Assembly: GCA_947470105.1 (NCBI GenBank)
Contig: CANISR010000002.1
Coordinates: 1,583-65,582, forward strand
Origin: Fidelibacterota bacterium
Lineage (GTDB): Bacteria > Pseudomonadota > Alphaproteobacteria > Rhodospirillales > Rhodospirillaceae
Length of the DNA: 64,000 nt
Reading direction: 5' to 3'
Made by a program: the position numbers and the translations under genes
Shown: positions 1-64,000 of the stretch, piece after piece
Position numbering within the stretch: position 1 is the first letter of the stretch
Layout: each line of letters begins with the position of its first letter
Notes under the pieces: model-generated
Told to the model about the DNA's origin: nothing
Databases searched by the model: none
The model's input: the letters and a program-made list of their open reading frames with translations, nothing else

Positions 1-52
1 CGGCCGCTGTCGCTTCGGCGTCTTGCGCCGGTTGTGTGATCAGGACACGCAT
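1..52 (-). CDS. possible uroporphyrinogen-III synthase (HemD-like) N-terminus, partial, runs off the left edge
   Basis: Reverse-strand ATG at 50-52 followed by MRVLITQPAQDAEATAA, open to the window edge. Only 17 codons are visible. Resembles the MRVLVTRP-type start of HemD proteins. Divergent from tsaD. Confidence 0.25.
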   Translation of the reverse strand, partial: MRVLITQPAQDAEATAA

Positions 53-163
53 CGGAGCCGGGGTGTGGACGCTCTATGCTTGGCGAAGAGAGTGTTGTAG
101 AGGCTGCGTTATACCCTGAAAAGGCGCTTTAGCCCCGTCCCCGCGAAAGGCCGCGTTCCACCT

Positions 164-1216
164 GTGTTTGTCCTTGGCATCGAAACCAGTTGCGATGAGA
201 CCGCCGCCGCCGTGGTGGACGGCGAAGGCCGGGTGCTGTCCCAGGTGGTGTTGAGCCAGATCGCCGAACACAAACCTTATGGCGGCATTGTCCCCGAGGT
301 GGCCGCCCGGGCGCATCTCACCCACCTCGACCGCTTGATCGACAAGGCCATGACCGACTCCGGCATCGCCTATGCGGATCTGTCGGCTGTGGCCGCCACG
401 GCAGGACCAGGGCTCATCGGCGGCGTGATCGTGGGCGTCATGACCGCCAAGGCCATCGCCATGGTGCACGACATCCCTTTCATCGCCGTCAATCACCTGG
501 AAGGCCACGCGCTCACGGCCCGCTTCACAGACAACGTGGCGTTTCCCTATCTGCTGCTGCTGGTGTCCGGCGGGCACTGCCAGATCCTGGTGGTGGAAGG
601 TGTCGGCCGCTTCCGTCGCCTGGGCGCCACCATGGACGACGCTGCGGGTGAAGCCTTCGACAAAGTGGCGAAACTCGTCGGCCTCGGTTATCCCGGCGGC
701 CCAGCCATCGAGCGCGCCGCACGGGACGGCAACCCCACGCGCTTTGCTTTTCCCCGTCCGCTCAAAGGCAAGCCCGGCTGCGACTTTTCCTTCTCGGGCC
801 TCAAGACCGCAGTGCGTCTCGCGGCGGAAGCTCTGCCGGAGATGAATGAGCAGAACGCAGCGGATATCGCCGCCGGGTTCCAGGCCGCCCTGGTGGAGTC
901 CATCGCCGACCGGGTGGCCCGCGCCATGGCGGTTTTCCAGTCCGATTACCCAGACGGCAGAACATTGGTCGCCTCGGGTGGCGTCGCCGCCAACACGGCC
1001 TTGCGCGAAGCCCTGGTCAAAACCAGCGCCAAGCGCGGCATGAATTTCGTGGCGCCGCCGATTGCCCTTTGCACCGACAACGCGGTGATGATTGCCTGGG
1101 CCGGCGCCGAACGTTTGAAATTGGGATTGGTCGATGGGCTCGATTTCAAGCCGCGGCCCCGCTGGCCGCTGGATCCCGACGCCGTGCCCGTGCGCGGCGC
1201 GGGCGTCAAAGCCTAG
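164..1216 (+). CDS. tsaD: tRNA N6-adenosine threonylcarbamoyltransferase TsaD (Gcp/Kae1 family)
   Basis: 350-aa ORF with GTG start. [15 protein letters not shown]-terminus and VNHLEGH metal-binding motif are typical of TsaD. Confidence 0.95.
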
Positions 1217-2223
1217 ATTTTATAATACTCGCGGAACCAGGCGACGGTCTGGGTGAGGCCCTCTTCCAGGGACGTCGTCGGCTGATAGCCGACGGCGCGC
1301 TTCAGGGCGCTTACATCGCACCAGGTGCCTTCAACATCGCCGGGCTGCATGGGCGCCATGTTGAGGTTGGCTTTGCGGCCCGTCACCTTCTCGATGCAGG
1401 CGATGAAATCCATCAGGTCCACCGGCGCGCCGCGGCCGATGTTGAACACGCGGTAAGGCGCTACGCCCGACCCGTCAGGGGTCGGCGAGTCCGAATCCCA
1501 GCCCTCGTCGGCCACCGGCACATGGTCGATCACGCGGCGCACGCCTTCGACGATATCGCCGACAAAGGTGAAGTCGCGCTTCATGTGGCCGCTGTTGTAG
1601 ACGTCGATGGGATCGCCCGCGAAAATTCGCGCACAGAATTTGAACGGCGCCATGTCGGGCCGTCCCCACGGACCGTAGACCGTAAAGAACCGCAAACCAG
1701 TCACCGGCAGATCGAACAGATGCGCGTAGGAATGCGCCAGCAGTTCGTTGCTGCGCTTGGTGGCGGCGTAAAGGGATAGGGGATGCGATGCGCTGTGGTG
1801 TTCAGCGAAGGGCATTGCGGTGTTCGCCCCGTAGACCGAACTGGTGGAGGCATAGACAAAATGCTCCGGGCGCACCACGCGCGCCGCTTCCAGCATATTC
1901 ACGAAGCCGATGAGGTTTGAATCCACATAAGACTGGGGATTCTCCAGGCCATAGCGAACCCCCGGCTGGGCGGCCAGGTGAACGATGCGCGTCGGTTGAA
2001 TCTCGTCGCACAAGGCGAACAAGGCGTCCTTGTCGGCGATATTGATGCGCCGGCCCGTGAAACCCTTGCGGCCTTCAAGCTGCGCCCAGCGCGCCTCCTT
2101 GAGGCGTACATCGTAATAGGGCGTGAAGGAGTCCAGGCCTACGACCGAACGGCCTTCATCCAACAGGCGCTTGGCCAGGTGATAGCCGATAAAGCCCGCA
2201 GTTCCGGTGACGAGGATGGTCAT
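1213..2223 (-). CDS. NAD-dependent sugar-nucleotide epimerase/dehydratase (UDP-glucuronate 4-epimerase-like)
   Basis: 336 aa. VTGTAGFIG Rossmann motif and YAATK (YxxxK) catalytic motif. Overall extended-SDR layout as in CapI/LpsL-type uronate epimerases. Confidence 0.85.
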
Positions 2224-2322
2224 TGACTAGTCTTTGCTGATGGGAGGCGGCTTTGCAACGGGGTTCACCTTTGAGATGTTCCACTCCTTGCGGTTTATGG
2301 CCGCACCATGCAAGAAAGCCGC

Positions 2323-3330
2323 ATGCAGAAGCTCGGGATTATCGGCGCCGGAGCCTGGGGGACCGCCCTCGCGGCCGTCGCCCGCAAAGCGGGGCGGGAT
2401 GTGACCCTGTGGGCCTTCGAGCCCGAGGTGGTGGCCGCGATCAATAAGGAGCGCCGCAATCCGTTCCTGCCGGAGATCCCGCTCGATCCCGCCATCATCG
2501 CCACCAGTGATCTTGCCGCGGCGGCGCGCGCCGACCTGATCTTCCTTGTGGTCCCCGCGCAGTTTCTGCGTGGCGTTTGCATCAAGCTGGCGCCGATGCT
2601 GGCGCCTAAGACCCCCGTCGTGATCTGCGCCAAAGGCATCGAAAAGGGCACCGGCGCGCTCATGACCGACGTGGTGCGCGAAACACTGCCCACGGCCGAG
2701 ATGATGGTGCTGTCGGGCCCCACCTTCGCCGCCGAAGTGGCGGCCGGGTTGCCCACCGCCATCACGCTGGGCGCCAGAGATGCCGAGGTTGGCGCCCGCG
2801 CCGCGGCGGCCATCAGTTCGCCCGCCTTCCGGCCCTACCTTTCGACCGACGTGATCGGCGCCGAAGTGGGGGGTGCGGTGAAGAATGTGCTCGCCATTGG
2901 CTGCGGCATCGCCGACGGCCGCAAACTGGGCGCCAACGCCCGCGCGGCACTGCTGACCCGAGGCCTGGCCGAGATCGTGCGGCTGGCGGTGGTGCGTGGC
3001 GGCCGGGCCGAAACGCTCATGGGCCTTTCGGGGCTGGGGGACCTGGTGCTCACCGCTACCTCCATGCAGTCGCGCAACTACTCCCTGGGCGTGGCGTTGG
3101 GCCAGGGTCAAAGCCTTGCTGAAATTTTGGGCGCACGGCGCTCGGTGGCTGAAGGTGTGGCAACGGCCGAAGCCGTGGCGGCGCTGGCGGCGAAACTGGG
3201 CGTGGATATGCCGATTTGCACCGCCATCGACGCGGTGCTCAACCGCGGCGCGCAAGTGGATGTGGTGCTGAAGGGGTTGCTGGAACGGCCCCTGCGCGCA
3301 GAAGTGGACACTCCGCCGTCTCGTGGCTAA
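2323..3330 (+). CDS. gpsA: NAD(P)H-dependent glycerol-3-phosphate dehydrogenase
   Basis: MQKLGIIGAGAWGTALA N-terminus and GpsA-like body throughout. The ORF also opens at an ATG at 2308, 5 codons upstream; 2323 was chosen because it gives the canonical N-terminus. Confidence 0.93.
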   Translation: MQKLGIIGAGAWGTALAAVARKAGRDVTLWAFEPEVVAAINKERRNPFLPEIPLDPAIIATSDLAAAARADLIFLVVPAQFLRGVCIKLAPMLAPKTPVVICAKGIEKGTGALMTDVVRETLPTAEMMVLSGPTFAAEVAAGLPTAITLGARDAEVGARAAAAISSPAFRPYLSTDVIGAEVGGAVKNVLAIGCGIADGRKLGANARAALLTRGLAEIVRLAVVRGGRAETLMGLSGLGDLVLTATSMQSRNYSLGVALGQGQSLAEILGARRSVAEGVATAEAVAALAAKLGVDMPICTAIDAVLNRGAQVDVVLKGLLERPLRAEVDTPPSRG

Positions 3331-3361
3331 ACCAAGACAATAGATTCTGAGGGAACAACAC

Positions 3362-5050
3362 GTGTCAGCCAAAGGCGCAAAGCCGTCACGGCTTTATCCG
3401 GTGATCCTGTCGGGCGGCAGCGGCTCGCGGCTGTGGCCGCTGTCGCGTGAGGAATATCCCAAGCAGCTTCAGGCGCTGACATCCGACCGCACCTTGTTGC
3501 AGGAGACCGCCCTGCGTCTCGGCGCGGCGCTCGATGGCTCTTTCACCATCGCGCCGCCCATCGTGGTGTGCAACGAGGCCCATCGCTTTATCGTGGCGGA
3601 GCAGTTGCGTGCTGCGGGCATCGAGCCCAAAGCCGTGGTGATCGAGCCCCAAGGGCGCAACACTGCGCCGGCGGCCTGTGTCGCCGCCCTCGTTCTCGAA
3701 GACGAGCCCGACGCGCTTATGCTGATCATGCCCTCGGATCACTCGGTGCGAAATCCCGACGCCTTCCGCGACGCTGTGTCTCGCGCCGCGCCCCTGGCGG
3801 CTGCGGGCAAGCTGGTGACCTTCGGCATCCAGCCATCGGCGCCGTCGACAGCTTACGGCTATATCAAACGCGGTGCGGCCCTTTCGGGGAGCGACGGCGC
3901 TTTCAGCGTCGAACGCTTCGTCGAGAAGCCCGACGCCGCCAAGGCTGCCGGCTTTCTCAAGGAGGGCGGCTATTCCTGGAACGGCGGAATCTTCCTTACC
4001 TCGGTGAAGACCTATCTCACCGAACTCGCGCGCACCGAGCCAGGCATCGAGCCCGCGTGCCGCGAGGCCATGAGCGCCGGCAAAAGCGATTTGTTCTTTT
4101 TCCGCCTCGATGCGGCGGCCTTTGCGAAAGTGCCGAGCCAGTCCATCGACTACGGCGTCATGGAGCGCACCGACAAAGCTGCGGTGGTGCCTGTGGATAT
4201 GGGCTGGTCCGATGTGGGCTCCTGGAGCGCGCTGCATGACGAAGCGGTGCGCGATGACGCCGGCAACACCTTCATCGGCGACGTACTCGCCATCGACACC
4301 GCCGGCAGCTATGTGCGCAGCGAGAAGCAGCTCACCGCCGTGCTCGGCCTCAAGGACGCTATCGTCATCGTCACCACCGACGCCGTGCTGGTGGCCGATA
4401 AAGCCCATGATCAGCAGGTCAAACAGATCGTCGAACGCCTGAAGGCTTCAGGCCGCAACGAGGCCACGGCGCAAGCGCGCACGTATCGGCCCTGGGGCTG
4501 GTTCCAGACCATGGACGAAGGCAGCCGCTTCAAGGTGAAGCGCATCTGCGTGAAGCCGGGCGCGCAATTGTCCTTACAGAAACACTGGCACCGCAGTGAG
4601 CACTGGGTGATCGTCACCGGCTGCGCGGTGGTCAACCGCAACGGCGAAGACCTGGTGCTGCGCGAGAATGAATCCACTTTCATTCCGGCGGGCACGGTCC
4701 ACCGTCTCACCAATCCCGGCCACGTCGAACTGCATATGATCGAAGTGCAGTCGGGCGAGTATGTGGGCGAGGACGACATCGTGCGCCTGGCCGACGACTA
4801 CGGCCGCACCGAGGCCAAGACCGAGAAACCCGCCCGCGCCGCCCTTGACCAGAAGCCCGCCAAGACCGCGAAAGCCAAGGGCAAGCCGTCGCTGGCCAAA
4901 CCCCACCGCAAGACCCGGCGCAAAGCCAATCCCGCCGCCGCGGCCCGCCGCCGTGTGCGCCGCCATGCGGTGCGGCCCACCACTAAGATCGCCACCAAGC
5001 GCAAGCCCGGGGGGAAGCCGAAACCGCCCGGCAAGCCGCGCCGTCGCTAA
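3362..5050 (+). CDS. manC: mannose-1-phosphate guanylyltransferase / mannose-6-phosphate isomerase (type II PMI-GMP) with an 80-aa polybasic C-terminal extension
   Basis: LSGGSGSRLWPLSR nucleotidyltransferase motif. C-terminal cupin SLQKHWHRSEHWVIV. The usual family end (IVRLADDYGR) is followed by 80 extra K/R/P/A-rich residues (4808-5047). Confidence 0.9.
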   Translation: MSAKGAKPSRLYPVILSGGSGSRLWPLSREEYPKQLQALTSDRTLLQETALRLGAALDGSFTIAPPIVVCNEAHRFIVAEQLRAAGIEPKAVVIEPQGRNTAPAACVAALVLEDEPDALMLIMPSDHSVRNPDAFRDAVSRAAPLAAAGKLVTFGIQPSAPSTAYGYIKRGAALSGSDGAFSVERFVEKPDAAKAAGFLKEGGYSWNGGIFLTSVKTYLTELARTEPGIEPACREAMSAGKSDLFFFRLDAAAFAKVPSQSIDYGVMERTDKAAVVPVDMGWSDVGSWSALHDEAVRDDAGNTFIGDVLAIDTAGSYVRSEKQLTAVLGLKDAIVIVTTDAVLVADKAHDQQVKQIVERLKASGRNEATAQARTYRPWGWFQTMDEGSRFKVKRICVKPGAQLSLQKHWHRSEHWVIVTGCAVVNRNGEDLVLRENESTFIPAGTVHRLTNPGHVELHMIEVQSGEYVGEDDIVRLADDYGRTEAKTEKPARAALDQKPAKTAKAKGKPSLAKPHRKTRRKANPAAAARRRVRRHAVRPTTKIATKRKPGGKPKPPGKPRRR

Positions 5051-5069
5051 AATATTAGGGGAGGACTCA

Positions 5070-5351
5070 ATGCTTGTTTCGTTGTTGTGCTTCGACAAAC
5101 CCGGCCATGTGGACCTGCGCATGAAGCTGCGGCCCACGCACCTCGACTGGATCGAGAGCACAGGCGTGAAGATGGCTTTCGCCGGTCCCATGCTCACGGA
5201 CGACGGCGCCTCGCCTCACGGCTCCATCATCATCGGTGAATTCGCGACCCTCGCCGACGCCAAGACTTTTTCCGAGAACGACCCCTATGCCAAGGGCGGC
5301 TTGTTCGAGAAAGTCCTCATTCAACCCACCAAGCAAGTGTTCCCCAAGTAA
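5070..5351 (+). CDS. YciI family protein
   Basis: 93 aa starting at the internal ATG at 5070, preceded by AGGGGAGGA. The MLVSLLCFDKPG...RPTHLDW...GP...DDG...GS pattern is typical of YciI-like proteins. Confidence 0.8.
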   Translation: MLVSLLCFDKPGHVDLRMKLRPTHLDWIESTGVKMAFAGPMLTDDGASPHGSIIIGEFATLADAKTFSENDPYAKGGLFEKVLIQPTKQVFPK

Positions 5352-5353
5352 AG

Positions 5354-5683
5354 GTGTCGCGCGCGCTGTGCTCGCTCGCCGATCTTGGCGCCACGGGCGC
5401 TAAGGAAATTGTCCTGACCAAGGACGGCGCGCGCTATCCGGTGTTCGTGATCAAAGATGACGCCGGCGTGCGGGCGTTCGAAAACATCTGTCCTCACGTG
5501 CGCCTGCCGTTGAACGCCGCCGAAGATGTTTTCTTCGACGTAACCCGCACCATACTGGTCTGCGTCAATCACGGCGCCCACTTCGATCCGGTGACGGGGG
5601 TGTGCCTGCGCGGTCCCTGCAAGGGCGAGCGGCTGCGGGCATTTCCAGTGACACTCGACGGCGACGCAGTCGTGATGGGCTGA
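5354..5683 (+). CDS. small Rieske (2Fe-2S) domain protein
   Basis: 109 aa. CPH (ICPHVRLPL) and CxxH (CVNHGAHF) Rieske ligand motifs with the expected spacing. Starts 2 nt after the YciI stop. Confidence 0.75.
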   Translation: MSRALCSLADLGATGAKEIVLTKDGARYPVFVIKDDAGVRAFENICPHVRLPLNAAEDVFFDVTRTILVCVNHGAHFDPVTGVCLRGPCKGERLRAFPVTLDGDAVVMG

Positions 5684-5687
5684 GGGC

Positions 5688-6608
5688 TCAGCGCGGCTTC
5701 ACCGGTCCGTGTTTGGGACAGGTGGTCAGCCGCACGCGCAAGTCTTCGATCAACATGCGGCCGGCCCGCTGCGGCGGGCGGTTGCGGTCGTGCACCACGT
5801 GGATCGGTAAATTCCAACCGGGATTTTCCGCCAGCGCCAGGCGGGTGAGCCGGCCGCTCTCTATGTGCGGCTCCACCAGATGCAGCGGCATGTTGCACCA
5901 GCCGAAGCCGGCCAGCAGATATTCCAGCCGCGTACCCAGGTCGGCGAAGCGCCAGACGCGCCGGCTGATGACGCCGCCGGAAAACCGCGCCGTGATCTGG
6001 GTGCGGTCCGTGAGCACAAGCTGCACCTGATCCTCGAGCATGGCCCGGGTGATAGGCGGCTTTGCCTTCGCCAGCGGATGATCACTCGCCACCACCGGCG
6101 CCATGGCGATATCCGCCAGGAATTCGGACGCGAGATCGTCCTGCTGGGGACGCAGCGAATAGAGTCCGAGCCGCGCGGTATTGTCGCGGATGCGCTGCTC
6201 GGCGCCACCTAGACCCTCGGTGAACACCGTCACCGGCAGGTCGGGAAATTCTCCGGCCAGGACTTTCAGGCTCTGCATCAGCAGCGGATTGGGAAACATG
6301 GCGTCCACCGCGAGGCTGAGCTCCGGCTCTACATCGGCGGCGATGCTCTCAGCCTTTGCCCGCAAAGCCTCGGCGCCGCTCACCAGCTTCCGGGCGTGAT
6401 CCAGAATCGATCGCCCCGCGTCCGTGAGCACCGGGATCTTGCCGCTGCGGTCGAACAGCAGGACACCCAAAGTGGACTCGAGGCCCTGGATGGCCTGGCT
6501 CACCGCAGACTGCACCCGGCGCAGGCTCCGGCCGGCGGCGGAAAAGCTGCCGGTATCGGCCACGGCGATCAAAGTGCGGAGCTGGTCTAGGGTCAGTCTA
6601 TCTAACAT
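5688..6608 (-). CDS. LysR family transcriptional regulator
   Basis: 306 aa. N-terminal wHTH (LDQLRTLIAVADTGSFSAAGRSLRRVQSAVSQAIQGLE) and a LysR substrate-binding body. Divergent from azoR. Confidence 0.9.
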   Translation of the reverse strand: MLDRLTLDQLRTLIAVADTGSFSAAGRSLRRVQSAVSQAIQGLESTLGVLLFDRSGKIPVLTDAGRSILDHARKLVSGAEALRAKAESIAADVEPELSLAVDAMFPNPLLMQSLKVLAGEFPDLPVTVFTEGLGGAEQRIRDNTARLGLYSLRPQQDDLASEFLADIAMAPVVASDHPLAKAKPPITRAMLEDQVQLVLTDRTQITARFSGGVISRRVWRFADLGTRLEYLLAGFGWCNMPLHLVEPHIESGRLTRLALAENPGWNLPIHVVHDRNRPPQRAGRMLIEDLRVRLTTCPKHGPVKPR

Positions 6609-6611
6609 TCT

Positions 6612-6640
6612 TTATCCATCAGTTTATGTGATGGAGATAA
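6612..6640. promoter_or_regulatory. candidate LysR-type operator (imperfect dyad) in the LysR/azoR divergent spacer
   Basis: TTATCCATCA-gtttatg-TGATGGAGATAA. The core CCATCA-N7-TGATGG is a perfect inverted repeat (6616-6621 / 6629-6634), 8 bp upstream of the LysR start codon. Confidence 0.3.
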
Positions 6641-6721
6641 GCATAAATTGGCCGATTTTCCAGATGGAAGGAAAGGGCCATCCTCTGCCCATCACCTGAA
6701 CCCAATTCATAGGAGCACGTC

Positions 6722-7336
6722 ATGGGCTCACTTCTCTTCGTCACCGCCAGCCTCATGGGCGATAAGTCCCAGTCCCGCCAGGTCGCCAGTGACTATGTTG
6801 CCGCGGCCCGCACCGCCCACCCCGGCCTTAAGGTGGTCGAGCGCCACCTGACGCCGGATAATATTCCGCACCTGGGCATGGATGCTCTCGCCGGCTTTGG
6901 CGCCGGCGCCGACGCCCGCACCCCGGCCCAAACCGCGGCGGTGGCTTTCGCGGACAGCATCATTGAAGAAGTGGAAGCGGCCGACACCATCGTCATCGCG
7001 GTGCCTATGTATAACTTCTCGGTACCGTCGACCTTGAAGGCCTGGCTCGATCACGTGGCCCGCGCCGGCCGCACGTTCAAGTATTCGGCCAACGGCCCGG
7101 AAGGTCAGCTCAAGGGCAAACGCGTGGTGGTGGTCGAAAGCCGCGGCGGGTTCTACACCGGCGACAGCCCGGCCAAAGGCATGGATTTCCAGGAACCCTA
7201 TCTGCGCGCCTTCTTCGGGTTCCTCGGCATCACCGACGTGAGCTTTGTGCAGGTCGAAGGCCAGGCCATCGGCCCGGACGTGGCCGCCAAAGGCTTGGCC
7301 GCCGCCAAGACGGCGGTCACACGCCTCGCGGCGTAA
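6722..7336 (+). CDS. azoR: FMN-dependent NADH-azoreductase
   Basis: 204 aa. SQSRQ near the N-terminus and PMYNFSVPSTLKAWLD flavodoxin-like motif are characteristic of AzoR/AcpD. AGGAG precedes the ATG. Confidence 0.85.
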   Translation: MGSLLFVTASLMGDKSQSRQVASDYVAAARTAHPGLKVVERHLTPDNIPHLGMDALAGFGAGADARTPAQTAAVAFADSIIEEVEAADTIVIAVPMYNFSVPSTLKAWLDHVARAGRTFKYSANGPEGQLKGKRVVVVESRGGFYTGDSPAKGMDFQEPYLRAFFGFLGITDVSFVQVEGQAIGPDVAAKGLAAAKTAVTRLAA

Positions 7337-7359
7337 TGACGTGGAGACCTGGTGCGACC

Positions 7360-8775
7360 TTAGATTGCCCCCTGCGCGGCGAGCATCTGCAGCACATGGT
7401 CGCGCTGGGTCTCCACGACTTTCACGTTGCTCTCGAGATTGAGTTCCGTGAACACCTGAGCCGCCTGCTCGAAAGCATGCGCCGCTTCGCGCAGACAATC
7501 GGCGTTGCGGGCAGCGACACCTTTTTCCTTCAACGCCGCGCCGATATTCGCCAACGCGGTGGCCCACACCAGCGGCGCTTTGGCGCGGCTGCGTGAGTCG
7601 GCGATCTTGAGGAAGATGCTCACGGCCTTGTCGAACAGGCTGGACTGCTGCGTCAGGCGGCCCATGGTGACGAGCAATCCGCCCAATGAATTCTGCACAT
7701 CCGCCCAGCGTTCCGGCGATTCCGTGATGGTCCAGATGGCGGTGGCGGCGGAAAAAGCGTCGGCAGCATCCTTAAGGTGAATGGTTTCGCCGCTCTGCTG
7801 TGCGAGGGCGTGAAGCGCCAGGCCCAGGCGCACTTTCAGCGCCGCGTATTCATCGGCGAACACTTCTTTACGCACCATGCCTAAGGCCGTGCGGTAGTAC
7901 TCAACGGTGCGGTCGCCGAGATTGCCGCGCAAGGTCAGGTCACCGATCACCGACATGGCGTCGGCGATATGGGTGCCGATCATGGCGCGCTCGTGCTCGG
8001 GGAAAGCGTCGTTGCCGAGAATCAAAGCGCCTTGGTAAATGGTCACCGCGCGTTGCAAAACCTTCAGATCGCCGGTGCGGACACCGTCCAAGAGCAAGAG
8101 AGCGGCGTAGCAGGCTTGCGCGGTGGCGCATTGGGCCACGGTGCCTTCGAAGTCGCCTTCGGCGAAACGGATGGCGGCCTTCAACACCGGGCGGAACAGA
8201 GTGGCGCGGGCGCGGATGCCGTCGGCGGTGTCCACATTGACGGCGGCAAGCGCCGCGCCGAACACCAGATCGCCGGTGGCGTCGTCGAACAGCGCCGGCA
8301 CTTCAAGACGCTCGAGGGCCGAGAAGGTGGCACTTTGCGGATGCAGCGGCGTCGCGCGGGAGAGGAACCGCAAACGCCAGGACACATTGGAAGCTGAGGC
8401 GGGACCGCCGGGCAACGCCAGGCTCTCGCCCCAGATCAACAGGTCGGCGCCTTCGCGCTTCAACCAGCGGCGGCCGAGATCCACGGCCATGGAGACGAAC
8501 AGCGCCTGGCTGTAGTCGGCGCCGGAAACGGTGAGCGGCCGATCGGCGATGGCGATGGACACGCCCATGCGGCCCGAGAGTCTGTCCTGGATGTGGCGCG
8601 CCGCCAGGCCGGAATGATCCCCGGCCAGGGGGCTGATCAGAATGCGAAGAGGTTCGACGCCGTAAAGCGCGTCCTCGGGTTCGTTGGCGCCAAGGGGCGT
8701 GAAGGCCGGCTCCGAAGGCCCAGGGCCCCGCAGCAGCAAATCTAAAAACGCCCCAACCTTGGACCCCAGCGGCAT
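7360..8775 (-). CDS. hypothetical protein, unassigned N-terminal domain plus C-terminal TPR-like helical repeats
   Basis: 471-aa ORF with no competing annotated gene. C-terminal half has repeated W-A-x-x-Q/A-N-x-G-x-x-L helical-pair motifs (WADVQNSLGGLL, WATALANIGAAL) of the TPR_10/12 kind. No family recognised for residues 1-200. Confidence 0.6.
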   Translation of the reverse strand: MPLGSKVGAFLDLLLRGPGPSEPAFTPLGANEPEDALYGVEPLRILISPLAGDHSGLAARHIQDRLSGRMGVSIAIADRPLTVSGADYSQALFVSMAVDLGRRWLKREGADLLIWGESLALPGGPASASNVSWRLRFLSRATPLHPQSATFSALERLEVPALFDDATGDLVFGAALAAVNVDTADGIRARATLFRPVLKAAIRFAEGDFEGTVAQCATAQACYAALLLLDGVRTGDLKVLQRAVTIYQGALILGNDAFPEHERAMIGTHIADAMSVIGDLTLRGNLGDRTVEYYRTALGMVRKEVFADEYAALKVRLGLALHALAQQSGETIHLKDAADAFSAATAIWTITESPERWADVQNSLGGLLVTMGRLTQQSSLFDKAVSIFLKIADSRSRAKAPLVWATALANIGAALKEKGVAARNADCLREAAHAFEQAAQVFTELNLESNVKVVETQRDHVLQMLAAQGAI

Positions 8776-8899
8776 TCTGCACGCTCCCCAAACGCAAACG
8801 ATCTTAAACGGGCTGCAGAGAGACAGCCCGAATCAACTGCTTAGGGGGTGGCGTTTAAAAATCCATTGAGACTCGTCAAACGAATCGACGAATCAGCAC

Positions 8900-9082
8900 T
8901 CAAAAGTCAGAGCAGCGGCCTTTGCGCTCCCAGTCGCCGAACCGGGTGGGTTCAGGACCCTTGGGGCCGCCTATTTCTGTAACAGGCGCACCCTCGGTTT
9001 TTGGCCCATGTGGCTGCGGCGCCGCAGGCTGAATGGCGGCGGCGGCAGGAGAGAGGGCGAGGGGTTTGGGTGTGGTCATCAC
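8900..9082 (-). CDS. DUF1674 domain protein (SDHAF4-like)
   Basis: 60 aa ending GGPKGPEPTRFGDWERKGRCSDF, the conserved C-terminal signature of DUF1674 / succinate dehydrogenase assembly factor 4-like proteins. Confidence 0.7.
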   Translation of the reverse strand: MMTTPKPLALSPAAAAIQPAAPQPHGPKTEGAPVTEIGGPKGPEPTRFGDWERKGRCSDF

Positions 9083-9105
9083 GTTGTACTGATCATACCG
9101 TTAGT

Positions 9106-9132
9106 CTTGAGATCGTGAATTTACCACATAGA
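9106..9132 (+). promoter_or_regulatory. weak candidate sigma-32-type promoter upstream of htpX
   Basis: CTTGAG-N12-CCACATAGA resembles the heat-shock consensus CTTGAA-N13-17-CCCCATnTA. The spacer is one short and the -10 is imperfect. htpX is a heat-shock regulon member in E. coli. Confidence 0.2.
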
Positions 9133-9232
9133 TCAGTGCTGTATCAAAGCGACGTCTGAACTTTGTTTTGTCGCTTATTCTAAGGCGAACCGCGCACACT
9201 TCGCCGGAAAATGCTCAAGGAGCCTCGATTCC

Positions 9233-10186
9233 ATGAATACCATGCGCGCTGGGCTTTTGCTGGCCGCGCTCACCGCCATCTTCGTTGCCGTCGGTTATTT
9301 CATCGGCGGCGGTCAGGGCATGGTCATCGCCTTCGGTGTGGCGGTGGCGACCAATGCCTTCGCTTATTGGAACTCCGACAAGATGGTCCTGCGCATGTAC
9401 GGCGCGCGGGAAGTGAATGCGGCCTCCGCGCCGGAGTTCTACGCCCTGGTGGCGCGGCTTGCCGCGCGGGCCAAGCTGCCCATGCCCAAGGTCTATATTC
9501 TCGACAGCGATCAGCCCAACGCCTTCGCCACCGGCCGCGACCCTGAACATGCGGCAGTAGCGGCCAGCAGCGGTTTGCTGCGCATTCTCAATGAACGCGA
9601 AATCGCCGGCGTCATGGCCCATGAACTCAGCCATGTACGCAACCGCGACACGCTGATCATGACAATCACCGCCACGCTCGCCGGCGCCATCGGCATGCTG
9701 GCGCATTTCGCGTTCTTCCTCGGCGGCCGGCGCGATGAGCGCGGTAGCGGCAACGCCATTGCCGCCATCGCCATGATGATCATCGCCCCCCTGGCGGCCG
9801 CATTGGTGCAGTTCGCCATCTCGCGCACCCGGGAATACGGCGCCGACGCCGGCGGCGCGGAGATCAGCGGCGATCCATTGGCTTTGGCGTCGGCGCTGTC
9901 GAAGCTGGAGCAGGCCGCCCACCAGGTGCCCAACGTCCAGGCCGAAGCCAACCCGGCCACGGCCCATATGTTCATCGTCAATCCGCTCAGCGGCCAGGGC
10001 ACGGACAATCTGTTCTCCACCCACCCGGCGGCGGGCAACCGCATCGCCCGCCTGCAGCAGATCGCCCGCAGCATGAATGCCGCCGCAGCACCTTCGAATC
10101 CGGTGCCGTCGCGCAGCGGAGCTCGCAGCGGGCCATGGGGCGAAGATGCGCCCCCCGTCCGCCGGCCCAAGGGTCCTTGGGGCTAA
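9233..10186 (+). CDS. htpX: zinc metalloprotease HtpX (M48 family)
   Basis: 317 aa. N-terminal TM helices, HELSH zinc motif, and HtpX-like [26 protein letters not shown] block. Confidence 0.9.
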
Positions 10187-10227
10187 AATCGGGGGGTTAA
10201 GGCTGTCCTCGTCGGGGCGCATTCGCT

Positions 10228-11214
10228 ATGGATGCGCTCATGACCGACTTTGAACTCCCCACCCTCGCGTCCGTCGAAGCCGCCGCCGCGCTCATCAGCC
10301 CGGTGCTGACGCCGACAGCGCAGATCTGCTGGCCGCTGCTCAGCGCCCGGGCAGGCACGGAAGTCTGGGTGAAGCACGAAAACCACAATCCCACCGGCGC
10401 CTTCAAAGTGCGCGGCGGGCTCACCTATATGGCCGACCTCAAGGCCCGGGCACCGGAGACCACCGGCGTCATCGCCGCCACCCGCGGAAACCACGGCCAG
10501 AGCATCGCCCACGCGGCGCGCCGCTACGGTATGACCGCGACAATCGTGGTTCCGCGCGGGAATTCCAAGGAAAAGAACGCTGCAACAATGGCTTACGGGG
10601 CAGATTTGGTCGAGTACGGCGCCGATTTCCAGGAAGCCCTGGAGCACGCCGTGGCCCTGGGGGAGACCCGCAAACTCCACGCCGTGCCGTCCTTTGACAT
10701 GGGCTTGGTGCGCGGCGTGGCCACTTACGCGCTGGAAATGCTGCGCAGCATTTCTGACCTGGACACGGTCTATGTGCCCATCGGTTTGGGCTCCGGGATC
10801 GCCGGCATGATTGCCATGCGCGATGCTTTGGGGCTCGCGACCAAGGTCGTCGGCGTCGTGGCAGAAGGCGCTGCGGGCTATGCTCTGTCCTTCGCCGCCG
10901 GCCGGCCGGTGCCAACCAACCAGGCGATGACCGTGGCCGATGGATTGGCCGTCCGCACCCCGCACGCCCAAGCGGTGGAGATTGTGTGCAAGGGCGCCGA
11001 CCGCATCGTCACCGTCAGCGACGCGGAAATTCGCGCCGCCATGACCCACTACTACACCGACACCCACAATCTGGCCGAAGGGGCAGGCGCCGCCGGCTTG
11101 GCGGCTTTGCTGCAGGAAAAGCGCAGCATGGCTGGGAAGAAGGTCGGCGTGGTTCTCACCGGCGGCAATGTGGACCTGCCGGTCTATACCGGCATCGTCG
11201 GCGCACAGGCATAA
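10228..11214 (+). CDS. threonine/serine dehydratase family PLP enzyme
   Basis: 328 aa. HENHNPTGAFKVRGG PLP-lysine motif and glycine-rich GLGSGIAG loop of fold-type II PLP dehydratases. Confidence 0.8.
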   Translation: MDALMTDFELPTLASVEAAAALISPVLTPTAQICWPLLSARAGTEVWVKHENHNPTGAFKVRGGLTYMADLKARAPETTGVIAATRGNHGQSIAHAARRYGMTATIVVPRGNSKEKNAATMAYGADLVEYGADFQEALEHAVALGETRKLHAVPSFDMGLVRGVATYALEMLRSISDLDTVYVPIGLGSGIAGMIAMRDALGLATKVVGVVAEGAAGYALSFAAGRPVPTNQAMTVADGLAVRTPHAQAVEIVCKGADRIVTVSDAEIRAAMTHYYTDTHNLAEGAGAAGLAALLQEKRSMAGKKVGVVLTGGNVDLPVYTGIVGAQA

Positions 11215-11221
11215 CCCCCTC

Positions 11222-12550
11222 ATGGCACATAATAATCCGAATAAAAAATCGACCGCGCCACAAGGCGGCGAGCTGGCCTCGCGCACCGCGGCGCTGCAAT
11301 TGCTGCAGGCCGTGCTGCAGAAACACCGCAGCATAGATGACGCCTTTGACGCGGCCGCCCGGGGCTTAGAGCCCCGCGACCGGGCCTTCGTCCGGCTGCT
11401 GGTGGCCACCACGCTGCGCCGCCTGGGCCAGATCGACGCCGTTTTGATGGCGTTCGTAGCCAAGGAACCACCCCCCGATGTGCGCGATTTGCTGCGCCTC
11501 GGGGCTGCACAATTGCTGTTCCTGGGCACGGCGCCCCATGCGGCCGTGGCCACCACCGTGGAGCTGGTGAAGCCCAAATACGGCCGGCTTTCGGGCCTCG
11601 CCAACGCGGTCATGCGCAAGGTCGCTGACCAAGGCCCTGGCCTCCTCGCGGGTCAGGATGCTGCCAGGCTCAATACCGCCGACTGGATGTGGGACGCCTG
11701 GGTCGGGACGTACGGCGACCCCGCCGCCCGTGCCACCGCCGAAGCCCATCTGCTGGAAGCGCCCCTGGATCTGAGCCTGAAGGACGCCGGCAGTGCGGCC
11801 GCCTGGGCCGCGCAGCTCGGAGGAATCCCGCTCCCCACCGGCGGCGTGCGCCTGCCCAAGGGCGGTCGGGTGCCTGAACTGGAAGGCTATAACGACGGCG
11901 ACTGGTGGGTGCAGGACGCGGCCGCCACCCTGCCGGCGAAGATTTTGCTGCACGCTTTGGGTGCGAAGAAGCCGCAGCATATCGGCGACATTTGCGCGGC
12001 CCCCGGCGGCAAAAGCGCTCAGCTAGCGGCGGCCGGACATACCGTCACGTCGGTGGATGTCTCGGCTCAGCGCCTGGGCCTCATGACAACGAACTTGAAG
12101 CGGCTGAAACTCGACGTGCGGACCGTCACCGCCGACGCCCGCACCTGGCGCCCCGAGACGTTATTCGATGGCCTGCTGCTGGACGCACCCTGCTCGGCTA
12201 CCGGCACCATCCGGCGCCACCCGGACCTGCCGTTCCTCAAGCGCCCCACCGATCTTGCCGGCTTCGTCACGCTGCAGACCGAGTTGCTGAAAGCCGTAGT
12301 GGAGATGGTCAAACCCGGCGCTCCCATCGTCTACAGCGTCTGTTCGCTGCAGCCGGAGGAGCGCGATGCCGTGGTTAATGCGGTGATGGCGGAGAGCAAC
12401 CTGACCCGACTGAAAATCCCCGCGGCGGCGGTGGGCGGCGAAAGCCAATTCCTGACCCGGGACGGCGAGCTGCGCACGCTGCCGAGCCAATGGGCCGAAC
12501 TTGGCGGCGTCGATGGCTTCTACGGCTGTCTGCTGCAGCGGACGGTTTAG
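11222..12550 (+). CDS. rsmB: 16S rRNA (cytosine-C5)-methyltransferase RsmB/Sun family
   Basis: NusB-like N-terminal region. DICAAPGGKS SAM motif, DAPCSATGTIRRHPD and YSVCSLQPEE catalytic Cys motifs. ATG at 11222 chosen rather than the ORF-track start at 11168, which overlaps the upstream gene. Confidence 0.85.
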   Translation: MAHNNPNKKSTAPQGGELASRTAALQLLQAVLQKHRSIDDAFDAAARGLEPRDRAFVRLLVATTLRRLGQIDAVLMAFVAKEPPPDVRDLLRLGAAQLLFLGTAPHAAVATTVELVKPKYGRLSGLANAVMRKVADQGPGLLAGQDAARLNTADWMWDAWVGTYGDPAARATAEAHLLEAPLDLSLKDAGSAAAWAAQLGGIPLPTGGVRLPKGGRVPELEGYNDGDWWVQDAAATLPAKILLHALGAKKPQHIGDICAAPGGKSAQLAAAGHTVTSVDVSAQRLGLMTTNLKRLKLDVRTVTADARTWRPETLFDGLLLDAPCSATGTIRRHPDLPFLKRPTDLAGFVTLQTELLKAVVEMVKPGAPIVYSVCSLQPEERDAVVNAVMAESNLTRLKIPAAAVGGESQFLTRDGELRTLPSQWAELGGVDGFYGCLLQRTV

Positions 12551-13260
12551 CTCTTACGTCCCCGCACGAAAATGTAGTCGCCGCGCCGCGCACTGTTCAG
12601 CAGGAACACGGTGTAGATCAGGTGCGACATGAGTTTCTTGCCGGGGCCGAAGGCGCCCATGGTGCCGCGGTTGCCGATGGTCTCCAGCAGGTCCCGGTAC
12701 AGCGGCGAATAGAACGGGAAACCCCATGCGATGGTCTTATCTACTGTCAGTCCCGCCGCCGTCATCTTGGCCGCCAGCTCGCCTTTGGCGTAGTTACGCA
12801 TATGGCCGATGTCGGCCTCGAAGCGGCGCATGCGCCCCTGCAGGGTCGCCACCACCACAGCACCGCCGGATGCGGTCATGGCAGCCATGTTATTGAGGGC
12901 GGCTTGATCGTCGGCGATATGCTCGACCACGTCGGCGCAGACCACCAGGTCGAAGGCCTTGTTGAGGCGCGCTGTTGAGACATCGAGCGCCGACACATCC
13001 GCGCCCGGTAGTCCGCGTTTCGCCAAGGCCACCGCGTTTTCGGAAATCTCCACACCCGCGAGCGCCGCGCCCGGATGCGCCGCGGCCAAGGCCGCCAGCA
13101 ACGAACCCTCGCCGCAGCCCACATCCAGGATCGAACGCGGGTTGAGGCCTCCGGTCATCTCGCGCATGAGCCGGCGGGAATGGCGCGCCATGGGGCCGTA
13201 GCGGCGCATGTCGTCCCAGCCGCCGGACCAGATCTGGTCGTACGAGGGAGCCGCAGTCAC
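12547..13260 (-). CDS. class I SAM-dependent methyltransferase
   Basis: ILDVGCGEGSLL SAM motif I and DLVVCADVVEHI motif. GTG start at 13260 overlaps the GT4 stop as GTGA (13257-13260), which suggests translational coupling. The longer ORF-track start at 13446 would lie inside the GT4 gene. Confidence 0.8.
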   Translation of the reverse strand: MTAAPSYDQIWSGGWDDMRRYGPMARHSRRLMREMTGGLNPRSILDVGCGEGSLLAALAAAHPGAALAGVEISENAVALAKRGLPGADVSALDVSTARLNKAFDLVVCADVVEHIADDQAALNNMAAMTASGGAVVVATLQGRMRRFEADIGHMRNYAKGELAAKMTAAGLTVDKTIAWGFPFYSPLYRDLLETIGNRGTMGAFGPGKKLMSHLIYTVFLLNSARRGDYIFVRGRKS

Positions 13261-14444
13261 GTCTCGGTGCTCTCTGATGCGATGGCCTTTGTCTCGACGC
13301 CTTTGGCGATGATCTGCTCCATGACGCTCATCCAGGCGGTGGCGACAATGTCCCAGCCGAAGGTGGTTTCCACCCGCTGGCGCCCTGCGCGCCCGAAGGC
13401 TTCGCGCCGGGGCTCGTCCTTTATGAGCGCCGCCAGCGCCGCGCACAGCGCATCGGCGTCTTCCGGCGCCACCAACAATCCGGTCTCACCCTGTATCACC
13501 ACTTCGCCTGTGCCCGCGACCCGTGTGCCCACCACAGGTAATCCAGCGGCCATGGCTTCCAGCAGCGCGTTGGCCATACCTTCGTCCCGCGACGGCAACA
13601 CGAAGATATCGCCGCTGCGATAGATGGCGGGGAGCTCTTCCTTGGTAACCCATCCGCGCAGGTCCAGCCGGTCGGCGAGGCCCACACGCGCTGCCTCACC
13701 CGCGATGGGTGGCCACTCGGGCCCGTCGCCCACCAGGATCAGACGCCACCTGATGGCGAGGTCCATTTTCGCCAGGGCGGTGATCAGTACATCGAGGCCC
13801 TTCTGCTTCACCAGCCGTCCGACGAACAGCAGGTTCACCGGGCCGGTTTGCCTGTAGTCGGTCTTCGGCGCGATGCCGGTGAGATCGGCGCCGGCGGGGA
13901 TCATGCCGATGGTGGCGCTGGGGTCGTGGGTGCGCGCCAGCGTGGCGAGGCCTTGGGAATTCGCGACCACGGCATTGGCGTCATGCCATAGGGCGCTGAT
14001 CACGCCGCCGGTGAGTTTGTGATAGAGGCGCATGCGCCCCGGATCGAACCCGGGTACGTCGCCGCCCTGCAGCGAAATGGCGTAAGGGATGTGGCAGGCG
14101 CGTTTCAGGTACCAGGCCACCGGCGCCGACGGCAGGGCGAAGAACGCCAGCACGGCCTCGATTTTCCACTGCCGCGCCAAAGCGGGTGCGGTGAGCAGTG
14201 CTGCGACGATGAACGCCAGCATCTCGAACACCGAGCAGCGGTCCCGGCGCCGGCGCAGGGCGTTGATGCGGCGGATGGTCACGCCGCCGTCCATTTCCGT
14301 GGCGGGCAGGTCGCCGCAGCGGGCGGTCAGCACATAGACCTGGTGGCCCATGCGCGCGAAGGCGCGGGCGGTTTGCTGGGTGGCGTTACCGCCGCCCCCG
14401 CCGAGGGGTGGATACTCGTAGTTAATGAGGAGAATGCAAGACAC
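13257..14444 (-). CDS. glycosyltransferase family 4 (GT-B, group 1)
   Basis: 395 aa. YPPLGGGGG N-terminal glycine loop. C-terminal EGMANALLEAMAAGLPVVGTRVAGTGEVV (E-x7-E region) typical of GT4. Confidence 0.85.
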   Translation of the reverse strand: MSCILLINYEYPPLGGGGGNATQQTARAFARMGHQVYVLTARCGDLPATEMDGGVTIRRINALRRRRDRCSVFEMLAFIVAALLTAPALARQWKIEAVLAFFALPSAPVAWYLKRACHIPYAISLQGGDVPGFDPGRMRLYHKLTGGVISALWHDANAVVANSQGLATLARTHDPSATIGMIPAGADLTGIAPKTDYRQTGPVNLLFVGRLVKQKGLDVLITALAKMDLAIRWRLILVGDGPEWPPIAGEAARVGLADRLDLRGWVTKEELPAIYRSGDIFVLPSRDEGMANALLEAMAAGLPVVGTRVAGTGEVVIQGETGLLVAPEDADALCAALAALIKDEPRREAFGRAGRQRVETTFGWDIVATAWMSVMEQIIAKGVETKAIASESTET

Positions 14445-14475
14445 GACTTTGAATTTGCCCTAATCCGTAACCTTC

Positions 14476-15402
14476 ATGCGACCTAAGAATTTTTCCCCGA
14501 AGGCTGCAACCACCCTGGTGCTCAAAATCGGCATCAGCGTGGCGTTGCTTGCCTTGGTTCTGTCACGGGTGCCGCTGCAGGAGGCGCTGGCGGCCGCGGC
14601 AGGTCTTACACCCTCTGCAGCCGCTTTGGCGATCCTCAGCTATTTCGCGGCCCATGCGGTCAATGCGGGCAAGCTCCGGGTGCTGCTGCCCGGTCTGTCC
14701 CTGTGGCAGGCGTGGCGCTTCACCATGATCGCGGTGCTGTTCGGCACCGCCTTGCCGGGTCAGCTCGCCGGCGACGCGGTCAAAGCCTTCCGCCTGGCCC
14801 GGGCCGCACCCGATGTGGGCGAAGTGACCGCGGCCGTGGCCGCGGTGGCGGTGGACAAGATCATTGGCATGTTCGCGCTGCTGCTCCTGACCGCCATCGG
14901 GCTCGGGCTCAATGCCGCCACCTTCGGCGAAGAGGTCGTCATCGCCGCCGGTGTGATCACGGTGCTCATTCCGGTGGGGCTGATGGTGGTGCTTCTGGCG
15001 CCGCTACCGGCGTGGCTGGGCAAATGGGGTCAGGAATTCGCCGCCTGGCGCACCGTGGCGTTGACGCCGTCCGCACTGCTGCGCTCCCTGGCGCTGGGGG
15101 TTCTGTTTCAGATCCTCTCCATCGCCACCTTCGACATTCTGGGCGACGCTCTCGGCATAGATCTGCCGCTCACCGCCTGGGCGGTCATCGTCGGGCTCAT
15201 CTCCGTGATCCTGCTACTGCCGGTGACGGTGGCCGGCCTCGGCTTGCGCGAGGGTTCACTGGTAGCGGTGCTGGCCATGGTCGGCGAAGGCCGCGGGCCG
15301 GCCCTGGCGCTGTCCTTCGCGCTGCTGGCCATCAATCTGCTCGGCGCCGGCGTGGGCCTGATCGTGGACCTCACCGGCCGGGACAAGAACTCGTCAGCGT
15401 GA
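14476..15402 (+). CDS. flippase-like / lysylphosphatidylglycerol-synthase-TM-region family (UPF0104) membrane protein
   Basis: 308 aa, about 8 predicted hydrophobic helices. N-terminal K-x-G-I-S-x-x-L-L layout as in UPF0104 proteins. Family call made from overall pattern only. Confidence 0.65.
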   Translation: MRPKNFSPKAATTLVLKIGISVALLALVLSRVPLQEALAAAAGLTPSAAALAILSYFAAHAVNAGKLRVLLPGLSLWQAWRFTMIAVLFGTALPGQLAGDAVKAFRLARAAPDVGEVTAAVAAVAVDKIIGMFALLLLTAIGLGLNAATFGEEVVIAAGVITVLIPVGLMVVLLAPLPAWLGKWGQEFAAWRTVALTPSALLRSLALGVLFQILSIATFDILGDALGIDLPLTAWAVIVGLISVILLLPVTVAGLGLREGSLVAVLAMVGEGRGPALALSFALLAINLLGAGVGLIVDLTGRDKNSSA

Positions 15403-16296
15403 TTTCGTCACGGTGATAATCAGCGGCGTCCAGCCCTGAAGGGCGATGATCGCGGCGGCTGCGAGGCGATTGATGCCGAGCGCGTGACCCAGCCGCACAA
15501 GCTTGCCCACGGTGCCCAGCGCCATCCACCGCCCCACGTCGGCGCCGGTCATGCGCTCGCGGAATTTGTCCTGGCCTAAAGTATGGATCGTCAATGGCGT
15601 CGTGCGGGCAATGGCGCGCAACTGGCGGCGCACCCAGAACGGGTTGATCTCGGTGCGGATGGTGGCGGCGAACCACGGGTCCTTGCGGTAGACCCACTTC
15701 ATCCACCAGCGGAAGAAGCCGTTCCAGAAAATCGGCGGGTGGATGGCCGCATAGTGGCCGTCGAAATAGGACAGGTAGTTGGGGCACACGATCTGCAAGG
15801 TGCCGCCGGGCCGCAACACCCGCACGGCCTCACGCAGCACTTGGGCCGGGTCTTCCACATGCTCCAGCACATTGGATGAATAGACGATGTCGAAGGTGGC
15901 GTCGGCGAAGGGCAGTTTCTCGCCGGGTGCATTCTTGATGCGCGCCGGGTCCAGGCCGTTGGCCTGGATGAGCGCGCGGGCGATGGCGGCGGAATTGGCG
16001 AAGCCTTCGCCCTCGGGCTCCACGCCCCAGCCGTCCACCGCATACTTCTTGCGCCAGACGATATGATTGACGCCGCAGCCGGTGCCGATCTCCAGCACGG
16101 TCTTGCCGTTGAGCGGAACATAAGCCGCAAGCACGCCGGCCATGTCCTCGGCCTTGCGCGGATCCAGTGTGTCGTCGGCGTATTTGGCGGGCGTGATGCC
16201 CATCTGTTTTTTGAACAGCTCACCCTGGCTGTCGCGCAGCCGCGTCCAGGCCTCGGGGGTGATCGTGCAAAAGGGCGTCGAGAGACCAGAGTCCAT
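15394..16296 (-). CDS. class I SAM-dependent methyltransferase
   Basis: VLEIGTGCGVNH motif I and FDIVYSSNVLEHV motif. The start codon shares one nucleotide with the asnB-like stop (TAATG at 16294-16298). Confidence 0.8.
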   Translation of the reverse strand: MDSGLSTPFCTITPEAWTRLRDSQGELFKKQMGITPAKYADDTLDPRKAEDMAGVLAAYVPLNGKTVLEIGTGCGVNHIVWRKKYAVDGWGVEPEGEGFANSAAIARALIQANGLDPARIKNAPGEKLPFADATFDIVYSSNVLEHVEDPAQVLREAVRVLRPGGTLQIVCPNYLSYFDGHYAAIHPPIFWNGFFRWWMKWVYRKDPWFAATIRTEINPFWVRRQLRAIARTTPLTIHTLGQDKFRERMTGADVGRWMALGTVGKLVRLGHALGINRLAAAAIIALQGWTPLIITVTKSR

Positions 16297-18149
16297 TACG
16301 CCGCTTTCTTAAGGCCATGGCTGACGGCGATCCAGCACCACAACGCCAGGCGCTCATCGGACTTCCTGGTGCGGTGGATATCCCAGCGCCGTGCCAGCAT
16401 ATCCCGGTTGGCGTAAGGCACGGTGTCCCGCGGCGGTTCCCAATGCCGCAACCAGCGCGCTAGGGGAATGCCGAAGCCTTTCTTGGGCCGGGACAGAACA
16501 TCGGCCGGCACGCGTTTGGCCAGGGCTTCTTTCAAAATCCATTTGGTGACGCCGCCGTGCAGCTTCACCTGCCACGGCAGACGTCGGACGAAATCCACCA
16601 CATGATTGTCCAGGAACGGCGCGCGCGCTTCCAGCGACACCATCATGCTTGCCCGGTCGGCTTTGGTGAGTATGCCGTCGGTAAGATAGAAGCGCGTATA
16701 GAAATCGAGCACGCGATCGACGCGATGCGGGCTCGGGCAGGCGTCCCAGGCGGCAATGGCCTCGCTGTAGAGTTCTTCGGCAGAGATCTTGGTCGCGAAC
16801 AGATCTGCGATCTCATCGGGTTGTAGTGGCGCCAGCCACAAGGGGTTCCACAGTTTGTCCGGATGCTTGAGGCCCTTGAGCCCCCGGTTCAGGACAAAGT
16901 CGAAGCTCATATTCTGCTCCGACACCGGCAGGCGCGCGGCCACCGCTTTCACCGCCGCATGCACGGGGCCCGGCACCAGCGCGTCATACAGCGCCGCGCG
17001 GCCCAGCACCTTGAACGGATCGTAGCCCGCGAACAATTCATCACCGCCGTCACCGGACAAGGCCACGGTCACATGCTTGCGGGCGAAGGCCGCCAGGATG
17101 GCCGTGGGCAGGATCGAGCTGTCGCCCACAGGTTCGCCGACGGCGTCGAGCAGCGCCGGCAATTGATCGCGGGCGGATTCCAGATGGCAGATTTCCAGGT
17201 GATGCGTGGCGCCGATATACCGCGCGACCTTCTCCGCGTATTGGGATTCATCGAAGCTGTCTTCGCGAAATCCAATGGCAAAGGTCTTGAGGTCAGCCGG
17301 CGCGCGGCTTTGCGCCGCGTAGCCCAACACCGCGCTGGAATCCACGCCGCCCGAGAGGAAGATGCCCACCGGCACATCGGCCTCAAGGCGCAACGCAACC
17401 GCCTTGCCGAGCAGCTCATCCAGCTCTTCGGCCCAATCGTTGACGCTGCCTTTGGGTGCTTCGCCGGCCGTGATCTGGAATGTCCAGTAGGCGTGGATCT
17501 CCCGTTGTCCGGTGGCGACGTCGATGGACATCAGGTGTCCGGCGGGCAGCTTGGCGATGTTTTCATAAGGGGTATGAGCGCCCGGGAAAAACCCGTGGGC
17601 GAAGAATTTCATCAGTCCGATCTTGGACGGCGTTGCCGCCTTGAACGCCGGATGCGCCAGGATGGCGCGCAGTTCCGAACCGAACGCGAAGCAGTCGCCG
17701 CGCACACCATAGAACAGGGGCTTCTCGCCGAAGCGGTCCCGGCCCAGCACCAGTTTCTTGCGATGCCGGTCGTAGATGGCCACGGCAAACATGCCGTTGA
17801 GGCGCGCGAACAGGTCTTCGCCCCAGGCCTTGTAGCCCTGCACCAGCACTTCGGTATCGGAGTGATCGCTGGTGAAACGATGCCCCAGCGCCGTGAGTTC
17901 GCGCCTGAGGTCCCGGTGGTTATAGATCTCGCCGTTCTGGATGACGCAGATGTCGCCTTGGGAGTCCCACATGGGCTGGGCGCCCCCGGCGATATCCACA
18001 ACCGCCAGCCGCCGGCTGCCGAGGAAGACCGGAAGATGCTGGTCGGCGAAATAGCCGTCGGCATCGGGACCGCGGTGGATGATGGCGTCGGTCATGGCGC
18101 GCAGGTCGGTAGCGCTGCCCGGGCCGACGAAGCCCGCGATCCCGCACAT
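16296..18149 (-). CDS. asnB: asparagine synthase (glutamine-hydrolysing) family amidotransferase
   Basis: 617 aa. MCGIAG Ntn-Cys N-terminus and SGGVDSS PP-loop. Sits in a glycosyltransferase operon, as polysaccharide-amidating AsnB paralogues do. Confidence 0.9.
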   Translation of the reverse strand: MCGIAGFVGPGSATDLRAMTDAIIHRGPDADGYFADQHLPVFLGSRRLAVVDIAGGAQPMWDSQGDICVIQNGEIYNHRDLRRELTALGHRFTSDHSDTEVLVQGYKAWGEDLFARLNGMFAVAIYDRHRKKLVLGRDRFGEKPLFYGVRGDCFAFGSELRAILAHPAFKAATPSKIGLMKFFAHGFFPGAHTPYENIAKLPAGHLMSIDVATGQREIHAYWTFQITAGEAPKGSVNDWAEELDELLGKAVALRLEADVPVGIFLSGGVDSSAVLGYAAQSRAPADLKTFAIGFREDSFDESQYAEKVARYIGATHHLEICHLESARDQLPALLDAVGEPVGDSSILPTAILAAFARKHVTVALSGDGGDELFAGYDPFKVLGRAALYDALVPGPVHAAVKAVAARLPVSEQNMSFDFVLNRGLKGLKHPDKLWNPLWLAPLQPDEIADLFATKISAEELYSEAIAAWDACPSPHRVDRVLDFYTRFYLTDGILTKADRASMMVSLEARAPFLDNHVVDFVRRLPWQVKLHGGVTKWILKEALAKRVPADVLSRPKKGFGIPLARWLRHWEPPRDTVPYANRDMLARRWDIHRTRKSDERLALWCWIAVSHGLKKAA

Positions 18150-18150
18150 C

Positions 18151-19224
18151 TTAAATTATGCGGCGGACGTCGCCCCGCTGCTCGCCAGCAGGTGCGATAT
18201 TGATGCGCTCTTTCACCGTGTACTGGGTCTTGTTCTGGGCCTCGTAGTAAATGCGCACCAGCACTTCCGCCAGCAGTCCCATGAGAATGCACATAACCCC
18301 GGTGATGAAGCCCAGGGTGAACAACAGCGGCAGCGGGGTTTCGATGAACGACGTGGCGCGGAAGAACTTGAGGTACAGGGCATAGAGCCCGGCGAACAGC
18401 GACACGGCGAAGAAGCCCAGGCCCACGGTTCCGAAGATATAGATCGGCTTGGCCTCGTACTGGGTGAGGAACTTCACCACCAGCAGATCGAGCATAACCT
18501 TGAAGATGCGGGTCAGGCCGTATTTGGACTTCCCGGCCTTGCGCGCGTGGTGGGTGACCGGCAACTCGGCGATGCGCGCACCCTGCCATTTGGCGTAGAT
18601 CGGCACAAAGCGGTGCATTTCGCCGTAGAGGCGGAAGCCTTCCAGCACCTCGCGGCGATAGGCCTTCAGGGTGCAGCCGTAATCGTTCAGGCGCACGCCC
18701 GACACCCAGCTGATGAGGCTGTTGGCGAGCTTGCTGGGCAGGGTGCGGGTGAAAAACGCGTCCTTGCGGTTCTTGCGCCAGCCGGACACCACGTCGAAAC
18801 CTTCGTCCATCTTGGTCAGCAGCCGGCCGATATCGGCGGGGTCGTTCTGCATGTCCCCGTCCATGGGCACGATCACCGCGCCCTGGGCATGGTCGATGCC
18901 GGCCATCATGGCGGCTGTCTGGCCCACATTGCGCTTGAAGGAGATCACTTTGACCTGGCTATGGGCGCGCGCCGCCACGGCCAGCTTTTCGCCGGTGCCG
19001 TCGCTGGAGCCGTCGTCGATGACGATGATCTCGTAAGGGCGCGCCAGGGCATCCATGGCGGGCAGCAGGGCGCTCATCAACGAGTCGATGTTTTCGGCCT
19101 CGTCGAAGATCGGAATGATGACCGAAACCAGATCGCGGTTGCTCACGCCCGAACCCCTTCCTATATGCCACCTTTTGTACGGCGGCGCGGGCGGCGGACA
19201 AAGCGGAAATTCGCAGCTTGTCAA
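18151..19224 (-). CDS. glycosyltransferase family 2, polyprenyl-phosphate sugar transferase type (GtrB/ArnC/DPM1-like)
   Basis: VSVIIPIFDEAENI...IIVIDDGSSDGT and VPMDGDMQNDP (DxD) motifs plus two C-terminal TM helices. An alternative GTG start at 19146 with an upstream GGAAGG is possible. Confidence 0.85.
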   Translation of the reverse strand: MTSCEFPLCPPPAPPYKRWHIGRGSGVSNRDLVSVIIPIFDEAENIDSLMSALLPAMDALARPYEIIVIDDGSSDGTGEKLAVAARAHSQVKVISFKRNVGQTAAMMAGIDHAQGAVIVPMDGDMQNDPADIGRLLTKMDEGFDVVSGWRKNRKDAFFTRTLPSKLANSLISWVSGVRLNDYGCTLKAYRREVLEGFRLYGEMHRFVPIYAKWQGARIAELPVTHHARKAGKSKYGLTRIFKVMLDLLVVKFLTQYEAKPIYIFGTVGLGFFAVSLFAGLYALYLKFFRATSFIETPLPLLFTLGFITGVMCILMGLLAEVLVRIYYEAQNKTQYTVKERINIAPAGEQRGDVRRII

Positions 19225-19285
19225 AGGGATAGGCTGTCATTCCCGCCGCACCCCGTGATACAACCCTGCTCCCTCACACGCTTAT

Positions 19286-20218
19286 ATGATTCATATGCCC
19301 TCGATCATCAGCGTTGCCGACCTCTCCAAAACCTATAAGTCCGGCCTGTCCGCGCTGTCCGGGATCAATCTCGAGATCGAGCGCGGCGAGATCTTCGCGC
19401 TGCTGGGCCCCAACGGCGCCGGCAAGACCACGCTCATCAACATCATCTGCGGCATCGTCACGCCCTCGGGTGGCAAGGTCACGGCCGACGGCCACGACAT
19501 CATCACCGACTACCGTGCGGCTCGGACCAAGATCGGCCTGGTGCCCCAGGAGCTCACCACCAGCGCTTTCGAAACCGTATGGGCGACCGTGAGCTTCAGC
19601 CGCGGGCTGTTCGGCAAGCCCGCCAATCCCGCCATCATCGAGAAAATCCTCAAAGACCTGTCTTTATGGGACAAGCGCGATTCCAAGATCCGCCAGCTCT
19701 CGGGCGGCATGAAGCGCCGGGTCCTGATCGCCAAGGCCTTGGCGCATGAGCCCACCATCCTGTTCCTGGACGAGCCCACCGCCGGCGTGGACGTGGAGCT
19801 GCGCCGCGACATGTGGAACATGGTGCGCAAGCTGCGCGAGGCCGGCGTCACCATCATCCTCACAACTCACTACATCGATGAAGCCGAAGAGATGGCCGAC
19901 CGTATCGGCGTCATCAACAAGGGCCAGATCATCCTGGTAGAGGAAAAGGCCAGCCTGATGCGGAAATTGGGGCGCAAGCAGTTGTCGCTGCAGCTCCATG
20001 ACAAGCTCGAGAGCGTGCCCGACGCGCTGGCGTCATACAAACTCGAACTGGCGCCATCGGGCCTTGAACTCACCTACACCTACGATGCCCAGGCTGAATC
20101 GCGTATCCCGAACCTGCTCACGGCCATCAGCGGCGCCGGCATCGTGTTCAAGGACCTGCACACCAGCCAGAGCTCGCTGGAAGACATCTTCGTCAACCTC
20201 GTTAGCAACCGCGCGTAG
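19286..20218 (+). CDS. ABC transporter ATP-binding protein (ABC-2 / YadG-like)
   Basis: Walker [10 protein letters not shown], signature LSGGMKRR, Walker [13 protein letters not shown]. Confidence 0.9.
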
Positions 20219-20229
20219 AGGGCGATACT

Positions 20230-20991
20230 ATGAACGGACCCGCGGTCGCCGCGATCTACAGCTTCGAAATGGCGCGGACCTTCCGCACCATCGTCCAGAG
20301 CATCGTCTCGCCGGTGCTGACCACGTCGCTCTATTTCGTGGTGTTCGGCTCGGCCATCGGCGCGCGTATGACCGAAATCGACGGCGTGCCTTACGGCGCC
20401 TTCATCGTGCCGGGCCTGATCATGCTGTCGGTGCTGACGGAGAGCATCTCCAACAGTTCGTTGGGGATCTACTTCCCGAAATTCACCGGCACGATCTACG
20501 AAATCCTCTCGGCGCCCATCTCGGCGGTGGAGATCGTCATGGGCTTCGTCGGCGCCGCCGCCACCAAGTCGCTCATGATCGGCGTCATCATCCTCGCCAC
20601 CGCCGCTCTGTTCGTGCCGCTGCATATCGAGCATCCGGTGTGGATGGTGGTGTTCCTGCTGCTCATGAGTATCGGGTTCAGCCTGTTTGGATTTATCCTG
20701 GGTGTATGGGCGGACGGGTTCGAAAAACTCTCCTTCGTCCCGGTGCTGATCATCACGCCGCTCACCTTCCTCGGCGGCAGCTTCTACTCCATCGATATGC
20801 TGCCGCCCTTCTGGCACACGGTGACCTTGTTCAATCCCGTGGTCTATATCATCAGCCTGTTTCGCTGGAGCTTCTTCGGCACCTCCGACGTCAGCGTCGG
20901 CGTCAGCCTAGCCATGACGCTCAGCTTCATCGCCGCCTGCCTGGCCTTCATCACCTGGATCTTCAAGACCGGCTATAAGCTGAAGTCTTAG
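20230..20991 (+). CDS. ABC-2 type transporter permease (YadH-like)
   Basis: 253 aa with six hydrophobic segments. Lies 11 nt after the ATPase gene. ABC-2 membrane-protein layout. Confidence 0.85.
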
Positions 20992-21077
20992 CCGGGCCGC
21001 ATAGCTCCCACCGCCACGGGGGATTCCGTTCCGCCCTTAAAGCAGGCACACTCCTCAGCGTTGGGGGAGGAACTGCT

Positions 21078-22298
21078 ATGGACGCGAAGGCACGCGGCAC
21101 CCACTGGGAGTGGATCGTTCTGGCCGCGGCCGGAAGCCTGCTCATCACCATGGGCGCCCGCCAGTCCCTCGGCCTGTTCGTGGCCCCCCTGGATCTCGCC
21201 ACCGGCCTCGGCATTGCTAAAATCAGCCTGGCCCTCGCTGTCGGCCAGTTCATGTGGGGGGCAGCCCAGCCCATCGCCGGCGCGGTCGCAGACCGCTACG
21301 GCCCCGGCCGGATGATCGCCATCGGCCTGGTGCTGCTGGTCATCGGCAATATCCTGACACCCTTTGTCCGCAGCCTCGGCGGACTCTCGTTCACTATCGG
21401 CGTGCTCGCGGCGGGCGGCGCAGGCTGCGCCAGTTACTCCGTGCTCATGGGCGCGGTGAGCCGGCGTCTGCCGCCGGAAAAGCGAGGGCCCGCGTCCGGC
21501 ATCGTCGGCGCCGGCGGGTCCCTCGGGCAGTTCATCTTCGCCCCCGTCATGGGCACGCTGATTTCGCAGTGGGGCTGGGAAGCCGCCATGTGGGCCAGCG
21601 CCGCCATCGTCGCTCTGGCGATGCCGTTCGCCTATCTCCTACGGGCGCCGCCGGCCAGCACGCCCGGCCTGCCGTTGCCGCTGTTCATGGCCAACATGGG
21701 TGCGGCGACAAAATCCGCTTTCGGCGACCGCAGTTATCTGTTGCTCCACGCCTCGTTCTTCACCTGCGGGTTCCACATCGCTTTTCTGGTGACGCATCTG
21801 CCCGGCGAGATTGGCCTGTGCGGTTTGCCCGCGTCCGTGGCGAGCTGGTCGCTCGCCATCATCGGCCTCGCCAACGTGGTGGGCAGTCTACTGTCCGGCT
21901 GGTGCATCAGCCGTTACCTGAGCAAGAACGTCCTGTTCGTCATGTACGCCTCACGGTCGTTACTGATCCTGGCGTATCTCGCGTCCCCCAAGACCGACAT
22001 GACGTTCTATATTTTCGCGGCAGGCCTAGGCCTTACCTGGCTGGCCACCGTGCCGCCAACGGCGATGATGGTGAACAAGCTGTTCGGCATGCGCTATCTC
22101 TCGACCCTGGTGGGCCTGACGCTACTATCGCATCAGATCGGCGCGTTTTTCGGCGCCTGGATGGGCGGCCTGATCTTCGCCGCCACCGGCAGCTTCACCT
22201 GGATGTGGTACATCGACATTGCGCTGGCGGCGACCGCGGCGCTGCTCAACATCCCGATCCGCGAACCGAAAATGCCGCCGGTGGAAGTGGCGGCATAG
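21078..22298 (+). CDS. MFS transporter
   Basis: 406 aa, 12 hydrophobic segments. GAVADRYGPGR loop 2-3 motif (MFS D-R-x-G-R-R type). Confidence 0.85.
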   Translation: MDAKARGTHWEWIVLAAAGSLLITMGARQSLGLFVAPLDLATGLGIAKISLALAVGQFMWGAAQPIAGAVADRYGPGRMIAIGLVLLVIGNILTPFVRSLGGLSFTIGVLAAGGAGCASYSVLMGAVSRRLPPEKRGPASGIVGAGGSLGQFIFAPVMGTLISQWGWEAAMWASAAIVALAMPFAYLLRAPPASTPGLPLPLFMANMGAATKSAFGDRSYLLLHASFFTCGFHIAFLVTHLPGEIGLCGLPASVASWSLAIIGLANVVGSLLSGWCISRYLSKNVLFVMYASRSLLILAYLASPKTDMTFYIFAAGLGLTWLATVPPTAMMVNKLFGMRYLSTLVGLTLLSHQIGAFFGAWMGGLIFAATGSFTWMWYIDIALAATAALLNIPIREPKMPPVEVAA

Positions 22299-22315
22299 CG
22301 TAGGGTCGCGCCGGC

Positions 22316-23620
22316 CTACCCGGGCTTGTTCGCGAGCTCAAGCGCGCCAGAGGCCAGCGCCCGCGCATAGCGCGCGAGCATCCGCACATCGACCGCTTCG
22401 GGCCAGCGGTCGTTGATATTGTGATAGGCGTCGCTATCGCCGGCGATGGTGACAAAATTCCCGCCAGCCCGCTGCACCCGCCCCGACTCGCCGCGCGCGG
22501 GTGACGTATGGGCGGATGTGGCGTTCACGGCCAGCCCTTCCCTTTTCAACGCGGCAAGGGCCCATTGCTCCAGGGCGTCATTGGAGGCATGGAGAACGTG
22601 GGCTTGGTGCGGCGAGCCGATGTCCGAGCCAAGGAAGATCCACGCAAGCGCCCCCTTCGCCAGATCCGGCCGGGTCTTGAGATAAGCGTCAATGCCGATG
22701 GCCCCAAGCTCATGGCCGCTGAAAGCGGCAAACAGGCAGTCCCGCGCCGGCTTACTGGCCGCGACCACGCGCATCATCTCCAGCCAGCAGGCCATGCGGC
22801 TGCCCTGCTCGGTGACCGACTGAAACCAGGCGCTGCGTGGGCCCATGACGACGAGCGGCGGCAACGACGGGTCGCGGCCCGCGATCTTCGCCGTGACATT
22901 GGCGGCCTGCGCGGGCGTCCGGGTCACATGAGCGACGAGCTTTGTGGTCGCTCCGGCCGCCGCCATCTGCTTCAGAAACTCGCTTTCGGCGCTCGAGATT
23001 TGCAGCAACGGCGGGCCGGAAGGTTTTGTGAAACTGTTGGCGTTGAGCAGGAACAGGCCCGGCCGGATGCCCCGCGTCAGCACGACAACGGCTTTGTGGG
23101 CGCTTCGGCGCGCTTCGGCCACCTGCTTGCTCAGCTCCAGCCCCGGCGTGCTGAGGGCGTAAGGCTCAGACTCCGCCAACCCGATCTCCGCGTCGCTGCC
23201 GAGGGGACCAAGTTTGCCGGTGACGCCGTCCGGTCCGGTAAAGGCCGCGTCAAAAAGTGGAAGGCCCTCGATGCGCCGATCGTTGACGGTGACGTAAGCC
23301 GTCTGCGGATCAACCCTGTCGAGTGCGAAGCGTTCAAGCGACGCCTCGACATTGAAGGTGCGCGCTTCCCGAACCAGCCATGTCGCCGATGCTTCATCGC
23401 CCGCGGTCGCCGTACGGTGGTTGCCTTGCCCATCGAAAGCCTCCATCCAGGCGGCGATTCGCTGCTCGGCGGCCTCGGCTGGTGCGACATTCTGTGCAAA
23501 CAGGACTTTGCTCCCGCCCACGGACCCGGCGAGCGCAACCGTGGCGAGACCGCCAAGCTCAATAAAATGCCGACGTTTCATTTCGTGCCCCATGATTTCC
23601 GAATCCAACCTATCGGACAT
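22316..23620 (-). CDS. Tat-signal periplasmic protein, M28 aminopeptidase-like (tentative)
   Basis: KRRHFIELGGLATVALAG twin-arginine leader, 14 codons into the longest ORF (likely true start 23581 or 23593). FSGHELGAIG resembles the M28 F-x-x-EE-x-GL-x-G motif but has HE in place of EE. Confidence 0.45.
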   Translation of the reverse strand: MSDRLDSEIMGHEMKRRHFIELGGLATVALAGSVGGSKVLFAQNVAPAEAAEQRIAAWMEAFDGQGNHRTATAGDEASATWLVREARTFNVEASLERFALDRVDPQTAYVTVNDRRIEGLPLFDAAFTGPDGVTGKLGPLGSDAEIGLAESEPYALSTPGLELSKQVAEARRSAHKAVVVLTRGIRPGLFLLNANSFTKPSGPPLLQISSAESEFLKQMAAAGATTKLVAHVTRTPAQAANVTAKIAGRDPSLPPLVVMGPRSAWFQSVTEQGSRMACWLEMMRVVAASKPARDCLFAAFSGHELGAIGIDAYLKTRPDLAKGALAWIFLGSDIGSPHQAHVLHASNDALEQWALAALKREGLAVNATSAHTSPARGESGRVQRAGGNFVTIAGDSDAYHNINDRWPEAVDVRMLARYARALASGALELANKPG

Positions 23621-23701
23621 CCCATCGGGGCAGCAATGATTTCGCTGGGTGCTTAAGCCGGCGCTGGAACTCGCGTGAGCGCGGCCGCGGTGTAGGCAAG
23701 C

Positions 23702-24691
23702 TCACGCCGCGACGGGCGCGCTCTTTGTCGGCAGAAAGGCGTCCGAGAAAATATGCTTGGAAGCCACGCCGCCGAGGAACGCTTTGCGCTTGAGCGCGGT
23801 GACGAACTCGGGTGCGCCGCATAGAAACAGGTGGGTTCGGCTCTTGTCGCCGGGCAGGATCGACATGGTGATCTCCTCGATATTGCCGGCGCGATAGAAC
23901 CGCTCCGCCTCACCCTTCAGAACGCAGGGGATGTAGTGGAAGTTGGGATGCCGCAGGGCCAGGTCCTGCAGCTCCGCGACGAGATACAAGTCGGCCTCCC
24001 GTAAAGCGCCGTGCAGCAGGCGGATTTCCCCTGTATGGCCGTGCGCGAGCGCCTGTCTGGCGACACCGTAGAGCGGCGCCAATCCAGTGCCGGTGCCCGC
24101 CAACACGATCGGATAGGCGCCGTCGCCACGGACGTAGAAGCAGCTCCCTGCCGGGCCGCGGATCGTCACCGGCTCGCCGATGCCGGCCTTTTCAATAAAG
24201 CCGCTCATGAGGCCGTCTTTCAACAAACGGATATGAAGCTCGATATGGCCATCCCGCGCAGGGTCGTTGGCTACCGAGTAGCTGCGCGCCACGCCGTCAC
24301 GGTTGATGAGCGTCAGGTATTGCCCCGGCTCGCATGAAAAATCGCCGTCGGGCTTCAGGTAAAGGCGCAGGACATTGTGGTTGAGCCGGTCTTTGCCTGC
24401 GATCACGGCGGGCAGGTCGCCGCCGGCGGCCCCCGGAAAGGCCACGCTGATGTCCTGGTCGGATTTGCACTGGCAGGCCAGAACGAACTTCTGCTGCTGG
24501 AGTGTGGGCTTCAGGCCTATCTGAGCGGCCTCGGGCGCCGGTCCCGCCGTGACTTGCATCAGGCAGGACTGGCAGACCCCGGATCTGCAGGAGTGCGGTA
24601 CGCTGACGCCATTGCGCGACAGGCAATCGAGCAGTGATTCGCCGTCCTGGGACAGGAAGGACGTGTCGCCGATGGAGATGCGTACCGCCAT
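23702..24691 (-). CDS. 2Fe-2S ferredoxin / FNR-type FAD-NAD(P)H oxidoreductase fusion
   Basis: 329 aa. N-terminal plant-type ferredoxin cysteines CRSGVCQSC...C, RSYS FAD motif (R-x-Y-S), LAGTGTGLAP NAD(P)H motif. Lies 23 bp downstream of glbN on the same strand. Confidence 0.85.
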   Translation of the reverse strand: MAVRISIGDTSFLSQDGESLLDCLSRNGVSVPHSCRSGVCQSCLMQVTAGPAPEAAQIGLKPTLQQQKFVLACQCKSDQDISVAFPGAAGGDLPAVIAGKDRLNHNVLRLYLKPDGDFSCEPGQYLTLINRDGVARSYSVANDPARDGHIELHIRLLKDGLMSGFIEKAGIGEPVTIRGPAGSCFYVRGDGAYPIVLAGTGTGLAPLYGVARQALAHGHTGEIRLLHGALREADLYLVAELQDLALRHPNFHYIPCVLKGEAERFYRAGNIEEITMSILPGDKSRTHLFLCGAPEFVTALKRKAFLGGVASKHIFSDAFLPTKSAPVAA

Positions 24692-24714
24692 GTGAAGTGT
24701 TCCTGCGGCCTGCT

Positions 24715-25080
24715 CTAGCGGTTCAGCACGTCCTTGCGGACGCTTTCCGCAATGGCCGCCACTTCGGCGATGTCGGCGGCGGCAACGCCCAGTTCGGACA
24801 GCGTGCTCCCGAGAATCTCGATAATCGCATCGACATGGGCGTCGTTCAGGCCGCGGGCCACCAGGTGTTTATGCCCATCGCGCATGCTCTTGCCGGTGTA
24901 GGAATTGGGGCCGCCGAAGGCCATGGTCAGGAAGCCCTTCTGCTTGGCGATCTGCCGGTCCATGTCGACGTCGTCGAAGAAGCCATTGACGCGATCGTCG
25001 GCGAGCACCTTGCGATAGAAGATGTCGACTGCCGCATTGACGGCATTCGCGCCGCCCAGTCTTTCGTAAAGTGACGCCAT
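24715..25080 (-). CDS. glbN: group I truncated haemoglobin (trHbN)
   Basis: 121 aa. LYERLGG and AFGGPNSYTG glycine motifs, B10 Tyr in DIFYRKV, proximal His in MRDGHKHL. Length and pattern match 2-on-2 globins. Confidence 0.9.
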   Translation of the reverse strand: MASLYERLGGANAVNAAVDIFYRKVLADDRVNGFFDDVDMDRQIAKQKGFLTMAFGGPNSYTGKSMRDGHKHLVARGLNDAHVDAIIEILGSTLSELGVAAADIAEVAAIAESVRKDVLNR

Positions 25081-25116
25081 GGTGGTTTTCTCCCGTTGGT
25101 GGTGACTGAAGGATGG

Positions 25117-25518
25117 TTAGGTAGACGCGATGGAGGCCAGGGTTTTGCCCGCCAAAGATTTGAAAAAGGCTGCAGTGGCGTCACGCAGCACGTGCTTGAG
25201 CTGACAACTTGACGTGACGCGGCAGGTGTTGCGGACTTTGTCGAAGCACTCGACCACATGAAAATCGGGCTCCGTGCGCTTGATCAGCGCCGCGATCTCA
25301 ATGGCTTCGGCGGGCTTGGCGAGGCGTAGGCCGCCGCCCTTGCCGCGCGTGGAATGCACGTAGCCGAGCTTGACCAGATTGTGCGCGACCTTGACCAGAT
25401 GGGGCTTCGAGACCCCGTACCACTGGGCGATATCGCCGATGGTGCAGGTCTCATCCGGATGCTGCGCGAGATAGAGCAGCAGGCGCAGGGAATAGTCGGA
25501 GAATTGAGTCAATCGCAT
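25117..25518 (-). CDS. nsrR: Rrf2 family transcriptional regulator, NsrR-like NO sensor
   Basis: MRLTQFSDYSLRLLLYLA wHTH start. Three clustered C-terminal cysteines (VECF...NTCRVTSSCQL) in the Fe-S ligand positions of NsrR/IscR-type Rrf2 proteins. ATG at 25518 chosen; the ORF-track TTG at 25539 lies inside the operator dyad. Confidence 0.85.
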   Translation of the reverse strand: MRLTQFSDYSLRLLLYLAQHPDETCTIGDIAQWYGVSKPHLVKVAHNLVKLGYVHSTRGKGGGLRLAKPAEAIEIAALIKRTEPDFHVVECFDKVRNTCRVTSSCQLKHVLRDATAAFFKSLAGKTLASIAST

Positions 25519-25539
25519 CGCGGTCTCTCGATCCGGCAA

Positions 25540-25562
25540 AACATATATTCTGGATATATGTT
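25540..25562 (-). promoter_or_regulatory. perfect 9-5-9 AT-rich inverted repeat, candidate NsrR (Rrf2) operator overlapping the -10 region
   Basis: AACATATAT-tctgg-ATATATGTT read directly, 22 bp upstream of the nsrR ATG. It is the only AT-rich stretch in the spacer. Confidence 0.5.
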
Positions 25563-25578
25563 ATGGCCGGCCGCGTGA

Positions 25579-25592
25579 TTGATCCGGATCAA
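25579..25592 (-). promoter_or_regulatory. perfect CRP/FNR-family box (TTGAT-N4-ATCAA)
   Basis: TTGATCCGGATCAA read directly. Centre is about 67 nt upstream of the nsrR ATG and 34.5 bp from the centre of the AT-rich dyad. Confidence 0.6.
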
Positions 25593-25687
25593 CGACAGGC
25601 ACAACGCTGCGATAACGCGCGTTAGCCCTCGCCCAAGCCCTCAAGCAGACTCAAGCCGAGCGGTCTGGAATTCGACGATAGGCGTGA

Positions 25688-26179
25688 TTACTGCGGGGGT
25701 TTGCCCGGCGCGGGCTGATGCGAAGCGGGGGCGCCGTCGGCGCCGATTTCCCCGGTATTTGTCCCGGGCGGCGGGGCAGGATCTGCTCCCGGCTGACATG
25801 CCGGCGAGGTCGCCGCCCTTTCGCTTTTGAGGAAAGCGATCACGTCGTTGCGGTCGTTTTCGTCGAACATGCCGGCGAAACCCATCTTGGTGCCGGGCAT
25901 GTTCATGATCGGAAACGTCAGGAACTCATGCAGGTGCTTTTCGTCCCATGCAAAGCCGGCGGCGCGCAGGGTATCTGAATAGGCAAAGCCCTCTACCGAT
26001 GCGGCTTTGCGCCCGACCACGCCGCAATGAGGCGGCCCCATCAGCGTCCGCTGCGGCGCGTGGCAGCCGGCGCACTCCTTATAAAGAACCGCGCCATGGG
26101 TTGAATCCGCTGCCGAGGCAGGCAGGCCAAGCCCCAGGGCTGCGACGAAAACGAGCGAGGCAGTGGTCGATTTGCGCAT
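25688..26179 (-). CDS. class I c-type cytochrome (c2/c550-like) with Pro-rich C-terminal tail
   Basis: Signal peptide MRKSTTASLVFVAALGLGLPASA, CAGCH haem-binding motif, distal MPGTKM Met region. Low-complexity P/A/G tail. Confidence 0.85.
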   Translation of the reverse strand: MRKSTTASLVFVAALGLGLPASAADSTHGAVLYKECAGCHAPQRTLMGPPHCGVVGRKAASVEGFAYSDTLRAAGFAWDEKHLHEFLTFPIMNMPGTKMGFAGMFDENDRNDVIAFLKSERAATSPACQPGADPAPPPGTNTGEIGADGAPASHQPAPGKPPQ

Positions 26180-26331
26180 TGCATCTCTCTCCCGGAGGCA
26201 TTTGTCCGCAAGCTGCCGCTCAAAGACAGGCAGGGATAGCCCGGAAAATTACCTAAGTAGTTCCCGCAGCTGTGCGGCCCCGGGGGGCGGTTCTAGAAAG
26301 ACCGCAGTCTAAGATCGGGAGGACTACTGCC

Positions 26332-27441
26332 ATGCCTATTGCGTACGTCCGGGCTGCGCTTCTGGCGCTGCTGGCTGCCTTTGTCGCTGCCCCCGCCCAT
26401 GCCGAGCTCCGAAAGTTCGAGATGAACATCCAGGAGGTCGAGCTTCAGGTCGCCCCAGGCTTCAAAGCCAAGGTCTGGGCCTTCAACGGCCAAGTGCCCG
26501 GGCCGCTCATGCACGTAAGGGAAGGCGACGACGTCGAGGTCGTGGTGCACAACAAGAGCGATCAGGCTCACTCCGTCCATTGGCACGGCATTTACCAGAC
26601 CCAGAGCTGGGAGTCGGACGGCACGCCCAATATCAGCCAGAAGAACATTCTTCCCGGCGAGAGCTTCACCTACCGGTTCGTCGCCGATAAGGCCGGCAGC
26701 CTTTGGTACCACTGCCACACCAATGTTGCCGAACATCTCGGCTTGCGCGGCATGTTCGGCCCCCTGATTGTCGATCCAAAAAAGCCCGCCAAACTTGAGC
26801 GGGAGGTCACTAAGCAGGCGATCCTCATGTTCTCGGGTTGGAACGATCGGGTTGCTCAGACCCTCGGCCAAGGCATAAAGCCCGGCGAGGCGCTCCAGTA
26901 CTTCTCGATCAACGGCAAGTCCATGCCGATGAATCAGCCGATCCGGGTGAAGAAGGGGGACGTGCTGCGCTTGCGCCTTTATGCGGCCACCATCCCCGTC
27001 GCCTTCCATCTCCACGGTCATGACCTGCTGGTCACACATAAGGACGGCAATGCCCTCGATCATCCGTATCTTGCCGATGTTGTCGGCATGCAGCCGGGCG
27101 AACGCTTCGATGTGATCGTGCGCATGAATAACCCGGGTCTGTGGGCCAGCCATGACCATATCGACCACCACACCACCAACAACGGCATGGAGCACGGCGG
27201 TTCAATGCTGACGGTGGAGTACGACGGGGTGGAGCGCCCCAGCTTCTACATGTGGAAGAACATCGCCTTCCAGCCGGACTTCTACATGAGCGAGTCCCTG
27301 GCGAAGCCCTACGGCCTGCACAATATCGAGGTCCTGCGTGGGGCCGTCGCGGGCCCTGGTTCGCCGTTTAATGCAAGTCCACCGGCGGCGGAACACAATC
27401 ACGACGCGCCGCCCATGACCGCACCGGTGAAACGACCCTAA
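26332..27441 (+). CDS. two-domain multicopper oxidase (type-1 Cu site in the N-terminal cupredoxin domain)
   Basis: Sec signal MPIAYVRAALLALLAAFVAAPAHA. HSVHWHG, WYHCHTNVAEHLGLRGM (H-C-H...M) in domain 1. FHLHGH and SHDHIDHH in domain 2. Size fits two, not three, cupredoxin domains. ATG at 26332 preceded by GGGAGGA. Confidence 0.8.
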   Translation: MPIAYVRAALLALLAAFVAAPAHAELRKFEMNIQEVELQVAPGFKAKVWAFNGQVPGPLMHVREGDDVEVVVHNKSDQAHSVHWHGIYQTQSWESDGTPNISQKNILPGESFTYRFVADKAGSLWYHCHTNVAEHLGLRGMFGPLIVDPKKPAKLEREVTKQAILMFSGWNDRVAQTLGQGIKPGEALQYFSINGKSMPMNQPIRVKKGDVLRLRLYAATIPVAFHLHGHDLLVTHKDGNALDHPYLADVVGMQPGERFDVIVRMNNPGLWASHDHIDHHTTNNGMEHGGSMLTVEYDGVERPSFYMWKNIAFQPDFYMSESLAKPYGLHNIEVLRGAVAGPGSPFNASPPAAEHNHDAPPMTAPVKRP

Positions 27442-27523
27442 CGGCAGCGACAGCACAAACCCGTCGGGCGTGCTCCTTAAGCGCGCGCGCACCGACGTGC
27501 CGTTTTGCTGAGCGCGATCGCGC

Positions 27524-27568
27524 GGCGGCGGAGTGAAGATCGAGTTTGTGGAAATGCCCCTCCATTGA
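27524..27568. repeat. direct repeat copy A of the sequence flanking the 3' end of tRNA-Ala
   Basis: GGCGGCGGAGTGAAG...TTTGTGGA..TGCC.CTCC matches 28282-28325 in roughly four positions out of five by eye. Same orientation. Confidence 0.7.
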
Positions 27569-27615
27569 TGGTGGAGCCGGGCGGGATCTAACCGCTGACC
27601 TCTACAATGCAATGA
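27569..27615 (-). pseudogene. decayed copy of the 3' half of tRNA-Ala (T-arm, acceptor 3' strand and CCA)
   Basis: Reverse complement GAGGTCAGCGGTTAGATCCCGCCCGGCTCCACCA versus GAGGTCAGCGGTTCGATCCCGCTCGGCTCCACCA in the intact gene. The two substitutions hit the conserved T-loop C and a T-stem pair. No 5' half is present. Confidence 0.6.
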
Positions 27616-27617
27616 TG

Positions 27618-27650
27618 CCAGCCGCGCGAAATCGTGAATCGCGCGGCTGG
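27618..27650. terminator. 12-bp perfect GC-rich hairpin, probable terminator between the MCO gene and the proline-rich protein gene
   Basis: CCAGCCGCGCGA-aatcgtgaa-TCGCGCGGCTGG, followed by CATTT on the plus strand. Lies 21 nt beyond the stop of the minus-strand gene. Confidence 0.45.
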
Positions 27651-27670
27651 CATTTAAGTGGGGTAGCGAA

Positions 27671-28102
27671 CTATTTCGGACGCGCCGGGCGCTCAGGCAA
27701 AGTAACGCCCGCGGGCAACGTCGGCCGCTCGCCCGGCTTAAATCCTGTCGGCAGGGTCGGACGCTGCGGCAGCGTGACGCCGGCGGGCAACGCGGGCCGC
27801 TCGCCCGGCTTGAACCCTGTCGGCAGGGTCGGACGCTGCGGCGGCGTGACGCCGGCCGGCAACGTGGGCCGCTCGCCCGGCTTGAACCCTGTCGGCAGGG
27901 TCGGACGCTGCGGCAGGGTGACGCCCGCAGGCAACGCTGGCAAGTCGCCGGGCTTGAAGCCGGCCGGGGGCGTCGGCATTTTGCCCGTCGGCGGCGCCAT
28001 CCCAGTCCGCGGCGGCGGCGTGTTGGGGTTGGCGGCGACCGCAACGCCCGCGGTGAGCAAAAGAGTGGCGCACACGGACGCCGTGATGAGGCTCTTGGAC
28101 AT
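27671..28102 (-). CDS. secreted proline-rich tandem-repeat protein
   Basis: 143 aa from the ATG at 28102 (GGGGGAA lies 6 nt upstream). Signal peptide MSKSLITASVCATLLLTAGVAVAA, then four 24-aa repeats PTGFKPGERPTLPAGVTLPQRPTL. Other frames across the repeats lack a signal peptide. Confidence 0.7.
   Translation of the reverse strand: MSKSLITASVCATLLLTAGVAVAANPNTPPPRTGMAPPTGKMPTPPAGFKPGDLPALPAGVTLPQRPTLPTGFKPGERPTLPAGVTPPQRPTLPTGFKPGERPALPAGVTLPQRPTLPTGFKPGERPTLPAGVTLPERPARPK
27683..27970. repeat. 72-bp tandem repeat x4 (with 36-bp sub-period), coding
   Basis: GGCCGCTCGCCCGGCTT recurs at 27723, 27795 and 27867, an exact 72-bp period. Units are nearly identical. Confidence 0.9.
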
Positions 28103-28281
28103 TTGCATTTCCCCCAATGCTTATGATGTTAAGCGACAAACGCTCGCAACGTTAAGCGGCGAAACGCTAGCAACCGAGGCCTGCAGGGTCAATGGACAGT
28201 CAGGGGTTTATTACCCAGGGCTTTGAGGGGCCGCTGGGGCCCCGCGCCCGAAGGGCGCAAAAGATAGAATCGATCCCGCCC

Positions 28282-28325
28282 GGCGGCGGAGTGAAGGCGG
28301 TATTTGTGGAGCTGCCCTCCGGGGG
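28282..28325. repeat. direct repeat copy B (native flank downstream of tRNA-Ala)
   Basis: Partner of 27524-27568. Separated from the tRNA 3' end by the 45-bp palindrome, which copy A lacks. Confidence 0.7.
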
Positions 28326-28369
28326 ATCAACATGACAAGTCGACCCACTGGGTCGACTTGTCATGTTGA

Positions 28370-28370
<1 letters not shown>
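28326..28370. terminator. 45-bp perfect palindrome abutting the tRNA-Ala 3' end (probable tRNA terminator hairpin)
   Basis: ATCAACATGACAAGTCGACCCA-c-TGGGTCGACTTGTCATGTTGAT. 22-nt arms with a single-nt centre. The last base is A76 of the encoded CCA. Confidence 0.5.
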
Positions 28371-28445
<75 letters not shown>

Positions 28446-28659
28446 GCATCAACATTGGACGTACCGGTCACGCCGGCCGCCCCGGATGTAAAAGCGGCGG
28501 GAGAATGGGTCCAAAGAGCCCCGAAGTCAAGGCAGCCAAGTCTATGGAAGTGTTGCAATTTTTGCCGCCGGGCCCGAACCGGGGCGAGCTTGCGTGCAGT
28601 AAATACCCTCAGGTAGGGTAGCCGCCAATCGAAGCCGCCAGAATCGGTCCTTCCCGGCC

Positions 28660-28965
28660 ATGAACACCATCCTGATCCCTATCCTCACGGTCATCAGCGT
28701 CGCCCTGAACCTCTATTGGTGGGTGGTGCTGATCGCGGTGATCATGAGCTGGCTGGTGCAGCTCAATATGATCAACACCCACAACCAGATCATCCGCACC
28801 ATCGGCAACATCGTCCATCAACTGACGGAGCCGGTTTTACGCCGCATCCGGCGGGTAATCCCGTCGGTGGGCAATGTGGACCTTTCGGCCATCGTACTGT
28901 TTCTGCTGATTCTGCTGCTGCAGCAGATCATCGCCCAGCTCATGTTCAAGCTGGCGACTTCGTAA
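28660..28965 (+). CDS. yggT: YggT family membrane protein
   Basis: 101 aa. Two hydrophobic blocks with W-x-V-L-I-x-x-I-x-S-W and P-x-L-x-P-I-R-R-x-I-P motifs typical of YggT/Ycf19. Confidence 0.85.
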   Translation: MNTILIPILTVISVALNLYWWVVLIAVIMSWLVQLNMINTHNQIIRTIGNIVHQLTEPVLRRIRRVIPSVGNVDLSAIVLFLLILLLQQIIAQLMFKLATS

Positions 28966-28973
28966 ATTCACTG

Positions 28974-29291
28974 ATGACGTCCAGGCCGTTCTTCCGTCTG
29001 GAGGCGCACGGCCTGACGGTGACGCTGAAGGTCCAGCCCAAAGCTTCCCGCAACGCCATTGGTGACGTGGTCGAAATCCCCGACGGCTGGGCGCTCAAGG
29101 TCGCCGTGACCGCGCCGGCGGATAAGGGCAAGGCCAATGCGGCGGTCGTGGCCCTGCTCGCCACGGCGTTCGGTGTGGCTAAACGCGATGTCACGCTGGT
29201 GCTAGGTGAAACCGACCGGCGCAAAGTGGTACATGTCGCGGGCGACGCGCCCGCGCTCGCCGTTATCGCCCAACAGTGGATGCCGCAATGA
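28974..29291 (+). CDS. DUF167 (YggU) family protein
   Basis: 105 aa. [16 protein letters not shown]...[23 protein letters not shown] pattern of YggU. Conserved yggT-yggU pairing. Confidence 0.8.
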
Positions 29292-30202
29292 CAGCCAGAA
29301 TTATTGACGGTAAGGAAGCTTCGGCCCGCCTCAAAGAGGGCGTCGCTAAGGCCGTGGCGCAGCTCAAGGAAAAGCACGGCATTGAGCCGGGCTTAGCTAC
29401 GGTGCTGGTGGGTGAAGACCCCGCCAGCCAGGTCTATGTGCGCAACAAGCAGAAGACCGCGGTGGCCCTGGGCATGAAGTCGTTCCAGCACGACCTGCCC
29501 GCCTCCACCACTGAAGCCGACCTGCTGGCGCTGGTCACCAAGCTCAATAACGCGCCGGACGTGCATGGCATTCTGGTCCAGTTGCCGGTGCCCAAACATA
29601 TCGACTCGTTCAAGGTGATCACGACGACTTCGGTCGCCAAGGACGTGGACGGCCTTCACCCCGAGAGCGCCGGACGTTTGGTGGCGGGCGGCGACGCACT
29701 GGTGTCCTGCACGCCCATGGGCTGCATCATGCTGGCGAAGGATGTGCTGGGCGATCTCACCGGCAAAAACGCGGTGGTGGTCGGACGCTCCAACCTGGTG
29801 GGCAAGCCGGTGGCGCATCTGCTGTTGAATGAAAACTGCACGGTCACCATCGCCCATTCCCGCACCAAGGATCTCGCGGCCATCTGCCGCGGCGCCGATA
29901 TTCTGGTAGCGGCCGTGGGCCGTCCGGAGATGATCCGCGGCGATTGGATCAAGCCGGGCGCGGTCGTGATCGATGTGGGGATCAACCGCGTGCCGACGCC
30001 TGACGGCAAAGGCCGGCTGGTCGGTGATGTGAATTTCGCCGAGGCGGTCCTGGTGGCGGGCGCCATCACGCCGGTGCCGGGCGGCGTCGGGCCCATGACC
30101 ATCGCCTGCCTGATGGTGAACACGTTAAAGGCCGCGTGCGCACAAGCCGGGATCACCGATGTGGAGATCCCGGACAAGCTTCCGGCCAAAATGGACGTCT
30201 AG
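29288..30202 (+). CDS. folD: bifunctional methylenetetrahydrofolate dehydrogenase / methenyltetrahydrofolate cyclohydrolase
   Basis: [12 protein letters not shown] start, [23 protein letters not shown], and [16 protein letters not shown] motifs. ATGA overlap with the DUF167 stop. Confidence 0.95.
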
Positions 30203-30963
30203 AGTTTCGAAAAATCCGGGGCGCGCTTTTCCAGGAACGCCGCGGCTGCTTCTTTGAATTCGGGCGACTTCAGGCGCACCGAGAAAATCTCAACCTCTTT
30301 GGCAATCCACGCGGAGATGGCGCCGTCCTGGCCGCGCAGCAGCGCCTTGGTGGCGCGCAAGGATGCGCTGGGTTTGGCGGCGAGGATTTTCGCCTTGGCC
30401 GCCACCAGCGTCATCAACTCGGCGGCGGGAACCACGGCGTTCACCAGGCCGTGCGCATGAGCCTGTTCGGCGGAGAACGGCTCGCCGAGGAGCAACAGTT
30501 CGGCAGCGCGCTGATAGCCGATAATATGCGGCAACAACATGCTGGAGGCGAATTCCGGCACCAGGCCCAGGTTGACGAAGGGCAATTGGAACCGCGCTTC
30601 CGGCGCCGCGTAGACCAGGTCGCAGTGCAGCAGCACTGTTGTGCCGATGCCGACGGCGACGCCTGTCACGGCGCCGATCACCGGCTTGGTCAGCGCCACC
30701 ATGGCCGCCATGAATTGAAACACCGGCGCGCTCGGGTCTCGCGGCGGGCTTTCGAGAAAATCCTTGAGATCATTGCCGGCGGTAAATACGCCGCCGACGC
30801 CGGTCAACACGACCACGCGCACAGCCGTGTTTTGTTCGGCATCGCGCAAGACCCGGGCGGCCTCGGCGTACATGGCGCCGGTGATGGCGTTCTTCTTTTC
30901 CGGGCGGTTGAAGGACAGCGTCAGAACGCCGTCCGCGATGATCGACTGGATATGCTCGCTCAT
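30199..30963 (-). CDS. enoyl-CoA hydratase/isomerase family protein
   Basis: 254 aa. [12 protein letters not shown] and [20 protein letters not shown] crotonase motifs. Confidence 0.88.
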
Positions 30964-31628
30964 GACATCCCCCTCAGAATTTCTGCCAACGCAGGCATAT
31001 CACAGGCCACCTGCACCGCGCCCGCGTCTTTCAGCAGCGCGGTAAGATTGGGCGAACAGTGGCCGCCGCCGGTGAAGCCTACGGCGGTCATGCCCGCCGC
31101 CACCGCCGAACGCACGCCGTTGACGCTGTCCTCCACCGCCGCACAGGCACGGGGATCAACGCAAAGCTTGGCCGCTGTAAAGAGATAAAGGTCGGGCCAC
31201 GGCTTGCCCCGCGCCACCGACTCTCCCGAATACACATGAGGCGCGAAGGCGTCGAACAGGTCCACATGGCGCAGTTTGTGCTCCAGCCGATAGACGCTGG
31301 AGCTGGACGCGACAGCTTTGAGGGTTGAAAGCCCGTGCACCACATCGCGAGTGCCGGCGACAGCGTCAGCCTGCCCTGCCATCTCCGCCCAGATGCGCGC
31401 GGCGAGCTGCTCGCCGAATTTGTCCGGCAGCGGTTTGCCGAACTGGGCCAGATGGTCGTCGTTGAGGCCGGCGTGGAAAGTGGCGTTGGTCTGGCCGAGG
31501 AAGCGTTCGGCGAAAGCATGGCGTTCGTAATGCAGGCCAATTTCCGCGAGTGCGGCCAGCTCCACCCGGAGCGCGATGACCTCGCTATCGACGAGCACGC
31601 CGTCGCAGTCGAAGATCACCGCGTCCAT
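30960..31628 (-). CDS. HAD-IA family hydrolase (phosphatase / beta-phosphoglucomutase-like)
   Basis: DAVIFDCDGVLVDSE motif I, S/T motif II, and CAAVEDSVNGVRSAVAAGM motif III/IV. Confidence 0.85.
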   Translation of the reverse strand: MDAVIFDCDGVLVDSEVIALRVELAALAEIGLHYERHAFAERFLGQTNATFHAGLNDDHLAQFGKPLPDKFGEQLAARIWAEMAGQADAVAGTRDVVHGLSTLKAVASSSSVYRLEHKLRHVDLFDAFAPHVYSGESVARGKPWPDLYLFTAAKLCVDPRACAAVEDSVNGVRSAVAAGMTAVGFTGGGHCSPNLTALLKDAGAVQVACDMPALAEILRGMS

Positions 31629-31636
31629 GGGCAGGA

Positions 31637-32848
<1,212 letters not shown>

Positions 32849-32966
32849 TGCGCATCGTTCCTGGAAGGGAGGGACCAAAAGTCGCGGCAGTATAGGGAGC
32901 GTTCCCTGCCTCGCAAGGGTGGGATGGTGAAATCCTCGGCCACGCTGCTATGATTCGTTTTTAGAG

Positions 32967-33437
32967 GTGGATGTGGCGGGACTCCCCATGATTTCAGACC
33001 GAATTGCTGCAGTGATTGTTGCAGGCTTCCTCGGGGCCTGTGCAGCAAATCAGGTCACCTCCGACAGCCCGGCGCCCCCACCGCTGACCATGGCGGCCAA
33101 GGGAATCGCCATGCCGGCGGGCTACAAGCTGGACGCCGACCGGACCCTGATCTTCGGCAACGACGAAAACTGGACCGGCCGGCTGGCCTATAGCGCCAAG
33201 GCGTCGGCCGACGAGGTGTTCGATTTCCTGCACCGGGAAATGCCCAATTTCGGCTGGGTGGAACTCAGCGCCATGCGCTCGGACGCCAGCCTCATGACCT
33301 TTGTGTCGGAAGCCACGGCCCGCGTGGCCACGTTCCATATTGCCCGCGGGTCCATGCTGGGATCGACCACGGTGGATCTGGTGATTGGTCCGAAAGAAAC
33401 CGCGCCGGCCAGGCCCGCCCCGCGCGCGCTGCGCTAA
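32967..33437 (+). CDS. hypothetical lipoprotein
   Basis: Lipobox FLGAC after a hydrophobic leader; the internal ATG at 32988 is an alternative start. No family recognised. Confidence 0.55.
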   Translation: MDVAGLPMISDRIAAVIVAGFLGACAANQVTSDSPAPPPLTMAAKGIAMPAGYKLDADRTLIFGNDENWTGRLAYSAKASADEVFDFLHREMPNFGWVELSAMRSDASLMTFVSEATARVATFHIARGSMLGSTTVDLVIGPKETAPARPAPRALR

Positions 33438-33453
33438 AAATGAGCGCGCCGGG

Positions 33454-34608
33454 CTAAAGCGCCGCTTCTTTTTCCGCCCAGGCGGCTTCGGATTCCCGCA
33501 GGCGGATCTCCTTGGCCGAGAGTTTCTCGGAATCAGTCTTGAGCTGGCCGCAGGCCGCCAGAATGTCGCGGCCCCGGGGCGTGCGCACGGGGGCGCTGAA
33601 GCCCGCGTCCCACAGGTGCTGGGCAAAGGCCTCGACGGTGGCCGCGTCGGAACATTCGTAGGGCGTGCCCGGCCAGGGATTGAATGGGATCAGGTTGAAC
33701 TTGCAGGGGATGTCCCGGACCAGCCTGATCAAGGCGCGGGCGTGGGCGGCCGTGTCGTTGATGCCCTTGAGCATGACGTATTCAAACGTGATGCGCCGGG
33801 CGTTGGAGGCGCCGGGATAATCGCGGCAGGCCTGCATCAATTCCTTCAGCGGATACTTCTTGTTGATCGGCATGATCATGGAGCGGGTGTCGTCGTCGGG
33901 TGCGTGCAGCGAGATGGCGAGATTGACGCCCAGCTCCGCGCCGCAGCGGCGGATCTCCGGCACCACGCCGGAGGTGGACAAGGTGATGCGGCGCTTGCCG
34001 AGGGCGATGCCGTCGTCGGCCATGACGATGCGCATGGCGGTGGCCACTTCATCGAAATTATAGAGCGGCTCGCCCATGCCCATGAGCACGATGTTCGAGA
34101 TCATGCGGCGCTCGTCGTTGGGCGTCGGCCATTCGCCGTAGCTGTCGCGGGCCACCATGAACTGGCCGAGAATCTCGGCGCTGGTGAGGTTGCGCACCAG
34201 GCGCTGGGTGCCCGTGTGGCAGAAGCGGCAGGTGAGCGTGCAGCCGACCTGGGAGGACACGCAGACCGCGCCGCGGTCGTCCTCGGGGATGAACACGGAT
34301 TCCGCCTTCTGGCCGTCGGCGAATTCCATCAGCCACTTGCGGGTGCCGTCGGTGGAGGTCTGCTCGCGGGCCACAGCCGGCCGGCGGAGGACGAAATGGT
34401 CTTCCAGGCGGACCCTCAGGTCCTTGGACAGGTCGGTCATGGCCGCGAAATCGCGCGCGCCCTGGTGATAGAGCCAATGCCATACCTGCTTGGCGCGAAA
34501 GGGCTTTTCGCCCCGCTCCAGCAGCGCAAGCGTCAGCGCCTCACGGGACAGACCGATGAGGTTGGTGCGGGTCTCGACTGGGGGAGCAAGGGTATCCATG
34601 GGCGGCAT
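33454..34608 (-). CDS. rlmN: 23S rRNA (adenine2503-C2)-methyltransferase / tRNA m2A37 methyltransferase, radical SAM
   Basis: [11 protein letters not shown] radical-SAM CxxxCxxC cluster, GMGEPLYN, and C-terminal ACGQL motif. Confidence 0.93.
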
Positions 34609-34623
34609 TTATGCCGATTCCCC

Positions 34624-35409
34624 TTAAGGATCAACCCGCAGGCACGTGATCGAGGCTTTGGGACTGCACAGCGGGCACTCGGGGTCGGGCTTGATCTTGA
34701 CGTGGCGCATGGCGGCGGAGAGAGCGTCATAGATCAGCAGACGGCCCGCCATGCTGTCGCCGATGCCCAGCAACTCCTTGAGCACTTCGGTGGCCTGAAG
34801 CGTACCGAGCACGCCCGCCACCGCGCCCAGAACGCCGGCTTCGTCGCAGGTCGGGATCTGCCCCGGCGGCGGCGGCGCCGGGTAGAGGCAGCGATAGCAA
34901 GGGCCGCCGGCGTGGGGCTTGAAGGTGGAAAGCTGACCGTCGAAGCGAAGCACGGCGGCGGACACCAATGTCTTCTTGGCAAAGAAGCAGGCGTCGTTGA
35001 CCAGGAAACGGGTGGGGAAATTGTCGCTGCCGTCGGCCACCAGGTCGTAGCCGGCAATGAGCGCCGCCGCGTTGTCGGCGGTAAGCCGGACTTTGTGGGT
35101 GACGACGGTCACATCGGGATTGATGGCGGCCACGGCGGCTTTGGCGCTGTCGACTTTGGCCATGCCGACGCGGTCGGTGGTGTGGGCGATCTGGCGCTGA
35201 AGGTTGGAGAGATCCACCGTGTCGTCATCGACCACGCCGATGGTGCCGACGCCGGCGGCGGCGAGATAGAGGAGCAGCGGCGAGCCCAAGCCGCCCGCGC
35301 CGATGAGCAGCACTTTTGACTTAAGCAGCTTCTCTTGGCCGACGCCGCCCACTTCCCGCAGCAAAATATGCCGGGCATAGCGGTGGATTTGCGTCTCCGA
35401 GAAATCCAT
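34624..35409 (-). CDS. moeB: HesA/MoeB/ThiF family adenylyltransferase (molybdopterin-synthase adenylyltransferase-like)
   Basis: RYARHILLREVGGVGQEKL, LIGAGGLGSP nucleotide loop, CYRCLYP and CPLC zinc cysteines. Confidence 0.85.
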   Translation of the reverse strand: MDFSETQIHRYARHILLREVGGVGQEKLLKSKVLLIGAGGLGSPLLLYLAAAGVGTIGVVDDDTVDLSNLQRQIAHTTDRVGMAKVDSAKAAVAAINPDVTVVTHKVRLTADNAAALIAGYDLVADGSDNFPTRFLVNDACFFAKKTLVSAAVLRFDGQLSTFKPHAGGPCYRCLYPAPPPPGQIPTCDEAGVLGAVAGVLGTLQATEVLKELLGIGDSMAGRLLIYDALSAAMRHVKIKPDPECPLCSPKASITCLRVDP

Positions 35410-35870
35410 CAGGATTTATGGGTGCCCGTCGAACCGAAGCCGCCGTCGCCGCGGTCGGTGTTGTCCAGGTCTTCTTTCTCTTGCCACATGATGGCGCGCA
35501 CGGGCGCCACCACCATCTGCGCGACGCGCATGCCGCGGGTGACGGTGAAGGCGGTCTTGCCGTGGTTGATCAGGATCACGCCGATTTCGCCGCGGTAATC
35601 GGAGTCGATGGTTCCGGGGCTGTTGAGCACGGTGACGGCGTTCTTAGCCGCCAACCCAGAGCGCGGCCGCACCTGGGCCTCGAAGCCGTGAGGCACCGCA
35701 ATGGCGAAACCGGTGGGGATGATCGCGTGGGCGCCGGGTTGCAGCACTACATCTGCCTCTACGGCGGCGGAGAGATCCATGCCCGCCGCATGTTCGGTTT
35801 GATAGGCGGGCAAGGGCAGATCGTGGCCGCTGGCGAGACGCTTGATGTTGACGGCAGTGACAACAGGCAA
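35409..35870 (-). CDS. dut: dUTP diphosphatase
   Basis: [11 protein letters not shown] and RSGLA motifs. TTG start at 35870 preceded by GAGAGGA. The 228-aa ORF-track version would overlap coaBC and was trimmed. Confidence 0.9.
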
Positions 35871-35883
35871 AGGTGAATCCTCT

Positions 35884-37095
35884 CTAGAGATTGCGTTCGG
35901 CAAAGGCGGCGATGCGCTCGGCCAGGCGTTCGGCGACGGCGCGTTTGCGCAATGTGGGCCAGCTTTCCACGCCCGCGGCTGTAACCAGATGGACGGTGTT
36001 GCTGTCGCCGCCGAAGGCGCCGCTGCCCGGCGACACGTCGTTGGCGACGATCCAATCACAGTTCTTGGCGGCACGCTTGAGCTGGGCGTTTTCAATCAGG
36101 TTGTCGGTCTCGGCGGCGAATCCCACCACCAGCGCCGGACGCTGCGGTCCGGCCTGCGACAGGGTCGCGAGGATGTCCGGGTTCTCGCTCAAGGACAGCG
36201 ACGGCGGCGTTGCGCCCTTCTTGAGCTTCTTGCCCGGCGTGCTGTCGACCTTCCAGTCGGCGACGGCGGCGGCGCAGACCACGATCTGCGCCGGCAACGC
36301 CTCGCGGGCGGCCTTCATCATCTGCGCTGCGGTCTCAACATGCTGCACCGTCACGCCGTCCGGATCGGGTTCGTGGGTCGGGCCCGAAATTAGCGTGACG
36401 CTGGCGCCGAGTTCCGCCAGCGCCGTGGCGACAGCATGGCCCTGCTTGCCCGAGGAGCGGTTGGCGATATAGCGCACGGCGTCGATGGGCTCATGGGTGG
36501 GCCCGCTGGTGACGATGGCGTGAAAACCTGAAAGGGCGCCCTGTCCCTGGCGCTTCTGGAAAAACTGCGAGAGGGCCGCGAGGATGTCGGGCACCTCGGC
36601 CATGCGGCCGTCGCCCACTTCACCGCAGGCGAGGTCGCCGACACCGGGCCCGATGACGCGCACGGCGCGGTTCTTGAGGGTGATGAGGTTGGCTTGCGTC
36701 GCCGGATGGGTCCACATCATCACGTTCATGCTGGGCGCGATCATCACCGGCTTGTCGGTGGCCAGCAGCGCGGTGGTGGCGAGATCGTCGGCCTGTCCCA
36801 TGGCCATCTTGGCCATGATGTCGGCGGTGGCGGGCGCCACCAGCAGAATGTCGGCCTCGCGCGACAAGCGGATGTGGCCCATGTCGCTCTCGTCCGTCAG
36901 CGAGAACAGATCCTGGTAGACCTTGTCGCCCGACAGCGCTGCAAGCGTAAGCGGTGTGACGAACTGCGCGCCGGATTTGGTGATGATACAGCGCACCGAG
37001 GCACCCCGTTCCCGGAGGCGGCGGATCAGGTCGGGGATCTTCACCGCGGCAATGCCGCCGGCGACGATCAACAGGATGCGCTTGTTGTCGAGCAT
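35884..37095 (-). CDS. coaBC: bifunctional phosphopantothenoylcysteine decarboxylase / phosphopantothenate-cysteine ligase
   Basis: 403 aa. N-terminal flavoprotein [13 protein letters not shown] and PAMN-like PSMNVMMW motifs. C-terminal CoaB domain [25 protein letters not shown]. Confidence 0.93.
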
Positions 37096-37126
37096 GTGGT
37101 GGAGCTTAACCGATGTGACGGATGGC

Positions 37127-37732
37127 TTATAGGTTAGGTAAGGCTGTTTTAAGCCCTAAATCCTTCTCGATTCTTACCACCCAGCCCTGCACATGGGGCC
37201 ATTGACGGAGGTCGAGGCCAGCCTCGTGGGAAAAACGCGTGTAGGCCACCAGCGCGATATCCGCCAGGCTCAAGGCATCGGCGACGAAATAGGCCCGTGT
37301 CGCCAAATGGTCGTTCATGATGGTGAGGACCCGCTCACATTTCGGTTTCAACGCGGGGTCGATCTCGCTCTCGGGCTTCTTGAGGTAGGCCTTGTGAAAC
37401 CGCAGCACGGCAATGGCGGTCTCGTGGCTGTATTGCTCCCAGAACAGCCACTGGAACATGAGCGCCCGGTCCACGGCGTCCGCCGGGATCAATCGGCTGC
37501 CCTCGGCGAGATACAGCATGATGGCGTTGGACTGGGCCAGGGGCCGGCCGTCCTCCAGGATCACCAGCGGCACCTGTCCTGCAGGATTGAGCGCCAGGAA
37601 CGCCGGCGTGCGGGTCTCCTTCCTGACCACGCTGGTCTCGATCCAGCGGATCGGCTTGCCCAGAAGGTCGGCGACGAATTTGACCTTGAGGCAATTGCCG
37701 GAGATGGAGTCGCCGTAGACGGTGATGGTCAT
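37127..37732 (-). CDS. glutathione S-transferase family protein
   Basis: 201 aa. N-terminal thioredoxin-like fold with S-G-N-C, LNPAGQVP and ESNAI-like QSNAIMLYL motifs. Confidence 0.88.
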   Translation of the reverse strand: MTITVYGDSISGNCLKVKFVADLLGKPIRWIETSVVRKETRTPAFLALNPAGQVPLVILEDGRPLAQSNAIMLYLAEGSRLIPADAVDRALMFQWLFWEQYSHETAIAVLRFHKAYLKKPESEIDPALKPKCERVLTIMNDHLATRAYFVADALSLADIALVAYTRFSHEAGLDLRQWPHVQGWVVRIEKDLGLKTALPNL

Positions 37733-37738
37733 CGCGCC

Positions 37739-39280
37739 TTACCTCAGGACTACGACCGCCAAGAGGGCCGCGGCCACCAGCCACGGCAGCCACAGCATCA
37801 CTGGCGCGCGTTTGCGGCCTTCGCCGCGCAAGGTTCGGGTGGTGTCGGGGTGCAGCTTCAAGCCATTGCGGGCGAGGTCGGCAGTGATGCTGTCGACGCG
37901 CTCGATGATGCGCGGCAGCTTTTGTGCCGTAGCGATGGTGTCGCCGACGATATCCGCGATCTTGCCCTGAGGCCCCAGGCGCTCGCGCATCCAGTTCTCC
38001 ACCAAGGGGCGCGCCAGCTCCCACATATTCACTTCCGGCGCCAGCTTGCGGCCCACACCTTCGGCCAGCAGCATGCTCTTTTGCAGCAGCAGCAACTGCG
38101 GTTGGGTTTCCATCTCGAAGTCTTCGGTGATCTGGAACAACTGGCCCAGCAGCTTGGCGATGGAGATTTCGGCCACGGGCTTGCCGAGGATGGGCTCGGC
38201 GATGGTGCGGGCGGCCTGGGCGAACAGCTCCACGGATTTATGGGCCGGCACGTAGCCGGCGCGGATATGCACCTCGGCCACGCGCTTGTAGTCGCGGGTC
38301 AGGAACCCCAGCAGCATTTCACCCAGGGCCAGGCGCGTCTCGGGGTCGACGCGGCCCATGATGCCGAAGTCCACGGCGATGATGACGCCGTCGGCGCCGA
38401 TGAACAAATTGCCGGGATGCATATCGGCGTGAAAGAAGCCGTCGCGGAATACCATCTTGAAGAACGCCTCGGCGGCGGCCTTCACCACCTGCACCGGATC
38501 GGCGCCGATGGCGATGACCGCGGCGCGGTCGTCGACCCGGGCGCCGGACATGCGTTCAAGGGTCAGCACCCGTTGCGAGGTCAGGTTCCAATCTACGGTG
38601 GGAACGCGAAACCCGGGATCGCCGGCGAAATTCTCCGCCAGCTCCTGGGCGCCCGCGGCCTCGAAGCGCAAATCCATTTCCAGGCGTACGGTTTCGGCGA
38701 AGGTGCGCACCACTTCGATAGGCTTCAGACGCCGCAGCCAGGCAACGCGGCTCTCGGCCACGTCGGCCATCCAGGTGAGGAACTCGATATCGCGCGCGAA
38801 GGCCGCTTTGACCGCGGGCCGCAATACTTTGACCGCTACTTCGCGCCCGGCGTTGTCTACCGCGAAGTGCACCTGGGCAATGGACGCAGCGGCGACGGAG
38901 ACCGGATCGAAGCTTTTGAACAGCGACTCCAGCGGGGCTTCAAAATCTTCCTCGATGGTGCGCTTGGCCTCGGCGAAAGGAAAAGGCGGCAGGCGGTCTT
39001 GAAGCTCCGACAGGTCGGCAGCCGCTTCCTCGCCCAGCAGGTCGGAGCGGGTGGACAGGGCTTGGCCGAATTTGATGAAGGTGGGACCCAGGGCCGCCAG
39101 GGCCAGCGCCAAGCGTTGGCCTTGGCGCAGGCCTTTGACGCTGCCCTCGGGCCGCCAGACGGTGCGTGCGATGCGGGCCAGGGTCGCACCGGCCGGATGC
39201 AGCTCCAGCAGGAACAACGCATCGTGGCGCGCGAGACTGCGGGCGATGACGCACAGGCGGACAAAGTGCCGAATCGCCAT
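37739..39280 (-). CDS. ubiB: ubiquinone biosynthesis protein UbiB (ABC1/ADCK atypical kinase)
   Basis: 513 aa. GPTFIKFGQALSTRSDLL, AAASIAQVH, FFHADMHPGN motifs and C-terminal TM helices. Adjacent to ubiE. Confidence 0.92.
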   Translation of the reverse strand: MAIRHFVRLCVIARSLARHDALFLLELHPAGATLARIARTVWRPEGSVKGLRQGQRLALALAALGPTFIKFGQALSTRSDLLGEEAAADLSELQDRLPPFPFAEAKRTIEEDFEAPLESLFKSFDPVSVAAASIAQVHFAVDNAGREVAVKVLRPAVKAAFARDIEFLTWMADVAESRVAWLRRLKPIEVVRTFAETVRLEMDLRFEAAGAQELAENFAGDPGFRVPTVDWNLTSQRVLTLERMSGARVDDRAAVIAIGADPVQVVKAAAEAFFKMVFRDGFFHADMHPGNLFIGADGVIIAVDFGIMGRVDPETRLALGEMLLGFLTRDYKRVAEVHIRAGYVPAHKSVELFAQAARTIAEPILGKPVAEISIAKLLGQLFQITEDFEMETQPQLLLLQKSMLLAEGVGRKLAPEVNMWELARPLVENWMRERLGPQGKIADIVGDTIATAQKLPRIIERVDSITADLARNGLKLHPDTTRTLRGEGRKRAPVMLWLPWLVAAALLAVVVLR

Positions 39281-40045
39281 CTAAATGCGCCAGCCCGAGT
39301 GAATCGCGGCGACGCCGCCGGTGAGATTGCGAAAGCGCACCTCGCGCAAGCCGGCCTCCTGCATCAAGCCCACCAGGGCCTTCTGCGGCGGGAACTTGCG
39401 GATGCTCTCGGCGAGATAGCTGTAAGCCTCGCGGTTGCCGGCGATAACGCCGCCCAGCCACGGCAGCACAGTAAAGGAATAGGCGTCGTAGATTTTATCC
39501 AAGGGCGCCACCGCCACCTGGCTGAACTCCAGGCAGAAGAATCGCCCGCCCGGCTTCAGCACCCGGCGCGCTTCCGCCAGGGCCTTGGGAATCTCGGTCA
39601 CATTGCGCAGGCCGAAGGCGATGGTATAGGCGTCGAAGCTCATGTCCGGGAACGGCAGCGCCTGGGCGTCGCCGCAGTTCCACGACAGCTCCTTGATCAT
39701 GCCCCGGTCCAGGGCCCGGTTTCGGCCCACGCCCAGCATCTCGGCATTGATGTCGCAAACGGTCACGGGCTTGGCGCTGGCCGCGTCCCGGCCGATTTCA
39801 TCGATAATGCGAAAGGCGATATCGCCGGTGCCGCCGGCCACATCCAGAAAGGCCTCGCCCGGCTTCGGCGCCAGAGCCTGGATCAGCGCACGCTTCCACA
39901 GGCGATGAATGCCGCCGCTCATGAGGTCGTTCATGAGATCGTATTTGGGCGCGACCGCATCGAACACGCCGCGCACCAGCCCCGCCTTCTCGCCGGCGTC
40001 TACCGTCCGAAAGCCGAAATGGGTTTTTTCCGTTTGCTCGCTCAT
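39281..40045 (-). CDS. ubiE: ubiquinone/menaquinone biosynthesis C-methyltransferase
   Basis: [18 protein letters not shown] and LDVAGGTGD motifs. Confidence 0.93.
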
Positions 40046-40109
40046 GGGCGGACCATAGTCGAATGACCGCTTAAAGACTATGAAGGGGTTACATATTTAG
40101 AGAGCGGCC

Positions 40110-40940
40110 ATGCCTGAACTGCCAGAGGTTGAAACCGTTTGCCGCGGGCTTGCGCCGGTGCTGGAAGGCCGCGTCCTGACGCGCCTGACTTTGCGCCGCC
40201 GCGACCTCAGGATTCCCTTCCCCAAAGACCTGGTGGCCCGGACCGAGGGGCAACGGGTGGCGCGGATTTTCCGCCGCGCCAAATATATTGTCATGGCGCT
40301 GGAAGGCGGCGACGCCCTCATTGCCCATCTCGGCATGTCCGGGCGCATGCAGGTAGTGAAGGACAAAACCACGCCGTTGGAGACCCACGACCACGTGATC
40401 TTCACCACCGACACCGGCGTTGAGGTGCGGTTTAACGATCCGCGCCGGTTTGGCCTGCTCACCATCACCCCGCTGGCGGAGCTCGAGTCTCACAAACTGT
40501 TCCGCCACCTCGGCCCCGATCCCCTCACCGACGCTTTCACCCCGGCTTTGCTTTCAGCGGCGCTCAAAGGCCGCAAGACCTCCATCAAGGCCGCCCTGCT
40601 CGATCAGCGGCTGGTGGTCGGAGTCGGCAATATCTATGCCTGCGAGAGCCTCTACCTCGCGGGCATTTCACCCAAACGGAAGGCGGGCACGGTGGCGGGG
40701 GCCAGGGCCGCCGCCCTGGTGCCGGCGATCCGCAAGGTGCTGAAGCAGGCTATCGCCGCCGGGGGCTCGTCTTTGCGCGATCATGTCCAGCCCTCAGGGG
40801 AGCTGGGTTACTTTCAGCACGCCTGGAAGGTCTATGGCCGCGAGGGCGAATCCTGCGCCTGCGGGACCCGCAAAGGCGTGGTGAAACGCATCGTCCAGGG
40901 GGGGCGGTCGACCTTTTTTTGCCCGGAGTGCCAGACATAG
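40110..40940 (+). CDS. mutM: formamidopyrimidine-DNA glycosylase
   Basis: MPELPEVE N-terminus, H2TH region, C-terminal CxxC...CxxC zinc finger (CACG...CPECQ). Confidence 0.93.
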   Translation: MPELPEVETVCRGLAPVLEGRVLTRLTLRRRDLRIPFPKDLVARTEGQRVARIFRRAKYIVMALEGGDALIAHLGMSGRMQVVKDKTTPLETHDHVIFTTDTGVEVRFNDPRRFGLLTITPLAELESHKLFRHLGPDPLTDAFTPALLSAALKGRKTSIKAALLDQRLVVGVGNIYACESLYLAGISPKRKAGTVAGARAAALVPAIRKVLKQAIAAGGSSLRDHVQPSGELGYFQHAWKVYGREGESCACGTRKGVVKRIVQGGRSTFFCPECQT

Positions 40941-41014
40941 GTGCCGCCACCCTCGGCGCTACCAGGAATGCGGGAAACCCAAGGCCACGGCCCGTTCCCC
41001 TGGCCTCCCGCCCG

Positions 41015-41043
41015 TTGACGTTCCGGGCGGCATCTCTTATAAG
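41015..41043 (+). promoter_or_regulatory. near-consensus sigma-70 promoter upstream of rpsT
   Basis: TTGACG (41015-41020), 17-bp spacer, TATAAG (41038-41043). About 77 nt upstream of the rpsT ATG. Confidence 0.5.
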
Positions 41044-41119
41044 CCCCGCTTCCATTGAGAAGTTTTGACATTAAGGCCCTCCGGCCAGAGCCGGCCGGCA
41101 CCAGCACGAGTGAAAGTCC

Positions 41120-41386
41120 ATGGCGCAACATAAGTCTGCAAAAAAACGTATCCGTCGCAACGAGCGCGCCGCGGGCGTCAACCATTCGCGCCTGAACCGG
41201 ATCCGCACCAACGTGAAGGCGCTCGAAGCTGCCATCGCGTCGGGTGACAAGGCCGCCGCCCAGGCCGCCTTCAAGAAGGTGATGCCGGAACTGATGCGCG
41301 GCGCCGCCAAGGGCGTAGTGCACAAGAAGACCGCGTCGCGGAAACTGTCTCGCCTCTCGGCGCGCATCAAGGGCATCGCCGCGTAA
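41120..41386 (+). CDS. rpsT: 30S ribosomal protein S20
   Basis: [16 protein letters not shown] start. 88 aa, basic helical protein. Confidence 0.95.
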
Positions 41387-41399
41387 TAGCGGCGCCCTT

Positions 41400-41455
41400 C
41401 TGCGGACTCGCTTAAGCGAGTCCGCAGGGTCGCTTAAGGCGACTCTGTTTCTTAC
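41400..41455 (+). terminator. rpsT intrinsic terminator (tandem hairpins plus T-rich tail)
   Basis: CTGCGGACTCGC-ttaa-GCGAGTCCGCAG (12-bp perfect stem, 41400-41427), then GTCGC-ttaag-GCGAC followed by TCTGTTTCTT. Confidence 0.65.
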
Positions 41456-42238
41456 AAATCTCCAATCCGAAATTTTGAGGCGCTCTCCTATGGGAGCGTC
41501 GCGAGTCTTGCGCTGTCCGCAAGATGTCGGACGACATGCGCTGATTTTTGTCACCGCTTTTATCGAGGCAGAAATATTCCTGCGGGCCAAAGCGAGCGCG
41601 GAGATATTTTGTGGCGAGTCCCCGAGTCACGGAGATGAAGCTCTGCGAGGCCCCCACAATTCACATTGAATCAGCGTCGGGTAGCGCAAAATTGTTTCAA
41701 CTGAAAACGCATCGTGACCGGATTTAGCTGAATCACTGTCAAGCCATCTTTGCCCTTGTCTCACTCATGGCGCGGCTTAAATTGGTGCTCGCGCTTCACC
41801 TCGTGGACACCCGCGAAACTCCGGAGCGCGCAAACAATCAGGACGAACCGCACACACCACAAAGAGCTGCTGTGATTTGATCAGCTCTCGCGAAAAACCT
41901 CTGCATGAAATGCATGATGGCGCGAGACGGCGGATTGAAACGGTGCGCGACTATTGAAGAAATTTTTTTGCGCGGTTTTTTCCAAGCTTACTTTTTATGC
42001 TTACTTTCTAAGCGGGGGCGGCGTGAATTCGGCAACCAAGCGCGCTGAAGAACGTTGATAGCGGGGCGGCGCGCGGGCATTCGCCGGATATCAAGGGGCG
42101 ATCACTAAAAGCGACCAAGACTTAAAAGGGCTGGAACGCCCACCCCGTCGTCGATGGGGCTGACGTTCCGGCGTGAAGATGTGTTGCGGCAACGGCCCGG
42201 TATTTTGACCGGGGCCGGGTTACAGGGGATGAGGCAGC

Positions 42239-43681
42239 GTGAAGCGAGTCGACGAAGCAGCCGTCAACCAGGCTGAGTGGGACCGGGTCAAAACCCGCCT
42301 CAAGCAGGAATTCGGCGAATCCGCTTTCAAGAGCTGGGTGATTCCCATCACCGCCACCGCGCTGCGCGACGGCGAGGTCGAGCTGTCGGTACCAACGCGT
42401 TTCATGCGCGACTGGATCACCACCCATTATGCCGAACGGATTCGCGCCTTGTGGAGCGGCGAAAATCCGGGCGTGCGCAAAGTGACTTTGAAGGTCGAAA
42501 CGGGGAAAGTCGAAGCCGGCAAAACCGAAGCGATGAAAGCCGAAGCGAAAGTGGACGCGCCCGCGAAGGCGCCCAGCGCCAGCGCCGCCGCGCGCATGGT
42601 CGCAGCCCGGCCCATGCCGGCTGGCTTCATGACCTCGCCCGCGCCGGCAGGCACGGACCTCTCGGCGCCCCTCGACGCGCGCTATGTGTTCGAAAATTTC
42701 GTCGTCGGTAAGCCGAACGAATTCGCTTACGCCGCCGCCAAGCGCGTGGCCGAATCCGACCAGGTCAGCTTCAACCCGCTGTTCCTCTACGGCGGCGTCG
42801 GCCTGGGCAAGACCCATCTCATGCATGCGATCGCCTGGGAAATCCGCACCCGTACGCCCCATCGCAAGGTGGTCTACCTGTCGGCGGAAAAATTCATGTA
42901 CAGCTTTGTCCGCGCCCTGCGGAACCAGGACACGGTCTCCTTCAAGGAGCAGTTCCGCTCGGTTGACGTGCTGATGATCGACGACGTCCAGTTCATCGCC
43001 GGCAAGGACGCCACCCAGGAAGAGTTCTTCCACACTTTCAACGCCCTGGTGGACCAGGGCCGCCAGATCGTGCTGTCGGCGGACAAGTCGCCCTCGAGCC
43101 TGGAAGAAATCGGCGACCGCCTGCGCTCCCGCCTGGGCCAGGGCCTGGTGGCCGACCTGCACCCCACCACATTCGAGCTGCGCCTGGGCATTCTCGATGC
43201 CAAGGCCGAACAGCTCGGCGTCCAGGTGCCCCAGCGGGTGAAGGAGTTCCTCGCCCACAAGATCACCTCCAATGTCCGCGAGCTGGAAGGCGCTTTGACC
43301 CGCCTCGTGGCCCACGCCCAACTGGTGGGCGGCGCGCTCACCCTGGAAACCACCCAGGACCTGCTCCAGGACCTGCTCCGGGCCCACGACCGCCGCCTGA
43401 CCATGGAAGAGATCCAGAAGCGGGTGGCCGAACATTTCAAGATCCGGGTCTCGGACATGAGCTCGGCGCGTCGGTCCCGCGCCGTGGCCCGCCCCCGCCA
43501 GGTGGCCATGTACCTCTCGAAGCAGCTCACCTCCCGCTCGCTGCCGGAAATCGGCCGGGCCTTCGGCGGCCGCGACCATACGACCGTGATGCATGCGGTG
43601 CGTAAGATCGAGGAACTGGTGAAGCTCGACAGCGCGTTCGCGGAAGACGTCGAGCTTCTGACGCGGATGCTTGAGAGCTAG
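42239..43681 (+). CDS. dnaA: chromosomal replication initiator protein DnaA
   Basis: 480 aa, GTG start. Walker A GGVGLGKTHL, AAA+ body, C-terminal DNA-binding domain (RDHTTVMHAVRKI). Confidence 0.97.
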   Translation: MKRVDEAAVNQAEWDRVKTRLKQEFGESAFKSWVIPITATALRDGEVELSVPTRFMRDWITTHYAERIRALWSGENPGVRKVTLKVETGKVEAGKTEAMKAEAKVDAPAKAPSASAAARMVAARPMPAGFMTSPAPAGTDLSAPLDARYVFENFVVGKPNEFAYAAAKRVAESDQVSFNPLFLYGGVGLGKTHLMHAIAWEIRTRTPHRKVVYLSAEKFMYSFVRALRNQDTVSFKEQFRSVDVLMIDDVQFIAGKDATQEEFFHTFNALVDQGRQIVLSADKSPSSLEEIGDRLRSRLGQGLVADLHPTTFELRLGILDAKAEQLGVQVPQRVKEFLAHKITSNVRELEGALTRLVAHAQLVGGALTLETTQDLLQDLLRAHDRRLTMEEIQKRVAEHFKIRVSDMSSARRSRAVARPRQVAMYLSKQLTSRSLPEIGRAFGGRDHTTVMHAVRKIEELVKLDSAFAEDVELLTRMLES

Positions 43682-43860
43682 CGAACGCGCCCTTCTAAAG
43701 ACTAGGCGGGCTTCGCCCGCCGGGCGTTCGCGGAAGACGTCGAGCTTCTGACCCGGATGCTTGAGAGCTAGCGAACGCGCCCTTCTAAAGACTAGGCGGG
43801 CTTTGCCCGCCGGGCGTTCGCGGAAGACGTCGAGCTTCTGACCCGGATGCTCGAGAGCTG
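43634..43860. repeat. 90-bp tandem repeat x2.5 spanning the dnaA 3' end and its downstream hairpin
   Basis: GCGTTCGCGGAAGACGTCGAGC recurs at 43634, 43724 and 43814. Units 1 and 2 differ at 2 of 90 positions. Each full unit contains the last 16 dnaA codons, TAG and GGCGGGCTTCGCCCGCC. Confidence 0.9.
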
Positions 43861-44000
43861 ATCAGGTCGGGCGGGGCGTATTTGCCCCCTGGTAGCCCCT
43901 CTACCTATTGCTATACTCGCTGCCCTTCCGTGGCACGGATGGGGTCTGAAGCCGTGCCACGAGGGCCTAAACTTCAGCGCCTTTCCGAGATATCGCACAC

Positions 44001-45119
44001 ATGAAACTGATCATCGAACGCGCCGCACTTCTCAAGTCCTTGGGCCATGTGCAGAGCGTGGTGGAACGGCGCAACACCATCCCGATCCTGTCCAACGTGC
44101 GCATCGACGCCGCCAAGGGGGCCTTGTCCCTCAACGCCACCGACATGGACATCGAGATCACCGAGTCCACCAGCGCCGAGGTCGGCAAAGGCGGCGCCAC
44201 GACCGCGCCCGCCCACACCCTCTATGACATCGTGCGCAAGCTTCCGGACGGCGCCCAGGTGGAGATCAACGCCTCGGGCGACGGCGGACAGATCTCGCTC
44301 GCGGCCGGCCGCTCGCGCTTCAGCCTGGCCTGCCTGCCGGTGGAAGACTTCCCGGCCATGGCCGGCGGCGACTTCTCACACACCTTCTCCATCGGTGCGG
44401 CCGACCTGCGCGGCCTTATCGACCGCACGCGCTTTGCCATCTCGACGGAAGAGACCCGCTATTACCTGAACGGCATCTACATCCACGCCACCAAGAGCGA
44501 AGGCGTCGCGGTGTTGCGCGCCGTCGCTACCGACGGCCACCGCCTGGCCCGTGTGGAACTGCCGCTGCCCAAGGGTGCGGCGTCCATGCCCGGCGTCATC
44601 GTGCCGCGCAAAGCCGTGGTGGAAGTGCGCAAGCTGATCGAGGAAACCGAAGGCGAAATCACCATTTCCCTGTCGGACGCCAAGATCAAATTCGCCTTCG
44701 ACAACGTGGCGCTGACGTCGAAACTCATCGACGGCACCTTCCCCGACTACGAGCGCGTGATCCCCACCGGCAACGACAAGGTGCTGGAAGCCGAGCGTAA
44801 ACCGCTGTTCGACGCGGTCGACCGCGTCTCGGCCATCAGCTCGGAGAAGTCGCGCTCCATCAAGATGATGTGCGAAAAGGGCCTCATCACCCTGTCGGCG
44901 TCCAGCCCTGAAGCCGGCAGCGCCAGCGAAGAAGTGGAAGCCCGCTATACCGCGAGCACCATCGAGATCGGCTTCAACTCGCGCTATCTGCTCGAGATCC
45001 TGGGCCAGATCGAGGGCGACGCCGCCCGCTTCACCATGGCGGACGCGGCCTCGCCGACGGTGATCCGCGACGTGGCCGACGGTTCGGCCATGTACGTGCT
45101 GATGCCGATGCGGGTGTGA
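44001..45119 (+). CDS. dnaN: DNA polymerase III subunit beta
   Basis: 372 aa. MKLIIERAALLKSLGHVQSVVERRNTIPILSNV start and three-domain sliding-clamp pattern. Confidence 0.97.
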   Translation: MKLIIERAALLKSLGHVQSVVERRNTIPILSNVRIDAAKGALSLNATDMDIEITESTSAEVGKGGATTAPAHTLYDIVRKLPDGAQVEINASGDGGQISLAAGRSRFSLACLPVEDFPAMAGGDFSHTFSIGAADLRGLIDRTRFAISTEETRYYLNGIYIHATKSEGVAVLRAVATDGHRLARVELPLPKGAASMPGVIVPRKAVVEVRKLIEETEGEITISLSDAKIKFAFDNVALTSKLIDGTFPDYERVIPTGNDKVLEAERKPLFDAVDRVSAISSEKSRSIKMMCEKGLITLSASSPEAGSASEEVEARYTASTIEIGFNSRYLLEILGQIEGDAARFTMADAASPTVIRDVADGSAMYVLMPMRV

Positions 45120-46330
45120 AGGCAGAACCTCCACACCCTTCACCCGATCCTACGGCCGCTGCCCCTGTGGCGAAGATCGGCATTACCCGCCTCACCCTCA
45201 CCGATTTCCGTTCCTACGGCTATCTGCGGCTCGATACGGACACGCGGCCCGTGGTCATCTGCGGGCGTAACGGCGCGGGCAAGACCAATCTCCTTGAAGC
45301 GCTCTCCTTCCTGGCGCCGGGCCGGGGCTTGCGCGGCGCGCGGCTCTCGGATGTGGGCCGGAACGCCCGCGTGTCCGAGGGCCTGACGGCGGCTCATGTG
45401 CCATGGGGCGTTGCCGGGCAACTCTCCACACCCCATGGTGCGATAGACCTCGGCACCGGCCTCGCCGCCGGCGGCGGTGAGCGCCGGACAGTCAAAATCA
45501 ACGGACAGCCCGCCAAGGGCGCAGGCGCGCTTGCGACGCACCTGGGCATCGTCTGGCTTACGCCGGCCATGGACCGGCTGTTCCTGGAAGGCCCGGCCGG
45601 GCGGCGCAAATTCCTCGACCGCCTGGTTACGGCCTTTGACGCCGACCACGCCGGGCGCATTGCCGCCTATGACCACGCTTACCGGCAGCGCCTGCGCCTG
45701 CTCAAAACCGGCGGCGGCGACCCGGCTTGGTTCGCGGCCCTTGAGGACACTATGGCCCGCCACGGCGTGGCCCTGGCGGCGGGGCGCTGCGATCTGGTGG
45801 GCCGTTTGAGCCGGGAACTGGCCGGCAACCGCGCCAGCCCCTTTCCGGCAGCGACCCTGGCCCTGGTGGGCGCCATCGACGCCTGGCTGCAGGAGATGCC
45901 CGCGGTGGATGCCGAGGACGCCGTGCGCCGCAGCCTCTGGGATGAACGCCGGGGTATCAGTGGCGCCGGCGCGGGGCCGCATCGCTCAGATCTCGGCGTG
46001 GCGATGGTCGCGCCCGGCCATGCCTCTCACGGCCAGCCGGCGGCTTTGTGCTCCACCGGCGAGCAGAAAGCCCTGCTGATCGCCATCCTGTTCGCGGCGG
46101 CGCGGTTGCAGCGGGCCAAGCGGGGGCACGCGCCGGTGTTGCTGCTGGACGAAATCGCGGCCCATCTCGACAAGGACCGCCGCGCCGCACTGTTCGCGGA
46201 AATCCTGGCACTCGGCGCCCAAGCCTGGATGACCGGCACCGATATGGGCGTGTTTCGCGAGCTCGGTGACTCAGCCCAGTTTCTCACCGCCGAAAACGGC
46301 GATTTAGGGCCCGAAAAAAGCCCTGTTTGA
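45116..46330 (+). CDS. recF: DNA replication and repair protein RecF
   Basis: GTG start overlapping the dnaN stop (GTGTGA). LTDFRSY, Walker A GRNGAGKTNLLEA, signature-like STGEQKALL, Walker B VLLLDEI. About 20-aa N-terminal extension. Confidence 0.93.
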   Translation: MKAEPPHPSPDPTAAAPVAKIGITRLTLTDFRSYGYLRLDTDTRPVVICGRNGAGKTNLLEALSFLAPGRGLRGARLSDVGRNARVSEGLTAAHVPWGVAGQLSTPHGAIDLGTGLAAGGGERRTVKINGQPAKGAGALATHLGIVWLTPAMDRLFLEGPAGRRKFLDRLVTAFDADHAGRIAAYDHAYRQRLRLLKTGGGDPAWFAALEDTMARHGVALAAGRCDLVGRLSRELAGNRASPFPAATLALVGAIDAWLQEMPAVDAEDAVRRSLWDERRGISGAGAGPHRSDLGVAMVAPGHASHGQPAALCSTGEQKALLIAILFAAARLQRAKRGHAPVLLLDEIAAHLDKDRRAALFAEILALGAQAWMTGTDMGVFRELGDSAQFLTAENGDLGPEKSPV

Positions 46331-46387
46331 GGGCGACTTTCAGGGCCAATTATCGTGCAAAAATCGCTCAAACACCTTATCTTATAA

Positions 46388-48925
<2,538 letters not shown>

Positions 48926-48930
48926 GGCGT

Positions 48931-49257
48931 TTACTCTTTAGGCACCGACAACTGCACGCGGTCCTCGGTGTCCTGGAGGGCCGCGACGGTCTGCATGTGA
49001 TCTTCCCAATTGTCGGCGAACTCACCCAGGGCCTGGACGATCAGCGCGTCCAGGCTCTTGCCCATTTTGCTCGCCAGCATGCGCAGGCGGGCTTCGAGCG
49101 CCGGGTTGGTCTTGATCACGAGGCCGGCGGGTCTGGCCGCCGCTTTCTTCGGCGCGGCTTTTTTCCGCGGCGCCGCTTTTGTCACAGGCTTGGCGGCCGG
49201 TTTGGCTTTCTTATTCTTGGTCTTGGTTTTAGGTGAAGCCTTACGCTTGGCCGCCAT
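48931..49257 (-). CDS. small ribbon-helix-helix-like protein with Lys/Ala/Pro-rich N-terminal tail
   Basis: 108 aa from the ATG at 49257. Residues 1-45 are K/A/P-rich (17 K/R). Residues about 46-85 (LVIKTNPALEARLRMLASKMGKSLDALIVQALGEFAD) fit a beta-helix-turn-helix RHH/CopG pattern. Family call is by eye only. Confidence 0.5.
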   Translation of the reverse strand: MAAKRKASPKTKTKNKKAKPAAKPVTKAAPRKKAAPKKAAARPAGLVIKTNPALEARLRMLASKMGKSLDALIVQALGEFADNWEDHMQTVAALQDTEDRVQLSVPKE

Positions 49258-49436
49258 GACAGGTTTTCCCTCTGCACTTTCAACATAAGTCCCATGCCGC
49301 GAAAGCGTGAAGAATCTCGCGGCGGACGCCCTTAAACCGCCGTATTTAACCGGCAGAACCGCAATCATCCTAGCGCCATCTTAAAGTTTTCGATTTTAAG
49401 ATTCGCGTGGATCAATCCCGGGGGACTATCAGCGTC

Positions 49437-51359
49437 ATGGCCAAGGCCAAACGCAAATCCGAGACCGAAGACCCCAACGACGGCGACGGCGCGAAAAAGC
49501 CGCGCCGCAGCGGAGGGCGCGTCGCCGCGACCACGGCCAACATCGTCGCCAATCTTCTCTCCGGCGCCGTGTGGGCGGGCCTGCTCGCCGCCGGCGCGCT
49601 GGCCTACTTCGCCATGGACCTGCCGGCCATCGACGAAACCTCGCTGACGCGCCGCCCGCATGTGCAGGTGCTGGACGCCGACGGCAACCAGATCGCGAAT
49701 TTCGGCGATATTTATGGCGAGACCCTCGATCTCAAGAAAGTGCCGCCGTATTTGCCGGCCGCCGTCGTAGCCGTCGAGGACCGGCGGTTCTACGACCATC
49801 ACGGCATCGACTTCCGCGGCCTCACCCGGGCGCTGGTGGTGGACCTCAAGGCCCGCAAGATGGTCCAGGGTGGCTCCACCATCACCCAACAGGTGGCCAA
49901 GAACCTGTTCCTGACGCCGGAACGCACGCTGACCCGTAAAGTCCGCGAGGCGCTGCTGGCGCTGAAGCTCGAGCGCGCCTTTACCAAGGACCAGATCCTG
50001 TCGCTCTACATGAACCGGGTCTATTTCGGCGGCGGCGTCTACGGCTTCGAAGCTGCCTCCGAGCGCTTCTTCGGCCACCCCGCCAAGGACGTGAGCGTAT
50101 TCCAGGCGGCGGTACTGGCGGGCCTGTTGAAGGCGCCCGCCCACTACAATCCGCAGCGGGAGCCCGAACAGGCCAAGGCCCGGGCCCAGGTGGTGCTCAC
50201 CACCATGGTCGAAACCGGCGCTGTGACCGACGCCCAAGCCAAATTGGCGCTGCGCACTGCGGCTCCCACCCTCAAGGCCGTGGTCGCGCCCATCACCACG
50301 GCGCGCTATTTCGCTGATTGGGTGGTGTCGCAGGTGGATTCCTACGTGGGCGCCATCGACCGCGACCTGGTGATCCACACCACCCTCGACCTGCGCCTGC
50401 AGGCCGCTACGGAAAAGGCGATCGCCCGGCACCTGGATAAGTCGGGCGCCAAGCTCGCCGTCACCGAAGCGGCGGCGGTGGTCATGTCCCCCGACGGCGC
50501 AGTGCGCGCCATGGTCGGCGGCCGGGACTATGCCGACAGCCAGTTCAACCGGGCCACCCAGGCCCTGCGCCAGCCGGGCTCGGCGTTCAAACCCTTCGTC
50601 TATATGGCGGCGGTGGAGAATGGCCTGAAGGCCGACGACGTGGTCACCGACGCGCCTATCAAGATTGGGCGCTGGAAACCGCGCAATTTCACCAACAGGT
50701 ACGAAGGCCCGGTGTCCGTGGAAACCGCCCTGGCCAAATCCCTGAACACCGCCACCGTGCGCATTGCCCAGGACGTGGGGCCCAAGGCCATCGTCGCCGC
50801 CGCCCACCGCATGGGCATCAATTCGCCCCTGAAGCCGGAATTGTCCCTGGCGCTGGGCACCGGTGAAGTGACCCTGCTGGAACTGACCGGCGCATATGCC
50901 CCCTTCGCCAACGGGGGCGCTGCGGTTCTGCCCTATACCATCCTCGACGTGGCAGAACGCAGCGGGGCTGTCCTGTACCGGCGCGAGGGCGGCGGCCTGG
51001 GACAGGTGATCTCTCCGGACACCGTCCAGACCATGAACAAGATGATGGTGCAGGTGATCGCCAACGGCACCGGCGCGGCCGCGGGCTTCGGCTTCCCGGC
51101 GGCGGGCAAGACGGGAACCAGCTCGGATTTCCGCGACGCCTGGTTCATGGGGTACACGACCGACTACGTGGCCGGTATCTGGGTGGGCAATGACTCAGGC
51201 GCCGAGATGAAGGGCGTGTCCGGCGGCGGATTGCCCGCGCAGATGTGGCACGACGTTATGGCCGCCGCTCATGTAGGCCATGAAATGCACGACCTTCCGG
51301 GGCTGGCGCCGCCCGACACCGATCTCATCGGCCGGGTGCTGTCGGTTTTCACGAACTAG
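49437..51359 (+). CDS. mrcA: penicillin-binding protein 1A family (bifunctional glycosyltransferase/transpeptidase)
   Basis: GT51 motifs EDRRFYDHHGID, GGSTITQQVAKN, RKVREALLALKLE. Transpeptidase SAFK, SLN, KTGTS. TM anchor after a basic N-terminus. Confidence 0.9.
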   Translation: MAKAKRKSETEDPNDGDGAKKPRRSGGRVAATTANIVANLLSGAVWAGLLAAGALAYFAMDLPAIDETSLTRRPHVQVLDADGNQIANFGDIYGETLDLKKVPPYLPAAVVAVEDRRFYDHHGIDFRGLTRALVVDLKARKMVQGGSTITQQVAKNLFLTPERTLTRKVREALLALKLERAFTKDQILSLYMNRVYFGGGVYGFEAASERFFGHPAKDVSVFQAAVLAGLLKAPAHYNPQREPEQAKARAQVVLTTMVETGAVTDAQAKLALRTAAPTLKAVVAPITTARYFADWVVSQVDSYVGAIDRDLVIHTTLDLRLQAATEKAIARHLDKSGAKLAVTEAAAVVMSPDGAVRAMVGGRDYADSQFNRATQALRQPGSAFKPFVYMAAVENGLKADDVVTDAPIKIGRWKPRNFTNRYEGPVSVETALAKSLNTATVRIAQDVGPKAIVAAAHRMGINSPLKPELSLALGTGEVTLLELTGAYAPFANGGAAVLPYTILDVAERSGAVLYRREGGGLGQVISPDTVQTMNKMMVQVIANGTGAAAGFGFPAAGKTGTSSDFRDAWFMGYTTDYVAGIWVGNDSGAEMKGVSGGGLPAQMWHDVMAAAHVGHEMHDLPGLAPPDTDLIGRVLSVFTN

Positions 51360-51937
51360 GGGTCGTGGGGTTGGGCTGCTACAGCCACAATCGCAACGCG
51401 ACACTCAACTGCCAGTATGTGCCAAATTGTCGGTACACATTCCCTAGTTGTGAAATCGGGCGTTATTTTCGCAAGAATGTTGCTTTTTTCCCTCGATTTG
51501 CCCGGTTTTGACCCCAGTTCAACCTCAATCTCCGCTCATGGTCCTAGGAGATTGAAAGCGAAGCCGAAACAACCGTAGGCGCGCGCCATATCCCGAGCCT
51601 CCTGGCCGCAGACCGAATAGTGATCGCGACTTTAATATCCTCTGCATCAGAAAATAAGAAACAATCAAAAGTTCAAACGGGGTATTCGAGCAATTTTATT
51701 TTTGTTGTCTCCCCGGGCTCGTCCCCCAAATATCCGCCCGCTTTACCGGTCGTTCAGCACGCCAGAACATCGTGTTGTAGGCCGAAGGGATTGAGAGACG
51801 TCCCAACCGGGGTGACTGAAAACAAGGTCGCGCAAGCGGCGTCCGGTTGTTGAACACAGGGAACACACAATTACGAGGCGGCGTTGAATGCGCCGGTGTG
51901 TGGGTGTTGCTGTGCCCAACCAAAGAAGGAACGACCT

Positions 51938-52678
51938 GTGATCACTCAGCGTATTCTGCCGCGGATCATGTCCGCCTTAAGAACCTGGACCCTCTCGGGC
52001 CTCGTGGCGCTGAGCGCTCTGGGCCTGGCGGCCCCGGCTTCGGCCGCAGTCGAGATCCCCGCCGACGTCCGTATCGACTATTCCTCCATCGTGGTGTCCA
52101 AGGACGAGTTGGTCTGCCTCGCCCTTAACGATTACTACGAAGCCCGCTCTGAATCCCTCGCCGGGCGTATCGCCGTGGCCCGCGTGGTCCTCAACCGCGC
52201 CATGGATTCGCGCTTCCCCGGCAACCTCTGCGACATCATCAAGCAGACCAGCTTCCAGGGCGAAAATAAGCGCTGCCAGTTCTCATGGTTCTGCGAAGGC
52301 AAGTCCGACGCCATGGCCGAAATGGACCAATGGCGCCTGTCGCTGAAGATCGCCGCCGCCGTGCTGCAGAAGGATTGCGCCATCCCGGACCCCACCGGCG
52401 GGGCCCTGTGGTACCACGCCGACTTCACCCGTCCGGCTTGGGCGGTGGGCTATGAAAGCACCACCATCATCGGAAACCATGTGTTCTACCGCGACGCCGA
52501 CAATTCCCGCGTCAAAGCGCCGGTGCGCCGGCCGTTCATTTATCGCCTGAACGCCTTTGCCGAAGCGGTCGCGGCCAAGTCGAAGCCAACCACCTACGCC
52601 AATGTCGGCACGACCGTCGCCAGCTCAGCCATAGGCGTGCAGGGCGGTCCCGCTCCGGTGCAGCCACTCGCGCGCTAG
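51938..52678 (+). CDS. cell wall hydrolase, SleB (Hydrolase_2) family
   Basis: Signal peptide MSALRTWTLSGLVALSALGLAAPASA. LALNDYYEARSES..GRIAVARVVLNR and WYHA motifs of SleB-type amidases. GTG at 51938 preceded by GAAGGAA (ATG at 51968 is an alternative). Confidence 0.8.
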   Translation: MITQRILPRIMSALRTWTLSGLVALSALGLAAPASAAVEIPADVRIDYSSIVVSKDELVCLALNDYYEARSESLAGRIAVARVVLNRAMDSRFPGNLCDIIKQTSFQGENKRCQFSWFCEGKSDAMAEMDQWRLSLKIAAAVLQKDCAIPDPTGGALWYHADFTRPAWAVGYESTTIIGNHVFYRDADNSRVKAPVRRPFIYRLNAFAEAVAAKSKPTTYANVGTTVASSAIGVQGGPAPVQPLAR

Positions 52679-53386
52679 TTTCGGCGGCAGAGTCTCCCGC
52701 TTTCCATCTTCAGCATAAACGGCCAGCGCTTCGCTCACCGTGCGCCAGAACGCGCGGCTGTGGTCGAGGTGCCTGAGATGGGCGACCTCGTGAGCGGCGA
52801 CATAAGTCAGCACCGCTTCCGGCGCCAGGATCAGCCGCCAACTGAATGAGAGTTTACCGTCAGCGCTGCAGCTTCCCCAGCGTGAGCGTGTATCGCGCAC
52901 ACTTATGCGGGCCACCTTGCACCCCAGCGCTTCGGCCATACGACGCGCCCGCGGACCCAGCAGAGCCTTGGCCTCGGCTTTCAGCCAGTCGGTCACGCGC
53001 CGGGCCATATGTTCCGCGCGGCCGCTGACGAAAATCACGCCGTCCTCTCGCCAGACGCCGCGACGCGCCTCGGGGGCATGGCGGATCACATGGTCGACGC
53101 CGAGGTAAGGCAGACTGACGCCGTCCTGGAACAGGATACGCGGCGGCAAGGACTGAAGCCGGTCTTCGATCCACTGGCGCATCTCGACGGCGAAGCGGGT
53201 CGCCGCCCGCGCCGAGACGCCGCGGGGACGCACCAGTACGATCTGCCCGGCGGCAGGATCGAGCCGCAAGCTGATGCGCCGCGCGCGGGGGCTGATGCGC
53301 GTGGTCATGCGCGCCGACAGGGGGCCCAACGCCGCCTGAAGATGGGCGGCAAGCTCAACGGCCTTGGCGTCGTCGCTTTGAAACAT
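52625..53386 (-). CDS. YgjP-like (DUF45) M48-related metallohydrolase
   Basis: 253 aa. C-terminal HEVAHLRHLDH (HExxH) with the DUF45 layout. 3' end overlaps the SleB gene by 54 bp. Confidence 0.8.
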   Translation of the reverse strand: MFQSDDAKAVELAAHLQAALGPLSARMTTRISPRARRISLRLDPAAGQIVLVRPRGVSARAATRFAVEMRQWIEDRLQSLPPRILFQDGVSLPYLGVDHVIRHAPEARRGVWREDGVIFVSGRAEHMARRVTDWLKAEAKALLGPRARRMAEALGCKVARISVRDTRSRWGSCSADGKLSFSWRLILAPEAVLTYVAAHEVAHLRHLDHSRAFWRTVSEALAVYAEDGKRETLPPKLAREWLHRSGTALHAYG

Positions 53387-53407
53387 AGTCCGGAGAGTAA
53401 TCCAGCT

Positions 53408-53833
53408 TTAGTCGACGATATAGTTCTCGAGCGCCCCGGCACGGCGTTCCGAGATGCAGCGCCCACGCATGGAGATTCCGGAGGTGTGGACGCTGTCCGG
53501 ATCGCCACTGATAAGCGGATGCCAGGCCGCCAGGTCTCCGCCCTCGCTGAGCACGCGATAGGCGCATGTATCCGGCAGCCAATCGAGCTTCTCGACACTC
53601 TCTTGGGTGAGGATCACGCAATCGGGGACGAGTTGTTTGCGCTTCGGGTAATTGGTGCAACGGCAAGTATCCGTATCCAGGAGCCTGCAGCTCACCCGGG
53701 TCATCTTGAGGCTGCCGTCGGGATAGCGCAGCTTATGCAGGCAGCATTTGCCGCAGCCGTCGCACAGGCTTTCCCATTCCGCCGGGCTCATTTCGGCGAG
53801 AGACTTCTCCCGCCAGAAACGGCCTTCATTCAT
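53408..53833 (-). CDS. ycgN: YcgN family cysteine-cluster protein (UPF0260)
   Basis: 141 aa. FWREKSL...CDGCGKCCLHKL...CRLLD..TCRC pattern. Confidence 0.85.
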   Translation of the reverse strand: MNEGRFWREKSLAEMSPAEWESLCDGCGKCCLHKLRYPDGSLKMTRVSCRLLDTDTCRCTNYPKRKQLVPDCVILTQESVEKLDWLPDTCAYRVLSEGGDLAAWHPLISGDPDSVHTSGISMRGRCISERRAGALENYIVD

Positions 53834-54438
53834 TTGGGATTCAATTCACGGCGCAGGCGGGTGGCGATGTCCTGGGCGGTGGCGTCCTTGGGGAAATGCG
53901 CCACGTACCGGCCTTCACGGTCCGTCAGATAGATGTAGCCGGTGTGGTCCATGAGGTAGTCGGCCTTGCCCTCTGAGCCTGCCGACTTGCTGGCGTAAAC
54001 CCGGTAGACGCTTTCGGCAGCGCGAATCTGCTCAGGCGTTCCGGTGAGGCCCACCATGCGCGGATGGAAATGGCCGAGGTAGGTGGAGATCACTTCCTTG
54101 GTGTCGCGCTCCGGGTCGATGGTGATGAACAGCGGCAGCACATCATCGGCGACAGGGCCCGCCATCTGGATCGCCTGGGTCACGTACTGCAGCGCCAGGG
54201 GGCAGATATCCGGGCAGAAGGTGTAGCCGAAGTAGATCAGGGTGTAGTGACCCTCGAGCATCTTCTCCGTCACCACATTGCCCTTGGTGTCTTCAAGGGT
54301 GAACGGCCCGCCGATGGCGGCCTGGCCGGTGACGGTGATGGCGGGCTTCGGCGGCGAACGCATGCCCGGCAGATAGAGGATCAGGATCAGAACCGTGCCG
54401 GCGGCGATCATGAGCGCCAGGAGAATACGTTTGCCCAT
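53830..54438 (-). CDS. SCO family copper chaperone / thiol-disulfide oxidoreductase (SenC/PrrC)
   Basis: TM anchor. FGYTFCPDICP CxxxC motif and distal His (MDHTGY). Confidence 0.88.
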   Translation of the reverse strand: MGKRILLALMIAAGTVLILILYLPGMRSPPKPAITVTGQAAIGGPFTLEDTKGNVVTEKMLEGHYTLIYFGYTFCPDICPLALQYVTQAIQMAGPVADDVLPLFITIDPERDTKEVISTYLGHFHPRMVGLTGTPEQIRAAESVYRVYASKSAGSEGKADYLMDHTGYIYLTDREGRYVAHFPKDATAQDIATRLRRELNPK

Positions 54439-54442
54439 GGTG

Positions 54443-55807
54443 CTACTTCAGGCCTTGCAGTTGCTTAGCGGCTTCGGCCTTCAGGGGCGAGCCGTCGGGA
54501 ACCTGTTCGAAGGATTTGCGGGCGAGGGCGGCATCCCCTGTCCGAACGGCAGCGAGCCCGGTGAGGTAAAGCGCCTCGCCGCTTTTAGGATCCAGCGCCA
54601 GCGCCTCCTTCAGCGCCTTGGCGGCGCCGGCAGGGACAGGGCCGCTCGGGCCGGTAATGACGAGGGCGGCGTATTGAAGCTTTGGTTGGATCTCCGCCGG
54701 CTTCAGCGCCATGGCTTTTTCATAGGCTTTGGCGGCGTCCTCGGGCTTGCGCAGCACGGTGTAAGATTTCCCCAGCATCATCCAGCCCTCGTAGTCGGCG
54801 GGATTCTGTTCGAGGCGGGCGGCGAGGCCGCCGACCATGCCTTCGATCATCTGACGCTGTTCGCCGGTGAAGCCGCCGGAATCGGGCGGAGTGGCAGGCG
54901 GCGGCGCTGCGGCGACCGCCGTTCCGTCGGCGGGAAGGATATCCAACGGGTGTTGCGGCGTGACGCTCATGGGCGGAATGCCGGCCGCCTGGGCCACCTT
55001 GGTCATCTCCTCGCGCACCACAGGCACCCACGGCGCTTCCGGCGGCGATGTGGCGGCAAGATCGCGCCAAATGGCGATGGCGCTTTTGGCGTCGCCCCGC
55101 AGGGCAAACTCCAGGCCGAGATAAAACCGCGCGCGCGGCTCGTTGCGGTCCAAGGTCAGGGATTTGATGAAGGCCGCGTGCGCCTCGGGCGACACAGTGC
55201 CGCCGGCGGCCGCGGTCATGGCCTCACCGAGCCCGGCGTAAGTATCGCCGTCGGGCTGCAGCGCCGCGAGCTTTCTGTAGGTGGCGACAGCCTCGTCGAA
55301 GCGCCCGAGCTGGCGGTAGGTGCGCGCCAGCAGGGTGAGGCCTTGGGTATCGGTGGGATTGGCTGCGACCTTGGCCGCCAGTTCCTGGACCATACGCGCG
55401 ATCTGCGCTTCGTTGTCGTCGTGGCCCGCCGTGCCTGTTCCGGGTGCGGAGGCCGGCACCGTCGGCTGGCCGACGCTGAGATAAACCGCGACAGCCAGAG
55501 CCGGGACCAGGACCGCGATCCCGCCGGCGGTGAGCTTCCGGCGCAGCGGCGAGTCCGTGCGGATTTCGCCCTGGGTGACCTTGCCGGCGGCGATGATGCG
55601 GCGCTGGATCTCGAGGCGGGCGGCATCGGCTTCGGTCGGCGTCAGCACACCGCGTTCCAGGTCACGGTCCACTTCTTTGAGCTGGTCCTGGAACACTGCG
55701 ACGTTATAGGAGGCCCGGTCCTGGGCAACCCCAGGCGCACGCAGCAACGGCCACAGCAACACCGCCACGGCCACGAGGGCCGCCAGGCCGATCAGCACCC
55801 AGATCAT
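54443..55807 (-). CDS. ccmI: c-type cytochrome biogenesis protein CcmI (CycH)
   Basis: 454 aa. Two N-terminal TM helices separated by a charged loop, then a TPR-rich periplasmic domain. Follows ccmH with an ATGA overlap. Confidence 0.85.
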   Translation of the reverse strand: MIWVLIGLAALVAVAVLLWPLLRAPGVAQDRASYNVAVFQDQLKEVDRDLERGVLTPTEADAARLEIQRRIIAAGKVTQGEIRTDSPLRRKLTAGGIAVLVPALAVAVYLSVGQPTVPASAPGTGTAGHDDNEAQIARMVQELAAKVAANPTDTQGLTLLARTYRQLGRFDEAVATYRKLAALQPDGDTYAGLGEAMTAAAGGTVSPEAHAAFIKSLTLDRNEPRARFYLGLEFALRGDAKSAIAIWRDLAATSPPEAPWVPVVREEMTKVAQAAGIPPMSVTPQHPLDILPADGTAVAAAPPPATPPDSGGFTGEQRQMIEGMVGGLAARLEQNPADYEGWMMLGKSYTVLRKPEDAAKAYEKAMALKPAEIQPKLQYAALVITGPSGPVPAGAAKALKEALALDPKSGEALYLTGLAAVRTGDAALARKSFEQVPDGSPLKAEAAKQLQGLK

Positions 55808-56265
55808 GCGCGGCCTCCTTCTTGGCGGTCATCAGCGGCGGCCAGTGCAGATTGTTCTTCCGCGCTCAAGGCGGATGGCTCTTTGTAACGCCGCCCCATG
55901 CGGCGCGACGCGGCCCAGGCGCCCAGCAGCAACACCACCGCCGGTCCGAACCACAGCAGGTATGTGACGGGCATAAAGCGCGGCTGCAGGCGCACGTAGT
56001 CGCCGTAACGGCTGGTCATATAGGCCATGATCGCATCGTTGCTGTCGCCGGCGGTGATGCGCTCGCGCACCAGGAGGCGCATGTCGCGGGCGATCTCGGC
56101 GTTGGATTCGTCGATGGTCTCGTTCTGGCACTGGACGCAGCGCAGGTGCTTGCTGACCTCCCGCGCGCGGGCCTCCAATGCCGGATCCTTCAGCATCTCG
56201 CTGGGTTCGACCGCCACCGCTGCCGTAGCGAGCAGGCTGGCGAGGAAAATTGTAGACCACTTCAT
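55804..56265 (-). CDS. ccmH: cytochrome c-type biogenesis protein CcmH (CycL)
   Basis: LRCVQCQNETIDESNA (LRCxxC) motif, signal peptide, C-terminal TM helix. Confidence 0.9.
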   Translation of the reverse strand: MKWSTIFLASLLATAAVAVEPSEMLKDPALEARAREVSKHLRCVQCQNETIDESNAEIARDMRLLVRERITAGDSNDAIMAYMTSRYGDYVRLQPRFMPVTYLLWFGPAVVLLLGAWAASRRMGRRYKEPSALSAEEQSALAAADDRQEGGRA

Positions 56266-56846
56266 TTGGTGAGCGGCTCGCTCTTTAAACGTTCAATCAG
56301 GGGCTTGATGGTGGCCTGCCACTTTTCACGGGTGATGATGCCGGGCTCCTTGTAGCGGATGACACCCTGCTTATCGATTACGAAGCTCTCGGGTGCGGCC
56401 ACTACACCGAAGCCGATGGCGGCGTGGCTGCGGGGGTCCTGGCCCACCTTGTCGAAGGGGTCGCCGTGGCGCGCGAGCCAGGCGAGGCTCGCGTCCGGTT
56501 CGTCGCGCCAGGCGACGCCCTGAATTTTCACCACACCGCTGCGGGCGATCTCCAGCAGCATCGGGTGCTCGGCGACGCAGGCCACGCACCAGGAGCCCCA
56601 GAAGTTGACCAGAGTGACCTGGCCCTTGAGATCCTCGCTGCGCAAGGCGTCTCCGCGCCCCGGTAACGGCGTCAGATCGAAAGCCGGCATGGGTGTGTTT
56701 TCCAACACCGTCGGAATCAGGCTGGGGTCCTTGCCCTGTTCAACGTCCAGCAGCCGCTTGCCGAACAGGCCGGCGAGTACCAGCACGACCGCAAGGGGTA
56801 TCAGATAGGGCCAGCGATTGACCTTAGGCGCGGGAATGTCGCTCAT
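56262..56846 (-). CDS. ccmG: thiol:disulfide interchange protein DsbE/CcmG
   Basis: TM anchor. VNFWGSWCVACVAEHP thioredoxin CxxC motif and GVAAPESF (GVxGxPETF-like) motif. ATG at 56846 lies 1 nt after the ccmF stop. Confidence 0.9.
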   Translation of the reverse strand: MSDIPAPKVNRWPYLIPLAVVLVLAGLFGKRLLDVEQGKDPSLIPTVLENTPMPAFDLTPLPGRGDALRSEDLKGQVTLVNFWGSWCVACVAEHPMLLEIARSGVVKIQGVAWRDEPDASLAWLARHGDPFDKVGQDPRSHAAIGFGVVAAPESFVIDKQGVIRYKEPGIITREKWQATIKPLIERLKSEPLTK

Positions 56847-56847
56847 C

Positions 56848-58848
56848 TTATTCCGCGGGCTGTGGTGCGGCGTCGCTGACGTCCACATCCTTGGTGGCGG
56901 CGCGGCGCGGCGCGCCCACCCGGAGACGCCGGTCGGTCAGCGACATAAAGCCACCCAGCACCATCAGGATCACGCCGTACCAGATGAAGGGCAGCAGCGG
57001 CTGATAGTAGAAGCGGGTGACGTACTCACCGTCTTCGCCTTGGGCCTCGCCTAGCGCGGCGTAGAGGTCTGAGAAGAAATTGGTATGGATGGAGGTGAAG
57101 GTGGTCTGCATGGGCGGCTGCACGTAGGTACGGAGTTCCGGATGCAAGGTGGCCAGCGGCCGTCCGCCTTTACTCACTTCAATGGTGGCATGGGCGGCGC
57201 TGTAGTTGGGCCCCTGCTGCGGGACGGCGCCCTTGAAGGTCATGGTGTAGCCGGCGATGTCCATGGTCTCGCCGGGCTTCATGACCTGGATGGCTTCCTG
57301 CTTCCAGGCCGACGACGCGGTGACGCCGGCGATCAGCACGGCCATGCCGAAATGCGCCAGGGTCATGCCGTGCGCCGAGCGCGGCAGATTGATGAGGCGC
57401 GCGAGCGCGCCTTCGCGGCCGAAGCGGATACGCCCGCCCCATTCCATCAGCGATGCCACCGCGAGCCACAGCGCAAGCGTGAAGCCCAGCGCCGCGCCCA
57501 GGGCCACGAGGCTGACGCCCGCGATGGCCATAGTCGCACCCGCGCCGACGACGGCGAGCGCGCCGGCGATCTTGAGGCGGCCGAGGGCGCCTTGCAGGTC
57601 GGCGCGTTTCCACGATAGCAGCGGGCCCACGCCCAGGAGGGCCACCAGCGGCACCATCAAGGGAATGAACACGCCGTCGAAATAAGGCCGGCCCACGGAG
57701 ATCTTTCCGATTTCCAGCGCTTCGGTGACCAGCGGATACAAGGTGCCGAGCAACACCGTCGCTGCCGCGGTGGTGAGCAGCAGGTTGTTGATGAGCAAGC
57801 CGCCTTCCCGCGAGATCGGCGCGAAGGCGCCGCCGCCGTCGAGCTGCGGCGCGCGAATGGCGTAAAGCGTGAGCGAGCCGCCGATGGCGAGACCCAGCAG
57901 CGCCAGAATGAAAATCCCGCGGGTGGGGTCGGCGGCAAAGGCGTGCACCGACGTCAGTACGCCGGAGCGCACCAGGAACGTGCCCAGCAGCGACAGGGAG
58001 AAGGTGATAATGGCGAGCAAGATGGTCCAGCTTTTGAGCGCCTCGCGTTTCTCCACCACGATCGCGGAATGCAGCAGCGCGGTGCCCGTGAGCCACGGCA
58101 TGAACGACGCGTTCTCGACCGGATCCCACACCCACCAACCGCCCCAGCCCAGGGTGTAATAGGACCACCAGCTGCCGAGGCCGATACCGAGGGTGAGGAA
58201 GGCCCAGGCGGCCAGCGTCCACGGGCGCACCCAGCGCGCCCAGGCGGCGTCGACGCGGCCGTCGATCAACGCGGCGACGGCGAAGGAGAAGGCCATAGAG
58301 AAGCCGACGTAGCCCATGTAGAGCATGGGCGGATGCACGGCGAGGCCCGGATCCTGCAGCAGCGGGTTGAGGCCCTGGCCCTGGCCTGGCGCCGGGATCA
58401 CCCGCAGGAAGGGATTGGAGCTGAACAGGATGAAGGCCAGGAACCCGACGCTGATCATGCCCTGCACTGCCAGCGCGCGGGCGCGCAGGGCCGGCGGCAG
58501 GTTGGCGCCGAAGGCGGCTACAGCAGCGCCGAAGACCGCGAGGATGGTGACCCACAACAGCAGCGAGCCTTCGTGGTTTCCCCACACGCCGGAGATTTTG
58601 TAGAGGAGCGGCTTGGCGGTGTGGGAGTTCTGATAGACCCCGAGTACCGAGAAGTCCGACACCAGGAACGCATGTGTGAGCGCGGCGAAGGACAGCGCCA
58701 CCAGCGCGAACTGCATGAGGGCGGCGGGCTTGGCCACCGCCATCCAGGCCGCGTTATTACGCTGGGCGCCGATGAGCGGAACGCTCGCCTGGATGAGCGC
58801 GACGACCATCGCCAAAGCGAGCGCGAAGTGTCCGAGTTCGGTGAACAT
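56848..58848 (-). CDS. ccmF: haem lyase CcmF
   Basis: 666 aa polytopic protein. WGGWWVWDPVENASFMPW tryptophan-rich (WWD) motif. Confidence 0.95.
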   Translation of the reverse strand: MFTELGHFALALAMVVALIQASVPLIGAQRNNAAWMAVAKPAALMQFALVALSFAALTHAFLVSDFSVLGVYQNSHTAKPLLYKISGVWGNHEGSLLLWVTILAVFGAAVAAFGANLPPALRARALAVQGMISVGFLAFILFSSNPFLRVIPAPGQGQGLNPLLQDPGLAVHPPMLYMGYVGFSMAFSFAVAALIDGRVDAAWARWVRPWTLAAWAFLTLGIGLGSWWSYYTLGWGGWWVWDPVENASFMPWLTGTALLHSAIVVEKREALKSWTILLAIITFSLSLLGTFLVRSGVLTSVHAFAADPTRGIFILALLGLAIGGSLTLYAIRAPQLDGGGAFAPISREGGLLINNLLLTTAAATVLLGTLYPLVTEALEIGKISVGRPYFDGVFIPLMVPLVALLGVGPLLSWKRADLQGALGRLKIAGALAVVGAGATMAIAGVSLVALGAALGFTLALWLAVASLMEWGGRIRFGREGALARLINLPRSAHGMTLAHFGMAVLIAGVTASSAWKQEAIQVMKPGETMDIAGYTMTFKGAVPQQGPNYSAAHATIEVSKGGRPLATLHPELRTYVQPPMQTTFTSIHTNFFSDLYAALGEAQGEDGEYVTRFYYQPLLPFIWYGVILMVLGGFMSLTDRRLRVGAPRRAATKDVDVSDAAPQPAE

Positions 58849-58860
58849 CAGTGGGCCTGT

Positions 58861-59346
58861 CTATTTTGCCGGGGTCGCGGAAGGGGCGCCGCCTTCTTGC
58901 CGCGGCGGCGCTTGAACGCCGCCTTCCTGCCAATGCCCGCTCTTCTTCAGCGCGTCGGCAACTTCCTTGGGCATGTAGTTCTCATCGTGTTTAGCGAGCA
59001 CTTCGCTGGCCACGAACACGCCGCCCTTCATCTGGCCTTCGGCGATGATGCCTTGGCCCTCGCGGAACAGATCCGGCAGCAAGCCGGTGTATTGGACCTT
59101 GAGCGTGTTGCTCATGTCGGTGACGGAGAAGCTGATGTTCTCGCCGTTTTTCACCAGGCTGCCGTTTTCCACCAGGCCGCCGATGCGCACGCGCTGATTG
59201 GCAGCGACTTTCCCGGCGGCGACTTCGGTGGGGCTGCGGAAGAAAACAATGTTGTCCTGGAACGCGGTCAAGGCCAGCGCCACGCCACCGCCCAGGCCCA
59301 ACAGGCCGAGCATCACGAAATAAAGCCGGCGGCGTTTGCGGGTCAT
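58861..59346 (-). CDS. ccmE: cytochrome c maturation haem chaperone CcmE
   Basis: MTRKRRRLYFV anchor and LAKHDENYMP haem-binding His motif. ATG at 59346 chosen from the longer ORF. Confidence 0.93.
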   Translation of the reverse strand: MTRKRRRLYFVMLGLLGLGGGVALALTAFQDNIVFFRSPTEVAAGKVAANQRVRIGGLVENGSLVKNGENISFSVTDMSNTLKVQYTGLLPDLFREGQGIIAEGQMKGGVFVASEVLAKHDENYMPKEVADALKKSGHWQEGGVQAPPRQEGGAPSATPAK

Positions 59347-59528
59347 GCTGCATCTCCCGGTGCGGGGGGTCGATTGCGGCGGACGGCCGCGAACTCCCGC
59401 TCGCGCGCCTTGAGGCTGCGCAGCGTGATGAGCAACAGGCCGATCAATCCGACCGCCACAGCTCCGTAGGCGGGCCACACCCACATGGCGTAACCGCCCA
59501 TCTCGAGAACTTTGGTCACGGCGTCCAT
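59343..59528 (-). CDS. ccmD: haem exporter protein CcmD
   Basis: 61 aa, single TM (GGYAMWVWPAYGAVAVGLIGLLLI). Positioned between ccmC and ccmE. Confidence 0.8.
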   Translation of the reverse strand: MDAVTKVLEMGGYAMWVWPAYGAVAVGLIGLLLITLRSLKAREREFAAVRRNRPPAPGDAA

Positions 59529-59532
59529 ATGA

Positions 59533-60267
59533 TTACTCCGCCGGCATGCGCGAGAGGCTGACTTCGCTCATGCGCGCGTTACGCAGCTTCACCGCCAGCA
59601 GTTCGGCGCGCAGGCGCAGGACCCAGACGGCGACGGTGTAGCAGGTGAAGGCGCCCAACATCAGAAACAGCGGTAGCAGGATCGAGCCGTCCACGGTGAA
59701 GCCGCCCATTTTCACGATGGAAGGCTGGTGCAGGGTGTTCCACCACTCCACCGAGAAATGGATGATCGGCAGATTGACCGAGCCGACGACGGCGAGGATG
59801 GCGGCGGCTTTGTCGCCGCGCTCCGGATCCTCGAAGGCGTCCGCGAGGGCGATGTAGCCGAGGTAGAGGAAGAACAGCAGCAAGAATGACGTGAGCCGCG
59901 CATCCCACACCCAAAAGGTGCCCCACATGGGCTGGCCCCAGAGCATGCCGGTGATCAGCGCGAGGCCCGTGAAGGTCGCACCCATGGGCGCGATGGCGCG
60001 GGCGGAGACATTGGCCATGGGGTGACGCCAGATCAGGAAGGCGGCGCTGCTCACAGCCATGCTGCCGTAGACCAGGAGCGAGATCCACGCCGAGGGGACA
60101 TGAATGTAGAACAGCCGCACGGTGTCGCCCTGCTGGTAGTCGGGCGGTGACGTCACCAGCGCGATGGGCAGGCCCGCCAGGAACAACACCACGGCGAGGC
60201 CAGCGGCCCACGGGAAGACAGCGTTGGCGATCCGCATGAAGGTGGTGGGGTTGGCGAACCTGTGCAT
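59533..60267 (-). CDS. ccmC: haem exporter protein CcmC
   Basis: MHRFANPTTF start, WGQPMWGTFWVWDARLTS WWD motif. The ORF-track 345-aa version has an R-rich leader with no support and was trimmed to the ATG at 60267. Confidence 0.92.
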   Translation of the reverse strand: MHRFANPTTFMRIANAVFPWAAGLAVVLFLAGLPIALVTSPPDYQQGDTVRLFYIHVPSAWISLLVYGSMAVSSAAFLIWRHPMANVSARAIAPMGATFTGLALITGMLWGQPMWGTFWVWDARLTSFLLLFFLYLGYIALADAFEDPERGDKAAAILAVVGSVNLPIIHFSVEWWNTLHQPSIVKMGGFTVDGSILLPLFLMLGAFTCYTVAVWVLRLRAELLAVKLRNARMSEVSLSRMPAE

Positions 60268-60496
60268 GGTCTTCTGCTTGGTCTTTTGTCTGGCCGAAGG
60301 CGGAGTTTTAAGGCTGGACGCAGGTTTATCCGGAGCACCCCGGCCCATCCACTTAAATATAAGCCGTAAGTCGCTGGAGTCCGACAACTTCCGTGTGATT
60401 CTGGGATCACGTACGCGCGTGGCCGCGCGGCCCCGCTCCCGGTCTCTCCTCGCGTGATACGTCACGTCAACGGGCAACACCAAACTATTGGAATCC

Positions 60497-61162
60497 CTAT
60501 TCCGCAGCCTGCCGCAGTGCAGCAGCGGCGGCCCAGGGCGCCAAGGTAACCGCGAACAACGCCAGAGCACCCAGCAGCGCCAGCGTGGCTTTGGTGGAGA
60601 CCCCGATGATGGCGGCCTCCACGCTCAGGGTTCCGAAGATCAGGATCGGCACATAAAGCGGCAGCACCAGGAACGACAGCAACACGCCGCCGCGGCGGCT
60701 GCCCAACACCAGGGCGGCGCCGACGGCGCCGATGAGGCTGACGGTGGGTGTCCCCAGAAACAAGGCGAGCAGCAGTGCGCCGTACCCTTGCGCCGGCAGA
60801 TGCAAGGTCACCGCAAGCACCGGCGAAAGGATGATCAGTGGTAGTCCCGTGGTCAGCCAGTGGGCGGCGGTTTTCGCCAGCACCACGAACACCAGCGGTT
60901 CGCCGCAGAGCACCAGTTGATCCAGGGTGCCGTCCTCGAAATCCACCGCGAAGATCCGGTCCAGCGACAAAAGCGCCGCCAGCAGGGCCGAAACCCACAG
61001 CACACCGGAGGCAATACGCGCCAGCGTGTTGGTTTCCGGCCCGATGCCGAGCGGAAACAGCACGGTAGCGATGGCGAAAAACGCCAGAACGGTGAACGTG
61101 TCCGCACTCTGGCGGATGGCGAGGGACAGATCGCGTTTGAGCACCGCAGCAAAGACGGTCAT
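60497..61162 (-). CDS. ccmB: haem exporter permease CcmB
   Basis: 221 aa, six hydrophobic segments, CcmB-like FPLGIGPE and LLLSLDRIF motifs. Adjacent to ccmA. Confidence 0.9.
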   Translation of the reverse strand: MTVFAAVLKRDLSLAIRQSADTFTVLAFFAIATVLFPLGIGPETNTLARIASGVLWVSALLAALLSLDRIFAVDFEDGTLDQLVLCGEPLVFVVLAKTAAHWLTTGLPLIILSPVLAVTLHLPAQGYGALLLALFLGTPTVSLIGAVGAALVLGSRRGGVLLSFLVLPLYVPILIFGTLSVEAAIIGVSTKATLALLGALALFAVTLAPWAAAAALRQAAE

Positions 61163-61181
61163 TGGCTCCGCTCCGCTGCGC

Positions 61182-61880
61182 TCATACCGCTTCGCTCCAG
61201 TGGGTTTCCGAAACGTTGGTAAAGGCGCCCACGTCCAGGGGCGCGCCGTTTTCCACCACCGTCGTGCCGTGACTGGCGATCACCACCATGCCGCCCCGCG
61301 CCCGGTGATCGGCGATGATGCCGGCCAGGGCCTGGAGTGAGGCATCGTCGAGGGCGTTGCCGGGCTCGTCCAGCAGCCACAGGGGCGCCGGCGCCACCAG
61401 CAGCCGTGCGAGAGACAGACGGTGCCGCTGGCCTGCCGACAGCAGGCGGGCCGGAAAGTCCGCAAGCGCCCCCAAACCGAGCCTTTGGGCCGCCTGTTTC
61501 ACGTCTACGGGGGGGTATCCCCACAGATTTCGCCAGAATTCCAGGTTCTCGGCCACTGTCAGGGCCGGTTTGACCGCATCCAGATGGCCAATAAAGCGCA
61601 AAAGCGCGCTATGGGCCTCGAAATCGTGGATTTCGGCCCCATTCCAGGCCAATTCACCCGCGGATTTGCGGTTCAGTCCCGCCATGAGCCGCAGCAGGGT
61701 GGTCTTGCCGCTGCCATTATGGCCGCGCAGGACCACGGCCTCGCCTGAACTGATACTGAAGGTGAGCCCCGCGAAAACCAAGCGTCCGCCGCGGCGGCAG
61801 GCTAGGCCTGTGCCGGAAAAGCTGGCGCGCTCAAAGGTTTGTAGGCTCAAGGCTGTCCCCGAATTGATCCGGGGGACCAT
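61182..61880 (-). CDS. ccmA: cytochrome c biogenesis ABC transporter ATP-binding protein CcmA
   Basis: Walker A GHNGSGKTTLLR, signature LSAGQRHRL, Walker B LWLLDEPGNALD. The start is uncertain; ATG at 61880 was chosen. Confidence 0.88.
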   Translation of the reverse strand: MVPRINSGTALSLQTFERASFSGTGLACRRGGRLVFAGLTFSISSGEAVVLRGHNGSGKTTLLRLMAGLNRKSAGELAWNGAEIHDFEAHSALLRFIGHLDAVKPALTVAENLEFWRNLWGYPPVDVKQAAQRLGLGALADFPARLLSAGQRHRLSLARLLVAPAPLWLLDEPGNALDDASLQALAGIIADHRARGGMVVIASHGTTVVENGAPLDVGAFTNVSETHWSEAV

Positions 61881-62352
61881 AGCAGACCGCCACGCGCCGT
61901 AACGGGGGCAAAAAATATAGAGGTTGGGTAAAAAAGCGGCCGGCGCCGGGGTTCTGGGGGAGAAGGGGCGCCGGCCGTCTTGTATGGGCTGTCCTCTGCG
62001 GCAAAGGGTTTGGGGGAACCGCATTGCCTGATGCAGGGGCCGCTATCGAACGAGGGCCCCTAGCTATTGCCCATAACCATCACTTCACACCCCAAATGTG
62101 GCAACTTTTTGGGCCCAGTCTGCCCGCTAAATTGTAATACCCGTCAATGGGTTGGCGCAAATAAGCGCGGCGATGCGCCCTGGACTTTGGGCGGCGAATG
62201 TGGATTATGGCCGGTAAGCTTCCTTGGGGGGTAGCGGTTACGTCAAAACGGCATCTGCGTGCGTCCACGCGCAGGACAGGTCCGCCGTTTCCGTCCTCTG
62301 CTCCCTATCGGGACGCATAAAACATAAAAACAAACGCGAAGGAGCGGATCTC

Positions 62353-64000
<1,648 letters not shown>

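Follow-up and report, generated by a model that had tools for sequence, protein, structure and literature searches.

An nsrR-headed gene trio pairing a group-I truncated haemoglobin with a [2Fe-2S]-FAD reductase: a candidate two-protein system for NO detoxification

Globins carry out NO dioxygenation easily in vitro, while their turnover in vivo is limited by the re-reduction of the haem. In the NO dioxygenase Hmp, which is regulated by NsrR and converts NO and O2 to nitrate, the globin is of the 3-on-3 type, and its haem receives electrons from an FAD/NAD(P)H module of the FNR superfamily on the same polypeptide chain, without the help of an Fe-S centre. Small globins need a separate flavoprotein for this chemistry, e.g., nitrate reductase in the case of Chlamydomonas THB1 or Flp in the case of Bradyrhizobium Bjgb. 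For trHbN, including the protein of M. tuberculosis, we know of no native reductase that has been established. The identification of cognate globin reductases has been called for explicitly in the field (Smagghe et al. 2008, PMC2323109). The closest described system is a prediction by Rodionov et al. (2005), who proposed that Legionella pneumophila carries an NsrR-controlled glbN together with a hypothetical ferredoxin reductase and that the two proteins oxidize NO in the manner of Hmp (PMC1274295). This prediction was repeated by Gardner (2012) as evidence for FNR-like reductases of truncated haemoglobins (PMC3820574). In the same 2005 study, NsrR was reported to be missing from alphaproteobacteria with the exception of one strain (PMC1274295).

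Here we describe a locus of this kind in a 64 kb stretch of DNA (the window). A preliminary description of the locus had not recognised its arrangement as a characterised system. This overstated the novelty because the arrangement had been predicted in 2005. Beyond that prediction and its restatement in the review of 2012, the searchable literature yielded no biochemical test of the globin-reductase pair, nor any data on expression, binding or enzymatic activity of its members.

The locus comprises three minus-strand genes that match the ORF list exactly as first described, with 36 bp between the first and the second gene and 23 bp between the second and the third. An nsrR-like gene for an Rrf2 regulator of 133 aa (25117..25518) comes first, followed by glbN for a group-I truncated haemoglobin of 121 aa (24715..25080) and by a gene for a Fer2-FAD-NAD reductase of 329 aa (23702..24691). 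The regulator gene is contained in a longer open reading frame (25117..25539, minus strand), and its start at the ATG at 25518, which yields the 133-aa product, agrees both with residue 1 of S. coelicolor NsrR and with the start annotated on public contigs of identical sequence. The glbN ATG is preceded by a GGGAG ribosome-binding site at a distance of ca. 9 nt. Searches of the nsrR-glbN-reductase unit revealed neither a sigma-70-like promoter nor a terminator; a single terminator-like match falls within the reductase gene but on the other strand, and the folding of the RNA 3' of this gene is indistinguishable from that of shuffled sequences (z = 0.15). We also considered a larger conserved unit and rejected it, as none of the 80 related loci has the M28-like, MFS or multicopper oxidase neighbours and the window's cytochrome c neighbour gene recurs in only one of them (L002). 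Conservation is thus limited to the nsrR, glbN and reductase genes and does not include their flanks. Beside these three genes, Pfam searches of the four neighbours revealed no oxygenase gene. We consider it probable that the trio forms a self-contained NO-stress module that is expressed from one promoter and detoxifies NO with two proteins in an Hmp-like way, a reading supported by gene order, domains, cofactor motifs, cross-phylum synteny and conserved operators.

The globin is a member of the Pfam family Bac_globin (E 2e-16), and its top 25 solved relatives are all group-I proteins (E 2e-34 to 1e-10), with Synechocystis GlbN in first place (1s69, E 2e-34) and group-II HbO far behind at ca. 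1e-4. THB1 of Chlamydomonas is likewise a solved relative (4xdi, E 9e-25) and has the same lysine at position E10. The assignment of this 121-aa protein to group I had originally been made from its Gly-Gly motifs, a B10 tyrosine and a proximal histidine, all of which are verified by Pfam and by residue alignment as Gly9-Gly10 and Gly56-Gly57, Tyr22 (B10) and His70 (F8), alongside Phe35 (CD1), Gln43 (E7), Lys46 (E10) and Gln47 (E11). Across 113 reductase-paired homologues the active-site residues are invariant. The distal set of Tyr B10, Gln E7 and Gln E11 stabilises O2 and occurs in NO-dioxygenating trHbNs.

The third gene product had been described as a fusion of a plant-type 2Fe-2S ferredoxin to an FNR-type FAD/NAD(P)H module, and three Pfam domains bear this out (Fer2 at residues 11-76, FAD_binding_6 at 97-186 and NAD_binding_1 at 199-300). 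The corresponding motifs are invariant in 25 reductase homologues, i.e., the [2Fe-2S] ligands C35, C40, C43 and C73 as well as R136-x-Y138-S139 and T200-G-T-G-L204-x-P206. By sequence (E 6e-37) and by fold (Foldseek E 8e-28, TM 0.70), the top solved relative is GcoB (5ogx), which is annotated as the reductase of a haem protein, a P450. The AF2 model (pLDDT 85) also aligns with 1krh (TM 0.65), and its FNR module can be superposed on the part of Hmp (1gvh) that acts as reductase. The protein stays below the cut-offs of all NCBIfam equivalogs: the highest-scoring model, PRK05713, gives 190 bits against a cut-off of 338, and the Hmp model matches the FNR part only, with 54 bits against a cut-off of 432. 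In domain order, cofactor motifs and fold, the protein thus resembles reductases of the BenC, MMOR, T4moF and GcoB type, from which it differs in that its partner gene encodes a truncated haemoglobin and not a Rieske, diiron or P450 oxygenase. A Fer2-less form of the family, represented by homologues of 251-291 aa, was rejected as a product of annotation artefacts. The Fer2 coding sequence is present in homologue P0063, where either the end of the contig or an inserted IS element truncates the gene call, and the reductase gene of P0099 is split by a frameshift.

Of the observations that the preliminary description had named as speaking against a dedicated pair, two can be checked by computation, namely a lack of conservation in related genomes and closest reductase homologues that are encoded with oxygenase subunits, and we found neither. 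Among the 80 best reductase homologues in GTDB species-representative genomes, 77 have a trHbN gene as their immediate partner, directly upstream on the same strand. These paired loci belong to Alpha-, Beta-, Gamma- and Zetaproteobacteria, Myxococcota, Acidobacteriota, Planctomycetota and Hydrogenedentota, i.e., to at least five phyla. From the globin side, the gene for this reductase follows 36 of 38 metagenomic globins at ≥66% identity versus none of eight at ≤60%. The two surveys together show the pairing in more than 110 independent loci, in most of which the two genes are 8-70 bp apart. Of the 77 paired loci, 61 have an Rrf2 gene next to the pair, in three different arrangements, and 16 have none there, and the globin and the reductase stay together while the position of the regulator varies. 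The inter-protein distances of the three proteins co-vary among loci (Mantel r 0.66-0.91), which may be a mere consequence of shared phylogeny. As a regular neighbour of the pair we also considered the NO reductase gene qNor, which was rejected because it adjoins the pair in three loci only, including Legionella drozanskii, although in these loci its presence speaks for a role of the pair in NO metabolism.

This near-obligate adjacency in both directions and across phyla, together with the persistence of the pair as its regulator moves, makes it improbable that globin and reductase are co-regulated without being redox partners, with a reductase that serves flavin or ferric iron reduction or Fe-S repair and a globin that only buffers or senses NO or O2. 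Much NO could also not be removed by non-catalytic buffering (Smagghe 2008, PMC2323109). Such a division of labour would be in line with the presence of several unrelated repair genes in NsrR regulons (PMC1274295) and with the closest reductase homologues that have no globin, L070 and L076, which stand alone among housekeeping genes (RNase G, Maf and HisA genes in L070, with no oxygenase genes) and imply that the fold can work without a globin.

The regulator consists of an Rrf2 winged-helix domain (PF02082, E 3e-34, residues 3-131), and its top solved relative is S. coelicolor NsrR (5n07, E 6e-18), compared with an E-value of 5e-6 for IscR. In the alignment with 5n07, its D8 and the cysteines of a C-x7-C-x5-C motif fall on D8 and the Cys ligands of NsrR. 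Asp8 is present in all 79 glbN-linked Rrf2 proteins that could be extracted and the three-Cys motif (C-x4/7-C-x5-C) in 76 of these 79, while the residue at the Asp8 position is Asn in RirA and Arg in IscR. NCBIfam could not be used to assign the regulator since its NsrR model (117 bits, cut-off 182) and its RirA model (117.5 bits, cut-off 193) tie below their cut-offs, as they also do when 10 orthologues of the window protein are scored. The NsrR model is narrow because the NsrR of L. drozanskii also scores below the cut-off (132 bits) even though the genus Legionella holds a published NsrR regulon. We retain the label of an NsrR-type regulator that the protein had been given at the outset, based on Asp8, the three cysteines and a conserved NsrR-box operator (see below) and in spite of the sub-cut-off NCBIfam score. 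Judging from its sequence, the protein is probably a [4Fe-4S] NO sensor and autorepressor.

The same features make it very improbable that the locus is unrelated to NO, i.e., that its Rrf2 protein responds to iron or redox state in the manner of RirA or IscR and that the pair acts as a haem oxygenase or peroxidase on another substrate, similar to a P450 with its GcoB-type reductase. Beyond Asp8 and the ranking of solved relatives, the operators in front of these genes follow the published NsrR motif and not IscR or RirA boxes. On the other side stand the equal NCBIfam scores for RirA and NsrR, the P450 that is served by the nearest solved reductase, and a peroxidase role that has been reported for a truncated haemoglobin of Roseobacter (PMC4319818).

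The candidate operator in the window is a perfect 9+9 palindrome, AACATATAT-ccaga-ATATATGTT (25540..25562), whose midpoint falls 33 nt 5' of the nsrR ATG. This 23-bp pattern, AACATATAT-N5-ATATATGTT, matches once in the 64 kb window and never in 100 shuffles of it, and no further NsrR box was found in the window with up to three mismatches. Compared with the published NsrR consensus gATGyAT-N5-ATrCATc (PMC1274295), the operator core cATATAT-N5-ATATATg fits with a change of G4 to A, and this ATATAT variant is also found at locus L003 (CATATAT-ttcaa-ATATATG). Orthologous operons in Myxococcota, Legionella and others are preceded by canonical NsrR boxes. Overall, boxes of the form ATRYAT-N5-ATRYAT are enriched ca. 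400-fold 5' of these operons, with 2.0 per kb versus a background of 0.005 per kb.

Further upstream lies a candidate FNR/FixK/Dnr-type box, TTGATCCGGATCAA (25579..25592), which is the sole perfect TTGAT-N4-ATCAA in the 64 kb window. Its centre lies 67.5 nt 5' of the nsrR ATG, 34.5 bp beyond that of the NsrR box. FNR-type boxes with zero to one mismatch occur 60-88 nt 5' of nsrR at loci L001, L003, L004, L006, L008-L011, L020 and L089. In an alignment of the upstream regions of 10-12 alphaproteobacterial loci (A2), conservation is limited to two blocks, the FNR-type box and the NsrR box. The Myxococcota, Acidobacteriota and gammaproteobacterial versions lack the FNR-type box. This perfect box and its conservation in alphaproteobacterial relatives are new here. 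If an activator of this type binds there, as its sequence would predict, the genes may be expressed when oxygen is scarce, a condition that limits dioxygenase chemistry and speaks against the NO-dioxygenase reading.

This raises the question of whether the same partners, at low oxygen, act mainly as an NO reductase or denitrosylase that turns NO into N2O, or handle nitrite or hydroxylamine. We regard such other chemistry as unlikely: the O2-stabilising pocket of Tyr B10, Gln E7 and Gln E11 is invariant, the FNR-type box is lacking in the Myxococcota, Acidobacteriota and gammaproteobacterial versions, and a second NO reductase would be redundant at the few loci where qNor sits beside the pair. 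In favour of other chemistry are the conservation of the FNR-type box in the alphaproteobacterial clade, this same proximity of qNor, and a recently described NsrR-regulated haemoglobin of Acinetobacter for which both NO dioxygenase and NO reductase activities have been reported (PMC11836069).

For the favoured reading, NO detoxification by dioxygenation, we propose a model that predicts co-transcription of the trio, DNA binding and NO sensing by its regulator, the route that the electrons take and NO dioxygenation as the reaction catalysed. In the absence of NO, holo-NsrR would occupy the 23-bp palindrome, which probably overlaps the -10/+1 region, and this overlap would result in repression of all three genes including nsrR. 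NO would nitrosylate the Fe-S cluster of NsrR and thereby take the protein off the DNA. In the alphaproteobacterial lineage, an activator of the FNR/FixK/Dnr type bound ca. 35 bp further upstream would add low-oxygen or NO-dependent activation. Oxy-ferrous GlbN would then oxidize NO to nitrate and be left in the ferric state, from which the reductase would recycle it by passing a hydride from NAD(P)H to FAD and from there single electrons via the [2Fe-2S] centre to the globin haem. Together, the two proteins would do the job of single-chain Hmp, with which they have NsrR regulation and the FNR-superfamily module in common, and from which they differ by their separation into two chains, a 2-on-2 globin and the added Fe-S relay. 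Compared with THB1, Bjgb and trHbN, whose reductases belong to other families or have yet to be named and do not form a conserved two-gene unit with the globin, the reductase described here is encoded right beside its putative client.

The resemblance to the Legionella system is close, since the window likewise has glbN followed by a Fer2-FNR reductase gene, an NsrR box upstream and nsrR nearby, just as glbN of L. pneumophila, encoding a group-I “cyanoglobin”, precedes the ferredoxin-reductase gene lpg2536 downstream of an NsrR box. For the comparison we used locus L080 of L. drozanskii as a proxy for lpg2536 of L. pneumophila. It has the same architecture, its globin, reductase and Rrf2 proteins are 74%, 44% and 44% identical to those of the window, and its box reads GATGTAT-ttcaa-ATGCATC. 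The two also differ: nsrR is divergent in Legionella but heads the predicted operon in the window, and the window has the ATATAT variant of the operator plus the FNR-type box.

On balance, and with some reserve, we favour the wider reading that the reductase of this pair is the first native one to be dedicated to a group-I truncated haemoglobin and that the pair constitutes a third bacterial NO dioxygenase architecture (2-on-2 globin plus [2Fe-2S]-FAD reductase), spread as an NsrR-controlled cassette over at least five phyla, with an alphaproteobacterial version that is additionally wired to an FNR-type activator and would scavenge NO at low oxygen. Its tight genetic linkage to a single trHbN subfamily at more than 110 loci makes the reductase the obvious candidate for the missing electron donor of trHbN, and the question is directly testable because the pair occurs in cultivable and tractable hosts such as Legionella, Myxococcus, Corallococcus and Archangium. 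Our survey widens a prediction made for a single genus to a cross-phylum cassette and adds an alphaproteobacterial variant in which nsrR belongs to the operon and the upstream region carries an operator of the ATATAT type together with the FNR-type box. In bacteria without Hmp, as was reported for Legionella in 2005, this module may be the main defence against NO.

The glbN unit consists of three minus-strand genes that encode a 133-aa Rrf2 regulator (nsrR-like; ORF 25117..25539 with an ATG at 25518), the 121-aa globin GlbN (24715..25080), and a 329-aa reductase (23702..24691), and the ORF calls reproduce the gaps of 36 bp (regulator/globin) and 23 bp (globin/reductase) reported in the preliminary description. 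Pfam profile searches assigned Rrf2, Bac_globin, and Fer2 + FAD_binding_6 + NAD_binding_1 to the trio as anticipated there. We place the regulator start at the ATG at 25518 because residue 1 of S. coelicolor NsrR falls on this codon in the alignment, because identical public contigs likewise have a 133-aa gene call, and because the operator would otherwise lie inside coding sequence. Each gene is preceded by a ribosome-binding site and the gaps among them are too short for a promoter or operator, so that all three are likely co-transcribed. No terminator was detectable 3' of the reductase gene, including the 81-108 bp between its stop and the next gene (22316..23620, minus strand), whose product is weakly M28-peptidase-like and, from an internal start, begins with a twin-arginine-like signal (MKRRHFIELGG...).

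The pairing of globin and reductase, surveyed from both sides, is conserved. Among the 80 best relatives of the reductase in a set of one genome per species (GTDB; 40-68% identical), 77 lie immediately downstream of a same-strand trHbN gene, their partner thus being a truncated haemoglobin and not an oxygenase subunit; the remaining three comprise a locus truncated at a contig end and two orphans, of which one (L070) is surrounded by housekeeping genes. According to record titles, carriers include Alphaproteobacteria, Betaproteobacteria (Nitrotoga, Gallionellaceae), Zetaproteobacteria, Gammaproteobacteria (Legionella, Thiotrichales, and others), many cultured Myxococcota, as well as Acidobacteriota, Planctomycetota, and Hydrogenedentota. 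On the globin side, a metagenome scan yielded 52 loci: the reductase directly follows 34 of the 38 globins that are at least 66% identical and have sufficient downstream sequence (and lies ca. 400 bp downstream in two more) and none of the eight that are at most 60% identical. These counts tie the reductase to a single, highly conserved trHbN subfamily. The M28-like, MFS, and multicopper oxidase neighbors in the window are not conserved in related loci. A qNor gene (COX1 + NorB cytochrome-c-like domain, 768 aa) adjoins the pair convergently in the Legionella drozanskii locus (L080, 6959..9265, minus strand), and two further loci, from MAGs that are gammaproteobacterial or unclassified, also have one beside the pair (L077, L068).

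The closest solved structures to GlbN are all group-I truncated haemoglobins, headed by Synechocystis GlbN (E 2e-34) and followed by Tetrahymena, Chlamydomonas THB1, and M. tuberculosis HbN. The alignment with these structures identifies Tyr22 (B10), Phe35 (CD1), Gln43 (E7), Lys46 (E10), Gln47 (E11), and His70 (F8), in agreement with the class, B10 Tyr, and proximal His initially read from the sequence. Unlike Synechocystis GlbN, in which His46 and His117 are responsible for bis-His coordination and for covalent attachment of the haem, the window globin has neither histidine at the aligned positions. Tyr B10, Phe CD1, Gln E7, Gln E11, and His F8 are kept in 113/113 reductase-paired globins and Lys E10 in 111/113, and the mean pairwise difference across loci is 33% for the globin versus 48% for the reductase. 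In a Mariprofundaceae MAG (L066, 5051..5914) and a metagenome contig (L119, 106..1028), trHbN is present as a tandem pair ahead of the reductase gene.

Along its entire length, the reductase aligns with the P450 reductase GcoB (5ogx; E 6e-37), and its next solved relatives are MMOR, BenC, and T4moF. A fold search with its AlphaFold model (pLDDT 85) retrieved 5ogx (TM 0.70) and 1krh (TM 0.65), and the reductase domain of flavohaemoglobin 1gvh matches the FNR module of this model. All of 25 homologues retain the four plant-type cluster cysteines as well as the RxYS and GTGxxP motifs, consistent with the proposed fusion of a 2Fe-2S ferredoxin domain to an FNR module. Candidate homologues without Fer2 were rejected since the apparent absence of the Fe-S domain reflected annotation artefacts, and the predicted [2Fe-2S] domain is thus a constant part of the system. 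At locus L138 (377..2546), IS transposase genes (HTH_Tnp_1, rve) lie directly upstream of the reductase gene and the partner globin is missing; an insertion seems to have broken up this operon.

Of the 77 paired loci, 61 have a neighboring Rrf2 gene, arranged in one of three ways: nsrR>glbN>red as in the window (15 loci, mostly alphaproteobacterial), divergent nsrR (11 loci, including Legionella and Hydrogenedentota), and glbN>red>nsrR (35 loci, chiefly Myxococcota and Acidobacteriota). HMM scores do not separate NsrR from RirA, both falling below NCBIfam cut-offs, of which the one for NsrR is narrow: L. drozanskii NsrR fails it too, though this genus holds a published NsrR regulon. Asp at position 8 is present in all 79 extractable linked Rrf2 proteins and C-x4-, C-x6-, or C-x7-C-x5-C in 76 of them, and by alignment these correspond to the residues that ligate the cluster in S. 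coelicolor NsrR.

The DNA evidence for NsrR is clearer than these scores. Canonical boxes (e.g., GATGCAT-ttaaa-ATGCATC) that follow the published motif gATGyAT-N5-ATrCATc (PMC1274295) lie 40-85 nt upstream of operons in many loci, and the relaxed pattern ATRYAT-N5-ATRYAT reaches 2.0 matches per kb within the 200 nt preceding the first gene, compared with 0.005 per kb across 1 Mb of flanking DNA. The predicted box of the window (25540..25562; AACATATAT-ccaga-ATATATGTT) is a perfect 9+9 palindrome for which no occurrence is expected by chance, and has a G-to-A variant common to the window and its closest relatives, e.g., L003. Together with Asp8 and the Cys motif, these boxes support an NsrR-type regulator at the head of the unit. 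The preliminary description had not remarked on a putative FNR/FixK/Dnr-type box (25579..25592; TTGATCCGGATCAA), the sole perfect match in the window, centered 34.5 bp upstream of the NsrR-box center. Alphaproteobacterial loci of like gene order have both boxes at comparable spacing, and no other block is conserved in an alignment of alphaproteobacterial upstream regions. This suggests dual control by an activator responding to low oxygen or NO and by NsrR as repressor, an arrangement resembling the FNR-activated, NsrR-repressed enterobacterial hcp promoter (PMC1274295).

These features are most economically read as a two-component NO dioxygenase that NsrR controls. NO would inactivate NsrR and thereby derepress nsrR-glbN-reductase, oxy-GlbN would convert NO to nitrate, and the reductase would return ferric haem to the ferrous state by passing electrons from NAD(P)H via FAD and [2Fe-2S] to the haem. 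The direct last step is plausible by analogy, since GcoB, the closest solved homologue, feeds a P450 haem protein without a separate ferredoxin. Globin and reductase might instead be co-regulated yet not be redox partners, might perform a different chemistry at low oxygen, i.e., NO reduction, or might serve a function unrelated to NO; all three alternatives are disfavored by the bidirectional, cross-phylum adjacency in combination with the NsrR-specific features.

Directly upstream of nsrR, the window encodes a secreted c-type cytochrome (25688..26179, minus strand; 163 aa, CxxCH) and, next to it, a divergent two-domain multicopper oxidase (26272..27441, plus strand; 389 aa), with no NsrR box found between the two genes. 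They are reminiscent of the Nitrosomonas nirK cluster with its NsrR-linked genes for a multicopper oxidase and cytochrome c. Among related loci, L002 alone has the cytochrome gene, placed between nsrR and glbN. A Pro-rich secreted protein without Pfam match (27671..28117, minus strand) contains a 72-bp tandem repeat (27705..27958; 3.5 copies, 90% matches) with the unit PTLPTGFKPGERPxLPAGVTxPQR, and tRNA-Ala (CGC; 28370..28445, minus strand) is the sole RNA gene found in the window. Consecutive dnaN, recF, and gyrB (44001..48925, plus strand) indicate that the window probably spans the chromosomal origin region; a 480-aa ORF (42239..43681, plus strand) lies just upstream of these three genes, and dnaN is ca. 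19 kb from the glbN unit.

For the predicted NsrR-controlled glbN-reductase genes of Legionella, Rodionov et al. proposed NO oxidation similar to Hmp (PMC1274295), and the Gardner 2012 review cited this prediction in support of FNR-like proteins acting as electron donors to truncated haemoglobins (PMC3820574). The L. drozanskii locus has the same architecture and box as that prediction. The interpretation as a NO-detoxifying globin-reductase pair is supported, but the arrangement, initially not recognized as a characterized system, is less novel than first thought, having been predicted in 2005 for Legionella. Our literature search, mostly outside subscription journals, found no biochemical or genetic test of the pair. 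The locus of the window, from an uncultured alphaproteobacterium whose nearest representatives are Rhodospirillaceae MAGs (identical sequence on GCA_947473825.1), adds to this predicted, uncharacterized class of operon; what may be new is how widely the pair is conserved, that a trHbN subfamily linked to the reductase can be delimited, and that the alphaproteobacterial promoter combines in-operon nsrR with an FNR-type box. While a specialist would not be surprised, with this module the question of which reductase is cognate to truncated haemoglobins receives an answer that is concrete and can be tested.
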